Assembly: GCA_963674965.2 (NCBI GenBank)
Contig: CAXXFL010000004.1
Span: 160,001-224,000 of the forward strand
Direction of reading: 5' to 3'
Length of the DNA: 64,000 bases
From: a bacterium
Lineage (GTDB): Bacteria > RBG-13-61-14 > DATKZS01
Shown here piece after piece: positions 1 through 64,000 of this stretch (positions are counted from its first letter, which is position 1; every line of letters begins with the position of its first letter). The notes beneath the pieces are model-generated. The model saw only the letters and a list, made by a program, of their open reading frames with translations. It was not told the DNA's origin and did not search any database. The translations under genes were made by a program, and so were the position numbers.

Positions 1-2621
1 AGAGGGTCGCGGTCGACCTCGACAAGCGTTCCCCCGGGAGGCGCCTTGCCCGCGTACCTCTCGAGTACGACCCTTAAAAAGGCGCCCATGCAGGCGGGGG
101 AGTCCGCCTTGACCAGCGCCATCCACCTGGACTTCCCCCTGATCCGGGCGATGGGCGCGGGGGCCGGGCCGAGGACTTTGGTCTTGCCGGAAAATGCCTT
201 GAGACCGGCCGCGCTTTTGGCGGCCCGGCCCAAAAGCTGGGCCGCCCGCTTGGCCGCCTCGGGGCTTCGGCCGGAAATCCTGATATTCGCGAGCCTGCAA
301 AAGGGAGGATATAGCATGGCCTTCCTGATCTCCATCTCCCGAGCGTAAAAGCCCTCGTAGTCCTGGCTCACGGCGTGGACTATGGCGTAGTTATCGGGCT
401 GGAACGTCTGGATGATCACGCGTCCGGGTTTCTCGCCCCTTCCGGCCCGGCCAGCCACCTGGGTCAGGGTCTGGAAGGTCCTTTCCGCCGCCCGGAAGTC
501 GGGCATGTTAAGGCTCAGGTCCGCCAGGATTACGCCCACCAGGGTCACTCCCGGAAAGTCGTGACCCTTGGCCACCATCTGGGTGCCGATCACTATATCC
601 ACCCGGCCCCTCGAGACGCGGTCGAGACAGTCGAACCAGCTTTCCTTGCCGGACATCGAGTCCGAGTCCATCCGCAGTATACGGGCCCCGGGAAACTCCA
701 CGGATATGGTCTTTTCCATAAGCTCCGTGCCCGTGCCCAGGGCCGCGGTCCTTACGCCCCTGCAGGAAGGGCACACCTCGGGGACGTCCATATGGTAGCC
801 GCAGTAATGGCATAAGAGGTATCCGTCCCGGCCTGGCTCGCCGTAAAAGGAATCCACCTTGGCCGCGGAGCGCGACTCGTGATGGACAAGGGACACCTCG
901 CAATTGGGACAGACCAGCCTCGAGCCGCAATCGAGACAAAGCAAAAAGGACGACACGCCGCGCCGGTTGAGAAAGAGTATGGTCTGATCGCCGGCCTCGA
1001 GGTTCTCGGCCAGGGCCTTCCGAAGGCGGTCGGATATGAGGGCGGAACCTATCAGCTTGTCCCTTTCCTTGACCCGGTCCAGGGCGCCGCTCGAGTCCCG
1101 GTCGCCATCGTCTTCCTCCTCCGCCGGTTTTCCTCCCGACCTCATGTCCACTATCTCGACCTCGGGAAGCGGCCTCGAGTCAACCCTTTTATCCAGCACG
1201 GCGCGCTTGTGGCCGCCCTCGATTCCGCTCCGGAAGCGGGCCTCGAGGGAAGGCGTGGCCGAGCCCAGGACCGCCACCGCCCCTTCCCGCTTGGCCCGCA
1301 TCAGGGCCAGGTCCCGGCCGTTGTACATGAAGCCGCGGTCCTGCTTATAGGCGGACTCCTGCTCCTCGTCCACCACGATGACGCCCAGGTCGGCGGCGGG
1401 CGCGAAGACGGCGGAGCGGGCCCCGATCACCACCCTGGCCTCGCCTCTTTTTATTCGCCACCACTCGTCGTGTCGCTCACCCGGCCCGAGGCCACTGTGG
1501 AGGACGGCTATCTTGTCGGCCGGAAAGCGCTGGGTAAACCGGCAAATAAGCTGCGGGGTAAGGGCTATCTCCGGGGCAAGAAGTATCGAGCCGAGACCCT
1601 TTTTAAAGGCCGCCTCGATCAGCCTCAAGTAAACCTCGGTCTTGCCCGAGCCGGTCACTCCCTGGAGGAGGAAGGAGGTGAACTCGCGCCGGCCGAGGGC
1701 TTTAATGAACTCCCCGGCCGCCTTTTCCTGGCCGGGCATGAGCTTTTCCGGAGGCGGAGACATCTGGAGTGGCCGGGAGAAGGGGTCCCTCCGAACGGGA
1801 ACGTCCTCGACGGTCACGGTACCGTCCGCCGTCAGGGGCCTTATCAGTCGGCCGGGGTCTTTGAATGACTCCTTCAGCGCCGAGAAGGAGGTGGGACCGT
1901 TTTGCCCGAGATAGTCCAATAGCCTGGCCCGCTCGGGGGCACGGCGGCGGAGCTTTTTCATCTCCTCTCCCGGGGGTCTGGCCGCGAGACTGACTTCCTT
2001 TTCGGTTTTTTCCCTGACCCGGGGGCCTCCCATCTTTTGAAGACGCTCGATATACCCGGCTTTGACGAGCCGGGCCACTCTCGATTCCGGGATGGAGCCA
2101 AGGGAGCTGCTGAGGTCGTCGGGCAAGGCCTCGCCCGTCTCGGCCAGATATTCGAGAAGTTTTAAGTCGTCCCCTTTTAGGGAGGACGCGTTTTTATGTC
2201 CTTCTTCCCGCCCCTTGGGTTTTAAAATGGCGCTTTGGCCCTTGTCGGTAATGGCCAGCACTCCCTTGGATTTGAGGTTGATGCCCGAAGGCAGGGCCGT
2301 CTTGATGACCTCGGCCAGGGGGCAAAGGTAATAGGAGGAGGCCCACTTGAAAATCTCGAGCATGGTTTCATTGAAAAGAGGGGTTGAGTCTAAAACTTCT
2401 ATGACGGGCCTTAGCTTGTCCTGAGGGACCTCGGATGCATCGGGGAAACCGACCGCGTAGCCGGTGACCTTTCTTTTTCCGAGAGGCACGACGACCCTCA
2501 TTCCCTTTTGCAGGAAAGGGAAATCCCCGTAGGGAAAAAGATAGGTCAGGGTCCCCTCGATGCGGGCGTCCACCGCCACTTCCACCATGCGAGGATCGTT
2601 TGGGCCAGATACGGGTTCCAT
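1..2621 (-). CDS. priA: Primosomal protein N' (3' end runs off the window)
   Basis: Manual translation from ATG 2621 (MEPVSGPNDPRMVEVAV...): Walker A LLQGVTGSGKT, IVVDEEQ, Cys cluster CLDC..CPNC..CHYC..CPSC, C-terminal LVEVDRDP at the window edge. Absent from the ORF track because its stop lies outside the window. Confidence 0.95.
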   Translation of the reverse strand, partial: MEPVSGPNDPRMVEVAVDARIEGTLTYLFPYGDFPFLQKGMRVVVPLGKRKVTGYAVGFPDASEVPQDKLRPVIEVLDSTPLFNETMLEIFKWASSYYLCPLAEVIKTALPSGINLKSKGVLAITDKGQSAILKPKGREEGHKNASSLKGDDLKLLEYLAETGEALPDDLSSSLGSIPESRVARLVKAGYIERLQKMGGPRVREKTEKEVSLAARPPGEEMKKLRRRAPERARLLDYLGQNGPTSFSALKESFKDPGRLIRPLTADGTVTVEDVPVRRDPFSRPLQMSPPPEKLMPGQEKAAGEFIKALGRREFTSFLLQGVTGSGKTEVYLRLIEAAFKKGLGSILLAPEIALTPQLICRFTQRFPADKIAVLHSGLGPGERHDEWWRIKRGEARVVIGARSAVFAPAADLGVIVVDEEQESAYKQDRGFMYNGRDLALMRAKREGAVAVLGSATPSLEARFRSGIEGGHKRAVLDKRVDSRPLPEVEIVDMRSGGKPAEEEDDGDRDSSGALDRVKERDKLIGSALISDRLRKALAENLEAGDQTILFLNRRGVSSFLLCLDCGSRLVCPNCEVSLVHHESRSAAKVDSFYGEPGRDGYLLCHYCGYHMDVPEVCPSCRGVRTAALGTGTELMEKTISVEFPGARILRMDSDSMSGKESWFDCLDRVSRGRVDIVIGTQMVAKGHDFPGVTLVGVILADLSLNMPDFRAAERTFQTLTQVAGRAGRGEKPGRVIIQTFQPDNYAIVHAVSQDYEGFYAREMEIRKAMLYPPFCRLANIRISGRSPEAAKRAAQLLGRAAKSAAGLKAFSGKTKVLGPAPAPIARIRGKSRWMALVKADSPACMGAFLRVVLERYAGKAPPGGTLVEVDRDP

Positions 2622-2883
2622 AAAAAATACCTGGTCGCCTATTGTATTACGAAAAGCTCATTTTGTGTAAGCCGGGCGAACGATCGAGAAGCCCCCACAA
2701 GGGCAAGACATTAATATATAATTATATCAATGCTTTGCGAATAATTATTCCGTAATAAGTTTTCCTTTTGTCTTGGGCCTGTGGCCTTGCTCGTTTGCTT
2801 TTCCCAAATGACGGCCATGGCGGAGTCGCATAATCAAGCGATCGAAAAAAAACGCGATTTGTCTTTTCGTTGTTTTGGAACAT

Positions 2884-2912
2884 TTGACTAATCAAGGTTG
2901 TCGGAATATTCT
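2884..2912 (+). promoter_or_regulatory. Putative sigma70 promoter for the ABC operon
   Basis: TTGACT-17 nt-TATTCT in the AT-rich divergent intergenic region. Confidence 0.45.
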
Positions 2913-3063
2913 GTTGTTTCACTAACATATCTTGATCCGGGAGGGGGCGGGCCCTAGTGTATTAGACCGGTAATTTTATTAAAACAGTAATTATTTTTAA
3001 ACGCTTAAATGGACGGGACTCCTTTGGCCTTCCGTCCGAAAAATTAATTCAGAGGCGATAAAG

Positions 3064-4104
3064 ATGATTGAGGTAGAAGGAATCAGCAAGAGTTTCGGCG
3101 TGGTCAAGGCGGTTGACGACGTCAGCTTCAAGGTGGGCAAAGGGGAGGTCGTGGGTTTCGTTGGTCCCAACGGCGCCGGCAAGAGCACGGTGATGAGGAT
3201 ACTGACCTGCTACCTTCCGCCCGACGCGGGGGAAGCGAAGATAGCGGGCCTCGACGTTTTCGACGACTCGCTCGAGGTCCGAAGCAAAATCGGCTACCTG
3301 CCCGAGAACGCCCCCCTTTACCTGGACATGGAAGTGGACGACTTCCTGGACTACGTGGCCTCCATCCGGGGCATGAAAGGCCAGGAAAAGACCGAGGCCA
3401 TCGGGAGGGTGATAGCGCAAACGGGCCTGGCCGACGTCCTGAAAAAAAGGATCGGCGAGCTCAGCAAGGGCTACCGCCAAAGGGTGGGACTGGCCCAGGC
3501 GCTTATCCACGACCCGGAGATACTCATCCTCGACGAGCCGACCTCGGGTCTTGACCCCATCCAGATCAAGAACTTCAGGGGCATGATCCGGGACCTGGCC
3601 AAGGACAAGACCATCATCCTCTCCACCCACATCCTGTCCGAGGTCGAGGCCGCCTGCGAGAGCGTGATCATGATAAACCGCGGCAGGATCGTGGCCCGGG
3701 GCAACGTCGAGTCCCTCAAAAGTAAAAGCGCCCGGAGGAATTTTCACCTCATGCTGGCCCGGGGCCCTCGCGAGAAGATCGAGAGCTCCCTCAAGACCCT
3801 CGACGACGTCAAGGGATTTACCCTGCTCGGCGAGGAGAGCGGGCTCCTGCGCTATGAGGTCGAGGCCCGGGACGGCGTAGCTTTAGGAGAGCAGCTTTAC
3901 AGGTTGGCGGCGGACGGCCAGTTCTCCCTGGCCGAACTGAAAAGGGACGAGGTGGACCTGGAGGGCGTTTTCGCCGAGCTGGTGGCCGGAGACGAGGAAT
4001 TCCTGGCCCAGCGCCGCAAAGAGCGGGAGCTGGCCGAGGCCGAGGAGAATGAGGTGGGATCGGACGGCGATGAAGACGAAGAGGAGGAGACCGATGAGGA
4101 TTGA
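3064..4104 (+). CDS. ABC transporter ATP-binding protein, GldA-like
   Basis: GPNGAGKST, LSKGYRQR, ILILDEP; acidic C-terminal tail. Confidence 0.92.
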   Translation: MIEVEGISKSFGVVKAVDDVSFKVGKGEVVGFVGPNGAGKSTVMRILTCYLPPDAGEAKIAGLDVFDDSLEVRSKIGYLPENAPLYLDMEVDDFLDYVASIRGMKGQEKTEAIGRVIAQTGLADVLKKRIGELSKGYRQRVGLAQALIHDPEILILDEPTSGLDPIQIKNFRGMIRDLAKDKTIILSTHILSEVEAACESVIMINRGRIVARGNVESLKSKSARRNFHLMLARGPREKIESSLKTLDDVKGFTLLGEESGLLRYEVEARDGVALGEQLYRLAADGQFSLAELKRDEVDLEGVFAELVAGDEEFLAQRRKERELAEAEENEVGSDGDEDEEEETDED

Positions 4105-4149
4105 CGGCGGTCCGAGCGGCAATTCGGTTGTCCGGGAGGTACGGGCAAG

Positions 4150-4872
4150 ATGATTCGAGTCTGGGCGATTTTCAAAAGAGAGTTCATGGGGTATTTCAAC
4201 TCCCTGGTGGCCTACTTTTTCCTTGTCCTTTTCTTCCTGGCCGTGAACATGATTTTTATCCGGCTCAGCTTCTTCCAGACGCGGGTGGCGAACATGAAGG
4301 ACTACTTCGAGTTCTTCAAGATGGCCATGTGGCTTTTCCTTCCCGCGATCACCATGAAGATGTGGGCCGAGGAGAAGAAGATGGGGACCCTCGAGTTGCT
4401 CATGACCATGCCGGTCAAGGACGGCGAGGCCGTTTTAGGCAAGTTCATGGCCAGCCTGGGCTTTCTGGCCCTGGCCCTTGTCCTTTCCTTCTTGACCATA
4501 CCCGTGGCCATCGAGATGGCTGGAGATCCCGACTGGGGACCCATAATCGGCGGATACCTGGGACTGTTACTGCTGGGGGCGACCCTTATCTCCATCGGAC
4601 TGGCCATCTCCAGCATGACCGAGAACCAGTTCATAGCCTTCATCCTGACCAGCATCATCACGCTGGTCCTCATGGCCTGCTATGAGCTCAGCCAGCTTAC
4701 GCCTCTTCCCTCCTGGTTGTCCACCTTTATCATGTTCATCGACGCGGGCGAGCATTACACTAACTTCTCGAGGGGCATCATAGACAGCCGCGACCTGATT
4801 TATTATCTGTCGATCATCGGGCTAGCCCTTTTCCTTAATTACCGGGCCGTGACCAGCCGGCGGTGGAAGTGA
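4150..4872 (+). CDS. ABC-2 permease, GldF-like
   Basis: Multiple TM helices; WAEEKKMGTLELLMTMP and RGIIDSRDLIYYLS motifs. Confidence 0.9.
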   Translation: MIRVWAIFKREFMGYFNSLVAYFFLVLFFLAVNMIFIRLSFFQTRVANMKDYFEFFKMAMWLFLPAITMKMWAEEKKMGTLELLMTMPVKDGEAVLGKFMASLGFLALALVLSFLTIPVAIEMAGDPDWGPIIGGYLGLLLLGATLISIGLAISSMTENQFIAFILTSIITLVLMACYELSQLTPLPSWLSTFIMFIDAGEHYTNFSRGIIDSRDLIYYLSIIGLALFLNYRAVTSRRWK

Positions 4873-4885
4873 GGGGGGAATAGTT

Positions 4886-6532
4886 ATGGCTCATAAAAAA
4901 AGCGTGGCTTATAACACCGGGTCGCTCATTTTGCTCGTGGCGGTAATCGGGGCCGTCTTCGTGGTTAACTTTCTTTCCGACAAGGGATTTACCCGGATCG
5001 ACCTTACCCGCAACAAGCAATTCACCTTGAGCGACTCGACCAAGAAACTGCTCAAGGACCTGCCCGACATCGTAAACGTAAGGGCGGTTTACAGCTCGAA
5101 TATACCGGCGCCCTGGAACCAGGTCACGGGAGAGGTCCAGGACCTTTTGCGCGAGTATAAAGCCAACGGCAAGGGCAAGTTCGTTCTCAAGATGGAGGAC
5201 CCGGTGGGCGACGCCGAGCTTCAGGAAGACCTGGGCAAGATCGGCATAAACCCCGTGGCCCTTCCCGTAAGAGGGCTTGACCAGGCCTCGACCATAAAAA
5301 TCTGGGCCGCCATCTATATTCAATACAGGGACAAGTCCGAGACCATTCCCTACGCCTTCTCGACCGAGACCCTCGAGTACGACCTGACCACGGCCATCGA
5401 CCGGCTGACCTCGAACGAGCTGGTCGAGGTCGGCCTGTACAACGCCGACGGCCCTCAGCGCAACCTTATGGATGAATTCGGGACCCTGACCGACGCCCTC
5501 AAAAAGAGCTACCAGGTGGTCGAGGTCCCGAATGAAGAGGGCAAGATCGGCGACGCGGTCAAGGTGCTGCTGGTTATAAGCCCCTTCGGCGCGACCGACG
5601 TGGACCTCTACAATATCGACCAGTTCATCATGCGGGGCGGCAAGGCCATCTTCCTGGTGGACGGCGCCAGGGTCATCCTTCAGCCCGGCCAGTTCGGCAC
5701 GCCCATGCCCTTTTACGCCATGGCCATGAACGAGCAAATGGACTCGATAGGCGGAATGCTCCAGCATTATGGAGTAAAACGCAACTACGACCTGGTCCAG
5801 GACAAGCCCTTCATGGACTACCCGGTTCTGGGCCCGCTTGGCCGCGAGTACCCGCTTTTTCCGGTCATCGAGCTGACGGGAGAGGGCAAGGAGGAAAACC
5901 CCATTACCCAGGGGCTGGACTTCCTGGTCTTCACCTGGGCCAGCTCGCTTGACGTATCGGGCGCTCCCGACTCGGTCAAGGTCACCAGGCTGGCGGTCAC
6001 CTCCAAGGACTCCTGGATACAGGCGGGCCAGCAGCTCATGGTCGATCCCATGACCGAGGCCATGCCCCCCCTCCCGATCGGGGGAATGGGCCCGGCGAAA
6101 AGGGACCTGGCCGTCCTGCTCTCGGGCAAGTTCAAGAGCTATTTCGAGGGCAAACCCGCGCCCACGCCGGAGGAGGGCGACTCGGTGGCCCCTCCCGACC
6201 AGTCGGCCAGAAGCGACGAGAGCCCGGAAACGGACGTCATGGTGGTGGGCTGCTCCCAGTTCGTGTCCAACAACGTGCCCATCGACGTCTCGCATAACGT
6301 CGGATTCATCGTCAGCGCCGTCGATTGGATGGCCGGCGGCAAGAAGCTGTCGGACATCAGGAAACGCAACGTGAGCGCCAAGCCCATCGACGACCTGACC
6401 ATTGGCAAGGCCGTCATGATCGGCCTGGTGATGCCCCTTCTCGCCCCGGCCCTGGTGGTGGTCTTCGGCCTGGCCAGGTACGGAGTAAGAATGGGAAGAC
6501 AGAAAAAATTCCTGGAGAGCGTCGAGCCATGA
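4886..6532 (+). CDS. GldG-like ABC auxiliary protein
   Basis: RIDLTRNKQFTLSDST, EYDLTTAI, IDQFIMRGGK; N- and C-terminal TM helices. Confidence 0.88.
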   Translation: MAHKKSVAYNTGSLILLVAVIGAVFVVNFLSDKGFTRIDLTRNKQFTLSDSTKKLLKDLPDIVNVRAVYSSNIPAPWNQVTGEVQDLLREYKANGKGKFVLKMEDPVGDAELQEDLGKIGINPVALPVRGLDQASTIKIWAAIYIQYRDKSETIPYAFSTETLEYDLTTAIDRLTSNELVEVGLYNADGPQRNLMDEFGTLTDALKKSYQVVEVPNEEGKIGDAVKVLLVISPFGATDVDLYNIDQFIMRGGKAIFLVDGARVILQPGQFGTPMPFYAMAMNEQMDSIGGMLQHYGVKRNYDLVQDKPFMDYPVLGPLGREYPLFPVIELTGEGKEENPITQGLDFLVFTWASSLDVSGAPDSVKVTRLAVTSKDSWIQAGQQLMVDPMTEAMPPLPIGGMGPAKRDLAVLLSGKFKSYFEGKPAPTPEEGDSVAPPDQSARSDESPETDVMVVGCSQFVSNNVPIDVSHNVGFIVSAVDWMAGGKKLSDIRKRNVSAKPIDDLTIGKAVMIGLVMPLLAPALVVVFGLARYGVRMGRQKKFLESVEP

Positions 6533-7599
6533 AACCGAAAAACGCGATAATCCTGTTGGCCATCGTGGCGGCCCTGATCGGGGCCATCGCGATCTACGAG
6601 TTGGGCATAAAGCCCTCGGGCGAGGAAAAGGAGAAAAAGGACCTCTTACTGTTCCCGGACCTTGACCTCGAGTCGGCGGACGCGATCGAGATCAAGTCGG
6701 GCGACACGGCCGTCACCCTGGTCAAGGCGGGCGACACGGCCTGGGCCATCCAGGGCGACGGGTTTAACGCCGACCCCGACGCGGTGCAAAAGGCCCTGGA
6801 CAAGCTTAAGGAATTGAAGGCCGCCAACGTGACCTCCCGCTCCAAGGACAGCCACGCCGATCTCGGGGTGGACGAGAAGGGGACCCAGGTCAAGGCCAAG
6901 GCCGGCGACAAGACCCTGGCCGCCCTGGTGGTGGGAGAGCAGGGAACGAGCTACGCCACGAGCTTCGTAAGGAAGCTCGACTCCGATGACGTCTACATGA
7001 TCTACGACAACGTAAAGAACGTCTTTACGGCGAAGCCCGAGACCTGGCGCGACAAAAGGATATTCGGGGCCGAGCTTGACGAGGTGGTCGAGATCACCCT
7101 CTACCAGAGGCCGGAAAGCCAGGAAGGCGACACGGGAGCGGCCGCCGCTGACGGCGACACGGCCGAGAAGGGGCCCGCCGACTACGTCGAGTCCCATTTC
7201 AAGAAGAACGACAAGGACGAGTGGGTCAAGGTCGAGGAGGGGACGACCGCGGAAACGGCTTTCCCCGAAGCGGACTCGATCGCCCGGGCCCTCGCCACCA
7301 TGCGCGCCTCGGGGTTTGACGACAAGATCGGCTTGAAGGACGCCGGACTCGATCCCCCCTCCAAGAAGGCCGCGTTCAAATTAAAGGACGGAAGGACCTA
7401 CGCCCTGCACGTGGGCAAGGAGGAGGAGTCGAAATATTTCGTCAGCCGGCCGGACAAGGGCAAGGTGCTTTTAGTCTACCGCTATAACGTAAGCAACGCC
7501 TTCAAGGACAAAAAGGAGGAGAAAAAGGAGGCTCCCGGCATGGGTTTCGATCCCGGCTCGCTCCTCCCCCCTCCATCTTTGGGACCGGAAAACGAATAA
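6529..7599 (+). CDS. DUF4340-like membrane-anchored protein
   Basis: ATG overlaps the upstream stop (ATGA); N-terminal TM; WRDKRIF and GLDPP motifs; usual fourth gene of GldAFG-like operons. Confidence 0.75.
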   Translation: MKPKNAIILLAIVAALIGAIAIYELGIKPSGEEKEKKDLLLFPDLDLESADAIEIKSGDTAVTLVKAGDTAWAIQGDGFNADPDAVQKALDKLKELKAANVTSRSKDSHADLGVDEKGTQVKAKAGDKTLAALVVGEQGTSYATSFVRKLDSDDVYMIYDNVKNVFTAKPETWRDKRIFGAELDEVVEITLYQRPESQEGDTGAAAADGDTAEKGPADYVESHFKKNDKDEWVKVEEGTTAETAFPEADSIARALATMRASGFDDKIGLKDAGLDPPSKKAAFKLKDGRTYALHVGKEEESKYFVSRPDKGKVLLVYRYNVSNAFKDKKEEKKEAPGMGFDPGSLLPPPSLGPENE

Positions 7600-7617
7600 C
7601 CCCTTCCCGCCAAACCA

Positions 7618-7656
7618 CGCGCCTGGATCCGACGCAAAAAGGCCCAGGCGCGTTTT
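7618..7656 (+). terminator. Intrinsic terminator
   Basis: CGCGCCTGG...CCAGGCGCG followed by TTTT. Confidence 0.5.
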
Positions 7657-7749
7657 ACATTATCATGGATTGCCCTGGCCGTTGCATAAACTTGGAGCCT
7701 GGTCTACCCTCATGGGCAAATATTCATTTTAGCAAAAAGGAGTGGCGCC

Positions 7750-8214
7750 ATGCCAAGGGTGGATATCGATCGGGAGTCGCCCGATTTCGCGATCCCCGAC
7801 CATGAGGGACGGGAAGTAAGGCTTTCCGATTTTCGGGGCCGGCCCGTGGTAATAATCTTCAATCGGGGCTTTGTCTGACCCTTCTGCCGCAGGCACATGG
7901 CGCAGTTGCGCCAAGACAAGGACAAGTTCGAGGAGCGCGGGGCCCAGGTCATCGCCATCGGTCCGGAGAAGCCCCGGGACTTCGCCAAGTTCTGGGTCTC
8001 CCACGACATGCCCTTTATTGGCGTCCCCGACCCGGAACACAAGGTGGCCGACCTTTTCGGGCAGGAGTTCAAGCTGTTCAAACTCGGCCGCATGCCCGCC
8101 CAGGTGGTGGTGGATAAAAAGGGAATCATCCGCTTCGCCCATTACGGATCATCCATGGCCGACGTCCCCGAGAACAAGGAGATTCTAGAGATCATCGACC
8201 AAATGGAGGATTAG
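7750..8214 (+). CDS. AhpC/TSA peroxiredoxin-like selenoprotein (UxxC), in-frame TGA at 7876-7878
   Basis: AGGAG RBS, ATG 7750, MPRVDIDRESPDFAIPDHEGREVRLSDFRGRPVVIIFNRGFV-U-PFCRRHMAQL..., continuing in frame into ORF 7897..8214; selABC in the same window. Confidence 0.9.
7879..7913 (+). promoter_or_regulatory. Putative bacterial SECIS element
   Basis: Hairpin TGGCGC-AGTT-GCGCCA (7898-7913); G-containing apical loop about 25 nt after the UGA. Confidence 0.7.
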
Positions 8215-8518
8215 GCGGGAAACGCTTTATCTTCCATCAAGAGGATAGTTCCAATATCCGGTTACCCATGCCATCCATACGGCGCAAATCTCCGGGTTGG
8301 CGGCATTAGTATCCGGGTGACGCGGTTTCAATACTACTGATGCCTTAACCTATGTTTTTTAATAAATCTCAGTAATCTCATAGAATGGGAGACCGAAAAA
8401 TTCCTTGCAAAGGCGGATGAAGTCGGGATCGAGGCCATTATGCCGGCCGCCTATGTAATTTTTCCGCCGTCGAACTCCAGGGCAAATCTAAACGTCAATC
8501 CCCCTGGCACTACCGCGC

Positions 8519-8835
8519 TTATTGGTCTCCAAAACCCCTTAACCTCGACCGGCGGATTTGTAAAATCGAATAGGCGACCAAGCGGAGGTTGGCGTGACGC
8601 TTGATGGCATAGACCACCAAGGTCCGCTCCGGCTTCATCTCGACGTCGTCGGTGGTGAAAAGCACGTTCATTTCGCCGAGGGTGGCGCTGGGGACCATCA
8701 CCCTGACGAAGGCCTTGATGGCGGCGGTCTTGCCGCAATTCCTGGCCTTGATTTTTTCGCGCTTCGATCTTTTCAACCACGGTCGTTGTGGGCCGTACTT
8801 TTTGCCCCGCTTGGGAGGACGTCCCGGTCGGGATA
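8519..8835 (-). pseudogene. Transposase remnant (IS4/IS701-like)
   Basis: Fragment ...PGRPPKRGKKYG...LFTTDDVEMKPERTLVVYA resembles DDE transposase GRPRKYG and L.TTD...Y..RW segments; no complete ORF. Confidence 0.45.
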
Positions 8836-8945
8836 AATGGGGATAACCTCAACTTGGGACCCCATAGTATGCCCATCAAACTCCCCATCTAATAATGGGG
8901 CCAAGGCAAGGCGCGTCCCGTTTTGGGCGGCAACGCTTCAAGCTA

Positions 8946-8974
8946 TTGACATTTGTCATGTATATTAATAGAGT
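8946..8974 (+). promoter_or_regulatory. sigma70 promoter with palindrome over the -35
   Basis: TTGACA-17 nt-TAGAGT; inverted repeat TGACA-TT-TGTCA. Confidence 0.55.
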
Positions 8975-9021
8975 TAACTAGTATGATCTTTCAATTGAGG
9001 ACACGGCTCAGGAGGGAAGAT

Positions 9022-9948
9022 ATGTCGAAAAAATCGATTATTATTGCAATGGCCTGCTTCCTGTGGATTTCTTCCATCGGCGGTTGCCCCCGCGGCAAGG
9101 ACCCCAGCGGCAACGAGCCGCCCGAGGTGCAAAAGGTCACCATCTCCCCCAAGTCCGCCATGCCCGGTACCGTGCTTCGCTGCTCGGCCACCCTCTTCGA
9201 TCAAGAGGGAGACGCGGTGGACCTTGCCTACGAATGGTACGTGAACGGTACCCTGATCCCGGAGGCCAAGGGAATCGATTTCGACACCAACGATTACGTT
9301 GCCGGAGACAAGATTTACGCCAAGGTCTGTCCCAGGGAAAAGGAGTCGGGCCGGACGGGAAAGTGCGACGAATCCACCAAAATCACCCTGGGGGAACTGC
9401 CCTCGTTGACGTTAAAAGGGGTACGCATCGAGCCCGAGCAGATTACGATAGCCGCCGACGCTGAAGCGGTGGTCGATTACGGCGACTTGGACGAAATGGA
9501 CGTGGACGACATATATTACCAGTGGTACGTGAACGGCCAGCTCCTTGAGGACCTGGATGAGTTCGAGTCGACCCTGTCCACGGACTACTTTGCCACGGGC
9601 GATAAAATCCAGGTCAAGGTTTGCACGGACGGGGCCTTCGACAGCGGGACCACCACCGCTTCCGCCATCTACACCGTGCTAAACAAGCCACCGGTGTTCG
9701 TGGGAGACGCGGAGTTGGAATGGGACGGGGAAACCCTTTATCTTACCCTCGAGGCCGAGGACCCGGAGGGGGACGACCTCGAGTGGGTCCTTTTCGCGGG
9801 GCCGCCGGGGGCTTACATCGAGGACGGGGTGGTGTATATCGACCGCGCCAAGGTCAAGCCGGGAAAGTATCGGCTCGAGGTCGGGGTTTCGGACGAGTAC
9901 ACCAAGGACTACAGCCGATATAAATCCACAATAACGGTCCCCAAATAA
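9022..9948 (+). CDS. Lipoprotein with Ig-like repeats
   Basis: GGAGG RBS; signal ending IGGC; two Y.WYVNG repeats; AEDPEGD..GPPG Ig motif. Confidence 0.75.
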   Translation: MSKKSIIIAMACFLWISSIGGCPRGKDPSGNEPPEVQKVTISPKSAMPGTVLRCSATLFDQEGDAVDLAYEWYVNGTLIPEAKGIDFDTNDYVAGDKIYAKVCPREKESGRTGKCDESTKITLGELPSLTLKGVRIEPEQITIAADAEAVVDYGDLDEMDVDDIYYQWYVNGQLLEDLDEFESTLSTDYFATGDKIQVKVCTDGAFDSGTTTASAIYTVLNKPPVFVGDAELEWDGETLYLTLEAEDPEGDDLEWVLFAGPPGAYIEDGVVYIDRAKVKPGKYRLEVGVSDEYTKDYSRYKSTITVPK

Positions 9949-9971
9949 ACCGCGGCCGCCGCGGCCGATCG

Positions 9972-10007
9972 GCGCCCTCGGCGGACGCGAGGGCGCTTTT
10001 TATTTTT
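9972..10007 (+). terminator. Intrinsic terminator between convergent genes
   Basis: GCGCCCTCG...CGAGGGCGC followed by a T-rich tract. Confidence 0.7.
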
Positions 10008-10730
10008 TCACTCCCGGTATTTCTCGCCGGCCTTGTACATTTCCAGTCTCTCTTTCGCTCCCTCGGCGTGTTCCGTCATCTGCATGGGAACGGCCTTGGA
10101 CTGGTACTCGACCGCCTTTTGGAAATCACCGATCTCGGCGTAGGCGGCGGCCAGGGTATCGACCACGGCCGCGTTTTGCCACTTGGTTATTTCACAGGCC
10201 CTTTTCGCCATCTCGACCGCTCTTACCCCATCCCTCATGGAGTCCTGGGAGGAAGTGGCCAGGAGCCAGGCGAGGTCGTTCAGGCAACCGGACTGCTTGT
10301 CGTTAATCTCGACGCACCTTTCGAGGTTCGCTTTGGTTTCCTCCATATTACCCTTTTTCCTGAAAACATATGCGCGAGAAAGGTAAGATATCTCATTTCG
10401 AGGATTCATCTCGATCATCTTCTCGGCGTCCTCCATGGCTTCATCCAGCCGGCCCGTCTCGATCCTGGCCCCGCATCTGCCGTGATAGGCCAAAAAGAAA
10501 TCCGGCTTGTATTCCATGGCCTTTGTAAACTCCTTTTCCGCTTTCTCGAACTCCTTTTTGCCAAGCAGCTCGAAGCCTTTTTTCGCGTGCCAATCGGCAA
10601 TTTTTCCCCTTGCCTCTTCAGGTGACGGCGGAAGGCAGGAGGAGACAATAGTAAAGATCAAAAGCAGAATTATTAGAAAGCCGAGGTTTCCCAAACCCTT
10701 TCGTAACGAGATTGTTGCATTGCCTTTCAT
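10008..10730 (-). CDS. TPR-repeat lipoprotein
   Basis: Lipobox-like VSSC; TPR helices; NDLAWLLAT...DTLAAAYAE.GDF motif. Confidence 0.85.
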   Translation of the reverse strand: MKGNATISLRKGLGNLGFLIILLLIFTIVSSCLPPSPEEARGKIADWHAKKGFELLGKKEFEKAEKEFTKAMEYKPDFFLAYHGRCGARIETGRLDEAMEDAEKMIEMNPRNEISYLSRAYVFRKKGNMEETKANLERCVEINDKQSGCLNDLAWLLATSSQDSMRDGVRAVEMAKRACEITKWQNAAVVDTLAAAYAEIGDFQKAVEYQSKAVPMQMTEHAEGAKERLEMYKAGEKYRE

Positions 10731-10860
10731 TATATCCTCCCCGCTTGTCCGCCTTGGAATAATTACCTTTTCCTCAGTCCCATATTTTTATTACGCCCGC
10801 CGCGAGTTTTCAAATCGCGCCGCCTCTTTTTACTTAAGCCATGGGGACTCTTCTTTTAAC

Positions 10861-10889
10861 TTGCAATCTAATTCCAATGTTGCTAGATT
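10861..10889 (+). promoter_or_regulatory. Putative sigma70 promoter for dodecin
   Basis: TTGCAA-17 nt-TAGATT with extended TGn. Confidence 0.45.
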
Positions 10890-10953
10890 TATGCGGTCGG
10901 CAAGGGGCCATCTATAAAGGCCATGTTTAATCGATCGAACAAGGAGGACATTG

Positions 10954-11169
10954 ATGACCGAAAGCACCTACAAGATTATTGAATTGGTTGGAAGCAGCCC
11001 GAAATCCTGGGAAGAAGCCGCCTCGAACGCCATCGCCACCGCCTCGAAGAGCTTAAGGGACCTTCGCATCGCGGAGATTTCGGAACTCGATCTTAAAATC
11101 GAGGACGGAAAGGTTATGGCATACAGGGCCAGGGTTAAAGTAAGCTTCAAATACGTTGGCAAAGAATAA
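10954..11169 (+). CDS. Dodecin family protein
   Basis: TYKIIELVGSS.KSWEEA...YRARVKVSFK; AGGAGG RBS. Confidence 0.92.
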   Translation: MTESTYKIIELVGSSPKSWEEAASNAIATASKSLRDLRIAEISELDLKIEDGKVMAYRARVKVSFKYVGKE

Positions 11170-11192
11170 TCCAATACTCGATCGAAGTCGCG

Positions 11193-11224
11193 GCGGGCAA
11201 GATGTTTTTGCCCGTTTTTTTATT
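11193..11224 (+). terminator. Intrinsic terminator
   Basis: GCGGGCAA...TTGCCCGT followed by a T-run. Confidence 0.65.
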
Positions 11225-11451
11225 TGACGTCCCGATCGAAATCATCGCCTTTGCGTCTTTTGATTGAAGACCCATGAATCGGTTCCAAGTATGAAAGACT
11301 CGAAAACCCAAGGGCCATGTCCGCTGAAAATAAAATTAAACCAACGATTTCAATAAAATGCATGATCTTCCCCGACTCCGATAAGCGCGTTAAGACGGAA
11401 TAAGTTGAAAACCGGCGGAAGCTCATTTGTCATTTGGCCTCCAGCGCTTGG

Positions 11452-11480
11452 TTGACATATTCCCTATTTGGGATTATCAT
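11452..11480 (+). promoter_or_regulatory. sigma70 promoter for tRNA-Lys
   Basis: TTGACA-17 nt-TATCAT. Confidence 0.7.
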
Positions 11481-11506
11481 AGTTATTCACGTCAAACAAA
11501 ACATAT

Positions 11507-11582
<76 letters not shown>

Positions 11583-11932
11583 TTTATGACGGTTTGCGGA
11601 CATGGGTCCGTTCGGCAAAGAATACCAGATTTCCACTGTCAACCTATCGTGAATCAGGATCTTCCCCACCATGGACACCCCGAGGATAACGTCGTTTGGA
11701 CTCCCGGCTCCGCCTGGAGAACTCTCGCGGTCCTGAAAGCCGAGCCACGAAAGACCGCCGCCAAACGGGAAAAATGAAAAACGGGGCTTTATGACTTTAT
11801 AATCTCGCGTCACAAGCAGGACCGAACCTGATGGCAAGAAGGGCGAAGGAAGGAGACATATTCCCGCTACGCTCTTTGAGTCTCGTGGTGATATCTTTGA
11901 TTAGATCAGGGGCCGATTCGAAGGCGCCGGAG

Positions 11933-12466
11933 TTACCCGTCCGTGCCGATAAGCTTCATGCCCGTTTTGTTTCTTTTGGCCAGTTCCTGGTAGATTTTCT
12001 TGCCCCAGGTCCATATCTGGCGGTCCAGGTCCCTGATCGGGCCCTTGACCTCGACGGGCACGCCGTGGGCTATGACCTCGGGCGGGACTTCCTGTTTCGA
12101 GCGGACCAGTCCCATCTCCCCGATGATGGTCCATTTGCCCACCTTGGCGTAGTCGCTGACGGTGGAGCGCATGCCGAGCACGGCGTAGTCGTCAATAAAG
12201 GCGTTGTGGATCATGGCCCCGTGTCCGACGGTGACCTCGCGTCCAAAGGTCGTCTTGTCGTTGGGCCGGGCGTGAACGATGACGCCCTCCTCGATGGCGG
12301 TGCCTTCGCCTATCTCGATGGTCCCGTAGTCTCCGCGGAGGATGGCGCCCCACCCGACGTAGCAATGGGGGCCCACGCGCACGTCTCCTATCAGCGTGGC
12401 GGTGGGAGCGATCCAGGCCGTGGGATCGATTTGGGGAACTCTTCCCTCGAAATCGTAAATCGGCAT
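11933..12466 (-). CDS. Gamma-carbonic anhydrase family (hexapeptide repeat) protein
   Basis: IAPTATLIGDVRVG, AILRGD, VTVGHGAMIH. Confidence 0.92.
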   Translation of the reverse strand: MPIYDFEGRVPQIDPTAWIAPTATLIGDVRVGPHCYVGWGAILRGDYGTIEIGEGTAIEEGVIVHARPNDKTTFGREVTVGHGAMIHNAFIDDYAVLGMRSTVSDYAKVGKWTIIGEMGLVRSKQEVPPEVIAHGVPVEVKGPIRDLDRQIWTWGKKIYQELAKRNKTGMKLIGTDG

Positions 12467-12819
12467 TTTATAAAGGGCCCGACCGGTCCCAGGTCAGGAT
12501 TCTTTCGCGGCTTCCGGGTCAAGAGGGAAAGAAGGCGTCGAGCCCTCCCGCCTAAGTATGCGTTTTTTCCCGCGGTTCTTCTTGTGACGCCTCATGGCGC
12601 GGCGGGCCTTGGTGAATTTTGCGTTGCTTGCCATTTGTATACTCCTTCTCGGGCGCAAAAGTACGCCTCGAATTTTCCATTCAAGTTTTCAGAGTATATC
12701 ACGGAGTTCCAAAAGTTTCCAGGCCTTGTCCGTCACCAAAGAAAAATACGAGGTGAAAGCGTGGATCGCCGCCGACAAAGCGCCTCGCGCCCCGCCCCCG
12801 GCGCAAGGCCCTACGGGCG

Positions 12820-13197
12820 CTAGGCCCGATCGTTTTTTTTCAATACCTCGAGGACCTTCTCCTTTAATTTGTCCAGGCGGCCGTTCTTTTCAATAAAGGC
12901 GTCGGCGTTTTTTACCAAGGGATCGTCCTTGTACTCGACCAGCGAGGTATAGACGATTACGGGAACGCGGTTCCTTGACGCCTTGAGCCGCTCGAGCACG
13001 GTCAGCCCGTCCACGATCTGCACGAAAATATCCATTATCAGTAGGTCGGGCGGGATATCGGAGTTCACCATGTTGAGGATTTCTCTTCCGTCCTTGGCCA
13101 GGCGCACGTTGTAGCCCTCGGCCGCGAATTCCTTCTTCATAAACTCTCTAATATTGGCGTTACGGTCTCCAATCAGAATGGTCGTTTTCTTTTCCAT
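12820..13197 (-). CDS. Single-domain response regulator
   Basis: REC fold: PDLLIMD, VIVYT, FIEK. Confidence 0.85.
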   Translation of the reverse strand: MEKKTTILIGDRNANIREFMKKEFAAEGYNVRLAKDGREILNMVNSDIPPDLLIMDIFVQIVDGLTVLERLKASRNRVPVIVYTSLVEYKDDPLVKNADAFIEKNGRLDKLKEKVLEVLKKNDRA

Positions 13198-13232
13198 GGC
13201 GGAGGACCTCCTGCCACCTCGAAAAAAATTTA

Positions 13233-13248
13233 TGCAATACCGGCGCCC
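13233..13248 (-). promoter_or_regulatory. Putative sigma54 -24/-12 promoter
   Basis: Minus strand GGGCGCCGGTATTGCA (GG-N10-GC) about 35 nt upstream of the response regulator start. Confidence 0.5.
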
Positions 13249-13588
13249 GGCAAGAACGGGAAAAGAGAGTACGCAAAAACGCGGGGATAGGAGCGTAAAG
13301 GATTTCCGAGCCGGGGGAGAAAGAAAATGTGCTTTAAAAATGCCAATATTTTTTCCATCCTGTAAATTTATTTTTTTGCTTTAATGTTCGTTTAATCTTC
13401 CTTTGACCATGGCGCGCGAAAGCCGGCCCATGCCTTTTTCAAAAGCAGTTGGCGAGGCGTTTTTCGCGAGTCTATAGAACTGAAATATAAGCGAAATATC
13501 TCGCGTAAAATATTAATTTATTAAGTCTTCATCCGTCATTTCCGGGTATGGTTTTTGCCTTATTCCAAAATGGAGAAGGATGAATTAA

Positions 13589-15652
13589 ATGAAGGGAAAA
13601 AAAACCGACTGGGCCCCGCTGGAGAAGATGGGCCTCTACAGGATTTTTCCCATCCACCGCCTTCCGGTGTCGGTGGGCATGAAAATCCTCTTCATCTTGA
13701 TGCTGATAGTAGTGTTGGGTTCCTTCGTCACCTTGCGGCTCAGCCTGAGGCTTATTTACGACAACATCTGGCGAGAGGCCCAGAACAAACTTCATAACGA
13801 CCTTAAAACGGCCCGCATGATGTACGACGGCGCTCTGATGGACGTGGACAGGGTGGTTGACTTCACGGCCAACCGCTTTTTCCTGATGGAGGGCATCGAG
13901 AGCGGCGGTCTGGAAGACTTGAAAGTACAACTCGAGAAAATCCGGCGGGACCGGGGCCTGGACGTTTTCACCCTGGTCGATAACGAGGGGGTGGTCATTT
14001 TACGGACCGCCGCCCCCTACTCGGTGGGTGACAACGTGAGCAACGACCCGATCGTTCACTCGGCCCTGTCCGGCCACAAGGCCTCGGGCACGGTGGTCAT
14101 GACCCGCGAGCGACTGAAGCTGGAGGGTGAAGAACTCGTCATCAGGGCCCACGTTAACGTCAAGCCCACCAAGAACGCCCTGCCCGGCGCGCTCGAGGTG
14201 GTGGACTCTGGCATGCTGCTGATGGCGGCTTACCCGGTTTATTCCCGCCATGGAGTTAAGCTGGGGGCGCTCTACGGCGCTAGGCTTCTAAATAACGATA
14301 CCGTCCTGGTCGACTCGATCATGGCCCAGATGTTCCCCGGTTCCCAGGAGCAAATAAACCTGGCCATGGTTTCGATTTTCTTTTGGGACGTCCGCGCCTC
14401 GACCAGTCTTCGCTTCTCGAACGGCAACCGGGCCGCGGGCTCTCTGATGTACGGCGAGGTTAGCGAGGCGGTCCTTAAAAACGGTCAGAACTGGGTGGGC
14501 ACCTCGTGGGTGGTCCAGGACTGGTACTTCGCCGCCTACGAGCCGATCAGGGACCCCGACGGCAAGGTGATAGGTTCCCTGGGCATCGGGCTTTGGAAAA
14601 GCCCCTTCATCGCCATCCGCGACAACTTCGTCAGTCGTTACGTCAAGATATCCCTGGTGGCCCTGGCCATAGTCCTGGTATTGGGCTTTATCTTTTCCCG
14701 CATGTTGACCAAGCCTTTGCGCGAGTTGGCCAAGGCGAGCCACGAGCTGGCCAAGGGGAAACTGGACTTCAGGGTCAAGATCAAGGCCGGGCGAGACGAG
14801 ATAAGAGAGCTGGAGTTGGCCTTCAACCTCATGGCCAACAACCTCAATACCATCATGCAGGAAAGACAAAAGCTGACCGACGAGCTTCGCGACCTTAACG
14901 ACAGGTACATGGAGCTTCTGGGCTTCGCCTCCCACGAGATCAAGGGACCGGTGGGAGTGATAGCGGTCACGGTCGAGAACCTGCGGAAGAACGGGTCCCA
15001 TTTGAGGGATGACGCCTTCGAGAAAATCCTCGACCGTCTGGACAGAAACGTGTCCTATATCTCCTCGATGAGCGACAAGTACCTCCATTACTCGAAGATC
15101 GAGTCCGGCCAGCTCAAGCTTTACAAGACCGAGACCAAGATACTCTCCGAGATCATCGAGCCGGCGGTGGAGGGCGAGCAAAAGCCCATCCTCGAGAAGA
15201 AGATGGAGGTCGAGATCGAGAACGCTGAGGAGATGGCCGACCTGACTCTATACGTCGATCCCGAGATGACGCGAGTAATTTTTTCCAACCTCATCTCGAA
15301 CGCCGTCAAGTACGGGTACCAGGGAGGATACATCAGGATAGGGTGCGTGGAGACGGAGGAATCCTACGTCTTCAACGTGAAGAACAACGGGGAGGGCATA
15401 CCGCCGGACGAGATTGGATTGATATTCAAGAAGTTCCGGCGTCTCGAGTCGGCCCGGAAGAAGCAGAAGGGCACCGGACTGGGCCTTTTCATCACTCGGG
15501 AGATAGTCGAGCTTCACGGAGGCAGGATCAGGGCGGAGTCGGAGCCGGGAAAGTGGGCCAACTTCATCTTCGAGCTGCCCAAGTCCAGCGTTAACCCCTC
15601 GGTGCACGACAAGGGGAACAAGGTCCAGGGGGAGGAACTCTGGGGGTATTGA
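13589..15652 (+). CDS. Membrane sensor histidine kinase (Cache-HAMP-HisKA-HATPase)
   Basis: Two TMs around a Cache-like region (AYEPIRDPDGKVIG); HAMP; SHEIKGP H-box; NLISNAVKY; GTGLGL. Confidence 0.93.
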   Translation: MKGKKTDWAPLEKMGLYRIFPIHRLPVSVGMKILFILMLIVVLGSFVTLRLSLRLIYDNIWREAQNKLHNDLKTARMMYDGALMDVDRVVDFTANRFFLMEGIESGGLEDLKVQLEKIRRDRGLDVFTLVDNEGVVILRTAAPYSVGDNVSNDPIVHSALSGHKASGTVVMTRERLKLEGEELVIRAHVNVKPTKNALPGALEVVDSGMLLMAAYPVYSRHGVKLGALYGARLLNNDTVLVDSIMAQMFPGSQEQINLAMVSIFFWDVRASTSLRFSNGNRAAGSLMYGEVSEAVLKNGQNWVGTSWVVQDWYFAAYEPIRDPDGKVIGSLGIGLWKSPFIAIRDNFVSRYVKISLVALAIVLVLGFIFSRMLTKPLRELAKASHELAKGKLDFRVKIKAGRDEIRELELAFNLMANNLNTIMQERQKLTDELRDLNDRYMELLGFASHEIKGPVGVIAVTVENLRKNGSHLRDDAFEKILDRLDRNVSYISSMSDKYLHYSKIESGQLKLYKTETKILSEIIEPAVEGEQKPILEKKMEVEIENAEEMADLTLYVDPEMTRVIFSNLISNAVKYGYQGGYIRIGCVETEESYVFNVKNNGEGIPPDEIGLIFKKFRRLESARKKQKGTGLGLFITREIVELHGGRIRAESEPGKWANFIFELPKSSVNPSVHDKGNKVQGEELWGY

Positions 15653-15700
15653 ATCGGCGAGCGTTTACCACGTCCGCTTCCGGATCAAGGAGGTCATGAA

Positions 15701-16090
15701 ATGGCAAAGAGAATCTTACTGGTGGATGACGACCGCGACATGGTCGAGACCCTTACCGAGAGCCTGCAGGCCGAGGGCTTCGAGGTGCTCGCGGCCTATG
15801 ATGGGGTCCAGTGCATGGACATGGTCAAAAGGGGCAAGCCCGACCTGATCGTGCTTGACGTGATGATGCCCAACAAGCACGGTTACCAGGCCGCCAAGGA
15901 ACTGGAAGGCGACGAGTTCAGTCACATCCCGCTCATCATGCTCACGGGCGTGGCCGAGCACCTTCGAGAGACCAAGTACTCCCACGCCCAGGCCCTGGAG
16001 TGCCAGGCTGACGACTTTATCAGCAAGCCCCTCAAATTCGAGGTCCTTTTGAAAAGTATAAGGAGGCTTCTTAAAAACGGCGGGAAGTAA
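15701..16090 (+). CDS. Single-domain response regulator
   Basis: LLVDDD, LDVMMP, MLT, SKP. Confidence 0.93.
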   Translation: MAKRILLVDDDRDMVETLTESLQAEGFEVLAAYDGVQCMDMVKRGKPDLIVLDVMMPNKHGYQAAKELEGDEFSHIPLIMLTGVAEHLRETKYSHAQALECQADDFISKPLKFEVLLKSIRRLLKNGGK

Positions 16091-16110
16091 CAAAGCAAAG
16101 AGAGGTGAAC

Positions 16111-17334
16111 ATGAGTAGTAACTCTGGGCGGGGATGGACGGTAGTTTTTTCAGGCATGGGAATCAACCTCGCGCTCGGGGTGCTGTACACCTGGAGCGTG
16201 ATCTCGAAGAAAATCCCCGACGACTGGGGATGGAGCGAGTCGGACCGGGCGCTTCCCTATACGATCGCCTGTCTGATCTTCGCCTTTATGATGGTCCCGG
16301 CGGGCAAGCTGCAGGACCGCTTCGGGCCGAGGGTGGTAGCCGCGCTGGGAGGGCTTTTAACGGGCGTGGGCATGGTCCTGGCTGGAGCGTTCACGGACCT
16401 GTGGATTTTTATTTTAGGCTTTGGGGTCCTGGCGGGGACCGGCATCGGGTTCGGCTACGCCGCCGCCACCCCGCCGGCGGTCAAGTGGTTCCCGCCGGCG
16501 AGGACGGGAATGATCGCGGGAATAGTGGTTTCCGGGTTCGGGCTGGCCTCGGTATATATATCGCCGCTGGCCAATTACCTGATCGACGCGAGGGGCGTTG
16601 GCCCGGCCATGACCATATTGGGGATCGCCTTTTTGGTCGTGGTCGTGGGACTGGCCCAGCTTCTGCGCAATCCTCCCGCCCTGGGCCCGAGGGAGAAGGC
16701 GGCTTCCACGGCGGCCGACGAGGACTATACGGCCTCCCAAATGCTGAGGACGGCCCCCTTTTACATGCTGTGGCTGATGTACGCCTTTAACGCGGGGGCG
16801 GGCCTTATGATAATCGGCAAGCTGGCCAAGCTGGTCGAGGTCCAGGCCAACTTCAAGGCGGGCTTCATCCTGGTGGCGCTTCTGGCCATAGGCAACGCGG
16901 GCGGACGGCTGCTGGCCGGGTCGCTCTCGGACAAGATGGGAAGGATCGCCATCCTCAGGGTATTCACCGCCTTTCAGTGCGTGCTCATGTTCCTCATGCC
17001 CTTCATGGACAACTGGGTCGTCATGGTCGTTTTTTCCATGTGCATGGGCATGAACTACGGGTCGAACCTTTCGCTTTTCCCGTCGATCACCAAGGATTAT
17101 TACGGACTTAAAAATTTCGGGGTCAATTACGGCGCCTTGTTCACGGCCTGGGGCGCCGGGTCCATACTGGCGCTGGTGGCGGGAAAAATCTACGACCTGC
17201 ACGGAAGGTTCGACTACGCGCTCTACGTGGCGGGGGCGCTACTTGTCGTGACGCTGGCCTTGTCTTTCTTCGTGAAAAAGCCGGAGGAGATATCGGGCGC
17301 CATGCCCCACGCAAGACCGAGCGGGGCGGCCTGA
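16111..17334 (+). CDS. MFS transporter, oxalate/formate antiporter (OFA) family
   Basis: GKLQDRFGPR, KWFP..GMIAGIVVSGFG, YYGLKNFGVNYG; about 12 TMs. Confidence 0.88.
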   Translation: MSSNSGRGWTVVFSGMGINLALGVLYTWSVISKKIPDDWGWSESDRALPYTIACLIFAFMMVPAGKLQDRFGPRVVAALGGLLTGVGMVLAGAFTDLWIFILGFGVLAGTGIGFGYAAATPPAVKWFPPARTGMIAGIVVSGFGLASVYISPLANYLIDARGVGPAMTILGIAFLVVVVGLAQLLRNPPALGPREKAASTAADEDYTASQMLRTAPFYMLWLMYAFNAGAGLMIIGKLAKLVEVQANFKAGFILVALLAIGNAGGRLLAGSLSDKMGRIAILRVFTAFQCVLMFLMPFMDNWVVMVVFSMCMGMNYGSNLSLFPSITKDYYGLKNFGVNYGALFTAWGAGSILALVAGKIYDLHGRFDYALYVAGALLVVTLALSFFVKKPEEISGAMPHARPSGAA

Positions 17335-17454
17335 CCGGCCATAAAGATATGGGAGATGACGAGACCCGGTTAAAGGGGCGCGGGGAAACACAAGGAGAGG
17401 CGCGAGGGGAAGTATTTTTTCGCGCCGCTTTGCCAAGGGAAAAGGAGGCAAGTG

Positions 17455-19446
17455 ATGAACGATGCAAAACGAGAAGAGGTAAAAAAAGAGATAGTCTCCA
17501 TGGCGATCGAGGACAGGGTTTTCGAGGTGTCGAAAACGATCCAAAAGGACGCCTATATAAACTCCATGGCCCAATACGAGGCCATGTACAAGGAATCGCT
17601 GGAAAAGCCCGACGTCTTCTGGGGGCGTCTGGCCGAGCAGTTTTTATGCTGGGAAAAGAAATGGGACAAGGTCTTCGAGTGGGAGGACAAGGCCCAGGCG
17701 AAATTCAAGTGGTTCTCGGGAGGCAAGCTGAACGTTTCGGTCAACTGCCTGGACCGGCAGATCAAGACGTGGCGCAAGAACAAGGCCGCCCTTATCTGGG
17801 AGGGAGACGAGCCGGGGACCGACCGGACCCTGACCTATCTCGACCTGTACAGGGAGGTCAACAAGTTCGCCAACGTTCTTAAAAAGCACGGCGTGAAAAA
17901 AGGAGACAGGGTGGCCGTCTACCTGGGCATGATCCCCGAGCTGCCCATCACCATGCTGGCCTGCGCCCGGATCGGGGCCGTCCACAGCGTGGTTTTCGGC
18001 GGGTTTTCCGCGGACGCCTTGCGCGACCGAGTGCTCGACAGCCAGTGCAAGGCCCTGGTCACGGCGGACGCCGGCTACCGGGGTTCGAGGACCGTGCCCC
18101 TCAAGGCCGGCGCCGACGCGGCCCTCGAGGGGGCCAAGTGCGTGGAAAAGGTCATCGTGGTCAACCGGGCGAACCAGAAGGTGGCCATGAAGGAGGGACG
18201 CGACTTCTGGTGGCACGAGGAAATGAAAAAGGCCGAGCCCTTCTGCGAGCCCGAGGTCATGGACGCGGAGGACCCGCTTTTCATACTCTATACCTCAGGG
18301 TCCACGGGCAAACCCAAGGGGGTCCTCCACACCACGGCCGGGTACCTCCTCTACGTGGCCGCGACCCTCAAGTGGTGCTTCGACGTCAAGGACGAGGACA
18401 CCTGGTGGTGCACCGCCGACATCGGGTGGGTCACGGGACACAGCTACATCGTGTATGGCCCTCTTTGCATCGGGGCCACGTCGGTAATGTTCGAGGGGGT
18501 GCCCTCCTATCCCGACCCCGGCCGCTTCTGGGACGTGGCGCAAAAATTCCACGTCAACCAGTTCTATACCGCGCCCACCGCCATCAGGGCCCTGATGCGG
18601 GAGGGAAACGAGTGGCCCAGGAAGTACGACCTCTCCTCCATCCGCGTGCTGGGAAGCGTGGGCGAGCCCATCAACCCCGAGGCCTGGATGTGGTACCATG
18701 AGAATATCGGCCGCGATGACGTTCCCATCGTGGACACCTTCTGGCAGACCGAGACCGGTGGATTCGTCATCACGCCCCTGCCCGGGGCCATGAAGCTTAA
18801 GCCCGGCAGCGCCACGCGTCCCTTCTTCGGCGTGGAATGCGAGGTGCTCCGCAAGGATGGCTCGCGGTGCGGCGAGAACGAGGGCGGGTCACTGGTCATG
18901 CTTCGGCCCTGGCCCGGCCTTATGCGCACCGTATACGGGGACCATGAGCGCTTCATTCAGCAATACTGGCAAATGTTCCCCGGTAAATACAACACCGGCG
19001 ACGGCGCGCGCGTGGACAAGGACGGGTATTTCTGGCTGATGGGCCGCATAGACGACGTCATCAACGTCTCGGGCCACAGGCTGGGAACGGCCGAGGTCGA
19101 GTCCGCCCTCGTCGCCCATCCCTCGGTGGCCGAGTCGGCCGTGGTCGGAATGCCCCACGACTTGAAGGGCCAGGGCATCTACGCCTTCGTGACCCTCAAG
19201 ACCGGGGTTGCCCCCACTGAGGAACTGAAAAAGGAACTGGCCAAACACGTGAGAAAGGAAATAGGACCCATAGCCACGCCGGATAAAATACAGTTCGCCG
19301 ATGCTCTGCCCAAGACCAGGTCGGGCAAGATCATGCGGCGCATCCTCAGGAAGATAGCGGAAGGCAGGGTGGGGGAGCTGGGCGACACCACGACCCTGGC
19401 CGACCCCGCGGTGGTGGACGCCCTCGTGAAGGGGGCCGCCGATTGA
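17455..19446 (+). CDS. acs: Acetyl-CoA synthetase (AMP-forming)
   Basis: [41 protein letters not shown]. Confidence 0.97.
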
Positions 19447-19472
19447 CCACCATCTCCGGGGAAGGGTGAAAT

Positions 19473-20609
19473 ATGCGCTCGGCCTTTATATATAATGAGC
19501 GGATGGGCGGCTTCAAGCTCGGGCGGGACCATCCTTACGATCCCGCCCGAATAACCAGGGTGTACGATCTGTGCCGCCGCCGCGGGCTTTTCAACCGGGA
19601 CGGCCTGAGGGTCGTCTCGCCCAGGCCCCTGGATATAAAAGACTTCTACGAGGTCCACGAGCCCGTGTACCTCGAGACCCTGATAACCGCCGACGAGTCC
19701 GGCTTCGAGCCGTGGATGCTGAAGTTCGGCCTGGGCACGGAGGACTGCCCGGTATTTCCGGGGCTTTTGGAGTTCCTCATGCTTTGCGCCGGGGCCACCA
19801 TCGAGGCGGGAACATGGGTGATGGACGCGGGATACGATTTCGCCTTCAACCCGCTGGGAGGTTTCCATCACGCGGGGCGGACCCAGGCCGAGGGGTTCTG
19901 TTACGTGAACGACGTCTGCCTGATCGCCCGCCGCTGGGCCGACCGCGGTTTCAGGGTGATGATCGTGGACGTGGACGCCCACCACGGCAACGGCGACCAG
20001 GACTTTTTTTACGACGATCCCCGCGTTTTCACCTTGAGCTTCCACGAGTCGGGCAAGACGCTTTATCCCTTTGGGGGAGAAGTCACCGAGATTGGAAGGG
20101 GACCGGGACTCGGGTATAACGTCAACGTGCCCATGCCGGCCGGAAGCGACGACGAAATATTCGACTTCGCCTTTAACGAGGTCTTTCCTCCCTTGATCGA
20201 GGCTTTCTCACCCGACGTCGCGATCGGAATCATGGGGGTAGATACCTTCGCGACCGATCCCCTTACCAACCTCAAGATGACCAACAACTCATACATCCGG
20301 GCGGCCAAAAAAATCCAGCGCCTGTCTCCCCGCTGGATAGCTCTCGGGGCCGGCGGATACAACATGGACAACGTGATTCGAAGCTGGACTCTTTTATGGG
20401 CCGCCGCGAACGGCCTGGACAAGGGAGACGACGCCATGGAGACCCTGGGAGGGACCTTCATGCGGGACATGGACCTTGGCGTCTCGAGCCTTCGCGACAT
20501 GGCCGCCAGGAACTCGGGTCCGGAAAAAACCGAAATATTCAGGCAAGTGAAAGAAGAGGTGGTATATATTAAAGATAAGGTCTTCCCCCTGGTGGGGGCG
20601 CTCGCGTAA
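19473..20609 (+). CDS. acuC: AcuC-like Zn-dependent deacetylase (HDAC family)
   Basis: GGFHHA, GFCYVND, DVDAHHGNG, DPL, GAGGY. Confidence 0.88.
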   Translation: MRSAFIYNERMGGFKLGRDHPYDPARITRVYDLCRRRGLFNRDGLRVVSPRPLDIKDFYEVHEPVYLETLITADESGFEPWMLKFGLGTEDCPVFPGLLEFLMLCAGATIEAGTWVMDAGYDFAFNPLGGFHHAGRTQAEGFCYVNDVCLIARRWADRGFRVMIVDVDAHHGNGDQDFFYDDPRVFTLSFHESGKTLYPFGGEVTEIGRGPGLGYNVNVPMPAGSDDEIFDFAFNEVFPPLIEAFSPDVAIGIMGVDTFATDPLTNLKMTNNSYIRAAKKIQRLSPRWIALGAGGYNMDNVIRSWTLLWAAANGLDKGDDAMETLGGTFMRDMDLGVSSLRDMAARNSGPEKTEIFRQVKEEVVYIKDKVFPLVGALA

Positions 20610-20613
20610 AAGG

Positions 20614-22521
20614 ATGAAGGAAAATGTCGCGCATCGGGAAAAGGTCCAGGAATCGAGCAAGGACTGGCGAGGCCAGTACGAGATGGCCAAAACCACGCCC
20701 GCGGAAGCCATCCGTAATATCAAGCGGGGCGACCGCATCTTCATCGGCACGGGCTGCGGCGAGCCCCAGGCCCTGGTCAAGGCCCTGATCGAGAGCCAGT
20801 CGGGCATAGAGGACGCCGAGATATTCCACCTTTTAAGCCTGGGAGTGGCCGCTTACACCGAGCCACGCTTCAACACTATTTTCCGGCACAACTCCTTTTT
20901 TATCGGGCCGGCCTCCAGGGAGGCGGTATGGGAAGGGCGAGCGGATTATATACCCATCATGCTCTCGGACATTCCCGGCCTCTTCCGGGAGGGAAGGCTC
21001 CCGATCGACGCCGCCCTTATCCAGGTGGCCCCGCCGGACAAGCACGGCTTCTGCCCCTACGGCGTGTCGGTGGATATTGTCAAGGCGGCGGCGGAGACGG
21101 CCGAGTTGGTGATAGCCCAGGTCAATCCGCTGATGCCGCGCACCCTGGGGGACAGCTACGTGCACGTCGGCGATATCGACCTGGTAGTGGAACTGGAGGA
21201 GCCCATACTCGAGTGGACCTATCCCAAACCCGAGGAGGTCCACCTGCAAGTGGCCAGGAACGTGGCCCGCCTGGTCACCGACGAGGCCACGCTCCAGATG
21301 GGCATCGGTACCATACCCAACGCCGTGCTCGGGTTCCTCAAGGACAGGCAAGACCTGGGAGTGCATACCGAGGTCTTCTCCGACGGGCTGATAGACCTCA
21401 TCGAGGCCGGGGCCGTTACCTGCGCCAAGAAGTCGATTCATCCAGGCATGATCGTCTCCTCCTTTTGCATGGGCACGAGGAAGCTCTACGACTATATCGA
21501 CGATAACCCCTTTTTCGAGTTCCATCCCACGGATTATTGCAACAACCCCTCGATCATCGCCCGAAACGACCGGCTCACCGCCATTAACGTGGCCCTCGAG
21601 GTCGATCTCACGGGCCAGGTCAACGCCGACTCCCTGGGCTTTCGCTTCTACTCCGGCATCGGGGGGCAGGCCGACTTCATACGAGGAGCGGCCCTCTCGA
21701 AAAAGGGAAAGCCCATTATCGCCATGCCCTCCACCACTTTGGACGGCAAGCACAGCCGCATAGTGCCCACCCTGACCGAGGGCTCGGGCGTGGTCACCAC
21801 CCGAGGCGACGTGCATTACGTGGTGACCGAGTACGGGTCCGCCTACCTGCATGGCAAGAACATACGGGACCGGGCCATGGCGCTTATAAGCATCGCCCAT
21901 CCCGACGTGAGGCACGACCTCATCCAGTTCGCCAAGCACAAGAAGTATATATATCCGGACGAGCTGATGCCTCTCGGACACGGCGTGGTCTATCCGGAGG
22001 AGCTGGAGACGGTATTCAAGACCAGGGAAAAGGGAGAAGTCTTCATCTGGCCGGTCAGGCCCGCGGACGAGAGCCGGGTAAGGGACATGTTCTACGAATT
22101 GTCCGAGCAGAGCGTTTACCTTCGCTTTTTCGGACAGGTCAAAACCATGCCTCACGAGAAGGCCCAGCTTATGGTCAACCTGGACTACCAGGACAAGATG
22201 GCCATCGGCGCCTACGTGGGCGAGCATCCGCAATTCAAAATGGTGGCGCTCGCCCAGTACGTTCGCGATCCCAATTCCAACATGGCCGAGCCCGCCGTCC
22301 TGGTTGACGACGCGTGGCACAACCAGGGACTGGGGCGCTTCCTGTTCCAGTATCTCATCCGCGTGGCCAGGCAAAAGGGAGTCGAGGGCTTCTACGCGGA
22401 GGTCCTGCCCGAGAACAAGGGCATGGCGCATATTATCGAAAACTGCGGATACAAAACCTCCACCAAAATCGAGGAAGACGTCTACTTCTATGAAATAAGG
22501 TTCGAAAAACCCGAGGAATAG
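20614..22521 (+). CDS. Acetyl-CoA hydrolase/transferase fused to a C-terminal GNAT acetyltransferase
   Basis: LQMGIG.IP, HTEVFSDG, SGIGGQADF, VVTEYG; GNAT part SVYLRFF, WHNQGLGR, LPENKGM. Confidence 0.9.
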   Translation: MKENVAHREKVQESSKDWRGQYEMAKTTPAEAIRNIKRGDRIFIGTGCGEPQALVKALIESQSGIEDAEIFHLLSLGVAAYTEPRFNTIFRHNSFFIGPASREAVWEGRADYIPIMLSDIPGLFREGRLPIDAALIQVAPPDKHGFCPYGVSVDIVKAAAETAELVIAQVNPLMPRTLGDSYVHVGDIDLVVELEEPILEWTYPKPEEVHLQVARNVARLVTDEATLQMGIGTIPNAVLGFLKDRQDLGVHTEVFSDGLIDLIEAGAVTCAKKSIHPGMIVSSFCMGTRKLYDYIDDNPFFEFHPTDYCNNPSIIARNDRLTAINVALEVDLTGQVNADSLGFRFYSGIGGQADFIRGAALSKKGKPIIAMPSTTLDGKHSRIVPTLTEGSGVVTTRGDVHYVVTEYGSAYLHGKNIRDRAMALISIAHPDVRHDLIQFAKHKKYIYPDELMPLGHGVVYPEELETVFKTREKGEVFIWPVRPADESRVRDMFYELSEQSVYLRFFGQVKTMPHEKAQLMVNLDYQDKMAIGAYVGEHPQFKMVALAQYVRDPNSNMAEPAVLVDDAWHNQGLGRFLFQYLIRVARQKGVEGFYAEVLPENKGMAHIIENCGYKTSTKIEEDVYFYEIRFEKPEE

Positions 22522-22750
22522 CCGGGAAAGACCGAAGAAGCGCTCGCAAATAAAGCGCTCATTTCACTTTGCCAAGAGCGTCGACTAACGCTCGAAATAA
22601 AACAGCCTCATCGAAAGGTCCGAATATTATTCCAGGCAATTGGATGCTTTTCTTCATCAAAGTAGTTTCCGGGGCGGGCCGCCGTTTGTCCGCCGTCTGG
22701 CCGACCTGATATAATCGGACTTGATAAAAGGAGGGATAAGGGGCGGACGA

Positions 22751-23278
22751 ATGAAGAAGATAGGCGCCAAAGGGCAGAGGTGGCTTAAAGGTTTTCACCT
22801 GGCGGCGGTGAGCTCATGGGTGGGAGGAGCGGTTTCCCTGCTGTCCCTGTATTTCCTCAAGGACGGGGTCCATGACGCGGGCGTACTGTATGGAATCAAC
22901 CAAAGCGTCCACCACGTGGACATGATGGTGGTGGTCATTCCGGGGGCTTTCGGCTGCCTGATCACGGGCCTTCTTTACGGCGTCTTTACCAGGTGGGGAT
23001 TTTTCCGGCACGGCTGGCTTATATACAAATGGGCCATAACCGTCCTCGCCATACTTTTCGGGACCTTTTTTCTGGGGCCATGGGAAACGCGGATGATGGA
23101 AATCTCGGGCAAGCTCGGCATGGCCGCTCTCGAGAACGGAGAATATCTTTACAACCAGCGCATGAACCTCATCTTCGGCGCCGTCCAGACCATGGTCCTT
23201 GTGGTCACGATCTTTATTTCCATTTTTAAGCCATGGAAAAACATCGGCACAAAACAAAAAAACAATTCGCCCGATTGA
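22751..23278 (+). CDS. DUF2269-like membrane protein
   Basis: 4 TMs; LK.FHL...W.GG, TRWGFFRHGWLIYKW, ISIFKPW. Confidence 0.7.
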   Translation: MKKIGAKGQRWLKGFHLAAVSSWVGGAVSLLSLYFLKDGVHDAGVLYGINQSVHHVDMMVVVIPGAFGCLITGLLYGVFTRWGFFRHGWLIYKWAITVLAILFGTFFLGPWETRMMEISGKLGMAALENGEYLYNQRMNLIFGAVQTMVLVVTIFISIFKPWKNIGTKQKNNSPD

Positions 23279-23295
23279 CTTTTATGGAGGAAAAG

Positions 23296-24837
23296 ATGCC
23301 CCGTACTTTACAAGCAGCCGCTCTTTTGGCCGTTATTTTATTGCTTGCCGCCGCCGGCTTCGGGATTGATAAGAGTCGGGACGAGCCCTTTTCCATGCCC
23401 GAGGTGCAAAAACCAGCCTTTCAGGACCGGGATTTTAACGTCGTCGATTTCGGCGCGACGCCCGGCGGCAAAACGAAAAACACGCGGGCCTTCTCGCGGG
23501 CCATCCAGGCTTGCGTGGACGCGGGCGGCGGACGCGTGGTGGTTCCCCCCGGCAAATGGCTGTCGGGACCCATTCACCTCGAGAGCAAGGTGAACCTCCA
23601 TCTTGAAAAAGGAGCCACCATCTTATTCAGCTCCGATCCAGACGATTATCTGCCCCCCGTCTTCACCAGGTGGGAGGGAGTCGAGTGCTACAATTACTCA
23701 GCCCTTGTCTACGCCAACGGGGCCGAGAACGTGGCCATAACCGGGGAGGGGACGCTGGACGGACAAGGGGTGAATTGGTGGCCATGGAAAGCTAAGCAAA
23801 AAGAGGCCGTTAGGCGCCTTTACGAGCAGGGCGCCCGGGACGTTCCAGTAAAAGAGAGGATATTCGGAACCAAAGAGGACGCCCTTCGGCCCTCCCTGGT
23901 CCAATTCATTAACTGCAAAAAAGTTTTGCTCGAGGGCGTGACCACCAAGGACTCTCCCTTTTGGACGAACCATTTCGTCTACTGCGAGAACGTGACGGTC
24001 AGGGGAATCACGGTCCTGGCCCCGAGCTGGTCGCCCAACACGGACGGAATCAACCTGGACTCGACGCGAAACGCCGCGGTCAGCGGCGCCTATATATCGG
24101 TAGGAGACGACGCGGTGTGCGTCAAGTCGGGCCGTAACCGGGACGGAATCCGAGTGGGCGTTCCCACCAGAAACGTCCTTATCGAGAAGGTCACGGTGGA
24201 CAAGGCCCATGGCGGCTTCGTGGTGGGAAGCGAGACCTCGGGGGGCATCGAGAACGTCATGGCCCGGGGCAGCCGATATCTCGATAGCGCCAGAGGGGTA
24301 AGAATTAAATCCAAGCGCGGCCGGGGAGGGTACGTAAGGAACGTCTTCGTGGAGGACACGGTGATTGAAAAGGCCTCGGAGAAGGCCATCGAGATTACGA
24401 TGAACTATTCATTTTCCTACGGGGAAATGTCCGAGGCCGTTCCCCTGTTCGAAAACATCCGGATAAACGGTCTGCGTTGCGGCCTGGCCGGAAAAGCCGC
24501 GGAGGTAGTGGGACTTGCCGACTCGAAAATAATAGGTCTAACTCTTTCCAATATCGAGATTAATTCCGCGCGGGGAATGAATATTTCCGAGACGGGCGGC
24601 CTTACTCTTGACAATGTTAAAGTTAATCGGGCGCTGGGTCCGGCTATCACCCTGGAGAACTGTGAGAACGCGGTGATCAGGAATGGTACTTTTTTTACCG
24701 CTTCCGAATATCTGAGAGTCACGGGACCGTCGAGCGCGAATATCCGGGTAATCGCCCTCGACGAGACGCGGGCGAAGAAAGCCATCTCTCAGGGAAAATC
24801 CACGCCCAAGGAGGCCGTAATCATTACAAAACCCTGA
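23296..24837 (+). CDS. Secreted glycoside hydrolase family 28
   Basis: NTDG, GDDAVCVKSG, HGG, RIKS motifs; signal peptide. Confidence 0.92.
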   Translation: MPRTLQAAALLAVILLLAAAGFGIDKSRDEPFSMPEVQKPAFQDRDFNVVDFGATPGGKTKNTRAFSRAIQACVDAGGGRVVVPPGKWLSGPIHLESKVNLHLEKGATILFSSDPDDYLPPVFTRWEGVECYNYSALVYANGAENVAITGEGTLDGQGVNWWPWKAKQKEAVRRLYEQGARDVPVKERIFGTKEDALRPSLVQFINCKKVLLEGVTTKDSPFWTNHFVYCENVTVRGITVLAPSWSPNTDGINLDSTRNAAVSGAYISVGDDAVCVKSGRNRDGIRVGVPTRNVLIEKVTVDKAHGGFVVGSETSGGIENVMARGSRYLDSARGVRIKSKRGRGGYVRNVFVEDTVIEKASEKAIEITMNYSFSYGEMSEAVPLFENIRINGLRCGLAGKAAEVVGLADSKIIGLTLSNIEINSARGMNISETGGLTLDNVKVNRALGPAITLENCENAVIRNGTFFTASEYLRVTGPSSANIRVIALDETRAKKAISQGKSTPKEAVIITKP

Positions 24838-24972
24838 AAAGAGAGCCGGAGGGAAGATAAACGGCGTTTGTTTGGAAACGTATTTACCATTGTCCATTGA
24901 CTCGATCTCCCTTTACATTAACGCGGCGCTCATGATAAAATTCATAGTCTTAAAAACTCCGAGGAGGCGATA

Positions 24973-25845
24973 ATGTTTAGGGGAATATTTACCGCTTTGG
25001 TAACTCCGCTCAAAGACGGAAAGATTGACGAGGAATGCCTGGGCAATCTCGTCGATTGGCAGATAGATAATGGCATACACGGCCTGGTACCCTCGGGCAC
25101 CACCGGCGAAAGCGCGACCTTGAGCCACGAGGAGCACGGACAGGTCATCGACATCGTGGTCAAACGGGCGGCGGGAAGGGTACCCGTCGTCGCCGGCACC
25201 GGCAGCAACAGCACCTGGGAGGCCATCGAGCTGACCAAGCACGCCAAGGAGGCCGGGGCCGACGCTTCCCTCCAGATAACGCCCTACTATAACCGCCCGA
25301 CCCAGGAGGGACTTTACCGGCACTTCGAGGCCGTGGCCAAGGAAGTGGACATCCCCATAATCCTTTACAACGTGCCGGGCCGAACGGGCGTGAATATGCA
25401 GCCCGAAACGGTGGCCCGCCTCTCGAAGATCGATAACATAGTGGGACTTAAGGACGCGGCCGGCAGCGTCAAGCAGACCCTGGACACGGTTACCGCCTGC
25501 GGCGACAACTTCGCCGTCTTGTCGGGGGACGACTTCGCGAACCTCAGCGTGCTGGTCTCGGGAGGAACGGGCGCGATTTCGGTCTCCGCCAACGTGGCCC
25601 CCCGGCCACTGGTGGATTTCTACCAGGCCTGGGAGGCGGGCGAAATTAAAAAAGCGTGCGAGGCTCAAAGAAAACTGCACGAGCTCAACCGCTGCATGTT
25701 CCTCGAGACCAACCCCATTCCCGTCAAGTACGCGGTCCATCTTCTCGGGCTTTGCGGGGACGAGATTCGGCCGCCCATGACCGTACTGGACGAGAAATTC
25801 AGGCCCAGGCTCAAACAGGCCCTGCAAGAACTTGGACTCATGTGA
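24973..25845 (+). CDS. dapA: 4-hydroxy-tetrahydrodipicolinate synthase
   Basis: GTTGES, PYYN.P, LYNVPGRT, GLKDA, ETNPIPVK. Confidence 0.96.
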   Translation: MFRGIFTALVTPLKDGKIDEECLGNLVDWQIDNGIHGLVPSGTTGESATLSHEEHGQVIDIVVKRAAGRVPVVAGTGSNSTWEAIELTKHAKEAGADASLQITPYYNRPTQEGLYRHFEAVAKEVDIPIILYNVPGRTGVNMQPETVARLSKIDNIVGLKDAAGSVKQTLDTVTACGDNFAVLSGDDFANLSVLVSGGTGAISVSANVAPRPLVDFYQAWEAGEIKKACEAQRKLHELNRCMFLETNPIPVKYAVHLLGLCGDEIRPPMTVLDEKFRPRLKQALQELGLM

Positions 25846-26663
25846 TGGGCACTCCCGTTAAAGTAGTCATTACCGGCGCGGCCGGCAGGATGGGCAGGAT
25901 GCTGGTCTCGGCGGCATGCGCTTTCGAGGGGACCAAGGTGGGCGGCGCGACCGAGATTCCCGGCCACAAGATGATAGGCGAGGACGCCGGGACCCTGGCG
26001 GGTCAGGGCGAATTGGGAGTCAAGATCGTTCCCGATCTTAAAATTGCGCTCGAGGGGGCCGACGTGGTCGTGGATTTTACTTCCATCGAGTCGAGCCCCA
26101 TTCACGCCGGGATTTGCGCCGAGGCCCGCGTGCCCATAGTGATCGGGACCACGGGCCTGCCCGAGAAGTCGCGCGAGGAGATAGCGGGCCTGGCCGGCGC
26201 CATACCCATCGTTATGACGCCCAACATGAGCGTGGGAGTGAACCTTCTTTTCCACCTGGTGGACAAGGTGGCCGGGATATTGGGCGAGGGCTTCGACGTC
26301 GAGATCGTCGAGACTCACCACCGGATGAAAAAGGACTCGCCCTCGGGCACGGCCTGCCGGCTGGGCGAGATCGCGGCGGCGGCGCGGGGCTATTCCTATC
26401 CCGAGGACGTAAGGTTCGAAAGGCATGGCATAATTGGCGAGCGTCCCGTTCGCCAGATAGGCATACAGACCTTAAGGGGCGGAGACGTGGTAGGCGAGCA
26501 TACGGTCATGTTCGCGGGAGAGGGGGAGAGGATCGAGCTGATCCACAGGGCCCACGGCAGGAACACCTTCGCCATGGGCGCCATGAGGGCGGCCGTTTGG
26601 GTCGCCTCGAGAGGACCGGGGCTCTACGACATGAGCGACGTCTTGGGCCTGAAAGAACTCTGA
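25845..26663 (+). CDS. dapB: 4-hydroxy-tetrahydrodipicolinate reductase
   Basis: GAAGRMG, GTTG, ETHHRMKKDSPSGTA; start overlaps the dapA stop. Confidence 0.96.
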   Translation: MGTPVKVVITGAAGRMGRMLVSAACAFEGTKVGGATEIPGHKMIGEDAGTLAGQGELGVKIVPDLKIALEGADVVVDFTSIESSPIHAGICAEARVPIVIGTTGLPEKSREEIAGLAGAIPIVMTPNMSVGVNLLFHLVDKVAGILGEGFDVEIVETHHRMKKDSPSGTACRLGEIAAAARGYSYPEDVRFERHGIIGERPVRQIGIQTLRGGDVVGEHTVMFAGEGERIELIHRAHGRNTFAMGAMRAAVWVASRGPGLYDMSDVLGLKEL

Positions 26664-26693
26664 AGGTTTTTCCGGAATTCCGGGAGTTCATGC

Positions 26694-27479
26694 ATGGAAG
26701 AAAAACCGCGATTCTCGGCGCGAATAAAATCAATACTTTTATTCTTGGCGATACTCTTGTTCTCTTTTCCCGCCGGGTCTCGCCAGCCCATCGAGCTTTC
26801 CTATAACTGGAGAGTCGGACAGCGCCTCGAGTACTCCATGTACGTGGTGGGAAACGTTACCGACTCGGCCTCGGGAAGAAGAGATATAAGGATCGAGTTC
26901 GACGATAAATGGGAAGTGATCAAGGCGGCCGACGACCGCGGATACTTCACCGTATCGGAAAAGGCGTATAACTTCAGGGGAGAGGACTTTGACCTCGCCA
27001 GCTTCGCCGTCCCTCCTCGCGACTCGGGAATCGAAAGGCTCATAGACCGGCTCGGAAGAGTCGACGCCATCCAGGGCGTGTCTTACGGCGCAAGGTACAG
27101 GATACTGCCCCTCATGATGCCCGAAACGCCCATCGCGGCCCAGGAAAAATGGGTGGTCAATAAAGACCTGGACCTGCCTTTGCTGAATGAAAAGGTTACC
27201 GGCAAGCTGGCCACCGTGTACACCTTCGTGGACGTCTACCCGAATTACAAGATGCGCGGACGAGACTGCGCCCGGATCAAGGTCGAGGCGAACTATCAAT
27301 ACGAGTCGCCCGACGGGGACAAGGGAGTAGTGGGAAGGTTCCATGGACGCCTCTTCTTCGACCTGATCGAGAGGAGGGTCGTCGATTACGAGATCACCGA
27401 GCAGAGAAACGAGTTCGTGAGGTCGCTGGGAGCTCAGCGGACCACCAACCTCCAGGTAACGGCCATAAGCGACAATTGA
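26694..27479 (+). CDS. Hypothetical exported protein (beta-rich)
   Basis: Signal-like N-terminus; host-like codon usage. Confidence 0.65.
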   Translation: MEEKPRFSARIKSILLFLAILLFSFPAGSRQPIELSYNWRVGQRLEYSMYVVGNVTDSASGRRDIRIEFDDKWEVIKAADDRGYFTVSEKAYNFRGEDFDLASFAVPPRDSGIERLIDRLGRVDAIQGVSYGARYRILPLMMPETPIAAQEKWVVNKDLDLPLLNEKVTGKLATVYTFVDVYPNYKMRGRDCARIKVEANYQYESPDGDKGVVGRFHGRLFFDLIERRVVDYEITEQRNEFVRSLGAQRTTNLQVTAISDN

Positions 27480-27495
27480 ACCCGGCCGCCGGAGG

Positions 27496-30240
27496 TCAGG
27501 AAAAATTGCCGCGCCCGCGAGCAAGAAAACTCGCGCCGATGGATAATAGGCCGGCCAGTCCAGCCCAAACGCCAACTCGGAAGGAATAAGGACGGTAAAG
27601 GAACTCGACCCGGGCCTTGCCGTCGGGAACTTCAACCGCCCGAAAAGCATGATTGGCCCGAATGATCCTCGCGTCCTTACCCTCCACCTTGGCCGCCCAT
27701 CCCGGATAGTAGGCGTCGGAAAGAACCAGGAGCACGGGACCCTCGCCGTCGGTATCCACCACCACTCTTTGATGGCCGTATTCCACAACGCGGGCTTTGG
27801 CCAGGTCTTGTTTGCCGGGTTTGACCAAAGTTACGTCCGAGGCGGAGACCGCCGCGTATAGCCTGGCTCCTCCCAGTTCGACCATCCTCCGGAGAGTCTC
27901 GTGGGGACCGTTAACGAGAGAGACCCGGCCGGCCACATAGGCCCGGGGCCAGGCGGCGCCGTTCTCGTAAACCCTTATGCCGTTCTGGAAGGAGTCCTCC
28001 ATGATCGGCTCGTCCCTGCCCACTCGAGGGTCGCCCCAGAGGGCCCAGTCGTTATCGCCCGTTTTGCCGGGCAAGGTGGAAAAAGACATCCGGTCACGCT
28101 CGAGGTCGTATACGTCGGCGGATTTCCACGAGTCGTCCGACGGCCGTCTCGGGTCAAGGTACCGGCACCAGCCAAGGGTCGGGTCCCTGCCTTCCCCGAT
28201 CAGGGTGAACCAGACGCCGTCTCCAGGCTTATCCTTGATAGACGGGTCCACGCCTCCGGAGACCAGGACGGGCATCCTTTTCTTTTGCCGGTTAAAGCTG
28301 GTCGTTTTTAGGGTCCTGGCGTTGAGTCTCCACTTGGAGGGCGGGTGAGCGAACAAACAGTCGCGAAGGTCTCCGTTTATCTCCACTCGCTTCTTCCCCG
28401 AGTAAAGAGGGCCAGGGGCAATAAGCTGCCCCGTTTCCAGTATCCAATCGACGGTCTGGTTTTCCGGTTGTCTTCTTTTCGTGAGCTGGTACCTGATACC
28501 GGCCATGTCCCGGAGAGTCAGCCACTTTATCTGGAAGGGCATCCGCAGCGAGTGATACTTCATGAAATGGGCGTATAGCTCATCGCCTTTCAAAAACGTC
28601 ATGGCCCAGAATATGTCGGCGCTTTCCCGTAAGATAAGGGCCTCGGCCACTCCCACGTCGTTGACCGGGGCCACGGCCCCCATGTTGGAGACGAAAACCT
28701 CCTCGTCCGCCGCCACGCGGGCGAGAGGATGGTCCAACGCGATCTCGCGAAGGGGACGAAAGTCCCGTTTAGCCGCGTTCCAGAAAATAAAGGCATGGTT
28801 GACGGATGACGCCGCCACCAGCTCGATGGCCACGATGGCCGTGAGGGACCATGTCCGATAAGCGCCAAGGCGGCGGAAACTGAAGCCCGCTTTCCGCGAG
28901 GGACGAAGAGGAAACAAGCCGATTGCGGCCGCGCACGCGCAAAGCGTCAAAGCGGTCAGCAAGGCGCCGTTCATGAAAGGGGCCTTCTCCGCTCCGGCCA
29001 GGTCCGAGAAGCGTACTCGAGCCAGGATGGTCAGGAAGGCGACGACGACGGCCGCCGCCGGCAAGAGCAGACTCGAGCCGCGCCTTCTAAGCCCATCCGC
29101 TGTCTTGCCCGCCAGGATGGCGGCGGAAAAGGCGATCAGGGGCTGAGTGTACTTGATATAGGTAAGCTGATCGAGCCCGGGCAGGCTAGCGATCAGACTG
29201 AAAGGAGGCAGGGCGAAAATGACGCCCATCGAGGCGATCATGGCCGAGGCGAAAAATGCGTCCGTCCTGGTCCTCGGCCGCGCGGCGGCGGCCAGGGCCA
29301 AAACTAGGACCATGGACCCGATGTAAGGGAAGAGCTTCACCAGCTCGACGCTGGACAGGGCCTGGTTCAGGGGGCCGTAAAAACCGGGGGCCGCGGCCGT
29401 TATGGCGCCGGCGGCGGGAACGCTGGCCGCGCCAATGGCCGCCGTGTGAAAGTTCCAGGCCTTGGAGACGAACTCCAGGAAGGGAAGTGCTTGGGGAAGA
29501 CAGATTAAGCCGGCCGCTACGGCCGCGGCCGCGAGGCGCATGATCTGTCCCCGCCTCCACGAGTGGGAAACCTTCACGAAGAACATGCCGTAAGCGAAAC
29601 CGAAGGCCAGGGTGAACGCGGCCGATCCGGGCTGTCCGCCCAGCGCGATAAGCGCGATCGCCAGGATGGTCAGGAGGAACTCCCTCGTGCCTCCTTTTTT
29701 CGCCAGCGCGTCGACGGCGATAAACAGGAAGGGAATGAGAACGTCGATGGCCACGTTAAGGTCGGCGACATACTGGACGAGGTAGCCGGTCAAGGCGAAG
29801 GCGGCCGAGGAAAGGAACGACGCGGCTTTGCCCGCGCCGATTCTTCTGGAGAACAGGAACGTTCCCCATCCGGCCAGTACCAGCCTGCCGATGAGAAAGG
29901 GGACCATGGCTTTCTCGAGGGGCAGGACGAGCATCGCGGCCATGAGAGGCGAGAGGCACGCGGACTGATAATTGGCCAGGAGAGGGCAGCCGAAAAGGTT
30001 GTAGGAGTTCCAAAGGGGAAAAAACCCGCTTCTCCAGCTCTCGATCTCAATCCTCGACCAGGGGAACCAGCCGATGGTCGGGTAAATGTCCCTGTAGGTC
30101 TTGAAGAAAAGGTCGGAGCCGGAAAAAAGCTCGTTCCTGAACGCCGCCGCCAACAGCAGGGAGAGTCCGGCTATTACGAGAGCGTGGTCAAGAAAGCCGT
30201 CGCGTCCGCGAGACGTCGGCGAGTATTTTCTCATGGCCAT
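27496..30240 (-). CDS. YfhO-family membrane protein (GT-C-like)
   Basis: PLWNSYNLFGCPLLAN; many TMs; C-terminal LVLSDAYYPGW...ANHAFRAV. Confidence 0.88.
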   Translation of the reverse strand: MAMRKYSPTSRGRDGFLDHALVIAGLSLLLAAAFRNELFSGSDLFFKTYRDIYPTIGWFPWSRIEIESWRSGFFPLWNSYNLFGCPLLANYQSACLSPLMAAMLVLPLEKAMVPFLIGRLVLAGWGTFLFSRRIGAGKAASFLSSAAFALTGYLVQYVADLNVAIDVLIPFLFIAVDALAKKGGTREFLLTILAIALIALGGQPGSAAFTLAFGFAYGMFFVKVSHSWRRGQIMRLAAAAVAAGLICLPQALPFLEFVSKAWNFHTAAIGAASVPAAGAITAAAPGFYGPLNQALSSVELVKLFPYIGSMVLVLALAAAARPRTRTDAFFASAMIASMGVIFALPPFSLIASLPGLDQLTYIKYTQPLIAFSAAILAGKTADGLRRRGSSLLLPAAAVVVAFLTILARVRFSDLAGAEKAPFMNGALLTALTLCACAAAIGLFPLRPSRKAGFSFRRLGAYRTWSLTAIVAIELVAASSVNHAFIFWNAAKRDFRPLREIALDHPLARVAADEEVFVSNMGAVAPVNDVGVAEALILRESADIFWAMTFLKGDELYAHFMKYHSLRMPFQIKWLTLRDMAGIRYQLTKRRQPENQTVDWILETGQLIAPGPLYSGKKRVEINGDLRDCLFAHPPSKWRLNARTLKTTSFNRQKKRMPVLVSGGVDPSIKDKPGDGVWFTLIGEGRDPTLGWCRYLDPRRPSDDSWKSADVYDLERDRMSFSTLPGKTGDNDWALWGDPRVGRDEPIMEDSFQNGIRVYENGAAWPRAYVAGRVSLVNGPHETLRRMVELGGARLYAAVSASDVTLVKPGKQDLAKARVVEYGHQRVVVDTDGEGPVLLVLSDAYYPGWAAKVEGKDARIIRANHAFRAVEVPDGKARVEFLYRPYSFRVGVWAGLAGLLSIGASFLARGRGNFS

Positions 30241-30317
30241 GATAAAATCTTAGCCCGGCGCCGTGCTCCGATCAATATTGTCGGGACCGGCTGTCGGTAC
30301 CGGTTGTCGGTGCCGGG

Positions 30318-31148
30318 CTACTCCTTTTTATTCTTTCCGAACAGGACCTCCATGAACTTTCCGGCGGCCAGTTCCATCATGACCTGCCTGGGCACGCAGT
30401 GCTGGGGTGCGAAGGTCCGGATGTATTCGATCTCCTCTTCCGTCGGGGTGGGCGGCGGCTTGATGGGGTCGGCCACTTTCAGGTCCCAGGGGACCTTGGC
30501 CTTGATATCTTCCGCGGTGAAGCCGGGGAGGAGACTCTCGAGGTAAATCTCCTTGGTGACCTTGTCGAAGCGGAAGATGCCCTCCGTGCTGATCAGCATG
30601 GTGGGACCGCTTCCCTTGGGGAAAAGGCCCGAGTCGTCCCTTTCGCTCCCGCCGCCGAGATAGCCCGGCGAGGTGAAGTAATCGAGCTTCTCCACGAACT
30701 CGCCGTTCCTAAGGGTCAGGATGGTCTCCTGGGCGTAGGCGATGAAGTCGGGCGCGCCGCCCGCGCCGGTCAGCCTCATGCCGGTGGTGGGTCCTCCCTC
30801 CATGAAGGAGGTGTTGAGGTTGCCGTACCTGTCCACCTGCCCCACCCCCAGTATGGCCTTGTCCACGAAGCCCCGGTAATTGATGGTGGTGAAGGTATTG
30901 AACAGGTCCTCGGCGCAGGCGAAGCCGCGAAGGCACATGACGTCCGCGATGTGGTTGGGCGGGACCTGGGGCTCGAAGTCGATGATCCCCGCCTCGGTCA
31001 TGAGCACGCAGTTGGGCGCGTTAATGGCCTTGGCCAGGCCGCCGGCCGTGGTGGGAAGACCCACGCCAAGGATGACCTTGTCGCCGTCCTTGATCTCGCG
31101 CGCCACCGCGATGATCATGAGTTCCTCTTTAGTCGCTTTTTTCGACAT
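30318..31148 (-). CDS. CoA-transferase subunit B (glutaconate CoA-transferase-like)
   Basis: GVGLP, candidate catalytic Glu in MTEAG, QVDRYGNLNT, GAGGA, FVEKLDYFTSPG. Confidence 0.88.
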   Translation of the reverse strand: MSKKATKEELMIIAVAREIKDGDKVILGVGLPTTAGGLAKAINAPNCVLMTEAGIIDFEPQVPPNHIADVMCLRGFACAEDLFNTFTTINYRGFVDKAILGVGQVDRYGNLNTSFMEGGPTTGMRLTGAGGAPDFIAYAQETILTLRNGEFVEKLDYFTSPGYLGGGSERDDSGLFPKGSGPTMLISTEGIFRFDKVTKEIYLESLLPGFTAEDIKAKVPWDLKVADPIKPPPTPTEEEIEYIRTFAPQHCVPRQVMMELAAGKFMEVLFGKNKKE

Positions 31149-32193
31149 CTATCAAAAACCCCCTTTCCTCGAGGATATTCTCGATCTCTTGTCTGGTCTT
31201 GCCCCAGTACCTCATCTTGCCCTCCTCGTCCCACATGGAGTCGAAGGCCGCGCCGTAGTCCGCCGGAGCCGAGTAATAAGGCCGGGCCATGAGGGCGTCC
31301 AGGCTTTTCTTGCCGAACTTCCGGACGTAGCGCTCGATATAGGACGCCCGGTCCTCCACGCCGTAGACCCACTCGTCCATCCAGGCCATGAAGCCCTCCT
31401 CCGTCTTGTTGGCCATGTCGGCCAGGGACCAGAAAAGAACGTCCAGGTTGTAGCAGCCCGAAAGCTCGGCGGGATGGGCCCCAAGCGGCTCCTCGATGAC
31501 CGCGTCCACCCGGAAGCCGGGAACGATGGTGTTGTGGGGACTGCTCTTGACAATGTCCTCGTGGACGATCTCCTCGCAGCTCACGATCACCTTCTTGCTG
31601 GCAAGGCAAGCCCACTTGACCGACCCCAGGGCCCCCCAGTACTGGGCGTTCCCGTGCCTGTCGGCCCGCTGGACGTGAACGACGCACACGTCGGGGTTGA
31701 CGCCCTGGACCACGGGTATGGGCTTTTTGGTATAAGGGCACTCGACCACCCGGAACTTGTCCTCCCCCATGAAGTCACGGACCTTGAACACGTCCGAGGT
31801 CATGATCGCCGGAAGCACGGGCATAAAGGAATAGCCCATGGCCCCGGCCGTGAGCATGGCGTTGTAGGTGAAGTTCGAGAAATCCTCGGCCCGAACCTTG
31901 CCCGCCCGCTGGCGGCGCTCGAGCATGCTGCCGCCCGAGCGGCCGCCCGAGCGAAGGCAATAGGTCAGCACCGCCCGGTCCACGCAGCCGCCGGCAATGA
32001 GCATCTCCACGTCGAACACCCCCGACTGGCTGTAGATGGTCAGGCCCTTTATGCCCCGGCGGATTATCTCGGATATCTGGTTGTAACAGGTCCCGACCGT
32101 GTAGTTGCCGATCACAAGCTCGCAGCCGTCACGCACGAACCGCTCGATCGCCTCCCCCGTCGTCATGATTTTACTCGCCTTATTCTCCGGCAT
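31129..32193 (-). CDS. CoA-transferase subunit A
   Basis: PDVCVVHVQRADRHGNAQ, VIVSCEEIV, PLGAHP. Confidence 0.88.
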   Translation of the reverse strand: MPENKASKIMTTGEAIERFVRDGCELVIGNYTVGTCYNQISEIIRRGIKGLTIYSQSGVFDVEMLIAGGCVDRAVLTYCLRSGGRSGGSMLERRQRAGKVRAEDFSNFTYNAMLTAGAMGYSFMPVLPAIMTSDVFKVRDFMGEDKFRVVECPYTKKPIPVVQGVNPDVCVVHVQRADRHGNAQYWGALGSVKWACLASKKVIVSCEEIVHEDIVKSSPHNTIVPGFRVDAVIEEPLGAHPAELSGCYNLDVLFWSLADMANKTEEGFMAWMDEWVYGVEDRASYIERYVRKFGKKSLDALMARPYYSAPADYGAAFDSMWDEEGKMRYWGKTRQEIENILEERGFLIDVEKSD

Positions 32194-32326
32194 TAATAAA
32201 TCTCCTCGCGAAAAATTTGAAGGCTATTTTATCACGGAAAAGCCGGGAGTCGGATTTTGATCGGCGCGGGTACCCCGCGGCGCCCGGTGGGTTCCCTCGG
32301 CCCTCGCCCACGTGCTACTATAAACA

Positions 32327-32740
32327 ATGATGGACAGGGAAGGACATATTACTCTTCTGACGCTCAGCCTGGGGGCGATAGCGTTGTCCTTTATCTTGCG
32401 GGCGGGACCGGACTTCGTTTATATCCCGGCGGCCTGGGGATTGAGGGCGCCCGGCACGTGCCCGTTCCACGACCTTACCGGACTCAACTGCCCCTTTTGC
32501 GGACTTACAAGAGGCTTCGTGGCCCTGGCTCACGGTGACTTGAGAAGGGCGATCGAGTTCAACGCCATGGCGCCGGCGGCGTTCATTTTCATCGCGTCGC
32601 AGATTCCCTACAGGGCGCTGGCGCTTTGGAGAGGAAACGAGGGCAGGCTGGGAGCGAGGCTGCAAAAGCTGGCGCTTTACTTGATCGGCTCCGCTCTCCT
32701 GATACAATGGCTTTTTTATTTGCTCGCGAGGCTTTTATAA
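32327..32740 (+). CDS. DUF2752 membrane protein
   Basis: CPFHDLTGLNCPFCGLTRG motif. Confidence 0.85.
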   Translation: MMDREGHITLLTLSLGAIALSFILRAGPDFVYIPAAWGLRAPGTCPFHDLTGLNCPFCGLTRGFVALAHGDLRRAIEFNAMAPAAFIFIASQIPYRALALWRGNEGRLGARLQKLALYLIGSALLIQWLFYLLARLL

Positions 32741-32813
32741 AGGTTTCCACCCGCTTGAAAAAAGGAGATGGTATGAATGAAGAGTTTTGAGGTGGTAAAT
32801 ACTTCAACTAGGT

Positions 32814-32994
32814 TAGGAATGATCTATTGGAGTAGGCGGGTCGTGGGCTGGATCGTTTTCGTGAGGCTTATGACCTCGTAAAGGAGATTAGTCAGCCCCG
32901 CGACTGGAGCGCCACCGTAAGGCTAGACCTTGTATAGGAGTTTGGCGGCCCCTCAAAGCGTGTCTACTCCGACCTTAGATCAAATTTATTTCTA
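32814..32994 (+). ncRNA. Candidate IS110 bridge RNA
   Basis: Nested stems TGATCTA/TAGATCA, TTGGAGTAGGC/GTCTACTCCGA, GGTCGTGGGCTG/CAGCCCCGCGACT, CGCCA/TGGCG. Confidence 0.6.
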
Positions 32995-33009
32995 GGGAGG
33001 AGTAAGGAA

Positions 33010-34026
33010 ATGGGAAGGTACATTGGAATCGATCTGCACAGGAATTGTTTCACCTCTTGCGTCCTGGCCGAGAACGGACGGAACTATCTCAAGGACTGGC
33101 GTCTCGAGGATTTGGAGAAGTTTTGCTCGACGCTTCGCGAGTCCGACGAGATCGCGGTTGAGGTCACGGGCAACGTCCGCCTTTTTTACGACGCCGTTCG
33201 CGGCCTCGTTTCCCGCGTCGTGGTTGTCAACCCTCGCCAGTTCAAGGTCATCAGCGAGTCGGTCAACAAAACGGACGGCAACGACGCCAGACGCCTTGCC
33301 CTGTTTTTGTCCAAGGGCCTTTTGCCGGAGGTGAGGATGCCGAACAAGGAACACGCTCAGGTTAAAAGCCTCACTCAAAGCCGGGACAAGCTGGTGAAGC
33401 TTCGCACGGCCTTGAAGAACAAGATCAACAACATCTGCTCGGCCCACGGCATCAACCTGAAGAAGGAATATCTTTCCAGCGAGAAGGGCCTTGAGACGGT
33501 GCAGGAGATACCTTTCGACCCCATGGTCAAGACCGAGGTCCGCGTCCTGGTGGAGCAGATTCGGGGCTTGAACGCCGGGGTCAAGGAGCTTGAGGCCGCC
33601 ATCAAGGACTCGGGCAATCAGCTTCCCGGTCACAAGAATTTGAAGAGCATAAAGGGTATCGGGGACCTTGGCTCGGCCATACTTTTGTCGGTGATCGTTG
33701 ACGTCAAGGACTTCCCCGACGAGGGCAAGCTGGCCTCCTACTTCGGCATCGTCCCCCGGGTTAGCAACTCGAACGAGACCAGCCGCTCGGGCCGGATCAC
33801 GAAGCGGGGCAACAAACTCGGCCGCACTACCCTGGTCCAATGCGCCCTCATCGCCAAGCGTTACAGCCCTTATTTGTCGAGCTTCTACGAGCGTATCAAG
33901 GCCAGGCGCGGCGCGGGCAAGGCCATCATCGCACTGGCTCGCAAATTTTTGAAGATCATTTACATCACTTTACAGGAAAACTTGATTTGGGAGGACTTCC
34001 CGAACGGAGTAATAGCGAAAGGCTGA
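33010..34026 (+). CDS. IS110 family transposase (DEDD recombinase)
   Basis: IGIDLH, AVEVTG, KTDGNDA; YFGIVPRVSNS; ITKRGN; IALARK. Confidence 0.96.
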   Translation: MGRYIGIDLHRNCFTSCVLAENGRNYLKDWRLEDLEKFCSTLRESDEIAVEVTGNVRLFYDAVRGLVSRVVVVNPRQFKVISESVNKTDGNDARRLALFLSKGLLPEVRMPNKEHAQVKSLTQSRDKLVKLRTALKNKINNICSAHGINLKKEYLSSEKGLETVQEIPFDPMVKTEVRVLVEQIRGLNAGVKELEAAIKDSGNQLPGHKNLKSIKGIGDLGSAILLSVIVDVKDFPDEGKLASYFGIVPRVSNSNETSRSGRITKRGNKLGRTTLVQCALIAKRYSPYLSSFYERIKARRGAGKAIIALARKFLKIIYITLQENLIWEDFPNGVIAKG

Positions 34027-34087
34027 GTTTGTAAAATAATTCAGCTAATTTAAAAGGTTGGGTAGACAACCATCATAGGAGGAAGCG

Positions 34088-34906
34088 ATGGCGCAATGCC
34101 CCCGTTGCTCGAGTCGGATACCGGATGGTTCGGCTAAATGCCCCAATTGCGGGGCCGACCTGATAATGGCGCCGGGCGGCTACGCGGGTCCCCCTCCGGG
34201 ACCGGGCGTTCCTTCGCCGGGACAGCCTTTCCGTCCGCCCTTGGCCCCTCCTCCGCCGGGATACTACCAGGGAGCGCCGGGCGGATTCCCGCCGCCCCCG
34301 CCCGCTCCCGAGAAAACCTCGGGCGCGGCCGCGGCCTCTCTCATCCTTGCCATCCTGGGCGTATGCTCCGGAGGCATCCTGGGTATAGTGGGCATGGTGG
34401 TCGGATTTATCGCCCTGTCCTCGATCAACAAGTCGGGTGGGCGGCTGGGTGGAAAGGGACTGGCCATCGGCGGCATAGCCGTCGGGGGCGTCTCGATTTT
34501 CGTGGGCCTGTTCGTGATGGGCATCGTGGCCGCCATTTCCATACCGAGCTTCCTCAAGTACCAGGGCAAGGCCAAACAGGCCGTCGCGAGAACCGAGATA
34601 AACGATTTCCATCTCGCACAGCAAAGGTATTACCTCAGCTATAACGAGTACGCCGACAGCTTCGATACGCTGGGATGGTTTCCGCGAAACGATACTTCTT
34701 ACGCGTATTTTTTAGGACAGGACGAAATCCAGCCCATCGCGGGGGGCCCATATGACCTGCCCCGCGACGTTTATACCTGGGTTGAAAAACACGACTGGCA
34801 GATCATCGCCGTGGCCAATATTGATAGTGACCCGACCCTGGACATATGGATGATGAACAGCGACAAGGGTGAGGTCGAGTGCCTGCTCGACGACTCGGTT
34901 AATTAG
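34088..34906 (+). CDS. Zinc-ribbon / Pro-rich / DUF4190 / pilin-like domain protein
   Basis: CPRC..CPNCG; poly-Pro; TSGAAAASLILAILG..GKGLAIGG; IVAAISIPSFLKYQGKAKQ. Confidence 0.8.
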   Translation: MAQCPRCSSRIPDGSAKCPNCGADLIMAPGGYAGPPPGPGVPSPGQPFRPPLAPPPPGYYQGAPGGFPPPPPAPEKTSGAAAASLILAILGVCSGGILGIVGMVVGFIALSSINKSGGRLGGKGLAIGGIAVGGVSIFVGLFVMGIVAAISIPSFLKYQGKAKQAVARTEINDFHLAQQRYYLSYNEYADSFDTLGWFPRNDTSYAYFLGQDEIQPIAGGPYDLPRDVYTWVEKHDWQIIAVANIDSDPTLDIWMMNSDKGEVECLLDDSVN

Positions 34907-35694
34907 GACCCGGCCCGGCTTATGCCGAAGGCGCGAAAAGCGTTGGCCGTGGTGGCCTCGGCCACTTGTTCGAGGCTTTGATTCCTTATCCCGGCTATGG
35001 TCTCGGCCACCAGCCTTACATAGGCGGGCTCGTTTCTCTTTCCCCTGTGGGGCATGGGCGTGAGGAAGGGGCAATCGGTCTCGATAAGAATCCTGTCCGC
35101 CGGAAGTGACGCGGCCACCTCCGGCGCCTGCCTGGCGTTCTTATAGGTAATCGTGCCGGGAAAGGATATATAAAACCCCATGGCTAAAAGCTGACGGGCC
35201 ATCTCGGGGGACCCCGCGTAACAATGCATGATTCCCCCCGCCCGTGGCGCGCCGTCCTCGCGCAGGATTCTCATCAGATCGCCGTGGGCGTCCCGGTCGT
35301 GGATGACCACCGGCACGTCGAGTTCTCGCGCCAGGCCGAGCTGGTCGCGGAACCTTTTTATCTGGACTTCCCGGGGCGAGTAATTCTTGAAGTAATCCAG
35401 CCCGATCTCCCCGATGGCCACGACCTTTTCCCTTTTCGCCATGTCCCTTATCAGGCTGAGGTCCTCGTCCGTTATCTTCTTGGCGTCGTGAGGATGGACC
35501 CCGGCCGTGGCCCAGATATTCTCCCGACTCTCGGCCACCTCCAGCGCCCTTTGCATGCACTCGAGTCCGTCGCCCGAGCCGATGGTCACAATATACTCGA
35601 CCCCCGCCTCCCGGGCGCGGGCGATGACCTGGTCCCGGTCCTTATCAAAGGCCGGAAAATCCAGGTGAGCGTGAGTATCGAAAAGGGATATCAT
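34903..35694 (-). CDS. tatD: TatD family hydrolase
   Basis: DTHAHL, GVHPH, GEIGLDY, IHDRDA, HCY, ETDCPFL. Confidence 0.95.
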   Translation of the reverse strand: MISLFDTHAHLDFPAFDKDRDQVIARAREAGVEYIVTIGSGDGLECMQRALEVAESRENIWATAGVHPHDAKKITDEDLSLIRDMAKREKVVAIGEIGLDYFKNYSPREVQIKRFRDQLGLARELDVPVVIHDRDAHGDLMRILREDGAPRAGGIMHCYAGSPEMARQLLAMGFYISFPGTITYKNARQAPEVAASLPADRILIETDCPFLTPMPHRGKRNEPAYVRLVAETIAGIRNQSLEQVAEATTANAFRAFGISRAGS

Positions 35695-35717
35695 CTCAAA
35701 AGCTAACCGCGCGGCGC

Positions 35718-37253
35718 CTATTTGTCCTCGATTCTGGGAAACAGCGCCGGCCCCTTGGTCATCCTGGTGTCCGCCTTCAGGCCGCACCATTTGACCTTGT
35801 CCGCCAGCGGCGGGTCGGAGGGTTTGCCCGGAGCGCCGATCTGTTCCCACATCTTTTCGGCCGACTCGGGCATGAACGGCGATATAAGTATGGCGGTGAT
35901 TCTCAGGCACTCGGCCAGGTTGTAAAGCACCGTGCCCAGCCTTTCCTTTTTTTCCGGGTCCTTGGCGAGAGTAAAGGGGGCGGTTTGGTCCACGTACTTG
36001 TTGGCCCTGCTTATCATGGCCCAGATCGAGGTAAGGGTCCGGCTGAAGCCGCATTCGGCCATGGCCGCCCGGACCTCCGTGACCGAGGTCTCGACCTGGC
36101 TTATCAGGTCCCGGTCCACGTCCTCGAGGGCGCCGGGGGCGGGTATGATTCCTCCCACGTACTTGCCGGCCATGCCCGCCGTCCGTGAAAGGAGGTTGCC
36201 CAGGTCGTTGGCCAGGTCGGAGTTGATCCTGCCCACCAGGGCCTGGTAAGAAAAGTCGCCGTCCAGCCCGAAGGGTATTTCCCTGAGCACGAAATAACGG
36301 AAGGGCTCGAGCCCGTACTTCTCGATCACCTCGTACGGATTAATGAAGTTGCCAAGGGACTTGCTCATTTTCTGGCCGTCGTTGGTCCACCAGCCGTGAG
36401 CGAAGACGGTCTCCGGCAGGGGCAGGCCGGCGCTCATGAGCAGGCACGGCCAGATGACCGCGTGATGTCTCAGGATGTCCTTCCCGATAAGGTGGACGCC
36501 GGCGGGCCAGAACTTGTTATATTTCTCGTCGTCCTCCTGCCCGAAGCCCAGGGCGGAGATATAGTTGGTCAGGGCGTCGACCCAGACGTAAAGCACGTGA
36601 TCCGTCGTTCCCGGCACGTGTATGCCCCAGTTGAAGCTGACCCGCGAGATGGAAAGGTCGTTAAGTCCCATCTCGACGAAGCTTTTGATCTCGTTTCTCC
36701 TGCTCTCGGGCATGATGAACCGGGGATGGCTCTCGATGTGCTCGAGCAGCTTGTCCTGGTACTTGCTCATGCGGAAGAAATAGGAGGGCTCGGACACCTT
36801 CTCCACCGGTCTTCCGCACATGGGGCACTTGCCGTCCTTGAGCTGCAACTCGGTGTAAAAGGTCTCGCAGGGAACGCAGTAAATACCCTCGTACTTGCCC
36901 AGGTAAACGTCGCCCGCCGCCTCGATCCTCTTGTAGAGCTCCGCGACGCCCTTTTTATGCCTTGCCTCGGTGGTCCTGACGTAGTCGTCGTTCCCGATCT
37001 TCATGTAGCGCCAAAGTTCCTTGAAATGCTCCGAGTTCTTGTCCGCCAGCTCTTGAGGCGTGATCCCCGCCAGCTCGGCCGCCCGCTGCATCTTCTGCCC
37101 ATGCTCGTCCGTGCCGGTAAGGAAATAAACTTCCTTTCCCGCAAGTCGGTGGTAGCGGGCCAGGACGTCGGCCGCCAGGGTGGTGTAGGCGTGTCCGATG
37201 TGGGGCACGTCGTTGACGTAATAAATGGGGGTCGTGACGTAGAACTTTTCCAT
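35718..37253 (-). CDS. metG: Methionine--tRNA ligase (short form)
   Basis: TTPIYYVN, HIGH, KMSKS, Zn knuckle. Confidence 0.97.
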   Translation of the reverse strand: MEKFYVTTPIYYVNDVPHIGHAYTTLAADVLARYHRLAGKEVYFLTGTDEHGQKMQRAAELAGITPQELADKNSEHFKELWRYMKIGNDDYVRTTEARHKKGVAELYKRIEAAGDVYLGKYEGIYCVPCETFYTELQLKDGKCPMCGRPVEKVSEPSYFFRMSKYQDKLLEHIESHPRFIMPESRRNEIKSFVEMGLNDLSISRVSFNWGIHVPGTTDHVLYVWVDALTNYISALGFGQEDDEKYNKFWPAGVHLIGKDILRHHAVIWPCLLMSAGLPLPETVFAHGWWTNDGQKMSKSLGNFINPYEVIEKYGLEPFRYFVLREIPFGLDGDFSYQALVGRINSDLANDLGNLLSRTAGMAGKYVGGIIPAPGALEDVDRDLISQVETSVTEVRAAMAECGFSRTLTSIWAMISRANKYVDQTAPFTLAKDPEKKERLGTVLYNLAECLRITAILISPFMPESAEKMWEQIGAPGKPSDPPLADKVKWCGLKADTRMTKGPALFPRIEDK

Positions 37254-37361
37254 GGCAATCCTCTTCGGCTACGGGTAAGATCGATCTTATTGATGGTATT
37301 ATGGAGGGCGACCAATATCAAGTTCCGGATGGCGTTTAAAACCGGGTGATATTTCGTTCAT

Positions 37362-37402
37362 GAAAAAAACGCGCCGTGAGAACCCGTCCCCCGGCGCGCG
37401 TA
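37362..37402 (-). terminator. Intrinsic terminator after the sulfatase gene
   Basis: Minus strand CGCGCCG...CGGCGCG followed by T7. Confidence 0.55.
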
Positions 37403-37419
37403 TTTCAAGTTACGAGGCC

Positions 37420-39627
37420 TTATTCGCTATTTATCTCTTTATCGTTATCGGCCGGCTTGTCCTTTTCTTTTCCCTCTTCCTCCTTGGGGGATCCCTCGGG
37501 GGGAAGACCGTTCGCCACCCTGGCGTTTATCAGGGCTTCCATGAACTTGGGCACGAGCTTTAAAGACGGGTCCTCCTCGAAGCTTTTCTCCAGGGGCTCG
37601 AGGGACTCCTTGATCCTGCCCTGCTCGATCAGGAACTGGGCCCATTCCTGAAGATATAAAATGTCGTCGGGCTTAGCCAACTGACCCGCCCGCTGGAACT
37701 CGGCCTCGGCCAGGGCCGGCCGTCCCTGCCGCTTGTAGACCAGGGCCATGCCCACCGCTCCCAGCGGGGTATCGACGACTTTCTCGTTCTGGAACTCGGC
37801 GAAGGCCTTGTCGTGGTCGCCAAGCTCGAGATATATCCTGCCCAGGAAGTACCGGGCCTGGACGCTGTCTTTAAGCTCGATCGATTTCTGGAAGGCCTTG
37901 GCCGCGTCCTGAAGGTATATCTGGGCCTCCTCCAGCATGTCCTTCTGGCGGGCCGCGTCGGCCAGTCTCATGTTGATCTTGCCGATCTGGACCCATCCCT
38001 CCTCGTTTTCCACCTGCCGCGTGAACCATGTATGGTAGGCCGCGATGGCCTCCTCGTAGCGGCCCAGGGCGAACAGGGCCTTGGCACGCGTCTCGAGGGC
38101 CACGGGGCTTTGCGTGTCGCCCTCGAGGACCTCGTCGGAAACGGCCAGCATCTTGTCGAACTGGTCCGCGACCAAAAGTTGGTTCAGGTTTTGCAACTTG
38201 GGTATTAGGTGCTGATAATCGAGCACGTCCTTTTTCATGGCCTTGTTGACGTCGCCCTCGAAGCCCCCGACCACGTAACCGAGGGCGTCAAGTTGGGCCA
38301 TGATCTCGGGAGAAAGGTCGCCCTCCTCCAACTCGGCGCTCTCGAGCTTGTCGCGCGACCATTCGCTCTCGAGACCGTCCAGCCTGGAGCGCATAATGTT
38401 GGCCTGCTTGCACGCGTCCCTCTTGGCGGGGTCCTCGTCATCGCATCCTCCCTCGATGAGATTTTTCAGCTCCTTGGGGTCGTCCTCGAGGTCGAACAGC
38501 AAAGGCTTTGGGGACTTGATGTATTTGTATTCCTTGTTCACCAGACCCGAGAGGGGGGCCCAGCCGTAATGCAGAAAAACGGACTTGCTTTCCATGTAGG
38601 CGAACCTGTCGGCCGGCGGAGGGGTCGCGCCATCGATAAGTCCCCAAAGGCTTTCCCCCGAGGCCTGAGCGGGAATCTCGATACCAAGGTAATCGAGCAC
38701 CGTGGGCAGGACGTCGATCTGGGAGGCGATGGTTTTAATCCGGGTTCCCGGCCTGGTCATGTTGGGAAAACGAGCGATCATGGGGATGTGCTGGGTACCC
38801 TCATAGATAAAGTTGGAATGGGTGGGCTCGTCATGCTCTCCAAGACCCTCGCCGTGGTCGCCCAGGCAGATGATTATGGTGTCGTCGTAAACCTTTAATT
38901 CTTTCAGCTTATCGAAAAGCCTTCCGATCTGCTTGTCCATGAAGGCTATTTCACCGTCGTATTTGGAAGGGTAAAGGAGCTTGTATTCCTCGGGCGGGTC
39001 GTAGGTCGCGTGAGGGTCGTAAAAATGCACCCACATGAAAAAGGGCTTGTCGTGATGCTCGCTAAGCCAGGCCATGCTCGCGTCGGCCGTCTTGTTTCCC
39101 AGACGCTCCGCGACAAGCACCGATCCTTCCTCCTGTTCCTCCAGTTCCTCCTCGTCCCAGTGATCGAACCCCTGGTCGAGCTTGAAGACTTTTCTCAGGA
39201 CCGCCGCGCTGATAAAAGCCGCCGTCTGATAGCCGTTCTTTTTCAGCGCCTCCGCCATGGTCTCGAGCTTGGCCGGAACGCGGTAGGCCCCGTTGTCGAT
39301 GACGCCGTTATATAGGGGGACCGTGCCGGTGAAAATGGAGGTATGGGCCGGAAGCGTAAGGGGTATATGGCTGTAGAACCGCTCGAAAAGCACTCCCTCC
39401 CTGGCCAGCCGGTTCAAGGTAGGGGTCTCGATCCAGCTATGGCCATAGGCCCGGATATGGTCGGCCCGCGTGGTGTCCATGGTGACGATAAGAACGTTCG
39501 GCTTGGATTTTTTCGAGCACGCCGACGAGCCGGCCAGGGTCCAGACAAGGCCGCCTCCGATAAGCATCCAGGCCAGGACCGCGGCCGCAAGGATTATGGA
39601 ACCGCGTCCGTTTCGAGTTTTTGCCAT
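37420..39627 (-). CDS. Sulfatase-like hydrolase/transferase with C-terminal TPRs
   Basis: TMDTTRADH, TLPAHTS, HFYDPH, GDHGE; TPR tail. Confidence 0.88.
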   Translation of the reverse strand: MAKTRNGRGSIILAAAVLAWMLIGGGLVWTLAGSSACSKKSKPNVLIVTMDTTRADHIRAYGHSWIETPTLNRLAREGVLFERFYSHIPLTLPAHTSIFTGTVPLYNGVIDNGAYRVPAKLETMAEALKKNGYQTAAFISAAVLRKVFKLDQGFDHWDEEELEEQEEGSVLVAERLGNKTADASMAWLSEHHDKPFFMWVHFYDPHATYDPPEEYKLLYPSKYDGEIAFMDKQIGRLFDKLKELKVYDDTIIICLGDHGEGLGEHDEPTHSNFIYEGTQHIPMIARFPNMTRPGTRIKTIASQIDVLPTVLDYLGIEIPAQASGESLWGLIDGATPPPADRFAYMESKSVFLHYGWAPLSGLVNKEYKYIKSPKPLLFDLEDDPKELKNLIEGGCDDEDPAKRDACKQANIMRSRLDGLESEWSRDKLESAELEEGDLSPEIMAQLDALGYVVGGFEGDVNKAMKKDVLDYQHLIPKLQNLNQLLVADQFDKMLAVSDEVLEGDTQSPVALETRAKALFALGRYEEAIAAYHTWFTRQVENEEGWVQIGKINMRLADAARQKDMLEEAQIYLQDAAKAFQKSIELKDSVQARYFLGRIYLELGDHDKAFAEFQNEKVVDTPLGAVGMALVYKRQGRPALAEAEFQRAGQLAKPDDILYLQEWAQFLIEQGRIKESLEPLEKSFEEDPSLKLVPKFMEALINARVANGLPPEGSPKEEEGKEKDKPADNDKEINSE

Positions 39628-39807
39628 GCGATATGATCCTCCAATTAATTTAGGCTTCCCGCGGGAGCCGCCGAATGGGTATATGTGTTTTGATTCCCCC
39701 GGAAAAAAATGGTTCGATTTTCAATCCTCCACCGATTATCCAACGTCCATCCTGGAGGTTCAAGACGCGAGAAGCGGAGGCGGGGAAAGGAATGGCTAAG
39801 ATACGGA

Positions 39808-41229
39808 CTACTTGAATATTTTTACCTTTCCCCCCGCGTAGCTTTGAGCCAGGACCCCATTGGTTCCCGACCTTAGCTGGACGGTCTCGTATCCGGCCTG
39901 GGTCGCCTTATCGTGAAGTTTCTCCACGGTTTTTACCTTGTCCGCCTCCTTCATGGCTTTCCATTCCTTGTCGTCCACCTCGACGACGGCCGCTTTCTGG
40001 AGGGCTTTGACGGCCACGATCTTTATCGGAGCGCCCGAGAGATCGATCTCGACCGTCTTGAGCTCGGAGCTTTGAAAGAGTCCGATACTCCACAGGCCCC
40101 AGACGACGGCGGCCAGGACGATTATCGAGGAAACGATTAATATCGGGAGCGAGCGTCGAGACAAGAGACCGTCCGGGCCGCTTTTTTCGGCCTTTGGAAC
40201 TGAAGTATCGAGGTCCGGTTTTTTCTTTTTCCTGGAGTCGGTTATCTCGACGCCGGGCTCAGTCCCGGCCCCGCTCGCCTGTTCTTGAACTCGCTTTTTA
40301 AGGGGTTCCATCGTTTCCCTGGTCGAGCGAAGGCGGTTCCAGGCAGATTGCAGGGCCTCGACGCCTTTCTGGCCCTCCTTCTTGGCCAGGCTGTAACGGG
40401 CAAGCAGCGTGGGCGTCAGCTTGTCCACCTTGGCGTCGATCTGCCTGACGGCCTGGGACCATTCCTGGGGCTTGTAATTTATCGACTTTCCAACCGTGAT
40501 GAGCCGGGCCGCCGCGTAGGCCATGACGAAGCCGTTAAGCTTGAGTATCCATTGCGCGATGGAATCCGCCGCGCCTCCCGGCCTAGCGTCCGAGGACTGG
40601 AGCAGGCTTGCCTCCGGGTCGCTCAGAACGAGTTTATCCACCAGCACTTTTTCAATAATATAGATTTTGGGCGATTCCTTTTGATGGACCCGGTCCAGGA
40701 TGGCCCATTCCATGTAGGCCTCGTTATTGAGAAATCCGGAAAGCGACCTGGATGGATCGGCGCAATTGGGGGCGGGCATATTAAAATTAAAGCCGCTCGC
40801 GACTTTTTCGCTTCCCGTCCGCGCCTCCGTCTCCGGGACCGATCCGATGGCCTCGGATAAGTCGTCGTCCCGCTCAGGAGGAGCGGCGCTTGGAACGGGA
40901 ACGGAGGCGGCAGGACCTTCACTGACCGCGGGACTGGAAGGCTCTCCCCGCCCCTGCGGCACCACTATTTCTATTCCGATCTCTCCCTCCCGTTCCTTCA
41001 GCTTCCGGAAAAAGGAAAGCAGGACCGAGGGCTCGATACCATACTCGCTTTTAAATGCCTCGATCAATCCCGAGGCCATCAGCCTGTCCTCCCGGTAGTA
41101 AACGGCCGCGGCCTCACGGCACATCTGGAGGACGTTGGACTCGGGAATGTCCTTGGCCACCTTCGACTGAATCAGGTAATGAGATATCCATTTGGAAAGT
41201 TTCTCAGGAGAGCACTTGTCCACGCCCAC
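39808..41229 (-). CDS. Hypothetical protein with a late TM helix
   Basis: 473 aa ORF, GGAGG RBS with GTG start (41229 or 41223); one TM near the C-terminus. Confidence 0.7.
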   Translation of the reverse strand: MGVDKCSPEKLSKWISHYLIQSKVAKDIPESNVLQMCREAAAVYYREDRLMASGLIEAFKSEYGIEPSVLLSFFRKLKEREGEIGIEIVVPQGRGEPSSPAVSEGPAASVPVPSAAPPERDDDLSEAIGSVPETEARTGSEKVASGFNFNMPAPNCADPSRSLSGFLNNEAYMEWAILDRVHQKESPKIYIIEKVLVDKLVLSDPEASLLQSSDARPGGAADSIAQWILKLNGFVMAYAAARLITVGKSINYKPQEWSQAVRQIDAKVDKLTPTLLARYSLAKKEGQKGVEALQSAWNRLRSTRETMEPLKKRVQEQASGAGTEPGVEITDSRKKKKPDLDTSVPKAEKSGPDGLLSRRSLPILIVSSIIVLAAVVWGLWSIGLFQSSELKTVEIDLSGAPIKIVAVKALQKAAVVEVDDKEWKAMKEADKVKTVEKLHDKATQAGYETVQLRSGTNGVLAQSYAGGKVKIFK

Positions 41230-41389
41230 CTCCCTAACGGTTTACTGCGGCTTATCCCGTGGAATAATCCGGCGACTAAATTATTATATGTAAAACGGCT
41301 TTAGTTTCCAGATATAGATTATATAATCGAAAGAGGCGATTCAAGCGGACGGACGTTTTAAGGATGGACGAGGGAAACGAATATCGCCT

Positions 41390-43780
41390 ATGGCGGTTAA
41401 AATGGGCATGAATATTTCCAGGTTTTTTACCATGTCAGGGTCCCGCCGAGCGATGGACAAAGCGGCTGGAGTCGGGCTTTCTCGTTTTCCATCTCGTCGG
41501 AGGCTGGGCGCGGCGGCCGTAGTCTCGGTTTGTCTGGTCCTTGGCCTCGCCGGCCGTGCCAAGGCGCTGGAAGGGTTGGCCTACGACTTTTTGCCCTCGA
41601 AAGGCCAGGTCCGGATACTGGTGATATTGGCGAGGACGCCCGACGCTCCGCCTGACTTTTCCCCGGAGGACATGAAAAGGATTTTCTTCAGCCGGGAGGA
41701 TGACGGCTATTCGTCCGTGGCCGAGTATTACTCATCGGTTTCCTACGGTCGGTTTCAGATATGCGGGGAAGTCACCGAGTGGGTCGATCTTCCACGCTCC
41801 ACCTCCGACTACTCGGGCGGACGTTTCGGCCAGAGTTACGGTTCCTGGCCTGACAACCTCGGCCGCCTGGTACACGACGCGGTCCTGGCGGGGGACGAGT
41901 CGGGCGTGGACTTTTCCCTCTACGACAACTCGGGAGACGGCCACGTGGACGGCCTCGTGGTCGTTCACTCGGGGGCCGACGCGGCCGGGGACAGGGACAG
42001 GATGAAAATATGGTCGAGGGCCGATTACCTGTCCATGTATGGCGGCGACCCGCTCGAGTTGGACGGCGTCAAGGTCGACCGCTTCAGTCTCTGCCCCGAG
42101 TACTTCCACGTTGGCGAGCGCGACACCATCTTCCCCTACGCCCACGAAATGGGACACCTGCTTGGCTTGCCCGACCTTTACGACACGGACAAAGGCTCGC
42201 TGGGGATCGGGGCCTATGGGCTGATGTCTCATCCACCGCTGGTCCACGGCCACGGGGCCTGCCTGGCCCCGACGGCCTACTCGAGGATGGCGCTCGGATG
42301 GATCGAGCCCAGGCGGATCACGGAAAACCAGCCCTTACGTCTTGGCCCCATCGCCTCGAGTCCGGAGGCCGCTGTGATCGGAACGCCCTTTCCCGGCCAG
42401 TACTTCATCCTTTCCTGCCACCAGCCGATTAAGGAGGACGCCTTTATCTTTGGGGACGGAATGCTCGTCTGGCGAGTCAACGAGAACGCCGTGTACGGCA
42501 ACCGTCTCGAGTGCAGAAAAGGCGGCTGCGAGGGCGGTCCCCTTCTTTCTCTTATCCAGGCGGACGGCAATAACGACCTGGAGATGGGCAAGGCCGTATC
42601 CGATCCCTCCGATTTCTTCCCCGGACCGGCGGGGGTCACGCAAATAGGCCCGGACACGGGAAGGCCGGACAATCCGCTGATGGGCGCCAATACTCTCGCG
42701 GTGAACGGCTATCCCACCGGGGTCAGGATCAAGGACTTGAAGGCCGACAAGGACGGGGTCGAGGTCTCTGTAATAATCGACGACGAGGGAGGTCCATGCT
42801 CGGCCGGCTCGTGCCTTCGCGTCACGAGAGCGGTCTGGGACGACGGCGCGGGCAATGGAAACGGTTGGGCCGAGCCGGACGAAAAGGTCGAGCTCCGGCT
42901 TTTTGTTTTTAACGCCGGCCCTAAAATCGAGAAAGCCGACGTAAGCGTAAGCGGCCCGCTACTGAAGTGGAAGCGCGACTCGGTCAAGATAAAAGACCTG
43001 GCGGCCGGGGGCGAAGGCGAGGTTTCATTTTCGGCCAAGGTCCCGGAGGAGGCCGCTTCCGGGCTTCCCGCCTGGCTCGATTACAAGCTGACCGTCAAGG
43101 ACTCGGGCGTCACGCGGCAGACCGCGCCCGATACCAGGACTGTGGTCGGCGTTCCGAGTCTGCTGATCGTTGACGACGCTCCCCGCGACCTCATCCCCTA
43201 CTGCCGCGGGGCGGCCGACCGTCTCAAGGTCCCCTACTCCGTCGTCGACGTCGAGCGTCACGGACTGCCCTCCCTGGACATGGCCGCGTCCTGCCCCGAG
43301 GTCCTTTGGCTGTCGGGTACCAGGGCCCTCTCGTCAACCTATCCGGACGGCGCGAGGCGAAAAATCTTCGATTCCATAATCGACCGCGGAGGAGCCCTTG
43401 CCTGGAGCGTGGCCAGGATGGACAAGACCGCGGGACCGGACGTCCTCGGCCCCTTCGCCGCGTCTCCCGAGCCCATGCCCGGAATCGGCGCGGCCAAGGG
43501 GCTGGCCCCGGGCGGAAAGACCTTAAACTTTGTCATGGGCGTCCCTTATTATCCCAGCCTTGTGCCTCATCTGGTTTTCGATCCTGGAGAGGGGATATCC
43601 TCTTTCTTGACCGATCAAAAGGGAAGGCCAACCGCGGTCCTGAAATTCCCGGACTCTGACCCGCAAAAGGGGGGAGACCCCAAGCGTCTTTCCATGCTGT
43701 TGGGGTTCCCCTTCGAGGCCCTGAATCCAAGGGACGGCGCCATGCTTCTGGAAGTCGCCATGGGCCTCCCCGGGGGATGA
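41390..43780 (+). CDS. M6-family (immune inhibitor A-like) metalloprotease; start uncertain
   Basis: HEMGHLLGLPDLYD, YGLMS, YDNSGDGHVDG; signal-like segment. Confidence 0.88.
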   Translation: MAVKMGMNISRFFTMSGSRRAMDKAAGVGLSRFPSRRRLGAAAVVSVCLVLGLAGRAKALEGLAYDFLPSKGQVRILVILARTPDAPPDFSPEDMKRIFFSREDDGYSSVAEYYSSVSYGRFQICGEVTEWVDLPRSTSDYSGGRFGQSYGSWPDNLGRLVHDAVLAGDESGVDFSLYDNSGDGHVDGLVVVHSGADAAGDRDRMKIWSRADYLSMYGGDPLELDGVKVDRFSLCPEYFHVGERDTIFPYAHEMGHLLGLPDLYDTDKGSLGIGAYGLMSHPPLVHGHGACLAPTAYSRMALGWIEPRRITENQPLRLGPIASSPEAAVIGTPFPGQYFILSCHQPIKEDAFIFGDGMLVWRVNENAVYGNRLECRKGGCEGGPLLSLIQADGNNDLEMGKAVSDPSDFFPGPAGVTQIGPDTGRPDNPLMGANTLAVNGYPTGVRIKDLKADKDGVEVSVIIDDEGGPCSAGSCLRVTRAVWDDGAGNGNGWAEPDEKVELRLFVFNAGPKIEKADVSVSGPLLKWKRDSVKIKDLAAGGEGEVSFSAKVPEEAASGLPAWLDYKLTVKDSGVTRQTAPDTRTVVGVPSLLIVDDAPRDLIPYCRGAADRLKVPYSVVDVERHGLPSLDMAASCPEVLWLSGTRALSSTYPDGARRKIFDSIIDRGGALAWSVARMDKTAGPDVLGPFAASPEPMPGIGAAKGLAPGGKTLNFVMGVPYYPSLVPHLVFDPGEGISSFLTDQKGRPTAVLKFPDSDPQKGGDPKRLSMLLGFPFEALNPRDGAMLLEVAMGLPGG

Positions 43781-43787
43781 AGGCGGC

Positions 43788-45653
43788 CTACTCGAGTCTC
43801 GGATAAAGGTCGGGCGCGAGAAGATTGGCGCGGCGGAGATGGTCGAGACCCCGCCGTCGGCGGTCGCTATCCGGGCGGCTTGAGGCGAGAATCAGACGGC
43901 CCAGCCTGAAGTGGGCCTGGGCGTAGTCCGGGGCCTGCTCGAGGCAGCGCTCGTAGGCCGCCTCGGCCTCCTCCGCCCGGCCCTGGCCCTCCAGGGACAT
44001 GCCCAGCAGATAATAAGCCTCGGGATGGAAGTCCTTGATCTCGAGCGCCCGGCGAATCTCGACCTCGGCCTGCTTCCACTCCTCGCGCTCGGCGAAGGCC
44101 AGGCCCAGGTTGTAGCGCATGGCCGAGCGGAGGGGACGGTCGTTCCAGGCCGGCCAGTCGGCGTTTATGGGAACGGCCGAGGCCAGGGCCGCCAGGGCCA
44201 GCGCCGCCGGCGCCGCCGCGGCTTGAAGCTTTCGAGAGCGTCGATACCGGGCGGCCCCGGATAGAATCTCCGAAACGGCCGAGGCCGCCAACAGGAAAAA
44301 GAGCGGATATAGGGGGACCCTGTATCTCTCCGTCACGAAGAACATGATGACGGTGGCCGACCAGGACGCGAAAAACAACAGCGGCCAAAGCCACCGCCTG
44401 GGGTCCCGGAGCGCCACGATAAGGCCGGCCAGGGATAGGGGCGCTATCATTCCGAAATGCACCGCCGAAAGAACTCGGAGGGGGAAAAAGGACCCCTTGT
44501 GCGACTCGAGGTCACGGTTGTTGCTCACCTCTCTTCTTTGAAAAAGATAGAGGGTCTTTTTCAGGAAATTCACCGCCGCGTCGGTCGGGTGTTCCCTCAT
44601 CCAGTCCCAGGCCAGGCCGTACCAGTAGCTCGAGGTCTCCGAGCCTCTCACCCTTTTCTTAAGCGCCTCCTGGGCCAGGTAGGTCGAGGTGAGCCACACG
44701 TCCTCCTTGAGGAAGGGGTGGTCGCGCCGGTCCCGGATGAAATCGGCCGGCACCTCCCGGCCGGGCATGGGAATGACCACGGTGCGGCCGTCAACCCCCT
44801 CGTGGTTGCCCAGCCAGAAGTTTATCCCTCCCTGCGACGCTATCAGGACCGGGTCCTTCGCCACCGCCCAGTTCCTGATCGCGACCGGAAGAACCAAAGA
44901 GGCCACGCCGAAACAGAAAAAGGCCGAGCACCACAGAGACCCCTTAAGCGAGAGCCTATTCTCTTCCGCTTGTTCCCGTTTTTCCTTTTCCCTCCCATGA
45001 TAGAGCGCCCTTGCCATCAGGACGGGAGGGACCAGGACGGCGAAGGCCAGGGCGTTGGGCCGGGCAATGGCCATTAGACCGACCGCCGCGCCCGCCGACG
45101 TCCAAAATAATGAACGTTTAAGGGCGTTACCCTTTTCCGCGTCGGCTCGGAGAACGAGCAAAATAGAGGAAAGGCCGAGAAAGGAGGCCAGGCTGGTTAT
45201 GAGAAGCTCGCCGTCGAAATACACCGCGCCCCAGTAAAGCGCGGCCATGATCCCGGCGGCGGCCGCCGCCTTGCGGGGGACGAGAAGGAGTCCCAGCCTG
45301 ACGGTCATGGCCGCCGAGGCCCCACCCAGAAGGGCCTGAAAAATCCTTATGGGCCATAAGGACTCACCGAAAAGACGGACCAGGCCCGCCAGAGTCCATA
45401 TATAGAGGGGCGCCCGAAAATACGAGTAAGCCCCGCCCGCGTCCCCGGCGGCGAGCCGCAGCGCCAGGTCCCAATGGTTGCCCGGGTCCATTATCATCAC
45501 GTCCCAATATGGGGAGCGGGAGTAGGAATACAGATAGAGGAGGCGGACGAAAAAAGCCAGAAAGCCCGCCAGGGCCATGAGCCCGTAATCGGACTTTTCC
45601 AAGCCCCGCCAGGAGGGAGAGGGGAACCTCGCGCCGGCCAAGTCTTCGGTCAT
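43788..45653 (-). CDS. ArnT/PMT-like (GT39) membrane glycosyltransferase with TPR tail
   Basis: RAPLY, RPN, SQGGINFWLGN, FFVTERYRVP; C-terminal TPRs. Confidence 0.82.
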   Translation of the reverse strand: MTEDLAGARFPSPSWRGLEKSDYGLMALAGFLAFFVRLLYLYSYSRSPYWDVMIMDPGNHWDLALRLAAGDAGGAYSYFRAPLYIWTLAGLVRLFGESLWPIRIFQALLGGASAAMTVRLGLLLVPRKAAAAAGIMAALYWGAVYFDGELLITSLASFLGLSSILLVLRADAEKGNALKRSLFWTSAGAAVGLMAIARPNALAFAVLVPPVLMARALYHGREKEKREQAEENRLSLKGSLWCSAFFCFGVASLVLPVAIRNWAVAKDPVLIASQGGINFWLGNHEGVDGRTVVIPMPGREVPADFIRDRRDHPFLKEDVWLTSTYLAQEALKKRVRGSETSSYWYGLAWDWMREHPTDAAVNFLKKTLYLFQRREVSNNRDLESHKGSFFPLRVLSAVHFGMIAPLSLAGLIVALRDPRRWLWPLLFFASWSATVIMFFVTERYRVPLYPLFFLLAASAVSEILSGAARYRRSRKLQAAAAPAALALAALASAVPINADWPAWNDRPLRSAMRYNLGLAFAEREEWKQAEVEIRRALEIKDFHPEAYYLLGMSLEGQGRAEEAEAAYERCLEQAPDYAQAHFRLGRLILASSRPDSDRRRRGLDHLRRANLLAPDLYPRLE

Positions 45654-45771
45654 CAGCCGTGCATTATAGTATCTAACGTTTTTTTGGCCAAGACCGTGTA
45701 ATATTGGCCCGATACATTGTACAATAAGCTTGGACTCTCCTGGGGGAATCAGGGCGAGAAGAGAGGCGAAA

Positions 45772-46749
45772 ATGGACAATCCTAATATACAAGGCATCCT
45801 GGGCGTGGTTCCCACTCCCCTTAACAACGAGGGCGAGGTGGACGAGGCGGGACTCGAGGCCCTTCTCGAGCACTGCGCCTCCAGCGGCCTTCACGGCGCC
45901 GTGGTGCTGGGATCGACGGGCGAGTTTCCCTATTTCGGGATCGAGGAGAAAAAGCGGATAATCTCCCGCGCCGGCCGTTTGGCCTCCGGCCTTCCCATTG
46001 TGGCGGGAGTGAGCGCCTTCAGCACGCGCGAGAGCGAGGAGTTGGCCATGTTCGCCCGCGAGGCCGGCTGCGCGGCGGTGCTCGCCGGCGTTCCCGTCTA
46101 TTACCAGCTAAGCCCGTCGGAGGTTAAGTATCACCTGGACCGCCTTCACCGGAGCTGTGGTCTCCCGGTTATTTTTTATCATTATCCCGAGACCATGGGC
46201 CTATCTCTTTCTCTTGACGATCTCCAGGAGATAGCGGAGATCGAGGGCGTTCAAGGGGCCAAGATCACGGTGCTTAACCGGGCTTATCTGAAGAACGCCA
46301 TCAAGTACACTCGGGCCGACCTTTGGGACGTCTTCACCGGGACCAGCTTTATGCTTTCCTACGCCATGGACAAGGGAGGGGCCGGGGTGATCTGCCCACT
46401 TCCCCTGATCGCGCCGGAGGAATGCCTCCAGATATACGACCTCTCGCAAAAGGGCAAGCTGGCCGAGGCCGAAAAGATTCAGGAAAGACTTTACGGGAGT
46501 CTTCCCATTTTTTCCGGGCTTGATTTGCCCGAGGCGGTGGCCGTGCCTTATTTCAAGGCCATGCTCAGGAAGCCTTATACCGGCCCGGGCGAGCGCCGTC
46601 CCTCCATGGTGGCCCTGGTCAAGGAGGCCTTGAGGCTGCGGGGCCATCCCATCACCTCGGTGGTCAGGCGTCCCTGTTCGCCGCTGTCGCCCGAGCAGGC
46701 CGACCTGGTGGCCAAGACGATGAAGGAAATGGGATGGCTCCCGAGTTAG
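45772..46749 (+). CDS. DapA/N-acetylneuraminate lyase family protein (paralog)
   Basis: GSTGEF, FYHYP, candidate Schiff-base Lys in GAKIT. Confidence 0.85.
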   Translation: MDNPNIQGILGVVPTPLNNEGEVDEAGLEALLEHCASSGLHGAVVLGSTGEFPYFGIEEKKRIISRAGRLASGLPIVAGVSAFSTRESEELAMFAREAGCAAVLAGVPVYYQLSPSEVKYHLDRLHRSCGLPVIFYHYPETMGLSLSLDDLQEIAEIEGVQGAKITVLNRAYLKNAIKYTRADLWDVFTGTSFMLSYAMDKGGAGVICPLPLIAPEECLQIYDLSQKGKLAEAEKIQERLYGSLPIFSGLDLPEAVAVPYFKAMLRKPYTGPGERRPSMVALVKEALRLRGHPITSVVRRPCSPLSPEQADLVAKTMKEMGWLPS

Positions 46750-47012
46750 GGTCCCAGCTCTGGTATCTTGCCTTGTCCCACGAGAGGATCGTCGAGCTTA
46801 TCTGGCTTCTCGAGGGATACGAGGGCATGGCCGTTCCCCGCGTGCTCGGCAAGGACCCCGGCGTGGTCGAGTTGCTGGTGGCCCCCGACTTGGCCGGGGA
46901 CCTCGAGGTGGTCATACAAAAAATCAACAAAGATCATTTCCCCGTCCAAAGGATACCAAAGCCGGAGGGAGTGAAAAGCATCATTGACGAGGACTGGCTT
47001 GACGCTCCCTGA
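46734..47012 (+). CDS. DUF4911-like small protein
   Basis: WLLEGYEGMA..R..D...GVVEL. Confidence 0.65.
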   Translation: MAPELGSQLWYLALSHERIVELIWLLEGYEGMAVPRVLGKDPGVVELLVAPDLAGDLEVVIQKINKDHFPVQRIPKPEGVKSIIDEDWLDAP

Positions 47013-47114
47013 AAGAAAAACGAGTCGATTTTGCGGCGGGCGAGTTTAAGGATAATCTGAAAGCGCCGCCATATGGAGCGGTTAGCCCGAAACTTCCCCT
47101 GGAGATATCGAAGA

Positions 47115-48518
47115 ATGTCACGGATAAATTTACTCGAACAAGTTAACCTCGAGGCGGTCCTGGCCAAGGCCATGTCCCGGGGCGGCGAATACGCGGACAT
47201 ATTCGCCGAGGAAAAAACCACCACCCTGATCGAGATCGAGGCCGAGAGGGTCGAGAGACTGGTGCAGGGATCAAGGAGCGGAGCGGGGGTCAGGACCATT
47301 CACGACCACCGCGTGGCTTACAGCTATACCGACTCCGTCGAGAAGTCGTCCCTTCTCGACTGCGCCTTTGTGGCCTCGAGGGCGGTCAAGGGGGGAAAAA
47401 GCGTCAACTCGCCCGCCAAGGCCGGGGCATGGAGGAACGAGAGGATGAAGGTACTCGAGCCTCCCTCTTTGGTTTCCATTCCCGACAAGCTCGAAATTTT
47501 ATGGAAAGCGGAGAAGGCGGCGCGAAAGGCGGATAAAAGGATCGTTCAGGTTCGCGTGCTTTTTTCCGACCAGACGAGAAGCATCGCCGTGGCCGACTCG
47601 GGGGGGGGAAGAACGGCCGACTCCTCCACTTATATCGTGTTCTACGTAATAGCCGTGGCGGGAGACGAGTCGGGCATCCAGGTGGCCCACGAGGCCCTGG
47701 GCGGGAACTCGGGCATGGAGATATTCAAGGAGCGCGGCCCCGAGGAACTGGCGGTCCGGGCCGCTCTCCGGGCGGCGGCCGCCCTCGAGGCCAGGCCCGC
47801 TCCCGCGGGGGCCATGCCGGTGGTGCTTTCGTCCGAGGCCGGGGGGACCATGGTACATGAGGCCGTCGGGCATGGCCTCGAGGCCGACCTGGCCGAGCAG
47901 GGGCTGAGCGTGTACCAGGATATGATCGGCCAGAGGGTCGGCTCGGACCTCGTCACCGTGGTGGACGACGCGACCCTGCCGGGCAAGCGCGGGTCATTCA
48001 ACTTCGACGACGAGGGGACCCCCGCGCAAAGGACCGTTCTGGTCGAGAAAGGCATTTTGAAAACCTTCATGTACGACTACAGGATGGCCGCGAAGACCGG
48101 GAGCCAAAGCACGGGTAACGGAAGACGCGAGTCCTATATGTACCCGCCCATCGCTCGCATGACCAACACCATCATCGAGCCGGGCCAGTCGGACCCGGCC
48201 TCCATTTTAAAGTCGGTGGACAAGGGCCTCCTGGTCCTGCGCATGGGAGGAGGAGAGGTCAACACCGTTAACGGGGACTTCGTCTTCGAGGTCGAGGAAG
48301 GCTACATGATCGAGGCCGGCGAGAAAGGCGAGCCCGTAAGGGGGGCCACCCTTACCGGCAACGGTCCCCGGGTCCTGATGGACATCGACATGGTGGGAAG
48401 CGACCTCGGGTTCGGAATCGGCACCTGCGGCAAGGATGGGCAGGGGGCCCCCGTGTCCGACGCCCAGCCCACCCTCCGGATACCCGAGATCATCGTGGGG
48501 GGAAGGCTCGAGGAGTAG
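47115..48518 (+). CDS. tldD: TldD family metalloprotease
   Basis: HEAVGHGLEAD, DDEG, RMTNT, CGKDGQ..PV. Confidence 0.93.
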   Translation: MSRINLLEQVNLEAVLAKAMSRGGEYADIFAEEKTTTLIEIEAERVERLVQGSRSGAGVRTIHDHRVAYSYTDSVEKSSLLDCAFVASRAVKGGKSVNSPAKAGAWRNERMKVLEPPSLVSIPDKLEILWKAEKAARKADKRIVQVRVLFSDQTRSIAVADSGGGRTADSSTYIVFYVIAVAGDESGIQVAHEALGGNSGMEIFKERGPEELAVRAALRAAAALEARPAPAGAMPVVLSSEAGGTMVHEAVGHGLEADLAEQGLSVYQDMIGQRVGSDLVTVVDDATLPGKRGSFNFDDEGTPAQRTVLVEKGILKTFMYDYRMAAKTGSQSTGNGRRESYMYPPIARMTNTIIEPGQSDPASILKSVDKGLLVLRMGGGEVNTVNGDFVFEVEEGYMIEAGEKGEPVRGATLTGNGPRVLMDIDMVGSDLGFGIGTCGKDGQGAPVSDAQPTLRIPEIIVGGRLEE

Positions 48519-48566
48519 GACGTCTTTGCCGCCCAAGGACCGTCATGATAACCTGATATAATCATT

Positions 48567-49997
48567 ATGAATCAAGAAAATCGAAAGAATGGCCCGTCTC
48601 CCGCGGCGAGCCTGGTGGCGTTTTTTTCCTCGACCAAGCTGACCCTGGTCCTTTTGGCTTTGATAGCGTTCCTGTCCTTTTTCGGGACCACGGGCAGGGA
48701 ATTTAACCTTATCGGTTTCCATCTGGACTTCAGGGGAGACACCCTTTACCGCTCGATACCTTTTCAACTGCTGCTGGGGCTTCTTTTCACCAACCTTCTG
48801 GTCTGCACGATCGACAAGCTGCCGGGCGCGTGGAAGCGGTTTAAAATGGACTCTGGTCCCGAGCCGCCCGCTCCCCCGGCCTCGGCCGACCAAGTGGTGA
48901 CCTTTCTAAAAGCGGACATTGACGACGCCCTTTCCAAGGCCGAGAAATATTTTTTCGGCCAAGGCGCGAAGCCGATAAGGGCGGAGCGCGAGCTGTTCAG
49001 GAAGGTGGGCCCAGGCAAAGACAAGGGCAATGATGGCGAAAAAGAAAAGGCCGCGCCGGAGAAGGTCCGGGCCCGCGTTTCCTTTTTGTCCCGGGGCGGG
49101 ATCAGCGTTCTGGGTCCGCAAATAACTCACGTGGGGATACTGATACTTATCGTCGGCGGCATCATCGGGGGACGGGGACATTTCGAGGCGGAGATGAAGC
49201 TTCGTCCGGGCGAGCAAAAGAGCGAGGCGGGCGTGGCCGAGGCCGATTCCATGCGCCCCGTCGACCTGGGCTTCACCGTGCGTTGCAACGACTTTCAGGT
49301 GACTTATTACGACGACTCCCCCATGGCCAGCGACTATCTTTGCGACCTTTCCATACTGGCGGACGGGCGCGAGGTAAAGAGGCACGTGATCGAGGTGAAC
49401 CGTCCACTCCACTATAAGGGGTACGGGTTCTACCAGGCCAAATACGATTATGAGCCCACCATACGGTACCTGGCCAGGTCCCTGCAGACGGGTGACACCC
49501 TGAGCGTTGTGGCTCCGCTGGGAGAACCGGTCGAGCTTCCCGGCGGCACCTACATGGCCATCGACTTCGAGGAGAAGACCGTGGGCATGGGCCGCGACCT
49601 TGGCCCCAGCCTCACTCTGGGATGGATGAAGGACGGCCAGATGAAGGGCACGGCCAGGCTTTTCCAGAACTTCCCCGACCGGGACCAGGCCAAGGTGGAA
49701 GGCTACCAGATATCCTTCGTGGCCATGCCGGGGCAGTACGCCACCATTCTTCAAATTATCAAGGACCCGGGCATTCCACTGGTCTGGACCGGGTGTTCCC
49801 TTTTGGTGCTGGGGGTGATGGTCTCGTTTTTCATCCGCCACCAGCGCGTCTGGATCGTCGCGTCGAAAAGGGGAGACGGAGTAATCGTCGAGATAGCGGG
49901 CCGAGCGAAAAAGGGCCAGGCCCTTTTCGCGAAGAGGCTGGCGGAGTTGGCCGACGAGCTGGTCAAAGAGAACGCGAAGGCGGCCCCTCCCGAATAG
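48567..49997 (+). CDS. resB: Cytochrome c biogenesis protein ResB/CcsB-like
   Basis: FFSSTKL, NLLVCT, THVGILI, EVNRPLHY.GY.FYQ, KDPGIPLVW.G. Confidence 0.85.
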   Translation: MNQENRKNGPSPAASLVAFFSSTKLTLVLLALIAFLSFFGTTGREFNLIGFHLDFRGDTLYRSIPFQLLLGLLFTNLLVCTIDKLPGAWKRFKMDSGPEPPAPPASADQVVTFLKADIDDALSKAEKYFFGQGAKPIRAERELFRKVGPGKDKGNDGEKEKAAPEKVRARVSFLSRGGISVLGPQITHVGILILIVGGIIGGRGHFEAEMKLRPGEQKSEAGVAEADSMRPVDLGFTVRCNDFQVTYYDDSPMASDYLCDLSILADGREVKRHVIEVNRPLHYKGYGFYQAKYDYEPTIRYLARSLQTGDTLSVVAPLGEPVELPGGTYMAIDFEEKTVGMGRDLGPSLTLGWMKDGQMKGTARLFQNFPDRDQAKVEGYQISFVAMPGQYATILQIIKDPGIPLVWTGCSLLVLGVMVSFFIRHQRVWIVASKRGDGVIVEIAGRAKKGQALFAKRLAELADELVKENAKAAPPE

Positions 49998-50028
49998 CCG
50001 GTAAAAGACGAGTATTTCAAGGTGAGCC

Positions 50029-51426
50029 ATGCTTAATACGTTGCCGGGAATAGACCGTATAATCGAGCTCGAGGAGATTCGCGAGCTTTTAGGCGAGTAT
50101 TCCCACGAGGTGGTGGTGGGCTGGGTCCGGGACGCGGTGGAAGACCTCCGCTCCGGCCTGCTCGGCGGACGCGAGTACCCCCTGGGCGAGGACGGAAAGA
50201 TCGCGCGAGAGACCGTGGCCGCCATGGTCCAGGCCCGCCGCGCTTCTCTGACCAGTCCGTCCCTTCGCAAGTGCGTCAACGCCACGGGCGTGGTGGTACA
50301 CACGAACATGGGCCGGTCGCCCCTGAGTCCATATTTAATGGAGGCCATGAAGGGGGTGCTGGGCACTTACTCGAACCTCGAGTACGACCTGGAAAAGGGA
50401 AAGCGAGGCTCGCGTCACTCCCACCTCGAGCGCCTCATCCGCCGGGTCACGGGCGCCGAGGCCGGTTTCGCGGTCAACAACAACGCGGCGTCGGTATTGG
50501 TGTCGCTCAATACCCTGGCTCGCGGCGGCGAGGTGATCGTCTCGCGGGGCGAGCTTATCGAGATAGGCGGCAGCTTCCGTATCCCGGAGATCATCGAGAG
50601 CGGCGGCGCTCGTCTTCGGGAGGTGGGCACGACGAACAAGACCAGGGTATCCGACTACGAGAGGGCCATCGGTCCGGAGACGTCTCTGATCCTCAAGGCC
50701 CACACCTCGAATTACCGGATACAAGGCTTCACCGAGGAGGTTTCCCTCCAGGACCTGGTCAGGCTGGGACAAGAGCGAGGGGTCCCGGTCATGATGGACC
50801 TTGGCTCCGGGCTCCTCATCGACCTCGAGCCCTACGGCATATTCGGGGAGGACCCGGTCCAGAAGTACGTGGCCATGGGCCCGGACGTTATCACCTTCAG
50901 CGGCGACAAGCTGCTGGGCGGCCCGCAGGCCGGCTTTATCGTCGGGCGCGCCGAGCTGGTCTCGAGGATACAGAAGAACCCCATGGTCCGGGCCCTTAGG
51001 GTGGGCAAGATAACCATCGCCGCCCTCGAGGCCATGCTGACGGCCTACCTAAGTCCCGCCGCCATCACCGAGAAAATCCCCACCCTCAGGCTCCTGACGA
51101 GGCCCGCGCCTCGCATCCGTTCCCAGGCGGCTCGAGCGGCCGCGATGATCCGGGAGCGCTGGCCCGAGGCCAAGGCTCGGGTCCTTCGCGACGAGGCCTT
51201 CGCCGGCGGCGGGTCTTTGCCGGCGGTGCCCCTGCCGACCTACGTGGTCGAGATCGAGGCGGACATGGACGCCGACGGGCTGCATTGTCTTTTCAGGTCG
51301 GCTCCGGTCCCGGTGGTGGGCCGGGTGAGGAAGGGCGCGTTCTGCCTGGATATGCGGACCATCCTGCCCGGCGACCTGGCTCACGTTCTGGCCGCCGTGG
51401 ACATAATCAGGGAGTCGGGGAAATAA
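50029..51426 (+). CDS. selA: L-seryl-tRNA(Sec) selenium transferase
   Basis: NATGVVVHTNMGR, NNNAA, EIGGSFRIP, FSGDKLLGGPQAG. Confidence 0.97.
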   Translation: MLNTLPGIDRIIELEEIRELLGEYSHEVVVGWVRDAVEDLRSGLLGGREYPLGEDGKIARETVAAMVQARRASLTSPSLRKCVNATGVVVHTNMGRSPLSPYLMEAMKGVLGTYSNLEYDLEKGKRGSRHSHLERLIRRVTGAEAGFAVNNNAASVLVSLNTLARGGEVIVSRGELIEIGGSFRIPEIIESGGARLREVGTTNKTRVSDYERAIGPETSLILKAHTSNYRIQGFTEEVSLQDLVRLGQERGVPVMMDLGSGLLIDLEPYGIFGEDPVQKYVAMGPDVITFSGDKLLGGPQAGFIVGRAELVSRIQKNPMVRALRVGKITIAALEAMLTAYLSPAAITEKIPTLRLLTRPAPRIRSQAARAAAMIRERWPEAKARVLRDEAFAGGGSLPAVPLPTYVVEIEADMDADGLHCLFRSAPVPVVGRVRKGAFCLDMRTILPGDLAHVLAAVDIIRESGK

Positions 51427-51429
51427 TCC

Positions 51430-53382
51430 ATGGCCCGCTTGCCGACCCTCATCATGGGCACGTCGGGCCACGTTGACCATGGCAAGACCACGCTGGTCAA
51501 GTCCCTCACCGGCGTGGACCTCGACACTCTTCCCGAGGAGAAGGCCAGGGGGCTGACCATCAACCTGGGCTTCACCTCCTTCGATACCCCCTCCGGCCAC
51601 CGGATAGGCGTGGTTGACGTGCCTGGCCACCGCAAGTTTGTAAGGACCATGCTCTCGGGCGCGCACGGGTTGGACTTCGTGCTTTTCATCGTGGCCTGCG
51701 ACGACTCGGTCATGCCTCAAACTCGGGAGCACCTCCAGATACTGAGACTGTTCGGAGTCAAGACGGGGATAGTCGTTCTTACCAAGGCCGACCTGGTCGA
51801 GCCCGAGCTTCGGGAACTGGTCGAGGCCGAGGTTTCCGAGCTGGTGGAGGGGACCTTTCTCGAGCGCGCGCCCATGGTGGCGGTCAGCTCGGTCACCGGC
51901 GAGGGCATGGGCGAGCTGATTGAAGCCATCGACAAGGTTGCCGGCGACTTGAAGCCGCGGGAGAGGGGGGCCTATTTTCGCATGTTCGTGGACCGGTCGT
52001 TCACGGTGGCGGGCGCGGGCACGGTGGTAACGGGCACGGTGCTTTCCGGGTCGTCCTCCCCGGGGGACGAGGTCGAGATACTGCCGGGCGGGCACCGGGC
52101 CAGGGTCCGCAAGATCGAGAGCCATGGGGAGGCGGTGGACCGGGCCCGGGCGGGGCAGCGCGCCGCCGTAAACCTTCGTCTTCTTGACAAGGGCGACGTT
52201 GGGAGGGGAGACATGATCGCCACGCCCGAGGTCGTTCGGCCCACCTACATGGTGGACGTTCGGCTCGAGGTGCAGGACAATTATCCCCGTGCTCTCCAGC
52301 ACTGGACCAGGGTCAGGTTCTACGTGGGCACTCACGAGTCCTTCGGGCGGGTGGTGCTGCTCGAGAAGGACTCGGCCGAGCCGGGCGGCGGGGCGCTGGC
52401 TCAAATAAGGCTCGAGACGCCGGCCCCGGTCATGAACGGCGACCCCTTCATCATCCGGGACTTTTCCTCGAGTTGGACCATCGGCGGCGGCAAGGTCCTT
52501 GACTCCCATCCCACCAAGCACAAGCGCCGGAAGGCCCTGGCGGTGGGAGACCTGGCCCGCCGGGAGGACGGCTACCTCGAGGAGCTTATCGAGCTGGAGG
52601 CGAAAAAGACCGCTTTCTTCCTGTCCCGAAACGCCGTGGCCCTCGATCTTAACGCGCCCATGGACAGGGTGGGGGCCGCTTCTTCCGCTCTGGCGGAAAA
52701 GGGGGACGTCGTATTGCTGCCGCCCAGGAAGTCTCCCTGGATCATTCACCAGGAGGCGTGGAGGCGGCTGGTGGGCAGGATCAAGGAGTGCTTGTCGGCC
52801 CATCACGAGTCTCTTCCCCAGCTCGATACGGGTCTTTCCGAGCAGGAACTCCGCGAGAGGGTCTCCCGCGCCTCGGGGGCGAGGATCGAGGAGGAACCTT
52901 TCCATTATTCCCTGGAGAGGCTGGCCGAGGACAAGGTGCTCAAGTCGGTGGAGGCTACCTATGCCCTTTCCAGCCACGCGGCCGTGCTCGAGGAAGGAGA
53001 CGAGCAGGCCCTGGCCGCCATCCGGGCGAGCTACGTGGACTGCCCCATGACCCCGCCGGCGACGGAGGAAGTTTACGCCGGCTCCGGCTTGCCCAAGGCC
53101 GTGGTCCGCGATTTCCTCGAGCGTCTGCTCGAGGAGGGCGAGTTGGTCCGTATAAGCCGCGAGTTCATCTTTGACAAGAAGGGAGTTTCGATCGCCCTGG
53201 AAAAGGTGTTAGAATATATAAGACAAAATGAAAAAATGACGGTGGCCGAGTTTCGAGACCTGGTGGGGACCTCCCGCAAATACGCGATTCCCCTTCTCAA
53301 TTACTTCGATAATGAGGGCTGGACCGTAAGGGACGGGGATTTCAGGAAACTTGGTCACCGCCGGTTCGACGGAAAGATTTAG
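51430..53382 (+). CDS. selB: Selenocysteine-specific elongation factor
   Basis: GHVDHGKT, MPQTREH, DRSF, GQR; C-terminal winged helix SRKYAIPLL. Confidence 0.97.
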   Translation: MARLPTLIMGTSGHVDHGKTTLVKSLTGVDLDTLPEEKARGLTINLGFTSFDTPSGHRIGVVDVPGHRKFVRTMLSGAHGLDFVLFIVACDDSVMPQTREHLQILRLFGVKTGIVVLTKADLVEPELRELVEAEVSELVEGTFLERAPMVAVSSVTGEGMGELIEAIDKVAGDLKPRERGAYFRMFVDRSFTVAGAGTVVTGTVLSGSSSPGDEVEILPGGHRARVRKIESHGEAVDRARAGQRAAVNLRLLDKGDVGRGDMIATPEVVRPTYMVDVRLEVQDNYPRALQHWTRVRFYVGTHESFGRVVLLEKDSAEPGGGALAQIRLETPAPVMNGDPFIIRDFSSSWTIGGGKVLDSHPTKHKRRKALAVGDLARREDGYLEELIELEAKKTAFFLSRNAVALDLNAPMDRVGAASSALAEKGDVVLLPPRKSPWIIHQEAWRRLVGRIKECLSAHHESLPQLDTGLSEQELRERVSRASGARIEEEPFHYSLERLAEDKVLKSVEATYALSSHAAVLEEGDEQALAAIRASYVDCPMTPPATEEVYAGSGLPKAVVRDFLERLLEEGELVRISREFIFDKKGVSIALEKVLEYIRQNEKMTVAEFRDLVGTSRKYAIPLLNYFDNEGWTVRDGDFRKLGHRRFDGKI

Positions 53383-53395
53383 TCCGCGACTTAAC

Positions 53396-53491
53396 GGCAA
53401 GGATAGGGTCTGGTGGCTCTACCGGGCTTCAAACCCGGATGCGGGTAGATAAAACTGCTCGTGGCAGGTTCGATTCCTGCCCTTGCCGCCA
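53396..53491 (+). tRNA. selC: tRNA-Sec(TCA), 7/5 fold
   Basis: Anticodon loop CTTCAAA, 6-bp D-stem with TGGT loop, long variable arm, GCCA end; 13 nt after the selB stop. Confidence 0.95.
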
Positions 53492-53515
53492 TTTTTTGCC
53501 CGCTATTCCCGAGTA

Positions 53516-55633
53516 TCAGAGGAGTTCCTCCAGGCCCATTTCCCGAATGAAGTTGAACTCGTAGTTGGAGGGGGACCTGGCCATGACCGCCTCGAGGGAA
53601 GGAATCTTCGCCCCGTTGTCAATCTCGTTTTTGTAAAGTTTGAACTCGACCGCCCTGGCTATCCAGGCCATGATCAGGCGCCGAAACCTCTCCCTGTTCC
53701 TCTCCAGGTCGGATTCCTTCGAGGAGGTCAGCCATCGGCTTTCCATGAAGGCCAGAAACTGCGTGAGCCACATCGATATTTCACGACAGCCGTTCTCGGC
53801 CCTGGCCATGACCTCGGAGGCCTGGTTCCTTTCTTTCCGATAGGCCTCGGCGAAGCGGGGCGTCATTTTAAGCTCGGGCCAGTTGGCTTTGAGGAACCTT
53901 ATCAGCCCGAGCTTGACGGCGAGTATCTCGAGTTGCAAATAGGGCAGGTGGTTATCCAGCCACGGGTCCCTTCTTTTTAGTCCCGAGGCCTCGAGGAAAG
54001 TGAACCTGCGCCGGGCCAGCTTGAGGAACATCTCGACGTCCATGGCAATCCTCTCCCCCTCCTTTGGGTCGGCCCCCGCGGGAAAGAAGGTCGAGGCGAG
54101 AGGCTCGTCGAAAAGGAGGAGCAGGCCCACGGCGCCCATGCCCGCCGGTCCCTGGAAAACGCGGTGGATTTGGTCGAGCTCCATGACCAGGTCGCCGGCC
54201 TCGCCGGTGGGGTCGCGATGCACGGTCCAGGCGAAGGCCTTGTTGAAGCGGGAGCTGTACTCGGGCGCCTCCTCCCAGGCGTGCCCCGCCGAGTAGGCCA
54301 GCGGGTAAAGCTCGGTCCCGGGCGGGTTCATGTGGCCCATGTCGCCCCATATGGTGACCATCATTCCCTCGGCGCCCATGGATTTGGCCATGGGGACGAG
54401 ACCCTTGTGGTTGGCCTCCATCACCGCCAGGTCGGGAAATGTCTTCATCAGGGTCCAGGTGGTGGTGCAGGCGTAAAAGGGGTTTCCCGACTCGGCTACT
54501 ATCTCGAGTGGGGACCGGTAATGCTCGTGTCCCTCCAGGTTGCCCGTCCCGTAGGACCAGTGGCAAAGGACCATGTCGCGGGGAAGGTCGGGTATTATCT
54601 CGGGGTGCTGGACCAGCGCGTCGGCCCAGACCATCGTTGAAGCTCCCCTGGCCCCGAGGATTTCATGCAGCCTGATCAGGTGGTCACGAATAACGAGACC
54701 GACGCTTTTTCCGCCGAAGCGGCCGGCGTCGAAGTTCTTAATCAGGTCGAAGGGCTCGTCGCATCCCACGTGAAAGACGGAGGATGGACAGACCTCGAGC
54801 CACGCGTCGTAGTAGTCCTCGAGCAGTCGGTATATAAGTTCGTTGGAGGGGTCCAGGGACCAGAGGAGGTTTTTATCGTAGGCCAACTCCCGGTACTCGG
54901 GCAGGGACAGTATTTCCCGCATGTGTCCAAGCGACTGCTGAAAGGGGATGATCTGGACCCGCCTCGAGGCGGCGAACTCGACGACTCGGGCCATTTCCGC
55001 CAGGGTAATAACGTCGCGTCGTCTCGCCGTCTCCGGCCGGGCGGGGCACTCGAGGACGTGCTCGACGTTAAAGGTAAGCTGGTTGTATTTAAGCTCGGAG
55101 ATGAGTTTAATAAGCTCCATCATCGACTCGGCGGTCGGGACCCTGCCCCTGGACGCGTCCAGCAGGACGCACCGGTTGGGCAGGACGGGCGCGTCCTTGA
55201 TGGCGACGCGGGGCGCGGTCTTGTCGGGACCGATGAGCTTGGCAAGGGTCTGGGCCGCGTAAAACAGCCCGCGCTCGCCGCCGCTAACTGCTATTCCGCC
55301 ATTTTCGCCGACCAGGAGAACGTAGGACTGGTCCTTGATCCTGGGGTCGGAGACCGAGCTTAAAAGCTCGTCGATTTCTTTTCCCGCCCTCGCCTGGTCC
55401 TCCTCGGAGGGGGAGCCGAAGGTGAAATGGGCGGAGGCCTCGCGGCAACAAGCGGGGATTGTCCTGAGTCCGATCTCTTTGGCCACGTCGTCTAAAGGAT
55501 GCAGGTCTCCGAGGTATCCGCCGACCACCAGGTCGCGCCCTGAGGCGAAATCGAAAACGCCGTCGCGGCGCTCGATCCTGATTGGCGATGGAATAAGGAG
55601 TTCTCTGGTGTCCAGCTCGCGGGGCCCGGCCAT
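53516..55633 (-). CDS. GH20-family beta-N-acetylhexosaminidase-like protein
   Basis: GLFYAAQTL, LDASRGRVP, QSLGH, HVGCDE. Confidence 0.85.
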   Translation of the reverse strand: MAGPRELDTRELLIPSPIRIERRDGVFDFASGRDLVVGGYLGDLHPLDDVAKEIGLRTIPACCREASAHFTFGSPSEEDQARAGKEIDELLSSVSDPRIKDQSYVLLVGENGGIAVSGGERGLFYAAQTLAKLIGPDKTAPRVAIKDAPVLPNRCVLLDASRGRVPTAESMMELIKLISELKYNQLTFNVEHVLECPARPETARRRDVITLAEMARVVEFAASRRVQIIPFQQSLGHMREILSLPEYRELAYDKNLLWSLDPSNELIYRLLEDYYDAWLEVCPSSVFHVGCDEPFDLIKNFDAGRFGGKSVGLVIRDHLIRLHEILGARGASTMVWADALVQHPEIIPDLPRDMVLCHWSYGTGNLEGHEHYRSPLEIVAESGNPFYACTTTWTLMKTFPDLAVMEANHKGLVPMAKSMGAEGMMVTIWGDMGHMNPPGTELYPLAYSAGHAWEEAPEYSSRFNKAFAWTVHRDPTGEAGDLVMELDQIHRVFQGPAGMGAVGLLLLFDEPLASTFFPAGADPKEGERIAMDVEMFLKLARRRFTFLEASGLKRRDPWLDNHLPYLQLEILAVKLGLIRFLKANWPELKMTPRFAEAYRKERNQASEVMARAENGCREISMWLTQFLAFMESRWLTSSKESDLERNRERFRRLIMAWIARAVEFKLYKNEIDNGAKIPSLEAVMARSPSNYEFNFIREMGLEELL

Positions 55634-55636
55634 TTT

Positions 55637-56260
55637 CTACTTCTTTTTGCCTCTCGTTTTTTTCTTGTCCTCGTTTCCAGATAATAGGCCCTCGGTGGAA
55701 TAGAGGATAAGCTCGTCGACTATTTTTTCCGGGGCCAGGCTCAGGTCCGACCTGGCCACGTGGTATATTACCTCCTTGATGCTGCCCACCGTGTGATAGG
55801 CCGCGAGCAGGGGGCTCAAGTCTTTCCTCATCAGCCCCATCTCCTGGCCCAGCTTGAAGGCCCCCGCGGTCTTATGGGTAATACCCTGGTAGAAGTCCCT
55901 TATTTTCCGGTCGAATTCCTCGTCCAGCCCCATGGCGTGATTGTAGAGCATCTGGGTGAGTTCCCTGTTCTCGATCAGAACGTTGGCGATCCTCCTCATA
56001 TTGGACCTTATCTGCTCGAGCCAGGGCTTGCCGCCTCCGGAAAGATCGACCCGGACCATCGAGTTGTTGAGCTGGACCGTCAGGATGTCCACCAGCTCGG
56101 CGAAGATTTCCCGCTTGCCCTCGAAGTAAAGATAGAACGTGCCCCTGGCTATGCCCGCCGACTCGATAATGTCGGTCACGCTCGCCTGGTGATAGCCCTT
56201 GGCGGCGAAAACCGAGGTGGCCGCCTGCAGTATCTGCTGCCTTCGTTTTTCCTTTTTCAT
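55637..56260 (-). CDS. TetR/AcrR transcriptional regulator
   Basis: ILQAA..VFA.KGY...GIARGTFYLYF. Confidence 0.93.
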   Translation of the reverse strand: MKKEKRRQQILQAATSVFAAKGYHQASVTDIIESAGIARGTFYLYFEGKREIFAELVDILTVQLNNSMVRVDLSGGGKPWLEQIRSNMRRIANVLIENRELTQMLYNHAMGLDEEFDRKIRDFYQGITHKTAGAFKLGQEMGLMRKDLSPLLAAYHTVGSIKEVIYHVARSDLSLAPEKIVDELILYSTEGLLSGNEDKKKTRGKKK

Positions 56261-56349
56261 GTTATCTCCATTCGAGGTCCGACTCGATCGCCAGAATCCG
56301 GATGGTCGTACGTTTCTTGGGGCTTCATGATCGGAAGGGAGGCGGGAAC

Positions 56350-57180
56350 TCATCCGGCCTTGGTAGGGCTTGTTTGAAAATTTTTCTCGACGGCTTTCAT
56401 AACGGCGTTGGTCAGGCCGGCGTGGTCCTGGCCGGGCACCACCAGGCTGACGGGCTGGCAGAACTTTATTACCTTGTCGAAACTGGCCGAGTCGGGAGGG
56501 TTGAAAACGAAGGCCAGGTTGACTCTTTGGTTTTTTTTATATCCAAGCTCGTAAGCCCTTATGGCGATGGCCACGTTAATGCCGTTTACCAGGGGCAGCC
56601 TGAGGTCGAGAAGTATAATGGAAGGCGGCCGGTCCTTGAACATGGCCCCGCTGGCGGCGGCGAGGATTTCCTCGCCGGTGCGGAAGGTCTCGACCTCGAC
56701 CCCCAGTTCCGGGCCCACGTCGGTTCTCATCCATTCCCGGAACTCCGGGTAAAAGCCGGCGGACCACACGGCGGCTCGCTTCTCGTCATTATTGCGCTCG
56801 CCGGCCGCCTCGCGCGGCGCCATGGCCGGGTCCGATGCCTCGTCTCCCAGCTTGAGGGAGGAGAACTGGACCAGCAGCTTCCCTTCCCCTATCTCGACGA
56901 TGTCACCGTTAATGAGCTTTTGCGACGAGGCCATGCGCTCGTTCACCCTTGTAACGCCACCCGATCCCAGGTCCTCGATAAACAGGGAGTCGTTGTGAAA
57001 AGTTAAAAGGGCGTGTCTTTCCGCCACTCCCACGCCGTCGACCCTGAGGTCGGCCTTTTCCCCCCGCCCTATTACGCAGGGCGTGGACGCGAGAACGAAC
57101 CTCTCGCCTTCCCCCGGTCCCTCCAGGGCGAGAAGAGAGGCGCTTACTCCTTGAGGAAGCGGCTTTTTTCCTTCATCCAT
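56350..57180 (-). CDS. FHA domain plus receiver-like domain protein
   Basis: IGR...HA..DLGS..VN..L.NGD FHA pattern; IILLDLRLPLVNG receiver-like pattern. Confidence 0.75.
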   Translation of the reverse strand: MDEGKKPLPQGVSASLLALEGPGEGERFVLASTPCVIGRGEKADLRVDGVGVAERHALLTFHNDSLFIEDLGSGGVTRVNERMASSQKLINGDIVEIGEGKLLVQFSSLKLGDEASDPAMAPREAAGERNNDEKRAAVWSAGFYPEFREWMRTDVGPELGVEVETFRTGEEILAAASGAMFKDRPPSIILLDLRLPLVNGINVAIAIRAYELGYKKNQRVNLAFVFNPPDSASFDKVIKFCQPVSLVVPGQDHAGLTNAVMKAVEKNFQTSPTKAG

Positions 57181-57249
57181 ATCGAATATGCTAATACCGC
57201 CGGTCAGGCTTGTCAAAGCGGGGGCCGCTCCCGACCGGAGCGTTCCCGG

Positions 57250-60200
57250 TCAGGCCGCGTCGAGGGCGGCCCTTATTCTTCCGGCCAGCTCCTCGGGGGT
57301 AAAGGGCTTCGAGATCAATTGAGTCCCTTCCTCGAGCACGCCGTGCTTGGCTATGACGTCGTCGGTGTAGCCGGACATGAAAAGTACTTTCAATCCGCAA
57401 AGTCGAGACATTAGCCGGTCGGCCACCTCCCTTCCGCTCATGTCGGGCATGATCACGTCGGTGAGAAGAATATCTATTTCATCGCCCTTTTCCCCGGCTA
57501 TATCCAGGGCTTTTTGGCCGTTGGCCACGTCGATGACCTTGTAGCCGTAGGCATGGAGAACGCGCAGAACCAACTCCCTTACCATGTCGTCGTCCTCGAC
57601 CAGGAGCACCGTCTCGCCGCCTCCGCGTCCTTCCCGATCACCCCTCGTATTAGCCCGGGCGCTCCCTTCCTCATGGGACCTGGGCAGTATAATGTCGAAG
57701 GTCGTTCCTTCCCCCTCCTTGCTGCGGGCGTATATCCGGCCGCCGCTTTGGTTGACTATGCCATAAACGCTGGACAGGCCAAGGCCCGTTCCCTTGCCCT
57801 TGGATTTAGTGGTGAAGAAGGGGTCGAAAATCCTCGATAATGTTTCCTCGTCCATTCCCTCACCGTCGTCGCTCACCGCCATTTGGACGTAACTGCCGGG
57901 AGGAACGCTGGGATATAGGAAGCTGCCTTCTTTTCCGATCTCGAGATTGGCGGTTCCGATGGCCAGTTTGCCGCCCATGGGCATGGCGTCGCGCCCGTTG
58001 ACCACCAGGTTGACCAGGGCCATTTGAATCTGCGTGGCGTCTGCCTTGACGCGGCCCAGCTCGGGGTCAAGGTCCAGTATCAGCTCGACGTTCTCGCCGA
58101 TGAGACGCCTTAGCATGTTGTCCATCTCGAGGACCAGGGAGTTGAGGTTGACCACCTCGGGGTTGAGTATCTGCTTGCGGCTGAAGGCGAGAAGCTGGTT
58201 GGTCATGGAGGTCGCCCGGTGAACGGCCTTCACGATTTCCTGCAGGTCCCGGTTCAAGGGGTCGTCGTCATCGATCGAGTAAATCATAAGCTCGCTGTAG
58301 CCCATGATGGCGGTCATGATGTTGTTGAAGTCGTGGGCCACGCCCCCGGCCAGCCTGCCGATGGCCTCGAGTTTTTGCGACTGTATGAGCTGCTCCCTGA
58401 GGGACGTCTGCTCCGTTACGTCCTCGATGGCGAGAAGCACCTGGTTTTCGTTGAGGCGATTGGATATGCCGCGAATATCCACGTTTAAATACTTGACCTC
58501 ATGGGCCGTGGAATAATGGCGGACCCCGAGCAGGAACTCGTTGCCCCCGTTTTGGGCCACCGCCTTCAGTTTCTCGTGAAGGTCTCCCTCCTCGAGCAGC
58601 GAGGCGGGAAAAAGGTCCTTAATATTTAGGCCCGCCACCTCGCGTTCCCCATCATCGCGTTCCCCATCATCGCGTTCCTCGACGTATCTTTTGTTGGCGA
58701 TGATAACGTTAAGGTTTCGGTCGAGGAGAAGAAGCTTGAGGGGGACGGAATCCAAAGTGTATTTATATAAACGGCCGAACTCCCTGTCCCGTATTTCCGA
58801 GTTGACGCGGTCGGTTACGTCCGTGTTAAGCCCCACCCATTTTTCGATTTTTCCGTCAGGCCCCTTAAGCAGTCTGCCCCGGCTGGAAACGAAGATGTAT
58901 TCGCCGTTTTTCTTGCGTAGCCTGTATTCGTTTCGATAAGGCGCCCCGGATTTGACGTGGTCCTCGATGCCTTTAAAAACCTCGGCCCTGTCGTCGGGAT
59001 GAATGTACTCGACTATTTCGGGAAGCCGTCTCGGGAATTCCCCCTCCCCGTAGCCCAAAAGCCCGTCAATGTCCCCGAACCACTTCATCTCTCCGTTGCC
59101 GGAGTCGATCTCGTAAATCAAGTCGCTGGCCAGGTGAGCTGCTATCCTGAACCTTTCCTCCGATTCCCCCAGCGCGTTCTCCGCCGCGACCCTGTCCGTA
59201 ATGTCGGCGTCCGTTCCCGCCATCCTTATTACGGCGCCTTCCTCGTCCCGAACCGCCAGGCCCCTGACCTCTATCCATCTGACCGAGCCGTCCTTGTGCG
59301 TCATGCGGTGACGGAAAATATATTCCGGCGTTTTGCCGTCAATATGGTCCTGGGCCGCTTGCATCACGGCCCGCTTGTCGTCGGGATGGATATAAGACGA
59401 CCATGTTTCCAGGTCGTTGGGGATTTCATGGTCCTCGTATCCGAGGATGTTCTTGATAATAGGATCGAGGAAAAAGTCGCCCGTCGCGAGGTCCCAATCC
59501 CAGACTCCCACGGAGGCCGCCCTGGCCGCCAGGGCGTATCTTTCCTGGCTGAGATTGAGTCTTCGCTGAATGTCCTTGTTTTCGGTCACGTCGGTTATGA
59601 CTCCGACCAGGCCGGCCGTGTCGCCTTCCTTGTCCTGGAAGGTCGCCTTATTGAAAATGACGTCATGATATTCCTCGTCGGCGAAAAGGATTTGAGACTC
59701 GTATATCTGCCGGCCCGGGGACGCGAGCAGTTGACGATCCATTTTATAAAAGACGTCGGCCCTTTCCCTCGGATATACGCCAAAAACGGTTTTGCCTATT
59801 ATGTCCTCTCGGGGAATGCCAAGATATTCCTCGAAGGCGCCGTTGCAGCCAAGGTATACCGCCTTGGCGTCCTTGTAGAATATGGGGCTGGGTATGGTCT
59901 CGAGAAGGGTCTGAAGAAAAAGAAACTGATCGAGGAATTCCTCCTCGCGCCGCTTCTTTTCGAGGGCGTTGGCGATAATCGAGGACAGCGTTTCCAGAAG
60001 ATAAATATCTCCCTCGTCCCAGCGCTTGCAATCCCTGACCGAGTCGAACCCGATAAACCCCGCCGGCCGGCCCTTGATGACGAGGGGGAAGGCAAGGACC
60101 GACTTGATATCCTGCGCCTCGAGTATGGCTTTTTCCTTTTCCATCTCCGGGGGCATGGAGCCTACGTCGGGAATATGGATATTTTCCCCGCGGTCGATCA

Positions 60201-60954
60201 TGTCCATCCACCAGGGAATCATGTCCCGCCCAATCCCTTGCAGGTTGCCGATCTCAGGCTCGATTCCCTCGGCGCACCATTCGTGGGTATTGCTGGTGGA
60301 TTGGCCGTCCTCGGAAAAAAGGAAAACGTAGCTCCGATCGACGTCGGCGAAAAGGCCGGCTTTCTCGAGCGCGTCGTTAATGCCGTCGTCCACGTCTTCA
60401 TGGCGGAGGTTGATGAAAGTGGAGGCGATCGACGCCACCATGGCCTCCATTTTTTCCTTTTTTTGCAGGACCTGCTGGAAGGAATTTTGACTGTCAACGA
60501 CCCTGATAAGAAGAATGGCCTGTCTCTGGCCGTCCTTTAGGACAAGGCTGCTTTTAACTTTTGCCGTGAAATGGTTTCCCCTTTGATCGACGATTTTTAC
60601 TTTTTCGTTTTGTCCATTCTGGGAAAAGGGATTGTATTTCGAGCCGACTTTATCCGTCGGGTCCGCTGGAAAGATGAAGGATTCAATACTTTTTCCTTCA
60701 ATTTCGGAAGGCTCCATTTTTAATAATTCCGCGGCCCTCAAGTTGACTTTTGAAATGACGCCCTTGGCGTTAACAAGCACTATGGGGTCGGAAACCTCAT
60801 GAAAAATCCAATCGGAGGCGGAGACAAGACCGATCCTGGACGATTTGACGGGCGCTTGACTCGACTCGGCGGATGAAGTTTCTTTTATGCCAGGGTTTAA
60901 GTTTTCATAAAAATCCATTTTCGACCACTCACTACGTCCTCGGAAAAGGACCAT
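57250..60954 (-). CDS. Cytoplasmic hybrid histidine kinase (PAS-GAF-multiple PAS-HisKA-HATPase-REC); alternative start 60918
   Basis: [28 protein letters not shown]; several PAS/PAC motifs; GAF segment NTHEWC. Confidence 0.94.
58640..58678. repeat. 15-bp in-frame tandem repeat (ERDDG x2)
   Basis: TCGCGTTCCCCATCA twice plus a partial third copy. Confidence 0.85.
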
Positions 60955-61149
60955 GAAAGCATTTGTTATATCTCAGATGGAATGGTGCATTTTACCCCCC
61001 CATGGGGAAAATACATTTCAACTTATCTTGCCTAAAAGAAATCTAAAATTTATGGCCCGCCTAAATGACTGATATATTTATTAAACAACGAGTAGAGTCC
61101 AAAATTCTTCGCTTTAGGGTATTAGATAAATCTCTCGATGGGATTTAAA

Positions 61150-61165
61150 AGCAACGATCATGCCA
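61150..61165 (-). promoter_or_regulatory. sigma54 -24/-12 promoter for the hybrid kinase
   Basis: Minus strand TGGCATGATCGTTGCT, close to the TGGCAC-N5-TTGC consensus. Confidence 0.65.
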
Positions 61166-61557
61166 GCTTGAAAGGCGAAGTGGGTCTTTAAAACTTCATT
61201 TTTTTATCAAGGCGTATAATCTGAAAAGTGGGCAATGCAAAGAATCGGTCGAGATTTAAAGGCTCCCATGTCAATTGTCCCTGGAAATTGGCTTGTTTCT
61301 TGCCCGTTATTAAAAAGGCTTCCGACCATACGGAATTTCATATCGAGAAAAGCATGCACTAAACGGAGGTAAAACAAGGGGAAAACTCTGGCAAGTAAAG
61401 CGGAAAACCTGGGGCCGACATGGACAAAAAGGGGAATTATTTTGTCAAAAATAAGAAATTATTCTCATAATCGCCAAATCGCGGTATTAGGATGGCTTTA
61501 ATCAAGGACATTACCGTATCAAGCAAAAGCTTGAATTTCCAAAATTGGGAGGAGAAA

Positions 61558-61992
61558 ATGATCACGGCCCCAGATAATAACTCGGTTTCGTCCGCCTCCT
61601 CCATACAAGTCCTGCTCGTTGACGATTCCCCCGTAATAACCAACCTGGTCAAAATAATCTTGAAAAAAGCCGATCCCGAGGGCTACGACTTGACCTGCGT
61701 CGATACCTTGGAAAAAGCCTTGATTGTTTTGGGCGAGTCAAAGTTCGACGTTATCCTTCTTGACCTCGGCCTGCCCGACTCCGAGGGCTTGGCTACTTTC
61801 AACGCGATAAATAAGGCAAAAGGCGGCTCCGCTATCGTCGTGCAGAGCGGTAATGGAGACTCCGATCCGGTTATCTTAAAAATAAAGCACGAGGCGGACG
61901 ACTTTATAGACAAGCAACGGATAAGTCTTAATACCGTGACCGACGCGATTCGCCGCGCCGCCAAAAGCGCGTTGACAAAAAGGCATTCTTGA
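61558..61992 (+). CDS. Single-domain response regulator
   Basis: LLVDDS, LDLGLPDSEG, DFIDK; GGAGG-like RBS. Confidence 0.85.
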   Translation: MITAPDNNSVSSASSIQVLLVDDSPVITNLVKIILKKADPEGYDLTCVDTLEKALIVLGESKFDVILLDLGLPDSEGLATFNAINKAKGGSAIVVQSGNGDSDPVILKIKHEADDFIDKQRISLNTVTDAIRRAAKSALTKRHS

Positions 61993-62000
61993 ATTACCAT
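61972..62000 (+). promoter_or_regulatory. sigma70 promoter for tRNA-Thr
   Basis: TTGACA-17 nt-TACCAT. Confidence 0.65.
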
Positions 62001-62027
62001 TTATTTCTCCGGGATATTTCCTTCCAA

Positions 62028-62103
62028 GCCGGCGTAGCTCAGTTGGTAGAGCAGCTGATTCGTAATCAGCAGGTCGCGGGTTCGAATCCCATCGCCGGCT
62101 CCA
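62028..62103 (+). tRNA. tRNA-Thr(CGT)
   Basis: GCCGGCGTAGCTCAGTTGGTAGAGC, anticodon loop TTCGTAA, TTCGAAT T-loop, CCA end. Confidence 0.96.
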
Positions 62104-62162
62104 TTTTTTTGCGCTAAACTTCCTGATTATAAAAGACTTTTCGAATATAATCCCCTAACGGG

Positions 62163-63257
62163 CTAATGTTTCTTCGAGGTCCGTCGCTGAAGTTCGGCGA
62201 GTTCTTTTAAAGGACGTTCCTGAAGATTAAGCCCACCCGAAGCGGCTTCCCAGCGATATACGCTCGCCGGAGTGACGCCGAGTTCGCGGGCGAATTGCGC
62301 GACGGACATCCCCATTTTCTTGCGCAGCCGGGCAATGGACTTGCCAGTGGGACGAATCCTTGGCAAGGGCTGAGAATTGGTTTTGGCGGAGGCGCGAGAG
62401 GTTTGGGCTTGTCTGATTTTTTCCGGATTGGCGGCTTTTTGTGAATTCTTTCGCTTTTTGGAGGGCGCCTTTGTTGATTTCCCGGCGGCGCGGGAAGGTC
62501 TTTTCGTTTCCTTGGTTTTTCCTGGACCTTTTTTTCGATCTTCGCTTTCAGTATCGATATCTATACCGAAAATGTCTCCCAGTTGTTCGTCAGCGATCGT
62601 ATCGGCGGCGTCGCCCGCCTGGGCCTTGGGCAGGGATATCCCGGCGGAAATGAGTTCTTGCGCGTCCACTCCTCGCAGTAAAAAAAGTAACTCGGGCCTG
62701 TCGTCGAGCCGGCTGCCCACTCCGTAAAGAACCGCGGCCACATGTTTGCACATGACCGCCCAATCGGGACAACTGCACCTTAGTTTTATCTCACCGGGCT
62801 TGGGGAAAAGTCCATTTTCGCGGTCGGTCACGATGGCCATTACCTGGTCCGAGAGTTTGCCCTTGAGCAGCTCCAGCATCGAACCGATCCGACCGGAACA
62901 CTTTTCCTTGATGGATTTCCATTTCTTGTCCTGGAGTTTATCGATTCTGATGGAAACGCCGTATAGTTCGGTACCGCTGACAATGGCGTCGATCCGGCCG
63001 GCTTTAACTTCGAGGTGACAGACCGAGCCGTTGCGCACATAGGCGCGGCCCCGCGGCAAACGGTTTTCAAAATCGGAGAAAGATTCGAGATGGTCGCACC
63101 ATCCCTTGCCCCAGAAGCTGCGCGCGATAGTCCTTCCGCCAATTTCGACTGGACAGACGTCTTTTCCCTTCTTGCGAAGTTTATTCATCTCCCTAAGCGC
63201 CTTGGCTCGCCGTTCCGCCACCGAGACGTACCTGGGATATCCGTTCCAATAAGACAT
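62163..63257 (-). CDS. SWIM zinc-finger protein with C-terminal XRE-type HTH
   Basis: RLPRGRAYVRNG, CSCPDWAVMCKH; IARLRKKMGMSVAQFARELGVTPASVYRWE. Confidence 0.88.
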   Translation of the reverse strand: MSYWNGYPRYVSVAERRAKALREMNKLRKKGKDVCPVEIGGRTIARSFWGKGWCDHLESFSDFENRLPRGRAYVRNGSVCHLEVKAGRIDAIVSGTELYGVSIRIDKLQDKKWKSIKEKCSGRIGSMLELLKGKLSDQVMAIVTDRENGLFPKPGEIKLRCSCPDWAVMCKHVAAVLYGVGSRLDDRPELLFLLRGVDAQELISAGISLPKAQAGDAADTIADEQLGDIFGIDIDTESEDRKKGPGKTKETKRPSRAAGKSTKAPSKKRKNSQKAANPEKIRQAQTSRASAKTNSQPLPRIRPTGKSIARLRKKMGMSVAQFARELGVTPASVYRWEAASGGLNLQERPLKELAELQRRTSKKH

Positions 63258-63267
63258 GTGCTACACC

Positions 63268-64000
63268 TTACATTGTCGCCCGATTCACGTCGAGCCGGAC
63301 AAGTTCGATCAGTTCATCGTCGGGCAATTCCGTCAACTTAACCTCACCGTCCGTGGACAGTATTTCATCCGCTAATTTCCTCTTTTCCGAAATAAGGGCG
63401 TCAATCCTCTCCTCGACCGTTCCGCTTGTAATGAACTTATGCACCAACACGTTGCGCTTCTGGCCGATGCGAAAGGCCCGGTCGGTGGCCTGGTTTTCCA
63501 CGGCCGGGTTCCACCACCGATCAAAGTGGATCACGTGAGAGGCCGCTGTTAAATTAAGCCCCGTTCCTCCTGCCTTCAATGACAGGATAAAAAATGGCGG
63601 CCCGTCGTCATCCTGGAACTCGTCGACTATGAACTTACGCTTTTTGACGCTTGTGCCGCCGTGCAGGATCAGTCCGGGCCGTCCGAAAACCCCGGCCAGG
63701 TGGTCCGCCAGCGGCTCGATTATCTCACGGAACTGGGTGAAGACCAATACCTTGTCCTGCCGCTCGGCCAGCTCGGCGCAAATATCCGCCAGTCGGAGGA
63801 ACTTGCCGCTATCCGTCGGATTGTACTCGCCATCGCCGGTAAGCTGACTGGGGTGGTTGCATATCTGCTTCAGGCGTAAAAGAGATTGCAGAACCAGGCC
63901 GCGTCGCTCGATTCCGTCGGATGACTCCAGCGAACGCTTCATGGCCCGCACGGTTTTTTCATAAAGCTTTATCTGCCGTTTGGTGAGAGTGCAATAGCGC
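63268..64000 (-). CDS. SNF2-family helicase/ATPase (C-terminal part; 5' end outside the window)
   Basis: LKQICNHP, SLKAGGTGLNLTAA, DRWWNPAVENQATDRAFRIGQ. Confidence 0.95.
   Translation of the reverse strand, partial: RYCTLTKRQIKLYEKTVRAMKRSLESSDGIERRGLVLQSLLRLKQICNHPSQLTGDGEYNPTDSGKFLRLADICAELAERQDKVLVFTQFREIIEPLADHLAGVFGRPGLILHGGTSVKKRKFIVDEFQDDDGPPFFILSLKAGGTGLNLTAASHVIHFDRWWNPAVENQATDRAFRIGQKRNVLVHKFITSGTVEERIDALISEKRKLADEILSTDGEVKLTELPDDELIELVRLDVNRATM

Follow-up and report, generated by a model that had tools for sequence, protein, structure and literature searches.

A family of peroxiredoxin (Prx)-like selenoproteins with a UxxC motif reportedly goes back to a founding prediction made by Kryukov and Gladyshev in 2004. 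Papers on selenoproteins have listed it since 2004-2005 as Prx-like protein or Prx-like thiol:disulfide oxidoreductase (UxxC) (PMC1088965, PMC1794560, PMC13188914), and reviews of 2022 and 2026 define it by the combination of pfam00578 with a UxxC or UxxU motif, with WP_010940744.1 from G. sulfurreducens as its representative (PMC9312934 and PMC13188914, respectively). Table 1 of a 2026 review lists the family as 'predicted with high confidence' and not as 'experimentally verified' (PMC13188914). SelL, whose fish form carries a UxxU motif, is likewise described as a Prx-like protein (PMC2398784). Members of the Prx-like family have been reported from Syntrophus, Geobacter, and Desulfotalea. 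PrxU is a further selenoprotein with an AhpC/TSA fold and a SECIS element inside its coding region, in which the motif is TxxU and selenocysteine (Sec) replaces the peroxidatic Cys. The archetype of the bacterial SECIS is found in E. coli fdhF and fdnG, whose coding regions hold a hairpin at a set spacing from the UGA, on its 3' side. According to the 2026 review, bacterial SECIS often bear no resemblance to one another; the legend of its Fig. 2 models them as a hairpin with a loop of 3-9 nt, a stem of 4-16 bp, a distance of 16-37 nt from the UGA, a G within the first two loop positions, and an energy of -7.5 kcal/mol or lower (PMC13188914).

In the window analysed here, a stretch of 64,000 nucleotides from a bacterial contig, a frame of 154 codons opens at an ATG at position 7750, closes at a TAG at 8212-8214, and is interrupted by a single in-frame TGA at codon 43. 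An AAGGAG read directly from the sequence ends 7 nt upstream of the ATG, and a Shine-Dalgarno-like motif, an AhpC/TSA-type N-terminus, and an open frame to 8214 are thus all present as the original prediction had stated. When the TGA is translated as U, the protein contains the stretch IIFNRGFV-U-PFCRRHMAQLRQD, with the read-through motif FNRGFV-U-PFCRRH. The top Pfam match, AhpC-TSA (PF00578), covers residues 8-129 and runs across the TGA (E 2.3e-26, 92.6 bits vs a cutoff of 26), and the second, Redoxin (PF08534, 71 bits, residues 10-140), also spans codon 43. A standard list of open reading frames divides the locus into two pieces, 7750..7878 (42 aa) and 7897..8214 (105 aa), neither of which is a whole thioredoxin fold. 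The suspicion that standard annotation would truncate the gene was borne out by the public gene call for this window (P0002), which has 102 aa and begins at a TTG at 7906, within the SECIS hairpin described below; this public fragment is without the active site, and the true product is predicted to be the 154-aa selenoprotein. Coordinates of the features are collected in Table 1. A scan of 7500-8500 for promoters and terminators found nothing upstream of the gene, with counts at the level of shuffled sequence.

Table 1. Position of the predicted selenoprotein gene, its RNA elements, the Sec machinery and the flanking reading frames in the window
Feature	Position	Strand	Evidence
Shine-Dalgarno-like AAGGAG	7737..7742	+	direct reading
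Full CDS of the predicted selenoprotein, 154 codons including Sec43; Prx-fold UxxC redox protein	7750..8214	+	translation, Pfam, tblastn, AF2, Foldseek
In-frame TGA, predicted Sec43, first position of U-P-F-C	7876..7878	+	homologous codons, alignments
Cys46 codon TGC, predicted resolving partner of Sec43	7885..7887	+	phmmer alignments, conservation
Small upstream hairpin, between UGA and SECIS hairpin	7885..7895	+	pair conservation
Predicted SECIS hairpin, 6-bp stem and AGUU loop	7898..7913	+	energy, pair count, RNAalifold, frozen synonymous sites
selA, L-seryl-tRNA(Sec) selenium transferase	50029..51426	+	TIGR00474, 558.8 bits vs cutoff 267.9
selB, Sec-specific, SECIS-binding elongation factor	51430..53382	+	TIGR00475, 378.6 bits vs cutoff 242.25
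selC, tRNA-Sec, anticodon UCA	53395..53490	+	ARAGORN; Rfam RF01852, 69.5 bits vs gathering score 47
Flanking ORF, DUF4340 protein	6325..7599		
Flanking ORF	8451..8888	-	
Flanking ORF	8953..9948		
Flanking ORF, TPR protein			

Homologs of the read-through protein were collected at the level of both DNA and protein. A tblastn search of species-representative genomes found 592 relatives, and among the best 80 loci, which were kept for analysis and share 53-61% identity with the query, the matches extend from residues 1-154 to residues 10-153 and in every case cross the TGA, so that similarity upstream of this codon, on which the original prediction depended, is present in these 80. A motif search that left the identity of the homologous codon unconstrained found TGA in all 80 of these best loci, and TGG, TGC, or TGT in none. 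A search of plasmids returned 23 matches, 22 of which are distant BCP/redoxin proteins with at most 34% identity; the remaining one, the only plasmid match whose DNA was examined, lies on the megaplasmid of Thermomicrobium roseum DSM 5159 (NC_011961.1; 48% identity, 99% coverage) and shares both the TGA and the hairpin with the window. In the gene table of the T. roseum record (RefSeq/PLSDB) the locus appears only as a 129-nt 'hypothetical protein', which corresponds to the 42-codon N-terminal piece. By their record titles, as deposited for metagenome-assembled genomes and with binning errors possible, the 80 loci comprise about 57 of Chloroflexota type, chiefly Anaerolineae, 7 of Actinomycetota type, 5 labelled Desulfuromonas, Desulfobacterales, Smithella, or 'Deltaproteobacteria', 3 labelled Spirochaetota or Leptospirales, one each labelled Zixibacteria, Acidobacteriota, Bacillota, Gemmatimonadota, Cytophagia, and 'Rickettsiales', one unclassified bacterium, and one, outside these groupings, labelled Candidatus Aquidulcis.

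The protein database search yielded 694 matches, of which 120 were listed. Among these 120, 84 are 101-136 aa long and comprise only the portion C-terminal to the TGA site, which is 58-71% of the query. Many of these start at the Met of HMAQLR, and the pattern is characteristic of a family whose genes are regularly split at an in-frame TGA. The other 36 listed matches are full-length; together with the query and 9 of the 84 truncated proteins they make up an alignment of 46 sequences. At position 43 the full-length proteins carry W in 21 cases, C in 14, and D in one, the last of which looks frameshifted around the motif. The Cys forms are 45-57% identical to the query and place the first Cys of a CxxC motif at the TGA site, while Cys46 is conserved in all 81 DNA sequences (the window, taken with the 80 loci) and is encoded by TGC in 80 of them. 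The expectation that homologs would have Cys or Sec at the TGA is matched by these 14 proteins, by the TGA of the 80 loci, and by T. roseum.

The AlphaFold2 (AF2) model that the 46-sequence alignment gave for the read-through protein is confident, with a mean pLDDT of 93.3 and a pTM of 0.89. Residue 43 directly precedes helix 44-55 in this model, which is where the nucleophile of a thioredoxin-fold redox centre usually lies. Foldseek comparison with the PDB ranked BCP/PrxQ-type structures highest (Bcp4 3hjp, TM 0.90; Bcp1 3drn, 0.87; 5enu, 0.80-0.84), with ResA-type oxidoreductases close behind. The fold is thus shared with both BCP/PrxQ proteins, such as 3hjp from S. solfataricus and 5enu from B. 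ambifaria, and ResA/TlpA proteins at TM 0.75-0.90, with sequence E-values of 2e-11 to 7e-10 against these structures and identities of 19-25%. In the phmmer alignment with ResA 4nmu (WCKPC), U43 and C46 correspond to the two Cys of CxxC; together with the Cys forms, this places the TGA at the first Cys of the motif, as had been proposed. In alignments with the BCP-type structures 5enu, 2ywn, and 2cx3, C46 falls on the peroxidatic Cys, U43 on the conserved Thr or Ser, and R39 on the conserved Pro. These comparisons indicate a peroxiredoxin fold with a thioredoxin-type UxxC centre, in the same register as the CxxC of ResA and lacking the Prx Pro/Thr motif of BCP/PrxQ. Unlike ResA/TlpA proteins, the window protein is predicted to use Sec and has neither signal nor anchor: its N-terminus, MPRVDIDRESPDF, is hydrophilic, and direct reading of MPRVDIDRESPDFAIPDHEG reveals no hydrophobic segment. 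The protein is therefore presumed to be cytoplasmic.

With this architecture, the motif and the alignments with Cys forms, ResA, and Prx proteins are consistent with a cycle in which Sec43, at the N-terminus of helix 44-55, would be the attacking nucleophile, a Sec43-Cys46 selenenylsulfide would form while a disulfide or peroxide substrate is reduced, and the selenenylsulfide would then be re-reduced, most likely by a thioredoxin-type reductant. Such a protein would act as a thiol-disulfide oxidoreductase, perhaps also as a peroxide reductase. The alternative that comes closest to this reading accepts the recoding and differs on the chemistry, proposing a true peroxidase in which Cys46 or Sec43 attacks hydroperoxides, in place of a general thiol-disulfide oxidoreductase. 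The nearest folds are indeed BCP/PrxQ peroxiredoxins (TM 0.80-0.90), C46 occupies the peroxidatic column of 5enu, 2ywn, and 2cx3, an invariant arginine, R114, lies near the column of the Prx catalytic Arg, and Sec, an excellent peroxide reductant, would suit the reaction. Against these points stand the sequence of the motif, which is RxxxUxxC here in place of the PxxxT/SxxC of peroxiredoxins, and the classification of the family in the literature, by its UxxC motif, as thiol:disulfide oxidoreductase-like. Scores against the BCP (NF006960), PrxQ (NF053650), and PrxU (NF040737) models are moreover far below their cutoffs, at 53 of 140, 32 of 260, and 27 of 270 bits, respectively. The Prx catalytic Arg itself aligns with P116, two residues after R114, in a stretch of low phmmer confidence, and with Pro and Thr replaced (R39, U43) and R114 displaced from the Arg column, peroxidase chemistry is uncertain. 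We regard a dedicated peroxidase as rather unlikely, although it merits more weight than the readings that deny recoding.

The claim that a hairpin with a G in its loop lies about 25 nt downstream of the UGA was confirmed. The sequence UGGCGC-AGUU-GCGCCA forms a 6-bp stem that begins 19 nt after the UGA, with its AGUU loop (7904-7907) beginning at 25 nt, and its energy of -10 kcal/mol was equalled by 2 of 200 shuffles. Loop length (4 nt), stem length (6 bp), spacing (25 nt), and energy all lie within the four bSECIS constraints, and the loop has G at its second position followed by U, as the bacterial model expects. Compared with the SECIS of E. coli fdhF and fdnG, the hairpin has a different sequence, shows no evident bulged U, and is separated from the UGA by an additional small hairpin; like them, it has a G-U in a small apical loop and is presumably read by SelB. 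The additional small hairpin, UGCC-GCA-GGCA, may form a lower or auxiliary segment of the SECIS element. A search of the whole window with Rfam at gathering thresholds returned tRNA-Sec and two tRNAs only, and no curated bacterial SECIS family.

We next aligned the 76 nt that surround the TGA in 81 sequences, namely the window and the 80 loci. The 6-bp hairpin is paired in 98.6% of cells, with the RNAalifold consensus in agreement with an explicit pair count, and the small hairpin (consensus UGCC-NNN-GGCA) in 91.7%, its pairs 16-26 and 17-25 being present in 81 of 81 sequences, 18-24 in 79, and 19-23 in 56. TGACC is invariant in all 81. A composite pattern of the TGA and the hairpin, TGACC-N4-TG-N11-TGGCGCAGTTGCGYC, occurs once in the window and in none of 100 shuffles; 76 of the 81 loci carry it, and the remaining five are off by one or two bases.

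Synonymous sites within the hairpins are frozen. Codon 48 ends in G in 79 of 81 sequences irrespective of whether the residue is R, K, or A. Ala51 is GCG in 79 of 80, Gln52 CAG in 81 of 81, and Leu53 TTG in 81 of 81, each with an entropy of approximately 0, whereas Ala117 has 1.68 bits, Gln105 and Gln118 have 0.77-0.79 bits, and other conserved Leu codons are TTG in 10-18 of 81 (1.9-2.3 bits). Arg54 is restricted to CGC (62) and CGT (18), which keep a G-C or G-U pair, and has 0.77 bits compared with 1.63-2.24 bits for Arg39, Arg114, and Arg128. Elsewhere in these genes, conserved codons for Ala, Gln, Leu, and Arg have synonymous entropies of 0.77-2.33 bits. As the 81 loci range from 40 to 72% GC, base composition does not explain the frozen codons, and the pattern argues that the RNA is under selection as well as the protein. 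The peptide HMAQLRQD, which overlaps the hairpin region, is also conserved in the Cys forms, so the nucleotide conservation is partly driven by the protein. Compensatory, both-sided changes were seen at none of the 10 pairs across the 81 sequences, and because the hairpin hardly varies, covariation statistics and their shuffle control are uninformative. The folding energy of wider segments was no better than that of shuffled sequence (z +1.30 for 81 nt, -1.26 for 45 nt).

Also as originally predicted, the window encodes selA, selB, and selC, identified by profile matches and by ARAGORN and Rfam (Table 1), with the tRNA-Sec gene starting 12 nt 3' of selB. By the established bacterial mechanism, SelB-GTP carrying Sec-tRNA(Sec) would bind the 6-bp hairpin as the ribosome reaches UGA-43 and would deliver Sec to this codon, replacing termination. 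Elsewhere in the window TGA is the normal stop of gldA-, gldF-, and gldG-like genes and of GH20 and TPR genes. The GldF-like protein, for example, has 240 aa ahead of its TGA stop, and its match to profile positions 2-236 of 240 extends to residue 233. As TGA is the ordinary stop of well-supported genes, a reassigned code is excluded for this organism. Separately, a window-wide scan for other frames interrupted by TGA listed 137 candidates, the majority of which are neighbouring or antisense ORFs.

The use of TGA as a stop bears directly on a second alternative, in which the codon would specify Trp or another standard residue, either through reassignment (table 4 or 25) or through near-cognate read-through. 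Such a reading could draw on the invariance of TGACC, given that termination is leaky where C follows the UGA, and on the 21 of 36 full-length listed homologs with W at position 43. The original prediction had held that homologs consistently carrying Trp would count against Sec. Trp is indeed the most frequent residue among these proteins, yet TGG occupies the site in none of the 81 DNA loci, and the two observations were reconciled by a W-carrying protein (P0007) that is 98.9% identical over 180 aa to one of the loci (L062) and whose W sits over the genomic TGA. The W of this protein is thus a product of the method of codon translation. We infer the same cause for the other 20, namely that a gene caller chose a table with TGA as Trp on short contigs; all 21 W proteins come from contigs shorter than 5 kb. 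Trp at the nucleophile position of CxxC, where 14 homologs have Cys, would also inactivate the redox centre, plain read-through would have no need of a frozen hairpin, TGA terminates ordinary genes such as the GldF-like gene, and the window's GC content of 51-62% was counted against this reading as well. A standard residue at codon 43 is therefore very improbable. Sec is thus partly recorded as Trp in metagenomic catalogues, which can mislead protein-only checks of selenoprotein candidates.

Least probable of all is a pseudogene that arose when TGA replaced a Cys codon (TGC or TGT) by mutation and that yields fragments at most: the change is a single base and the public gene calls are indeed fragments (102 aa here, a 42-aa 'hypothetical protein' in T. 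roseum), but the TGA is found in T. roseum and in 80 of 80 loci, frame and sequence are preserved on either side of it (53-61% identity in the loci), the hairpin 3' of it is conserved, Sec machinery is encoded in the same window, and an independent nonsense mutation at one codon in each of 81 lineages is not credible.

Taken together, the analysis of this sequence and its homologs indicates, with a probability of roughly 0.92, that 7750-8214 is one gene encoding a cytoplasmic selenoprotein of 154 residues, which combines a BCP/PrxQ-like peroxiredoxin fold with a U43-P-F-C46 redox centre of the thioredoxin type, and that the in-frame TGA almost certainly encodes selenocysteine. By the operational definition, the gene belongs to the Prx-like thiol:disulfide oxidoreductase family, with which it shares pfam00578, UxxC rather than TxxU, Cys forms, and a SECIS after the UGA. 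Its relatives include records labelled Syntrophus, Smithella, Desulfuromonas, and Desulfobacterales, which recalls the reported range of the family, whereas most of the clade with the motif NRGFxUPFCxxHMAQLRQD comes from records labelled Chloroflexota/Anaerolineae (about 57 of the 80 loci). Unlike in PrxU, the predicted Sec lies three residues before the peroxidatic position, in place of Thr, and the Cys is kept; unlike fish SelL, the motif is UxxC. The gene was called hidden in the original prediction, which is apt for gene annotation and not for the literature, in which the family was predicted two decades ago; what is new is this publicly mis-annotated member.

No curated NCBIfam model reaches its cutoff for the window protein. 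The best match, NF040769 (SelL-related redox protein), scores 85 bits (E 4.7e-24), short of its cutoff of 120, and its alignment is confined to profile positions 2-99 of 173, with the redox motif at the same place; eight of eight relatives tested also score below this cutoff (55-80.5 bits), and the ResA/TlpA model NF002854 gives the window protein 52 bits against a cutoff of 170. The lack of a curated model is plausibly why NCBI annotation, which takes its protein names from such models, leaves the T. roseum gene unrescued, and with 592 relatives, of which the best 80 are all Sec forms, the mis-annotation is probably systematic.

Gene neighbourhood gives no functional clue. None of the 80 loci has homologs of the window's flanking ORFs close to the gene. 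DUF4345, DegV, and DUF1295 proteins are encoded downstream of it in about 20 of them, which probably reflects shared ancestry among Anaerolineae. A cluster of antisense ORFs in 43 loci was rejected as a spurious product of a greedy ORF filter.

Of some interest are the SECIS, which is unusually invariant across many phyla, the Trp artefact in protein catalogues, and the fact that no curated model covers the gene. The two-hairpin arrangement, UGCC...GGCA followed by UGGCGC-AGUU-GCGCCA, occurs in records labelled with at least eight phyla and with 40-72% GC. It is conceivable, as a tentative proposal that we would not favour at present, that the NRGFxUPFCxxHMAQLRQD clade forms a separate subfamily, possibly a sister of the known Prx-like family, that uses Sec almost exclusively and has a near-invariant two-hairpin SECIS in at least eight phyla. 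If so, either the gene would have been transferred horizontally more than once along with its SECIS, or the SelB-binding element would be conserved to an unusual degree; the element would then be a candidate portable SECIS, and hundreds of selenoprotein genes that are now mis-annotated could be found with it as a marker. The frozen SECIS in any case offers a clean handle for experiments on the function of the family.

The gene is also present on the megaplasmid of Thermomicrobium roseum DSM 5159 (locus L081, 2501-2974; NC_011961.1, 545266-545739), where codon 43 is TGA and the hairpin is the same as that in the window. The gene table of NC_011961.1 lists this homolog only as a 42-aa 'hypothetical protein' (WP_012643006.1). 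In an alignment of 76 nt around the TGA from the window and the best 80 of 592 related loci, a second small conserved hairpin was found 3' of the UGA and ahead of the SECIS stem (alignment columns 16-26). The Cys46 codon within it is TGC in 80 of the 81 sequences. Codon 48 ends in G in 79 of 81, whether it specifies Arg, Lys, or Ala. This hairpin possibly serves as a lower SECIS stem, as a spacer, or in some other role.

Features of the window surrounding the selenoprotein gene and of its Sec-machinery region
Feature	Window position	Strand or placement
gldA/gldF/gldG-like ABC transporter set	3064-4104, 4150-4872, 4886-6532	same strand as selenoprotein gene; upstream
DUF4340 protein	6325-7599	same strand as selenoprotein gene; after gld-like set
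Second small conserved hairpin	7885-7895	3' of UGA, before SECIS stem
TldD	47073-48518	same strand as selA; upstream
ResB-like protein	48567-49997	same strand as selA; upstream
selA	50029-51426	same strand as selB and tRNA-Sec
selB	51430-53382	same strand as selA
tRNA-Sec	53395-53490	after selB

Upstream of the selenoprotein gene, every score for the gldA/gldF/gldG-like set and the DUF4340 protein (3064-7599), the true start of which is probably later than 6325, fell below the equivalog cutoff, and across the 80 loci from other genomes these genes showed no link to the selenoprotein gene. The approximately 700 nt that follow it (8215-8950) are lower in GC than the upstream sequence, with the 8001-12000 block at 52.7% versus about 59-60% in upstream blocks. 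No ORF with a family match lies in this stretch: those at 8451-8888 (-) and 8953-9948 (+) both lack a Pfam or NCBIfam hit. Among the 80 loci, 19-22, including L013, L025, and L027, have three genes 3' of the gene on the same strand, which encode a DUF4345 protein (~124 aa), a member of the DegV family, and a membrane protein with DUF1295. A second, longer AhpC-TSA protein is encoded nearby in five (e.g. L074, 826-1614, minus strand). The Sec-machinery genes of the window are compactly arranged within 47073-53490, with selA, selB, and tRNA-Sec head to tail.

Trp occupies the Sec position in 21 of the 36 full-length homologs (within the range P0003-P0037) among the database matches listed. One of these proteins, P0007, is 98.9% identical to the product of genomic locus L062, and its Trp sits over the TGA at L062 1826-1828, indicating that catalogue proteins from short contigs can hold Sec disguised as Trp. 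We infer that such Trp readings arise from a gene caller selecting a translation table in which TGA encodes Trp.

Follow-up and report, generated by a model that had tools for sequence, protein, structure and literature searches.

IS621 is the main point of reference for the element described here. According to its descriptions (PMC11208160, PMC11208158), the RNA of IS621 is made from the left end. The 5'-side guide, or LTG (nt 50-58), is in the same sense as the left target and core, and the 3'-side guide, or RTG (nt 77-80, extendable to 74-80), is complementary to the core and the right target. After the RTG come the handshake bases 81-82 and a 4-nt linker. The seekRNA of the IS1111 group is described as lying downstream of the transposase, in elements with a long right end and long subterminal inverted repeats (PMC11187229). 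As for insertion sites, IS900 of Mycobacterium avium subsp. paratuberculosis is described as entering translation-initiation signals, with the motif CATGNNNNNNTCTCCTT (PMC8141618). A set of 86 covariance models covers 32,190 bridge RNAs, many of which are described as unlike that of IS621 and yet covarying with their targets and donors (10.64898/2026.10.21.760802).

We analysed a 64,000-nucleotide stretch of bacterial DNA (the window) that contains an IS110-family element with a structured leader. An earlier note on this DNA had proposed a bridge RNA in the left non-coding end of the element, and the comparison of 56 homologous leaders bears this out, as their structure covaries and their guides track the flanks. 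The leader is very probably the bridge RNA of the element, with guides that read a translation-initiation target and the element's own junction.

The element, its copies and its insertion sites

The element spans positions 32768-34081 of the plus strand (1314 bp), with the borders set by flank comparison. Its own genome contains 10 full copies at 100% identity and one 48-nt left-end fragment. AAAGGAG terminates all of the independent left flanks (9/9); the tenth copy, the second member of a tandem pair, is flanked on the left by the right end of the first copy. All right ends in this genome read ...CATCATAGGAG, the last 7 bases being ATAGGAG. At 7 of the 9 genuine sites, the right end is followed after 3-8 nt by the start codon of an ORF of 60-354 codons. 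Every copy is placed between the Shine-Dalgarno sequence AAAGGAG and a start codon, except that the second tandem copy abuts ATAGGAG instead. Because of this flank pattern across the copies, we concluded that the element sits between a Shine-Dalgarno sequence and its start codon, and that the right end gives the displaced gene a new Shine-Dalgarno sequence.

Among the 53 homologue loci with a right end and sufficient flank, 34 have a start codon 3-14 nt downstream, each opening an ORF of at least 50 codons or one that runs off the locus. The first ATG or GTG beyond the right end most often begins at +6 to +8 (30/47). At the other border, positions +1 to +3 of the left end are ATG in all 56 leaders.

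In the sequencing reads of three runs, the copy depth was high and other insertion sites were seen as loose ends. One right-end-to-left-end joint was present in the reads of run X3; it was not taken as evidence of circles, because the tandem pair on contig 7 may be all that it reflects.

A non-coding stretch of 249 nt upstream of the recombinase ORF holds the structured RNA, and the non-coding right end is 55 nt long (34027-34081). The recombinase contains PF01548 (DEDD_Tnp_IS110) followed by PF02371 (Transposase_20), both above the curated Pfam cut-offs. It is homologous to the transposases of IS621 (E 6.6e-13) and ISCro4 (E 1.7e-12) in the PDB, and the IS621 match lies chiefly over the C-terminal domain. 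In a phmmer alignment with 8wt6_A, whose chain numbering we infer to be offset by 2, D8, E51, D89, D92 and S254 align with D11, E60, D102, D105 and S241 of IS621. These residues of the recombinase are invariant in a 27-homologue alignment.

At E <= 1e-40, 4342 protein relatives were found among the 8000 candidates scored. When GTDB contigs were used with one genome per species, 420 of 484 candidate stretches encoded a relative. The best 80 of these 420 loci (61-71% identity), which come from Acidobacteriota, Planctomycetota, Nitrospirota and other phyla, were taken for the leader comparison. No close homologue of the same family or order was found among the 60 relative genomes searched. The 81 upstream regions, the window included, gave 62 distinct leaders, and 56 of them were aligned. 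Those left out were L055, L091, L102 and L118, which have no recognisable left end, L107, which the pattern used for the 3' strand of the closing helix did not catch, and L106, which has a long insertion in arm 2. A relative with 34% protein identity (G031) is alike in layout and target.

Table 1. Positions of the target, the element ends, the RNA parts and the recombinase in the window. Column numbers are those of the alignment of homologous leaders.
Feature	Positions	Strand	Remarks
Host Shine-Dalgarno AAAGGAG, left half of the target	32761..32767	+	9/9 left flanks; core AG = 32766-32767
Start of the left end, ATGGTATGAATG	32768..32779	+	first bases AT match the handshake bases of the target loop; contains a -10-like part (TGGTATGAAT) of the putative junction promoter
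Long-range helix, 5' strand GAGGUGG	32789..32795	+	pairs with 32949-32954; columns 31-35 / 220-224, 87.1% of cells
5' hairpin region	32800..32829	+	homologue columns 54-59 / 73-78, 95.5% of cells; exact pairing in this copy uncertain
Closing helix, 5' strand GAGUAGGC	32830..32837	+	columns 79-86 / 237-244, 99.3% of cells
Arm 1 (target-binding loop), basal stem, 5' strand	32838..32850	+	columns 90-99 / 145-156, 98.4% of cells; both-sided changes in 4 pairs
Arm 1, 5'-side guide GAUCGUUUUCGU	32851..32862	+	9 contiguous pairs, -1 to +8, in this copy
Arm 1, apical stem-loop (GAGGC...GACCUCG)	32863..32878	+	92.6% of cells; loop sequence variable
Arm 1, 3'-side guide U+AAAGGAG (UAAAGGAG)	32879..32886	+	sense of left flank + core, hence pairs with the bottom strand
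Target-loop handshake dinucleotide AU	32887..32888	+	identical to the first two left-end bases
Arm 1, basal stem, 3' strand	32893..32904	+	columns as for its 5' strand
Arm 2, 5' strand	32905..32917	+	can pair with the left-end start or, alternatively, with 32943-48; tentative
Arm 2 (donor loop), apical stem-loop UAAGGCU / AGACCUUG	32918..32932	+	columns 172-180 / 194-202, 97.3% of cells
Arm 2, 3'-side guide U+AUAGGAG (UAUAGGAG)	32933..32940	+	same sense as right-end positions -7 to -1
Donor-loop handshake dinucleotide, UU here	32941..32942	+	no match in this copy (flank begins GA)
Donor-loop base, 3' strand UGGCGG, then long-range helix, 3' strand CCCCUC	32943..32954	+	
Closing helix, 3' strand GUCUACUC	32962..32969	+	partner of 32830-37
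DEDD/Ser recombinase (transposase), 338 aa	33010..34026	+	PF01548 E 2.5e-15, PF02371 E 1.6e-21
-35-like hexamer TAGACA in the right end	34063..34068	+	putative promoter part
Right end ATAGGAG, left half of the donor + core AG	34075..34081	+	rebuilds the Shine-Dalgarno of the displaced gene
Right half of the target: spacer GAAGCG + ATG of the downstream gene (34088-34906)	34082..34090	+	
Target sequence, both halves: AAAGGAG + GAAGCGATG			

The conserved fold of the leader RNA

The stretch 32814-32994, described earlier as strongly folded, indeed folds at -66.5 kcal/mol against -54.7 ± 4.2 in 200 shuffles (z = -2.78, 2/200 as good), with an outer helix and two arms where the earlier note had put them. 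Its proposed RNA start at 32814 had to be given up. A conserved 5' strand further upstream (32789-95) pairs with 32949-54, and the stretch that includes it (32785-32975) folds better (-72.2 kcal/mol, z = -2.97), the MFE structure using this long-range helix. An Rfam cmscan of 32000-35000 with E up to 10 gave no relevant family and one chance match at E 4.2.

The structure is conserved among the homologues. RNAalifold predicted 41 pairs from the 56 leaders, with compensatory changes in 17. A hand-drawn structure of 49 pairs in 7 helices was then counted over the same leaders. Standard pairs occupy 95.1% of its cells against 89.9 ± 0.2% after shuffling (0/500 as high), and sliding the 3' partners by 1-3 columns lowers the pairing to 33-45%. 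Changes on both sides were seen in 19 of the pairs. The structure also contains conserved G-U pairs, for example column 172-202, which is U-G in 56/56. Because such pairs fix the strand, the RNA was assigned to the plus strand, which is also that of the recombinase.

Both arms were confirmed, arm 1 at 32838-32904 and arm 2 at 32905-32948, and their stems covary. In arm 1, 33 sequences have A-U and 17 have G-C at the apical pair 113-128. In arm 2, both-sided changes occur in 6 of the 8 pairs of the apical stem, and the pair 173-201 is A-U in 30 and G-C in 26 sequences. The helix that closes both arms stood in part. It had been drawn as 32820-37 with 32962-82; the inner 8 bp (32830-37 / 32962-69) are supported by conservation and by a U-A to C-G change, the pair 82-241 being U-A in 47, C-G in 4 and U-G in 4 sequences. 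The other 10 bp, on the outside (32820-29 / 32970-82), belong to this copy alone. They compete with the 5' hairpin, which covaries among the homologues with both-sided changes in 5 of 6 pairs.

The long-range helix is a second closing helix. A G-C pair in it is replaced by A-U in 3 sequences, and the helix crosses the first closing helix, so that the two form either a pseudoknot or alternative folds. In a single-sequence fold of the G031 relative, a long-range helix likewise closes the hairpin and both loops.

The alignment also decides between two assignments of the loops. In the earlier map, the apical loop CUUAUGA of arm 1 was paired with TCATAGG of the right end, and AAGGCUAG was taken as a junction-like guide within an internal loop containing CGTAAGGCTAGA. 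The complementarity exists in this one copy. Among the homologues, nearly every leader has a different apical loop in arm 1, both its sequence and its length being variable, and the right end is invariant at CATCATAGGAG. What had been seen as an internal loop is the apical stem-loop of arm 2, where compensatory changes are seen in a stem formed by AAGGCU and AGACCUU, and AAGGCUAG is a strand of this covarying stem. We therefore regard the earlier assignment of these guides as scarcely credible, and place the guides on the strands that flank the apical stem-loops.

A putative promoter would be formed where the right end meets the left end. The right-end hexamer is TAGACA in 41/52 and TTGACA in 11/52 homologues, and it lies 17-18 nt before a hexamer at left-end +5, which reads TATGAA in 22 and GATGAA in 18. 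The G031 junction, read by eye, has TTGACA, 17 nt and TATAAA. A strict sigma-70 scan of a natural tandem right-end/left-end junction (L006) returned 0 sites, because the -10 hexamer lacks the final T. A search of sequencing runs for this sequence returned no RNA run. By analogy with IS621, the bridge RNA may be expressed from a junction promoter. The motif GGAGTAGAC is present in the closing helix and also 14 nt inside the right end. By eye, without a tally, no covariation was seen between the right-end copy of GGAGTAGAC and the 3' strand of the closing helix; we read the right-end copy as the -35 box.

Guides that follow the target and the junction

AGGAG had been noticed in both arms, and it turned out to mark the 3'-side guides, one per arm (UAAAGGAG at 32879-86 and UAUAGGAG at 32933-40). 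On the 3' side of arm 1 the order is G-U-AAAGGAG-AU-UAGU and then the stem. We compared this guide with the left flank of its own locus. At -7, 49/55 match, the guide base being A in 41, G in 7, U in 5 and C in 2; among the non-A guides (n=14), 12 match and 1 forms a G-T wobble. Matches were found in 54/56 at -6, 56/56 at -5, 55/56 at -4, 56/56 at -3 (the lone C included), 56/56 at -2 and 54/55 at -1. No signal was seen at -8 (9/53). When flanks were shuffled among 53 loci, the observed total of 3'-guide matches was reached in 0/5000, a test that is inflated by the kinship among loci and in which most guide positions are invariant. Because of this invariance, the guide-flank covariation rests on few lineages (one for -3, one for donor -5). 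The AU that follows the guide accompanies a left end beginning with AT in 55/56 leaders.

One lineage has changed its target. In the L084 genome, 6/6 full copies lie inside a repeat that is present about 30 times, and are flanked by ...AAAGCAG and ATTCCTCGCTCC..., and the empty sites, which are uninterrupted copies of the repeat, read AAAGCAG followed directly by ATTCCT. The guide of L084 reads UAAAGCAG, with the same change as its AAAGCAG target, and its right end is still ATAGGAG. Because AAAGCAG stands on the left and ATAGGAG on the right, the core is at most AG. L084 is a natural retargeting that required changes in both target-loop guides, with a single base altered in the 3' guide and the 5' guide recomposed.

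The same lineage bears on the idea that a protein, or the DNA-DNA similarity between the junction ATAGGAG and the target AAAGGAG, picks the target, the RNA fold being unrelated. A-AGGAG is common to the target and the junction, and a choice of this kind is an older proposal for IS900 and IS117, as cited from PMC1525189. However, the target of L084 is now AAAGCAG with the junction still ATAGGAG, and the change is mirrored only in the RNA loop. The recombinase is moreover homologous to the RNA-guided enzyme of IS621. We consider target choice without the RNA very unlikely, and an RNA guide in arm 1 the better account of these sites.

On the 5' side of arm 1, the guide has 11 or 12 nt, of which 52% are U and 21% are G, with an NAU start in 45/56 leaders. 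The 9 contiguous pairs of the present copy cover the G of the core and then GAAGCGAT. In fixed register the signal was too weak (4.26 cognate versus 3.99 non-cognate pairs, with a register that varies by about 1 nt), and local pairing was used for that reason. The local score against the own right flank was 5.38 versus 4.56 for non-cognate flanks (0/2000 permutations, n=47), and the longest run was 5.94 versus 5.34 (1/5000 permutations). Three of the 47 loci (L056, L058 and L086) have 11 contiguous pairs with the start codon included, a length reached by 0.3% of non-cognate pairs; in 31/47 loci the run is shorter than 7 contiguous pairs. In our reading, the 5' side is a genuine though tolerant guide, and recognition depends mostly on the Shine-Dalgarno half. 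The 'half-match' behaviour described for IS621 (10.64898/2026.08.31.748434) would fit such a tolerant 5' guide.

The G031 relative gave a similar picture. Across its 15 oriented copies, the 5' side GAUUUUUCCCU pairs with the core AG at 15/15 sites, the CU at the end of this guide being the part that pairs with AG. Position +1 is paired at 11/15 sites and positions +3 to +6 at 13-14/15 (11-13 Watson-Crick, the remainder G-U wobble). The 3' side of the arm carries GGAG and then AU.

Arm 2 has a long 3' side, on which the order in the homologues is G-R-AUAGGAG-NN. The AUAGGAG guide matches the right end in 50/50 at -7, -6, -5, -3 and -2, in 49/50 at -1 and in 48/50 at -4, and a match at -8 is absent (2/50). 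In L120 and L121, an A-to-G change at -5 is common to the guide and the right end. Covariation of the loops with target and donor had been set as a check in the earlier note, and the 3' guides do follow the left flank and the right end, respectively. The handshake model predicts that the donor dinucleotide matches positions +1/+2 of the right flank. Across the homologues we counted 38 matches versus 29.8 expected, and 60/5000 permutations were as high.

The 5' strand of arm 2 (GCCACCG or GUCAUCA/G) has 4-5 possible pairs with the G of the core and the start of the left end. In a table read by eye, column 166 tracks left-end +4, as C with G, U with A, or a U-G wobble. The strand also pairs with the downstream UGGUGA (90.1% of cells), and column 166 is left unpaired in 25/56. 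Tentatively, the 5' side of arm 2 may be a donor guide or part of an intramolecular helix.

These matches also bear on a reading in which the leader would be no more than a 5' UTR acting in cis on the translation or stability of the transposase mRNA, and the AGGAG motifs would be Shine-Dalgarno-like decoys. The structure does lie directly upstream of the ribosome-binding site of the transposase, and leader structures that regulate IS110-family transposases (ISPpu9) are cited in PMC11208160. But decoys would neither track their own flank at -7, -6 and -3 nor agree with the right end down to the A-to-G change; in loop 1, the 5' side pairs with its cognate right flank as well. A purely regulatory leader is thus extremely unlikely, and we keep the reading of the leader as a bridge RNA. 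Relative to this reading, the earlier guide map was incomplete, as it contained neither the 5' guide of arm 1, the handshake dinucleotides and the crossing second helix, nor the swap of guide sides relative to IS621.

Proposed mechanism and comparison with known systems

In the mechanism that we propose, the left non-coding end (about 32785-32975) would encode a bridge RNA in which two closing helices surround two homologous loops. Loop 1 would read the insertion site, which is a translation-initiation region. Its U/G-rich 5' side would pair with top-strand bases that begin at the core and extend across the spacer as far as the start codon, and the AU after its 3' guide would serve as the handshake guide for the incoming left end. 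Loop 2 would read the circular junction of the element, its 3' side AUAGGAG matching the right end and its 5' side probably forming 4-5 pairs at the beginning of the left end. Strand exchange by the DEDD/Ser recombinase would take place at the common AG (CT on the opposite strand), a chemistry suggested by the homology of the enzyme to that of IS621. The product would consist of the Shine-Dalgarno sequence, the element, and the rebuilt Shine-Dalgarno sequence with the gene.

A joint reading of all these features is possible, though short of probable. The 420 GTDB loci may represent a deep, multi-phylum IS110 branch that uses its bridge RNA as a generic reader of initiation regions with a mirrored strand logic. 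One guide would serve for the Shine-Dalgarno sequence, and a U/G-rich, wobble-tolerant guide would serve for the spacer and start codon. The branch would be mirrored relative to IS621 and, it seems, to IS900, with sense entry and a rebuilt Shine-Dalgarno sequence for the displaced gene. Its long-range helices would cross, possibly as a pseudoknot, and one lineage would have been reprogrammed to a genomic repeat. In this joint reading, insertion almost restores the target of the element, and the tandem copies would follow from this.

Bridge recombinases are under development for genome writing, and their natural variants indicate how much change the scaffold can take. The present family suggests that the same loop architecture can serve an element that lies in the opposite orientation to the core, and that extra helices can close a bridge RNA. 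A 7-nt guide together with a U/G-rich guide of 9-11 nt could address thousands of ribosome-binding sites while the Shine-Dalgarno sequence of the displaced gene is kept. For annotation, these results explain why elements lie exactly between a Shine-Dalgarno sequence and a start codon in many soil and sediment bacteria, and they offer a rule for locating the borders of such elements.

In the literature searched, we found no bridge RNA shown to read a Shine-Dalgarno sequence plus a start codon, and neither the mirrored strand order nor crossing closing helices were found for bridge RNAs. Section 2.4 of the work on the 86 covariance models (10.64898/2026.10.21.760802) names no Shine-Dalgarno-targeting class, swapped guide order or closing helices; the present family may well be among these models.

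Like the IS1111-group seekRNA as published, the RNA described here would guide a DEDD transposase through short guide segments that match the target and the ends. Unlike the seekRNA, it lies upstream of the transposase, and the right end has only 55 nt.

IS900, compared here by its published description, is close in its target. Its motif CATGNNNNNNTCTCCTT is the reverse complement of AAGGAGA-N6-CATG, which is the target found here. However, the motif is apparently written in the orientation of IS900, with the host-dependent hed ORF opposite to the transposase (PMC8141618). On that basis, the transposase of IS900 would run antisense to the gene that is targeted; the one described here runs in the direction of the targeted gene.

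The likeness to IS621, as that system is described, extends over the whole layout. In both systems, a DEDD/Ser recombinase is preceded by the RNA, which is encoded on the recombinase strand in the left non-coding end. The RNA has two pseudo-symmetric loops, each built as stem, guide, stem-loop and guide, and both guides of a loop include the core; for the 5' side of arm 2 described here, this is tentative. A 2-nt handshake follows the 3' guide, and the spacing of G-U, 7 nt, 2 nt and 4 nt is that of IS621 with the extended RTG. The core CT of IS621 is found here on the other strand, and a short inverted repeat CAT...ATG surrounds the donor core. The loops look homologous to those of IS621. The first difference is one of strand order. 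In the present RNA, the sense of the left junction is carried by the 3' side and its handshake, which means that, with the orientation of the element as reference, the guides have changed sides compared with IS621. The published descriptions fit only if the CT strand is antisense to the transposase, and the element therefore appears turned round relative to the core compared with IS621. Secondly, IS621 has a 5' stem-loop plus two stem-loops, whereas two long-range closing helices are found here. Finally, the target is REP-like in IS621 and a translation-initiation region here. In conclusion, the bridge-RNA mechanism itself is known, as is initiation-site targeting for IS900, and the element described here does not change the known mechanism.

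Host locus, target repeat and near-regeneration of the target

The locus interrupted by the IS110-family element has a DUF2752 gene on one side and, on the other, a gene encoding a zinc-ribbon / DUF4190 / pilin-like membrane protein (see table). It is the ribosome-binding site of this second gene that was hit by the insertion. The right end of the element, ATAGGAG, differs by one base from the preferred target AAAGGAG, so insertion comes close to recreating the site that the element targets. In the tandem pair of its own genome (L006 and L010, contig 7, about 6724-9358), the copies are arranged head to tail with AGGAG common to both, and the right end of the first copy is the left flank of the second. 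ATAGGAG is also the left flank of L120, and right-end tips are duplicated in L101 and L074. For the homologue L084, the target is a family of repeats (...CAGCCGAACGAAAAGCAG ATTCCTCGCTCCGCTCGGAATGA...) with about 30 members.

A solitary left-end piece (L011) was found in the own genome as well. What follows its 48 nt is unrelated sequence, and among contigs from sequencing runs the piece also forms a contig of its own, 48 nt long and with a loose end.

Features of the element, its host locus and related loci
Feature	Location	Remarks
DUF2752 gene	window 32327-32740	one side of interrupted locus
Zinc-ribbon / DUF4190 / pilin-like membrane protein gene	window 34088-34906	other side of interrupted locus
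5-codon mini-ORF, ATG AAT GAA GAG TTT TGA	window 32773-32790	left end, 5 nt past host Shine-Dalgarno
Terminator-like hairpin GGTTGTCTACCCAACC, then T-run	window 34050-34075, minus strand	overlaps right end
Extra right-end sequence	between transposase stop and right end	L046, L050, L053, L058, L059, L069 and others
Solitary left-end piece L011, 48 nt	own genome contig 6, 1074153-1074200	equivalent to window 32761-32808
Repeat copies in genome G061	L130-L133 and about 25 further places	target of L084 element

A short reading frame at the left end

The left end contains a mini-ORF. In the few homologues compared by eye, ATGAAT is conserved and again starts a very short frame, which stops at or before the first long-range helix. 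Judged from the sequence, this mini-ORF could intercept ribosomes that load at the Shine-Dalgarno captured by the element. Alternatively, ATGAAT may simply be a -10 box.

A motif and a hairpin at the right end

A near-identical motif, which reads GGAGTAGAC in most homologues, occurs at window 32828-32837, in the 5' strand of the bridge RNA closing helix, and at 34060-34069, 14 nt inside the right end. Inspection of the homologues by eye showed no covariation of the right-end copy with the closing helix. In 11 homologues, TTGACA stands at the position of the right-end motif.

The terminator-like hairpin, as predicted on the minus strand, could block antisense transcription entering the element. 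Many homologues carry an extra 200-330 nt within the right end, which is GC-rich and hairpin-prone (GGGGCGCTGCCCCGG...CCAGGGGGACACCCCCTG). The window's element has no such extra sequence, and its own right end is 55 nt.
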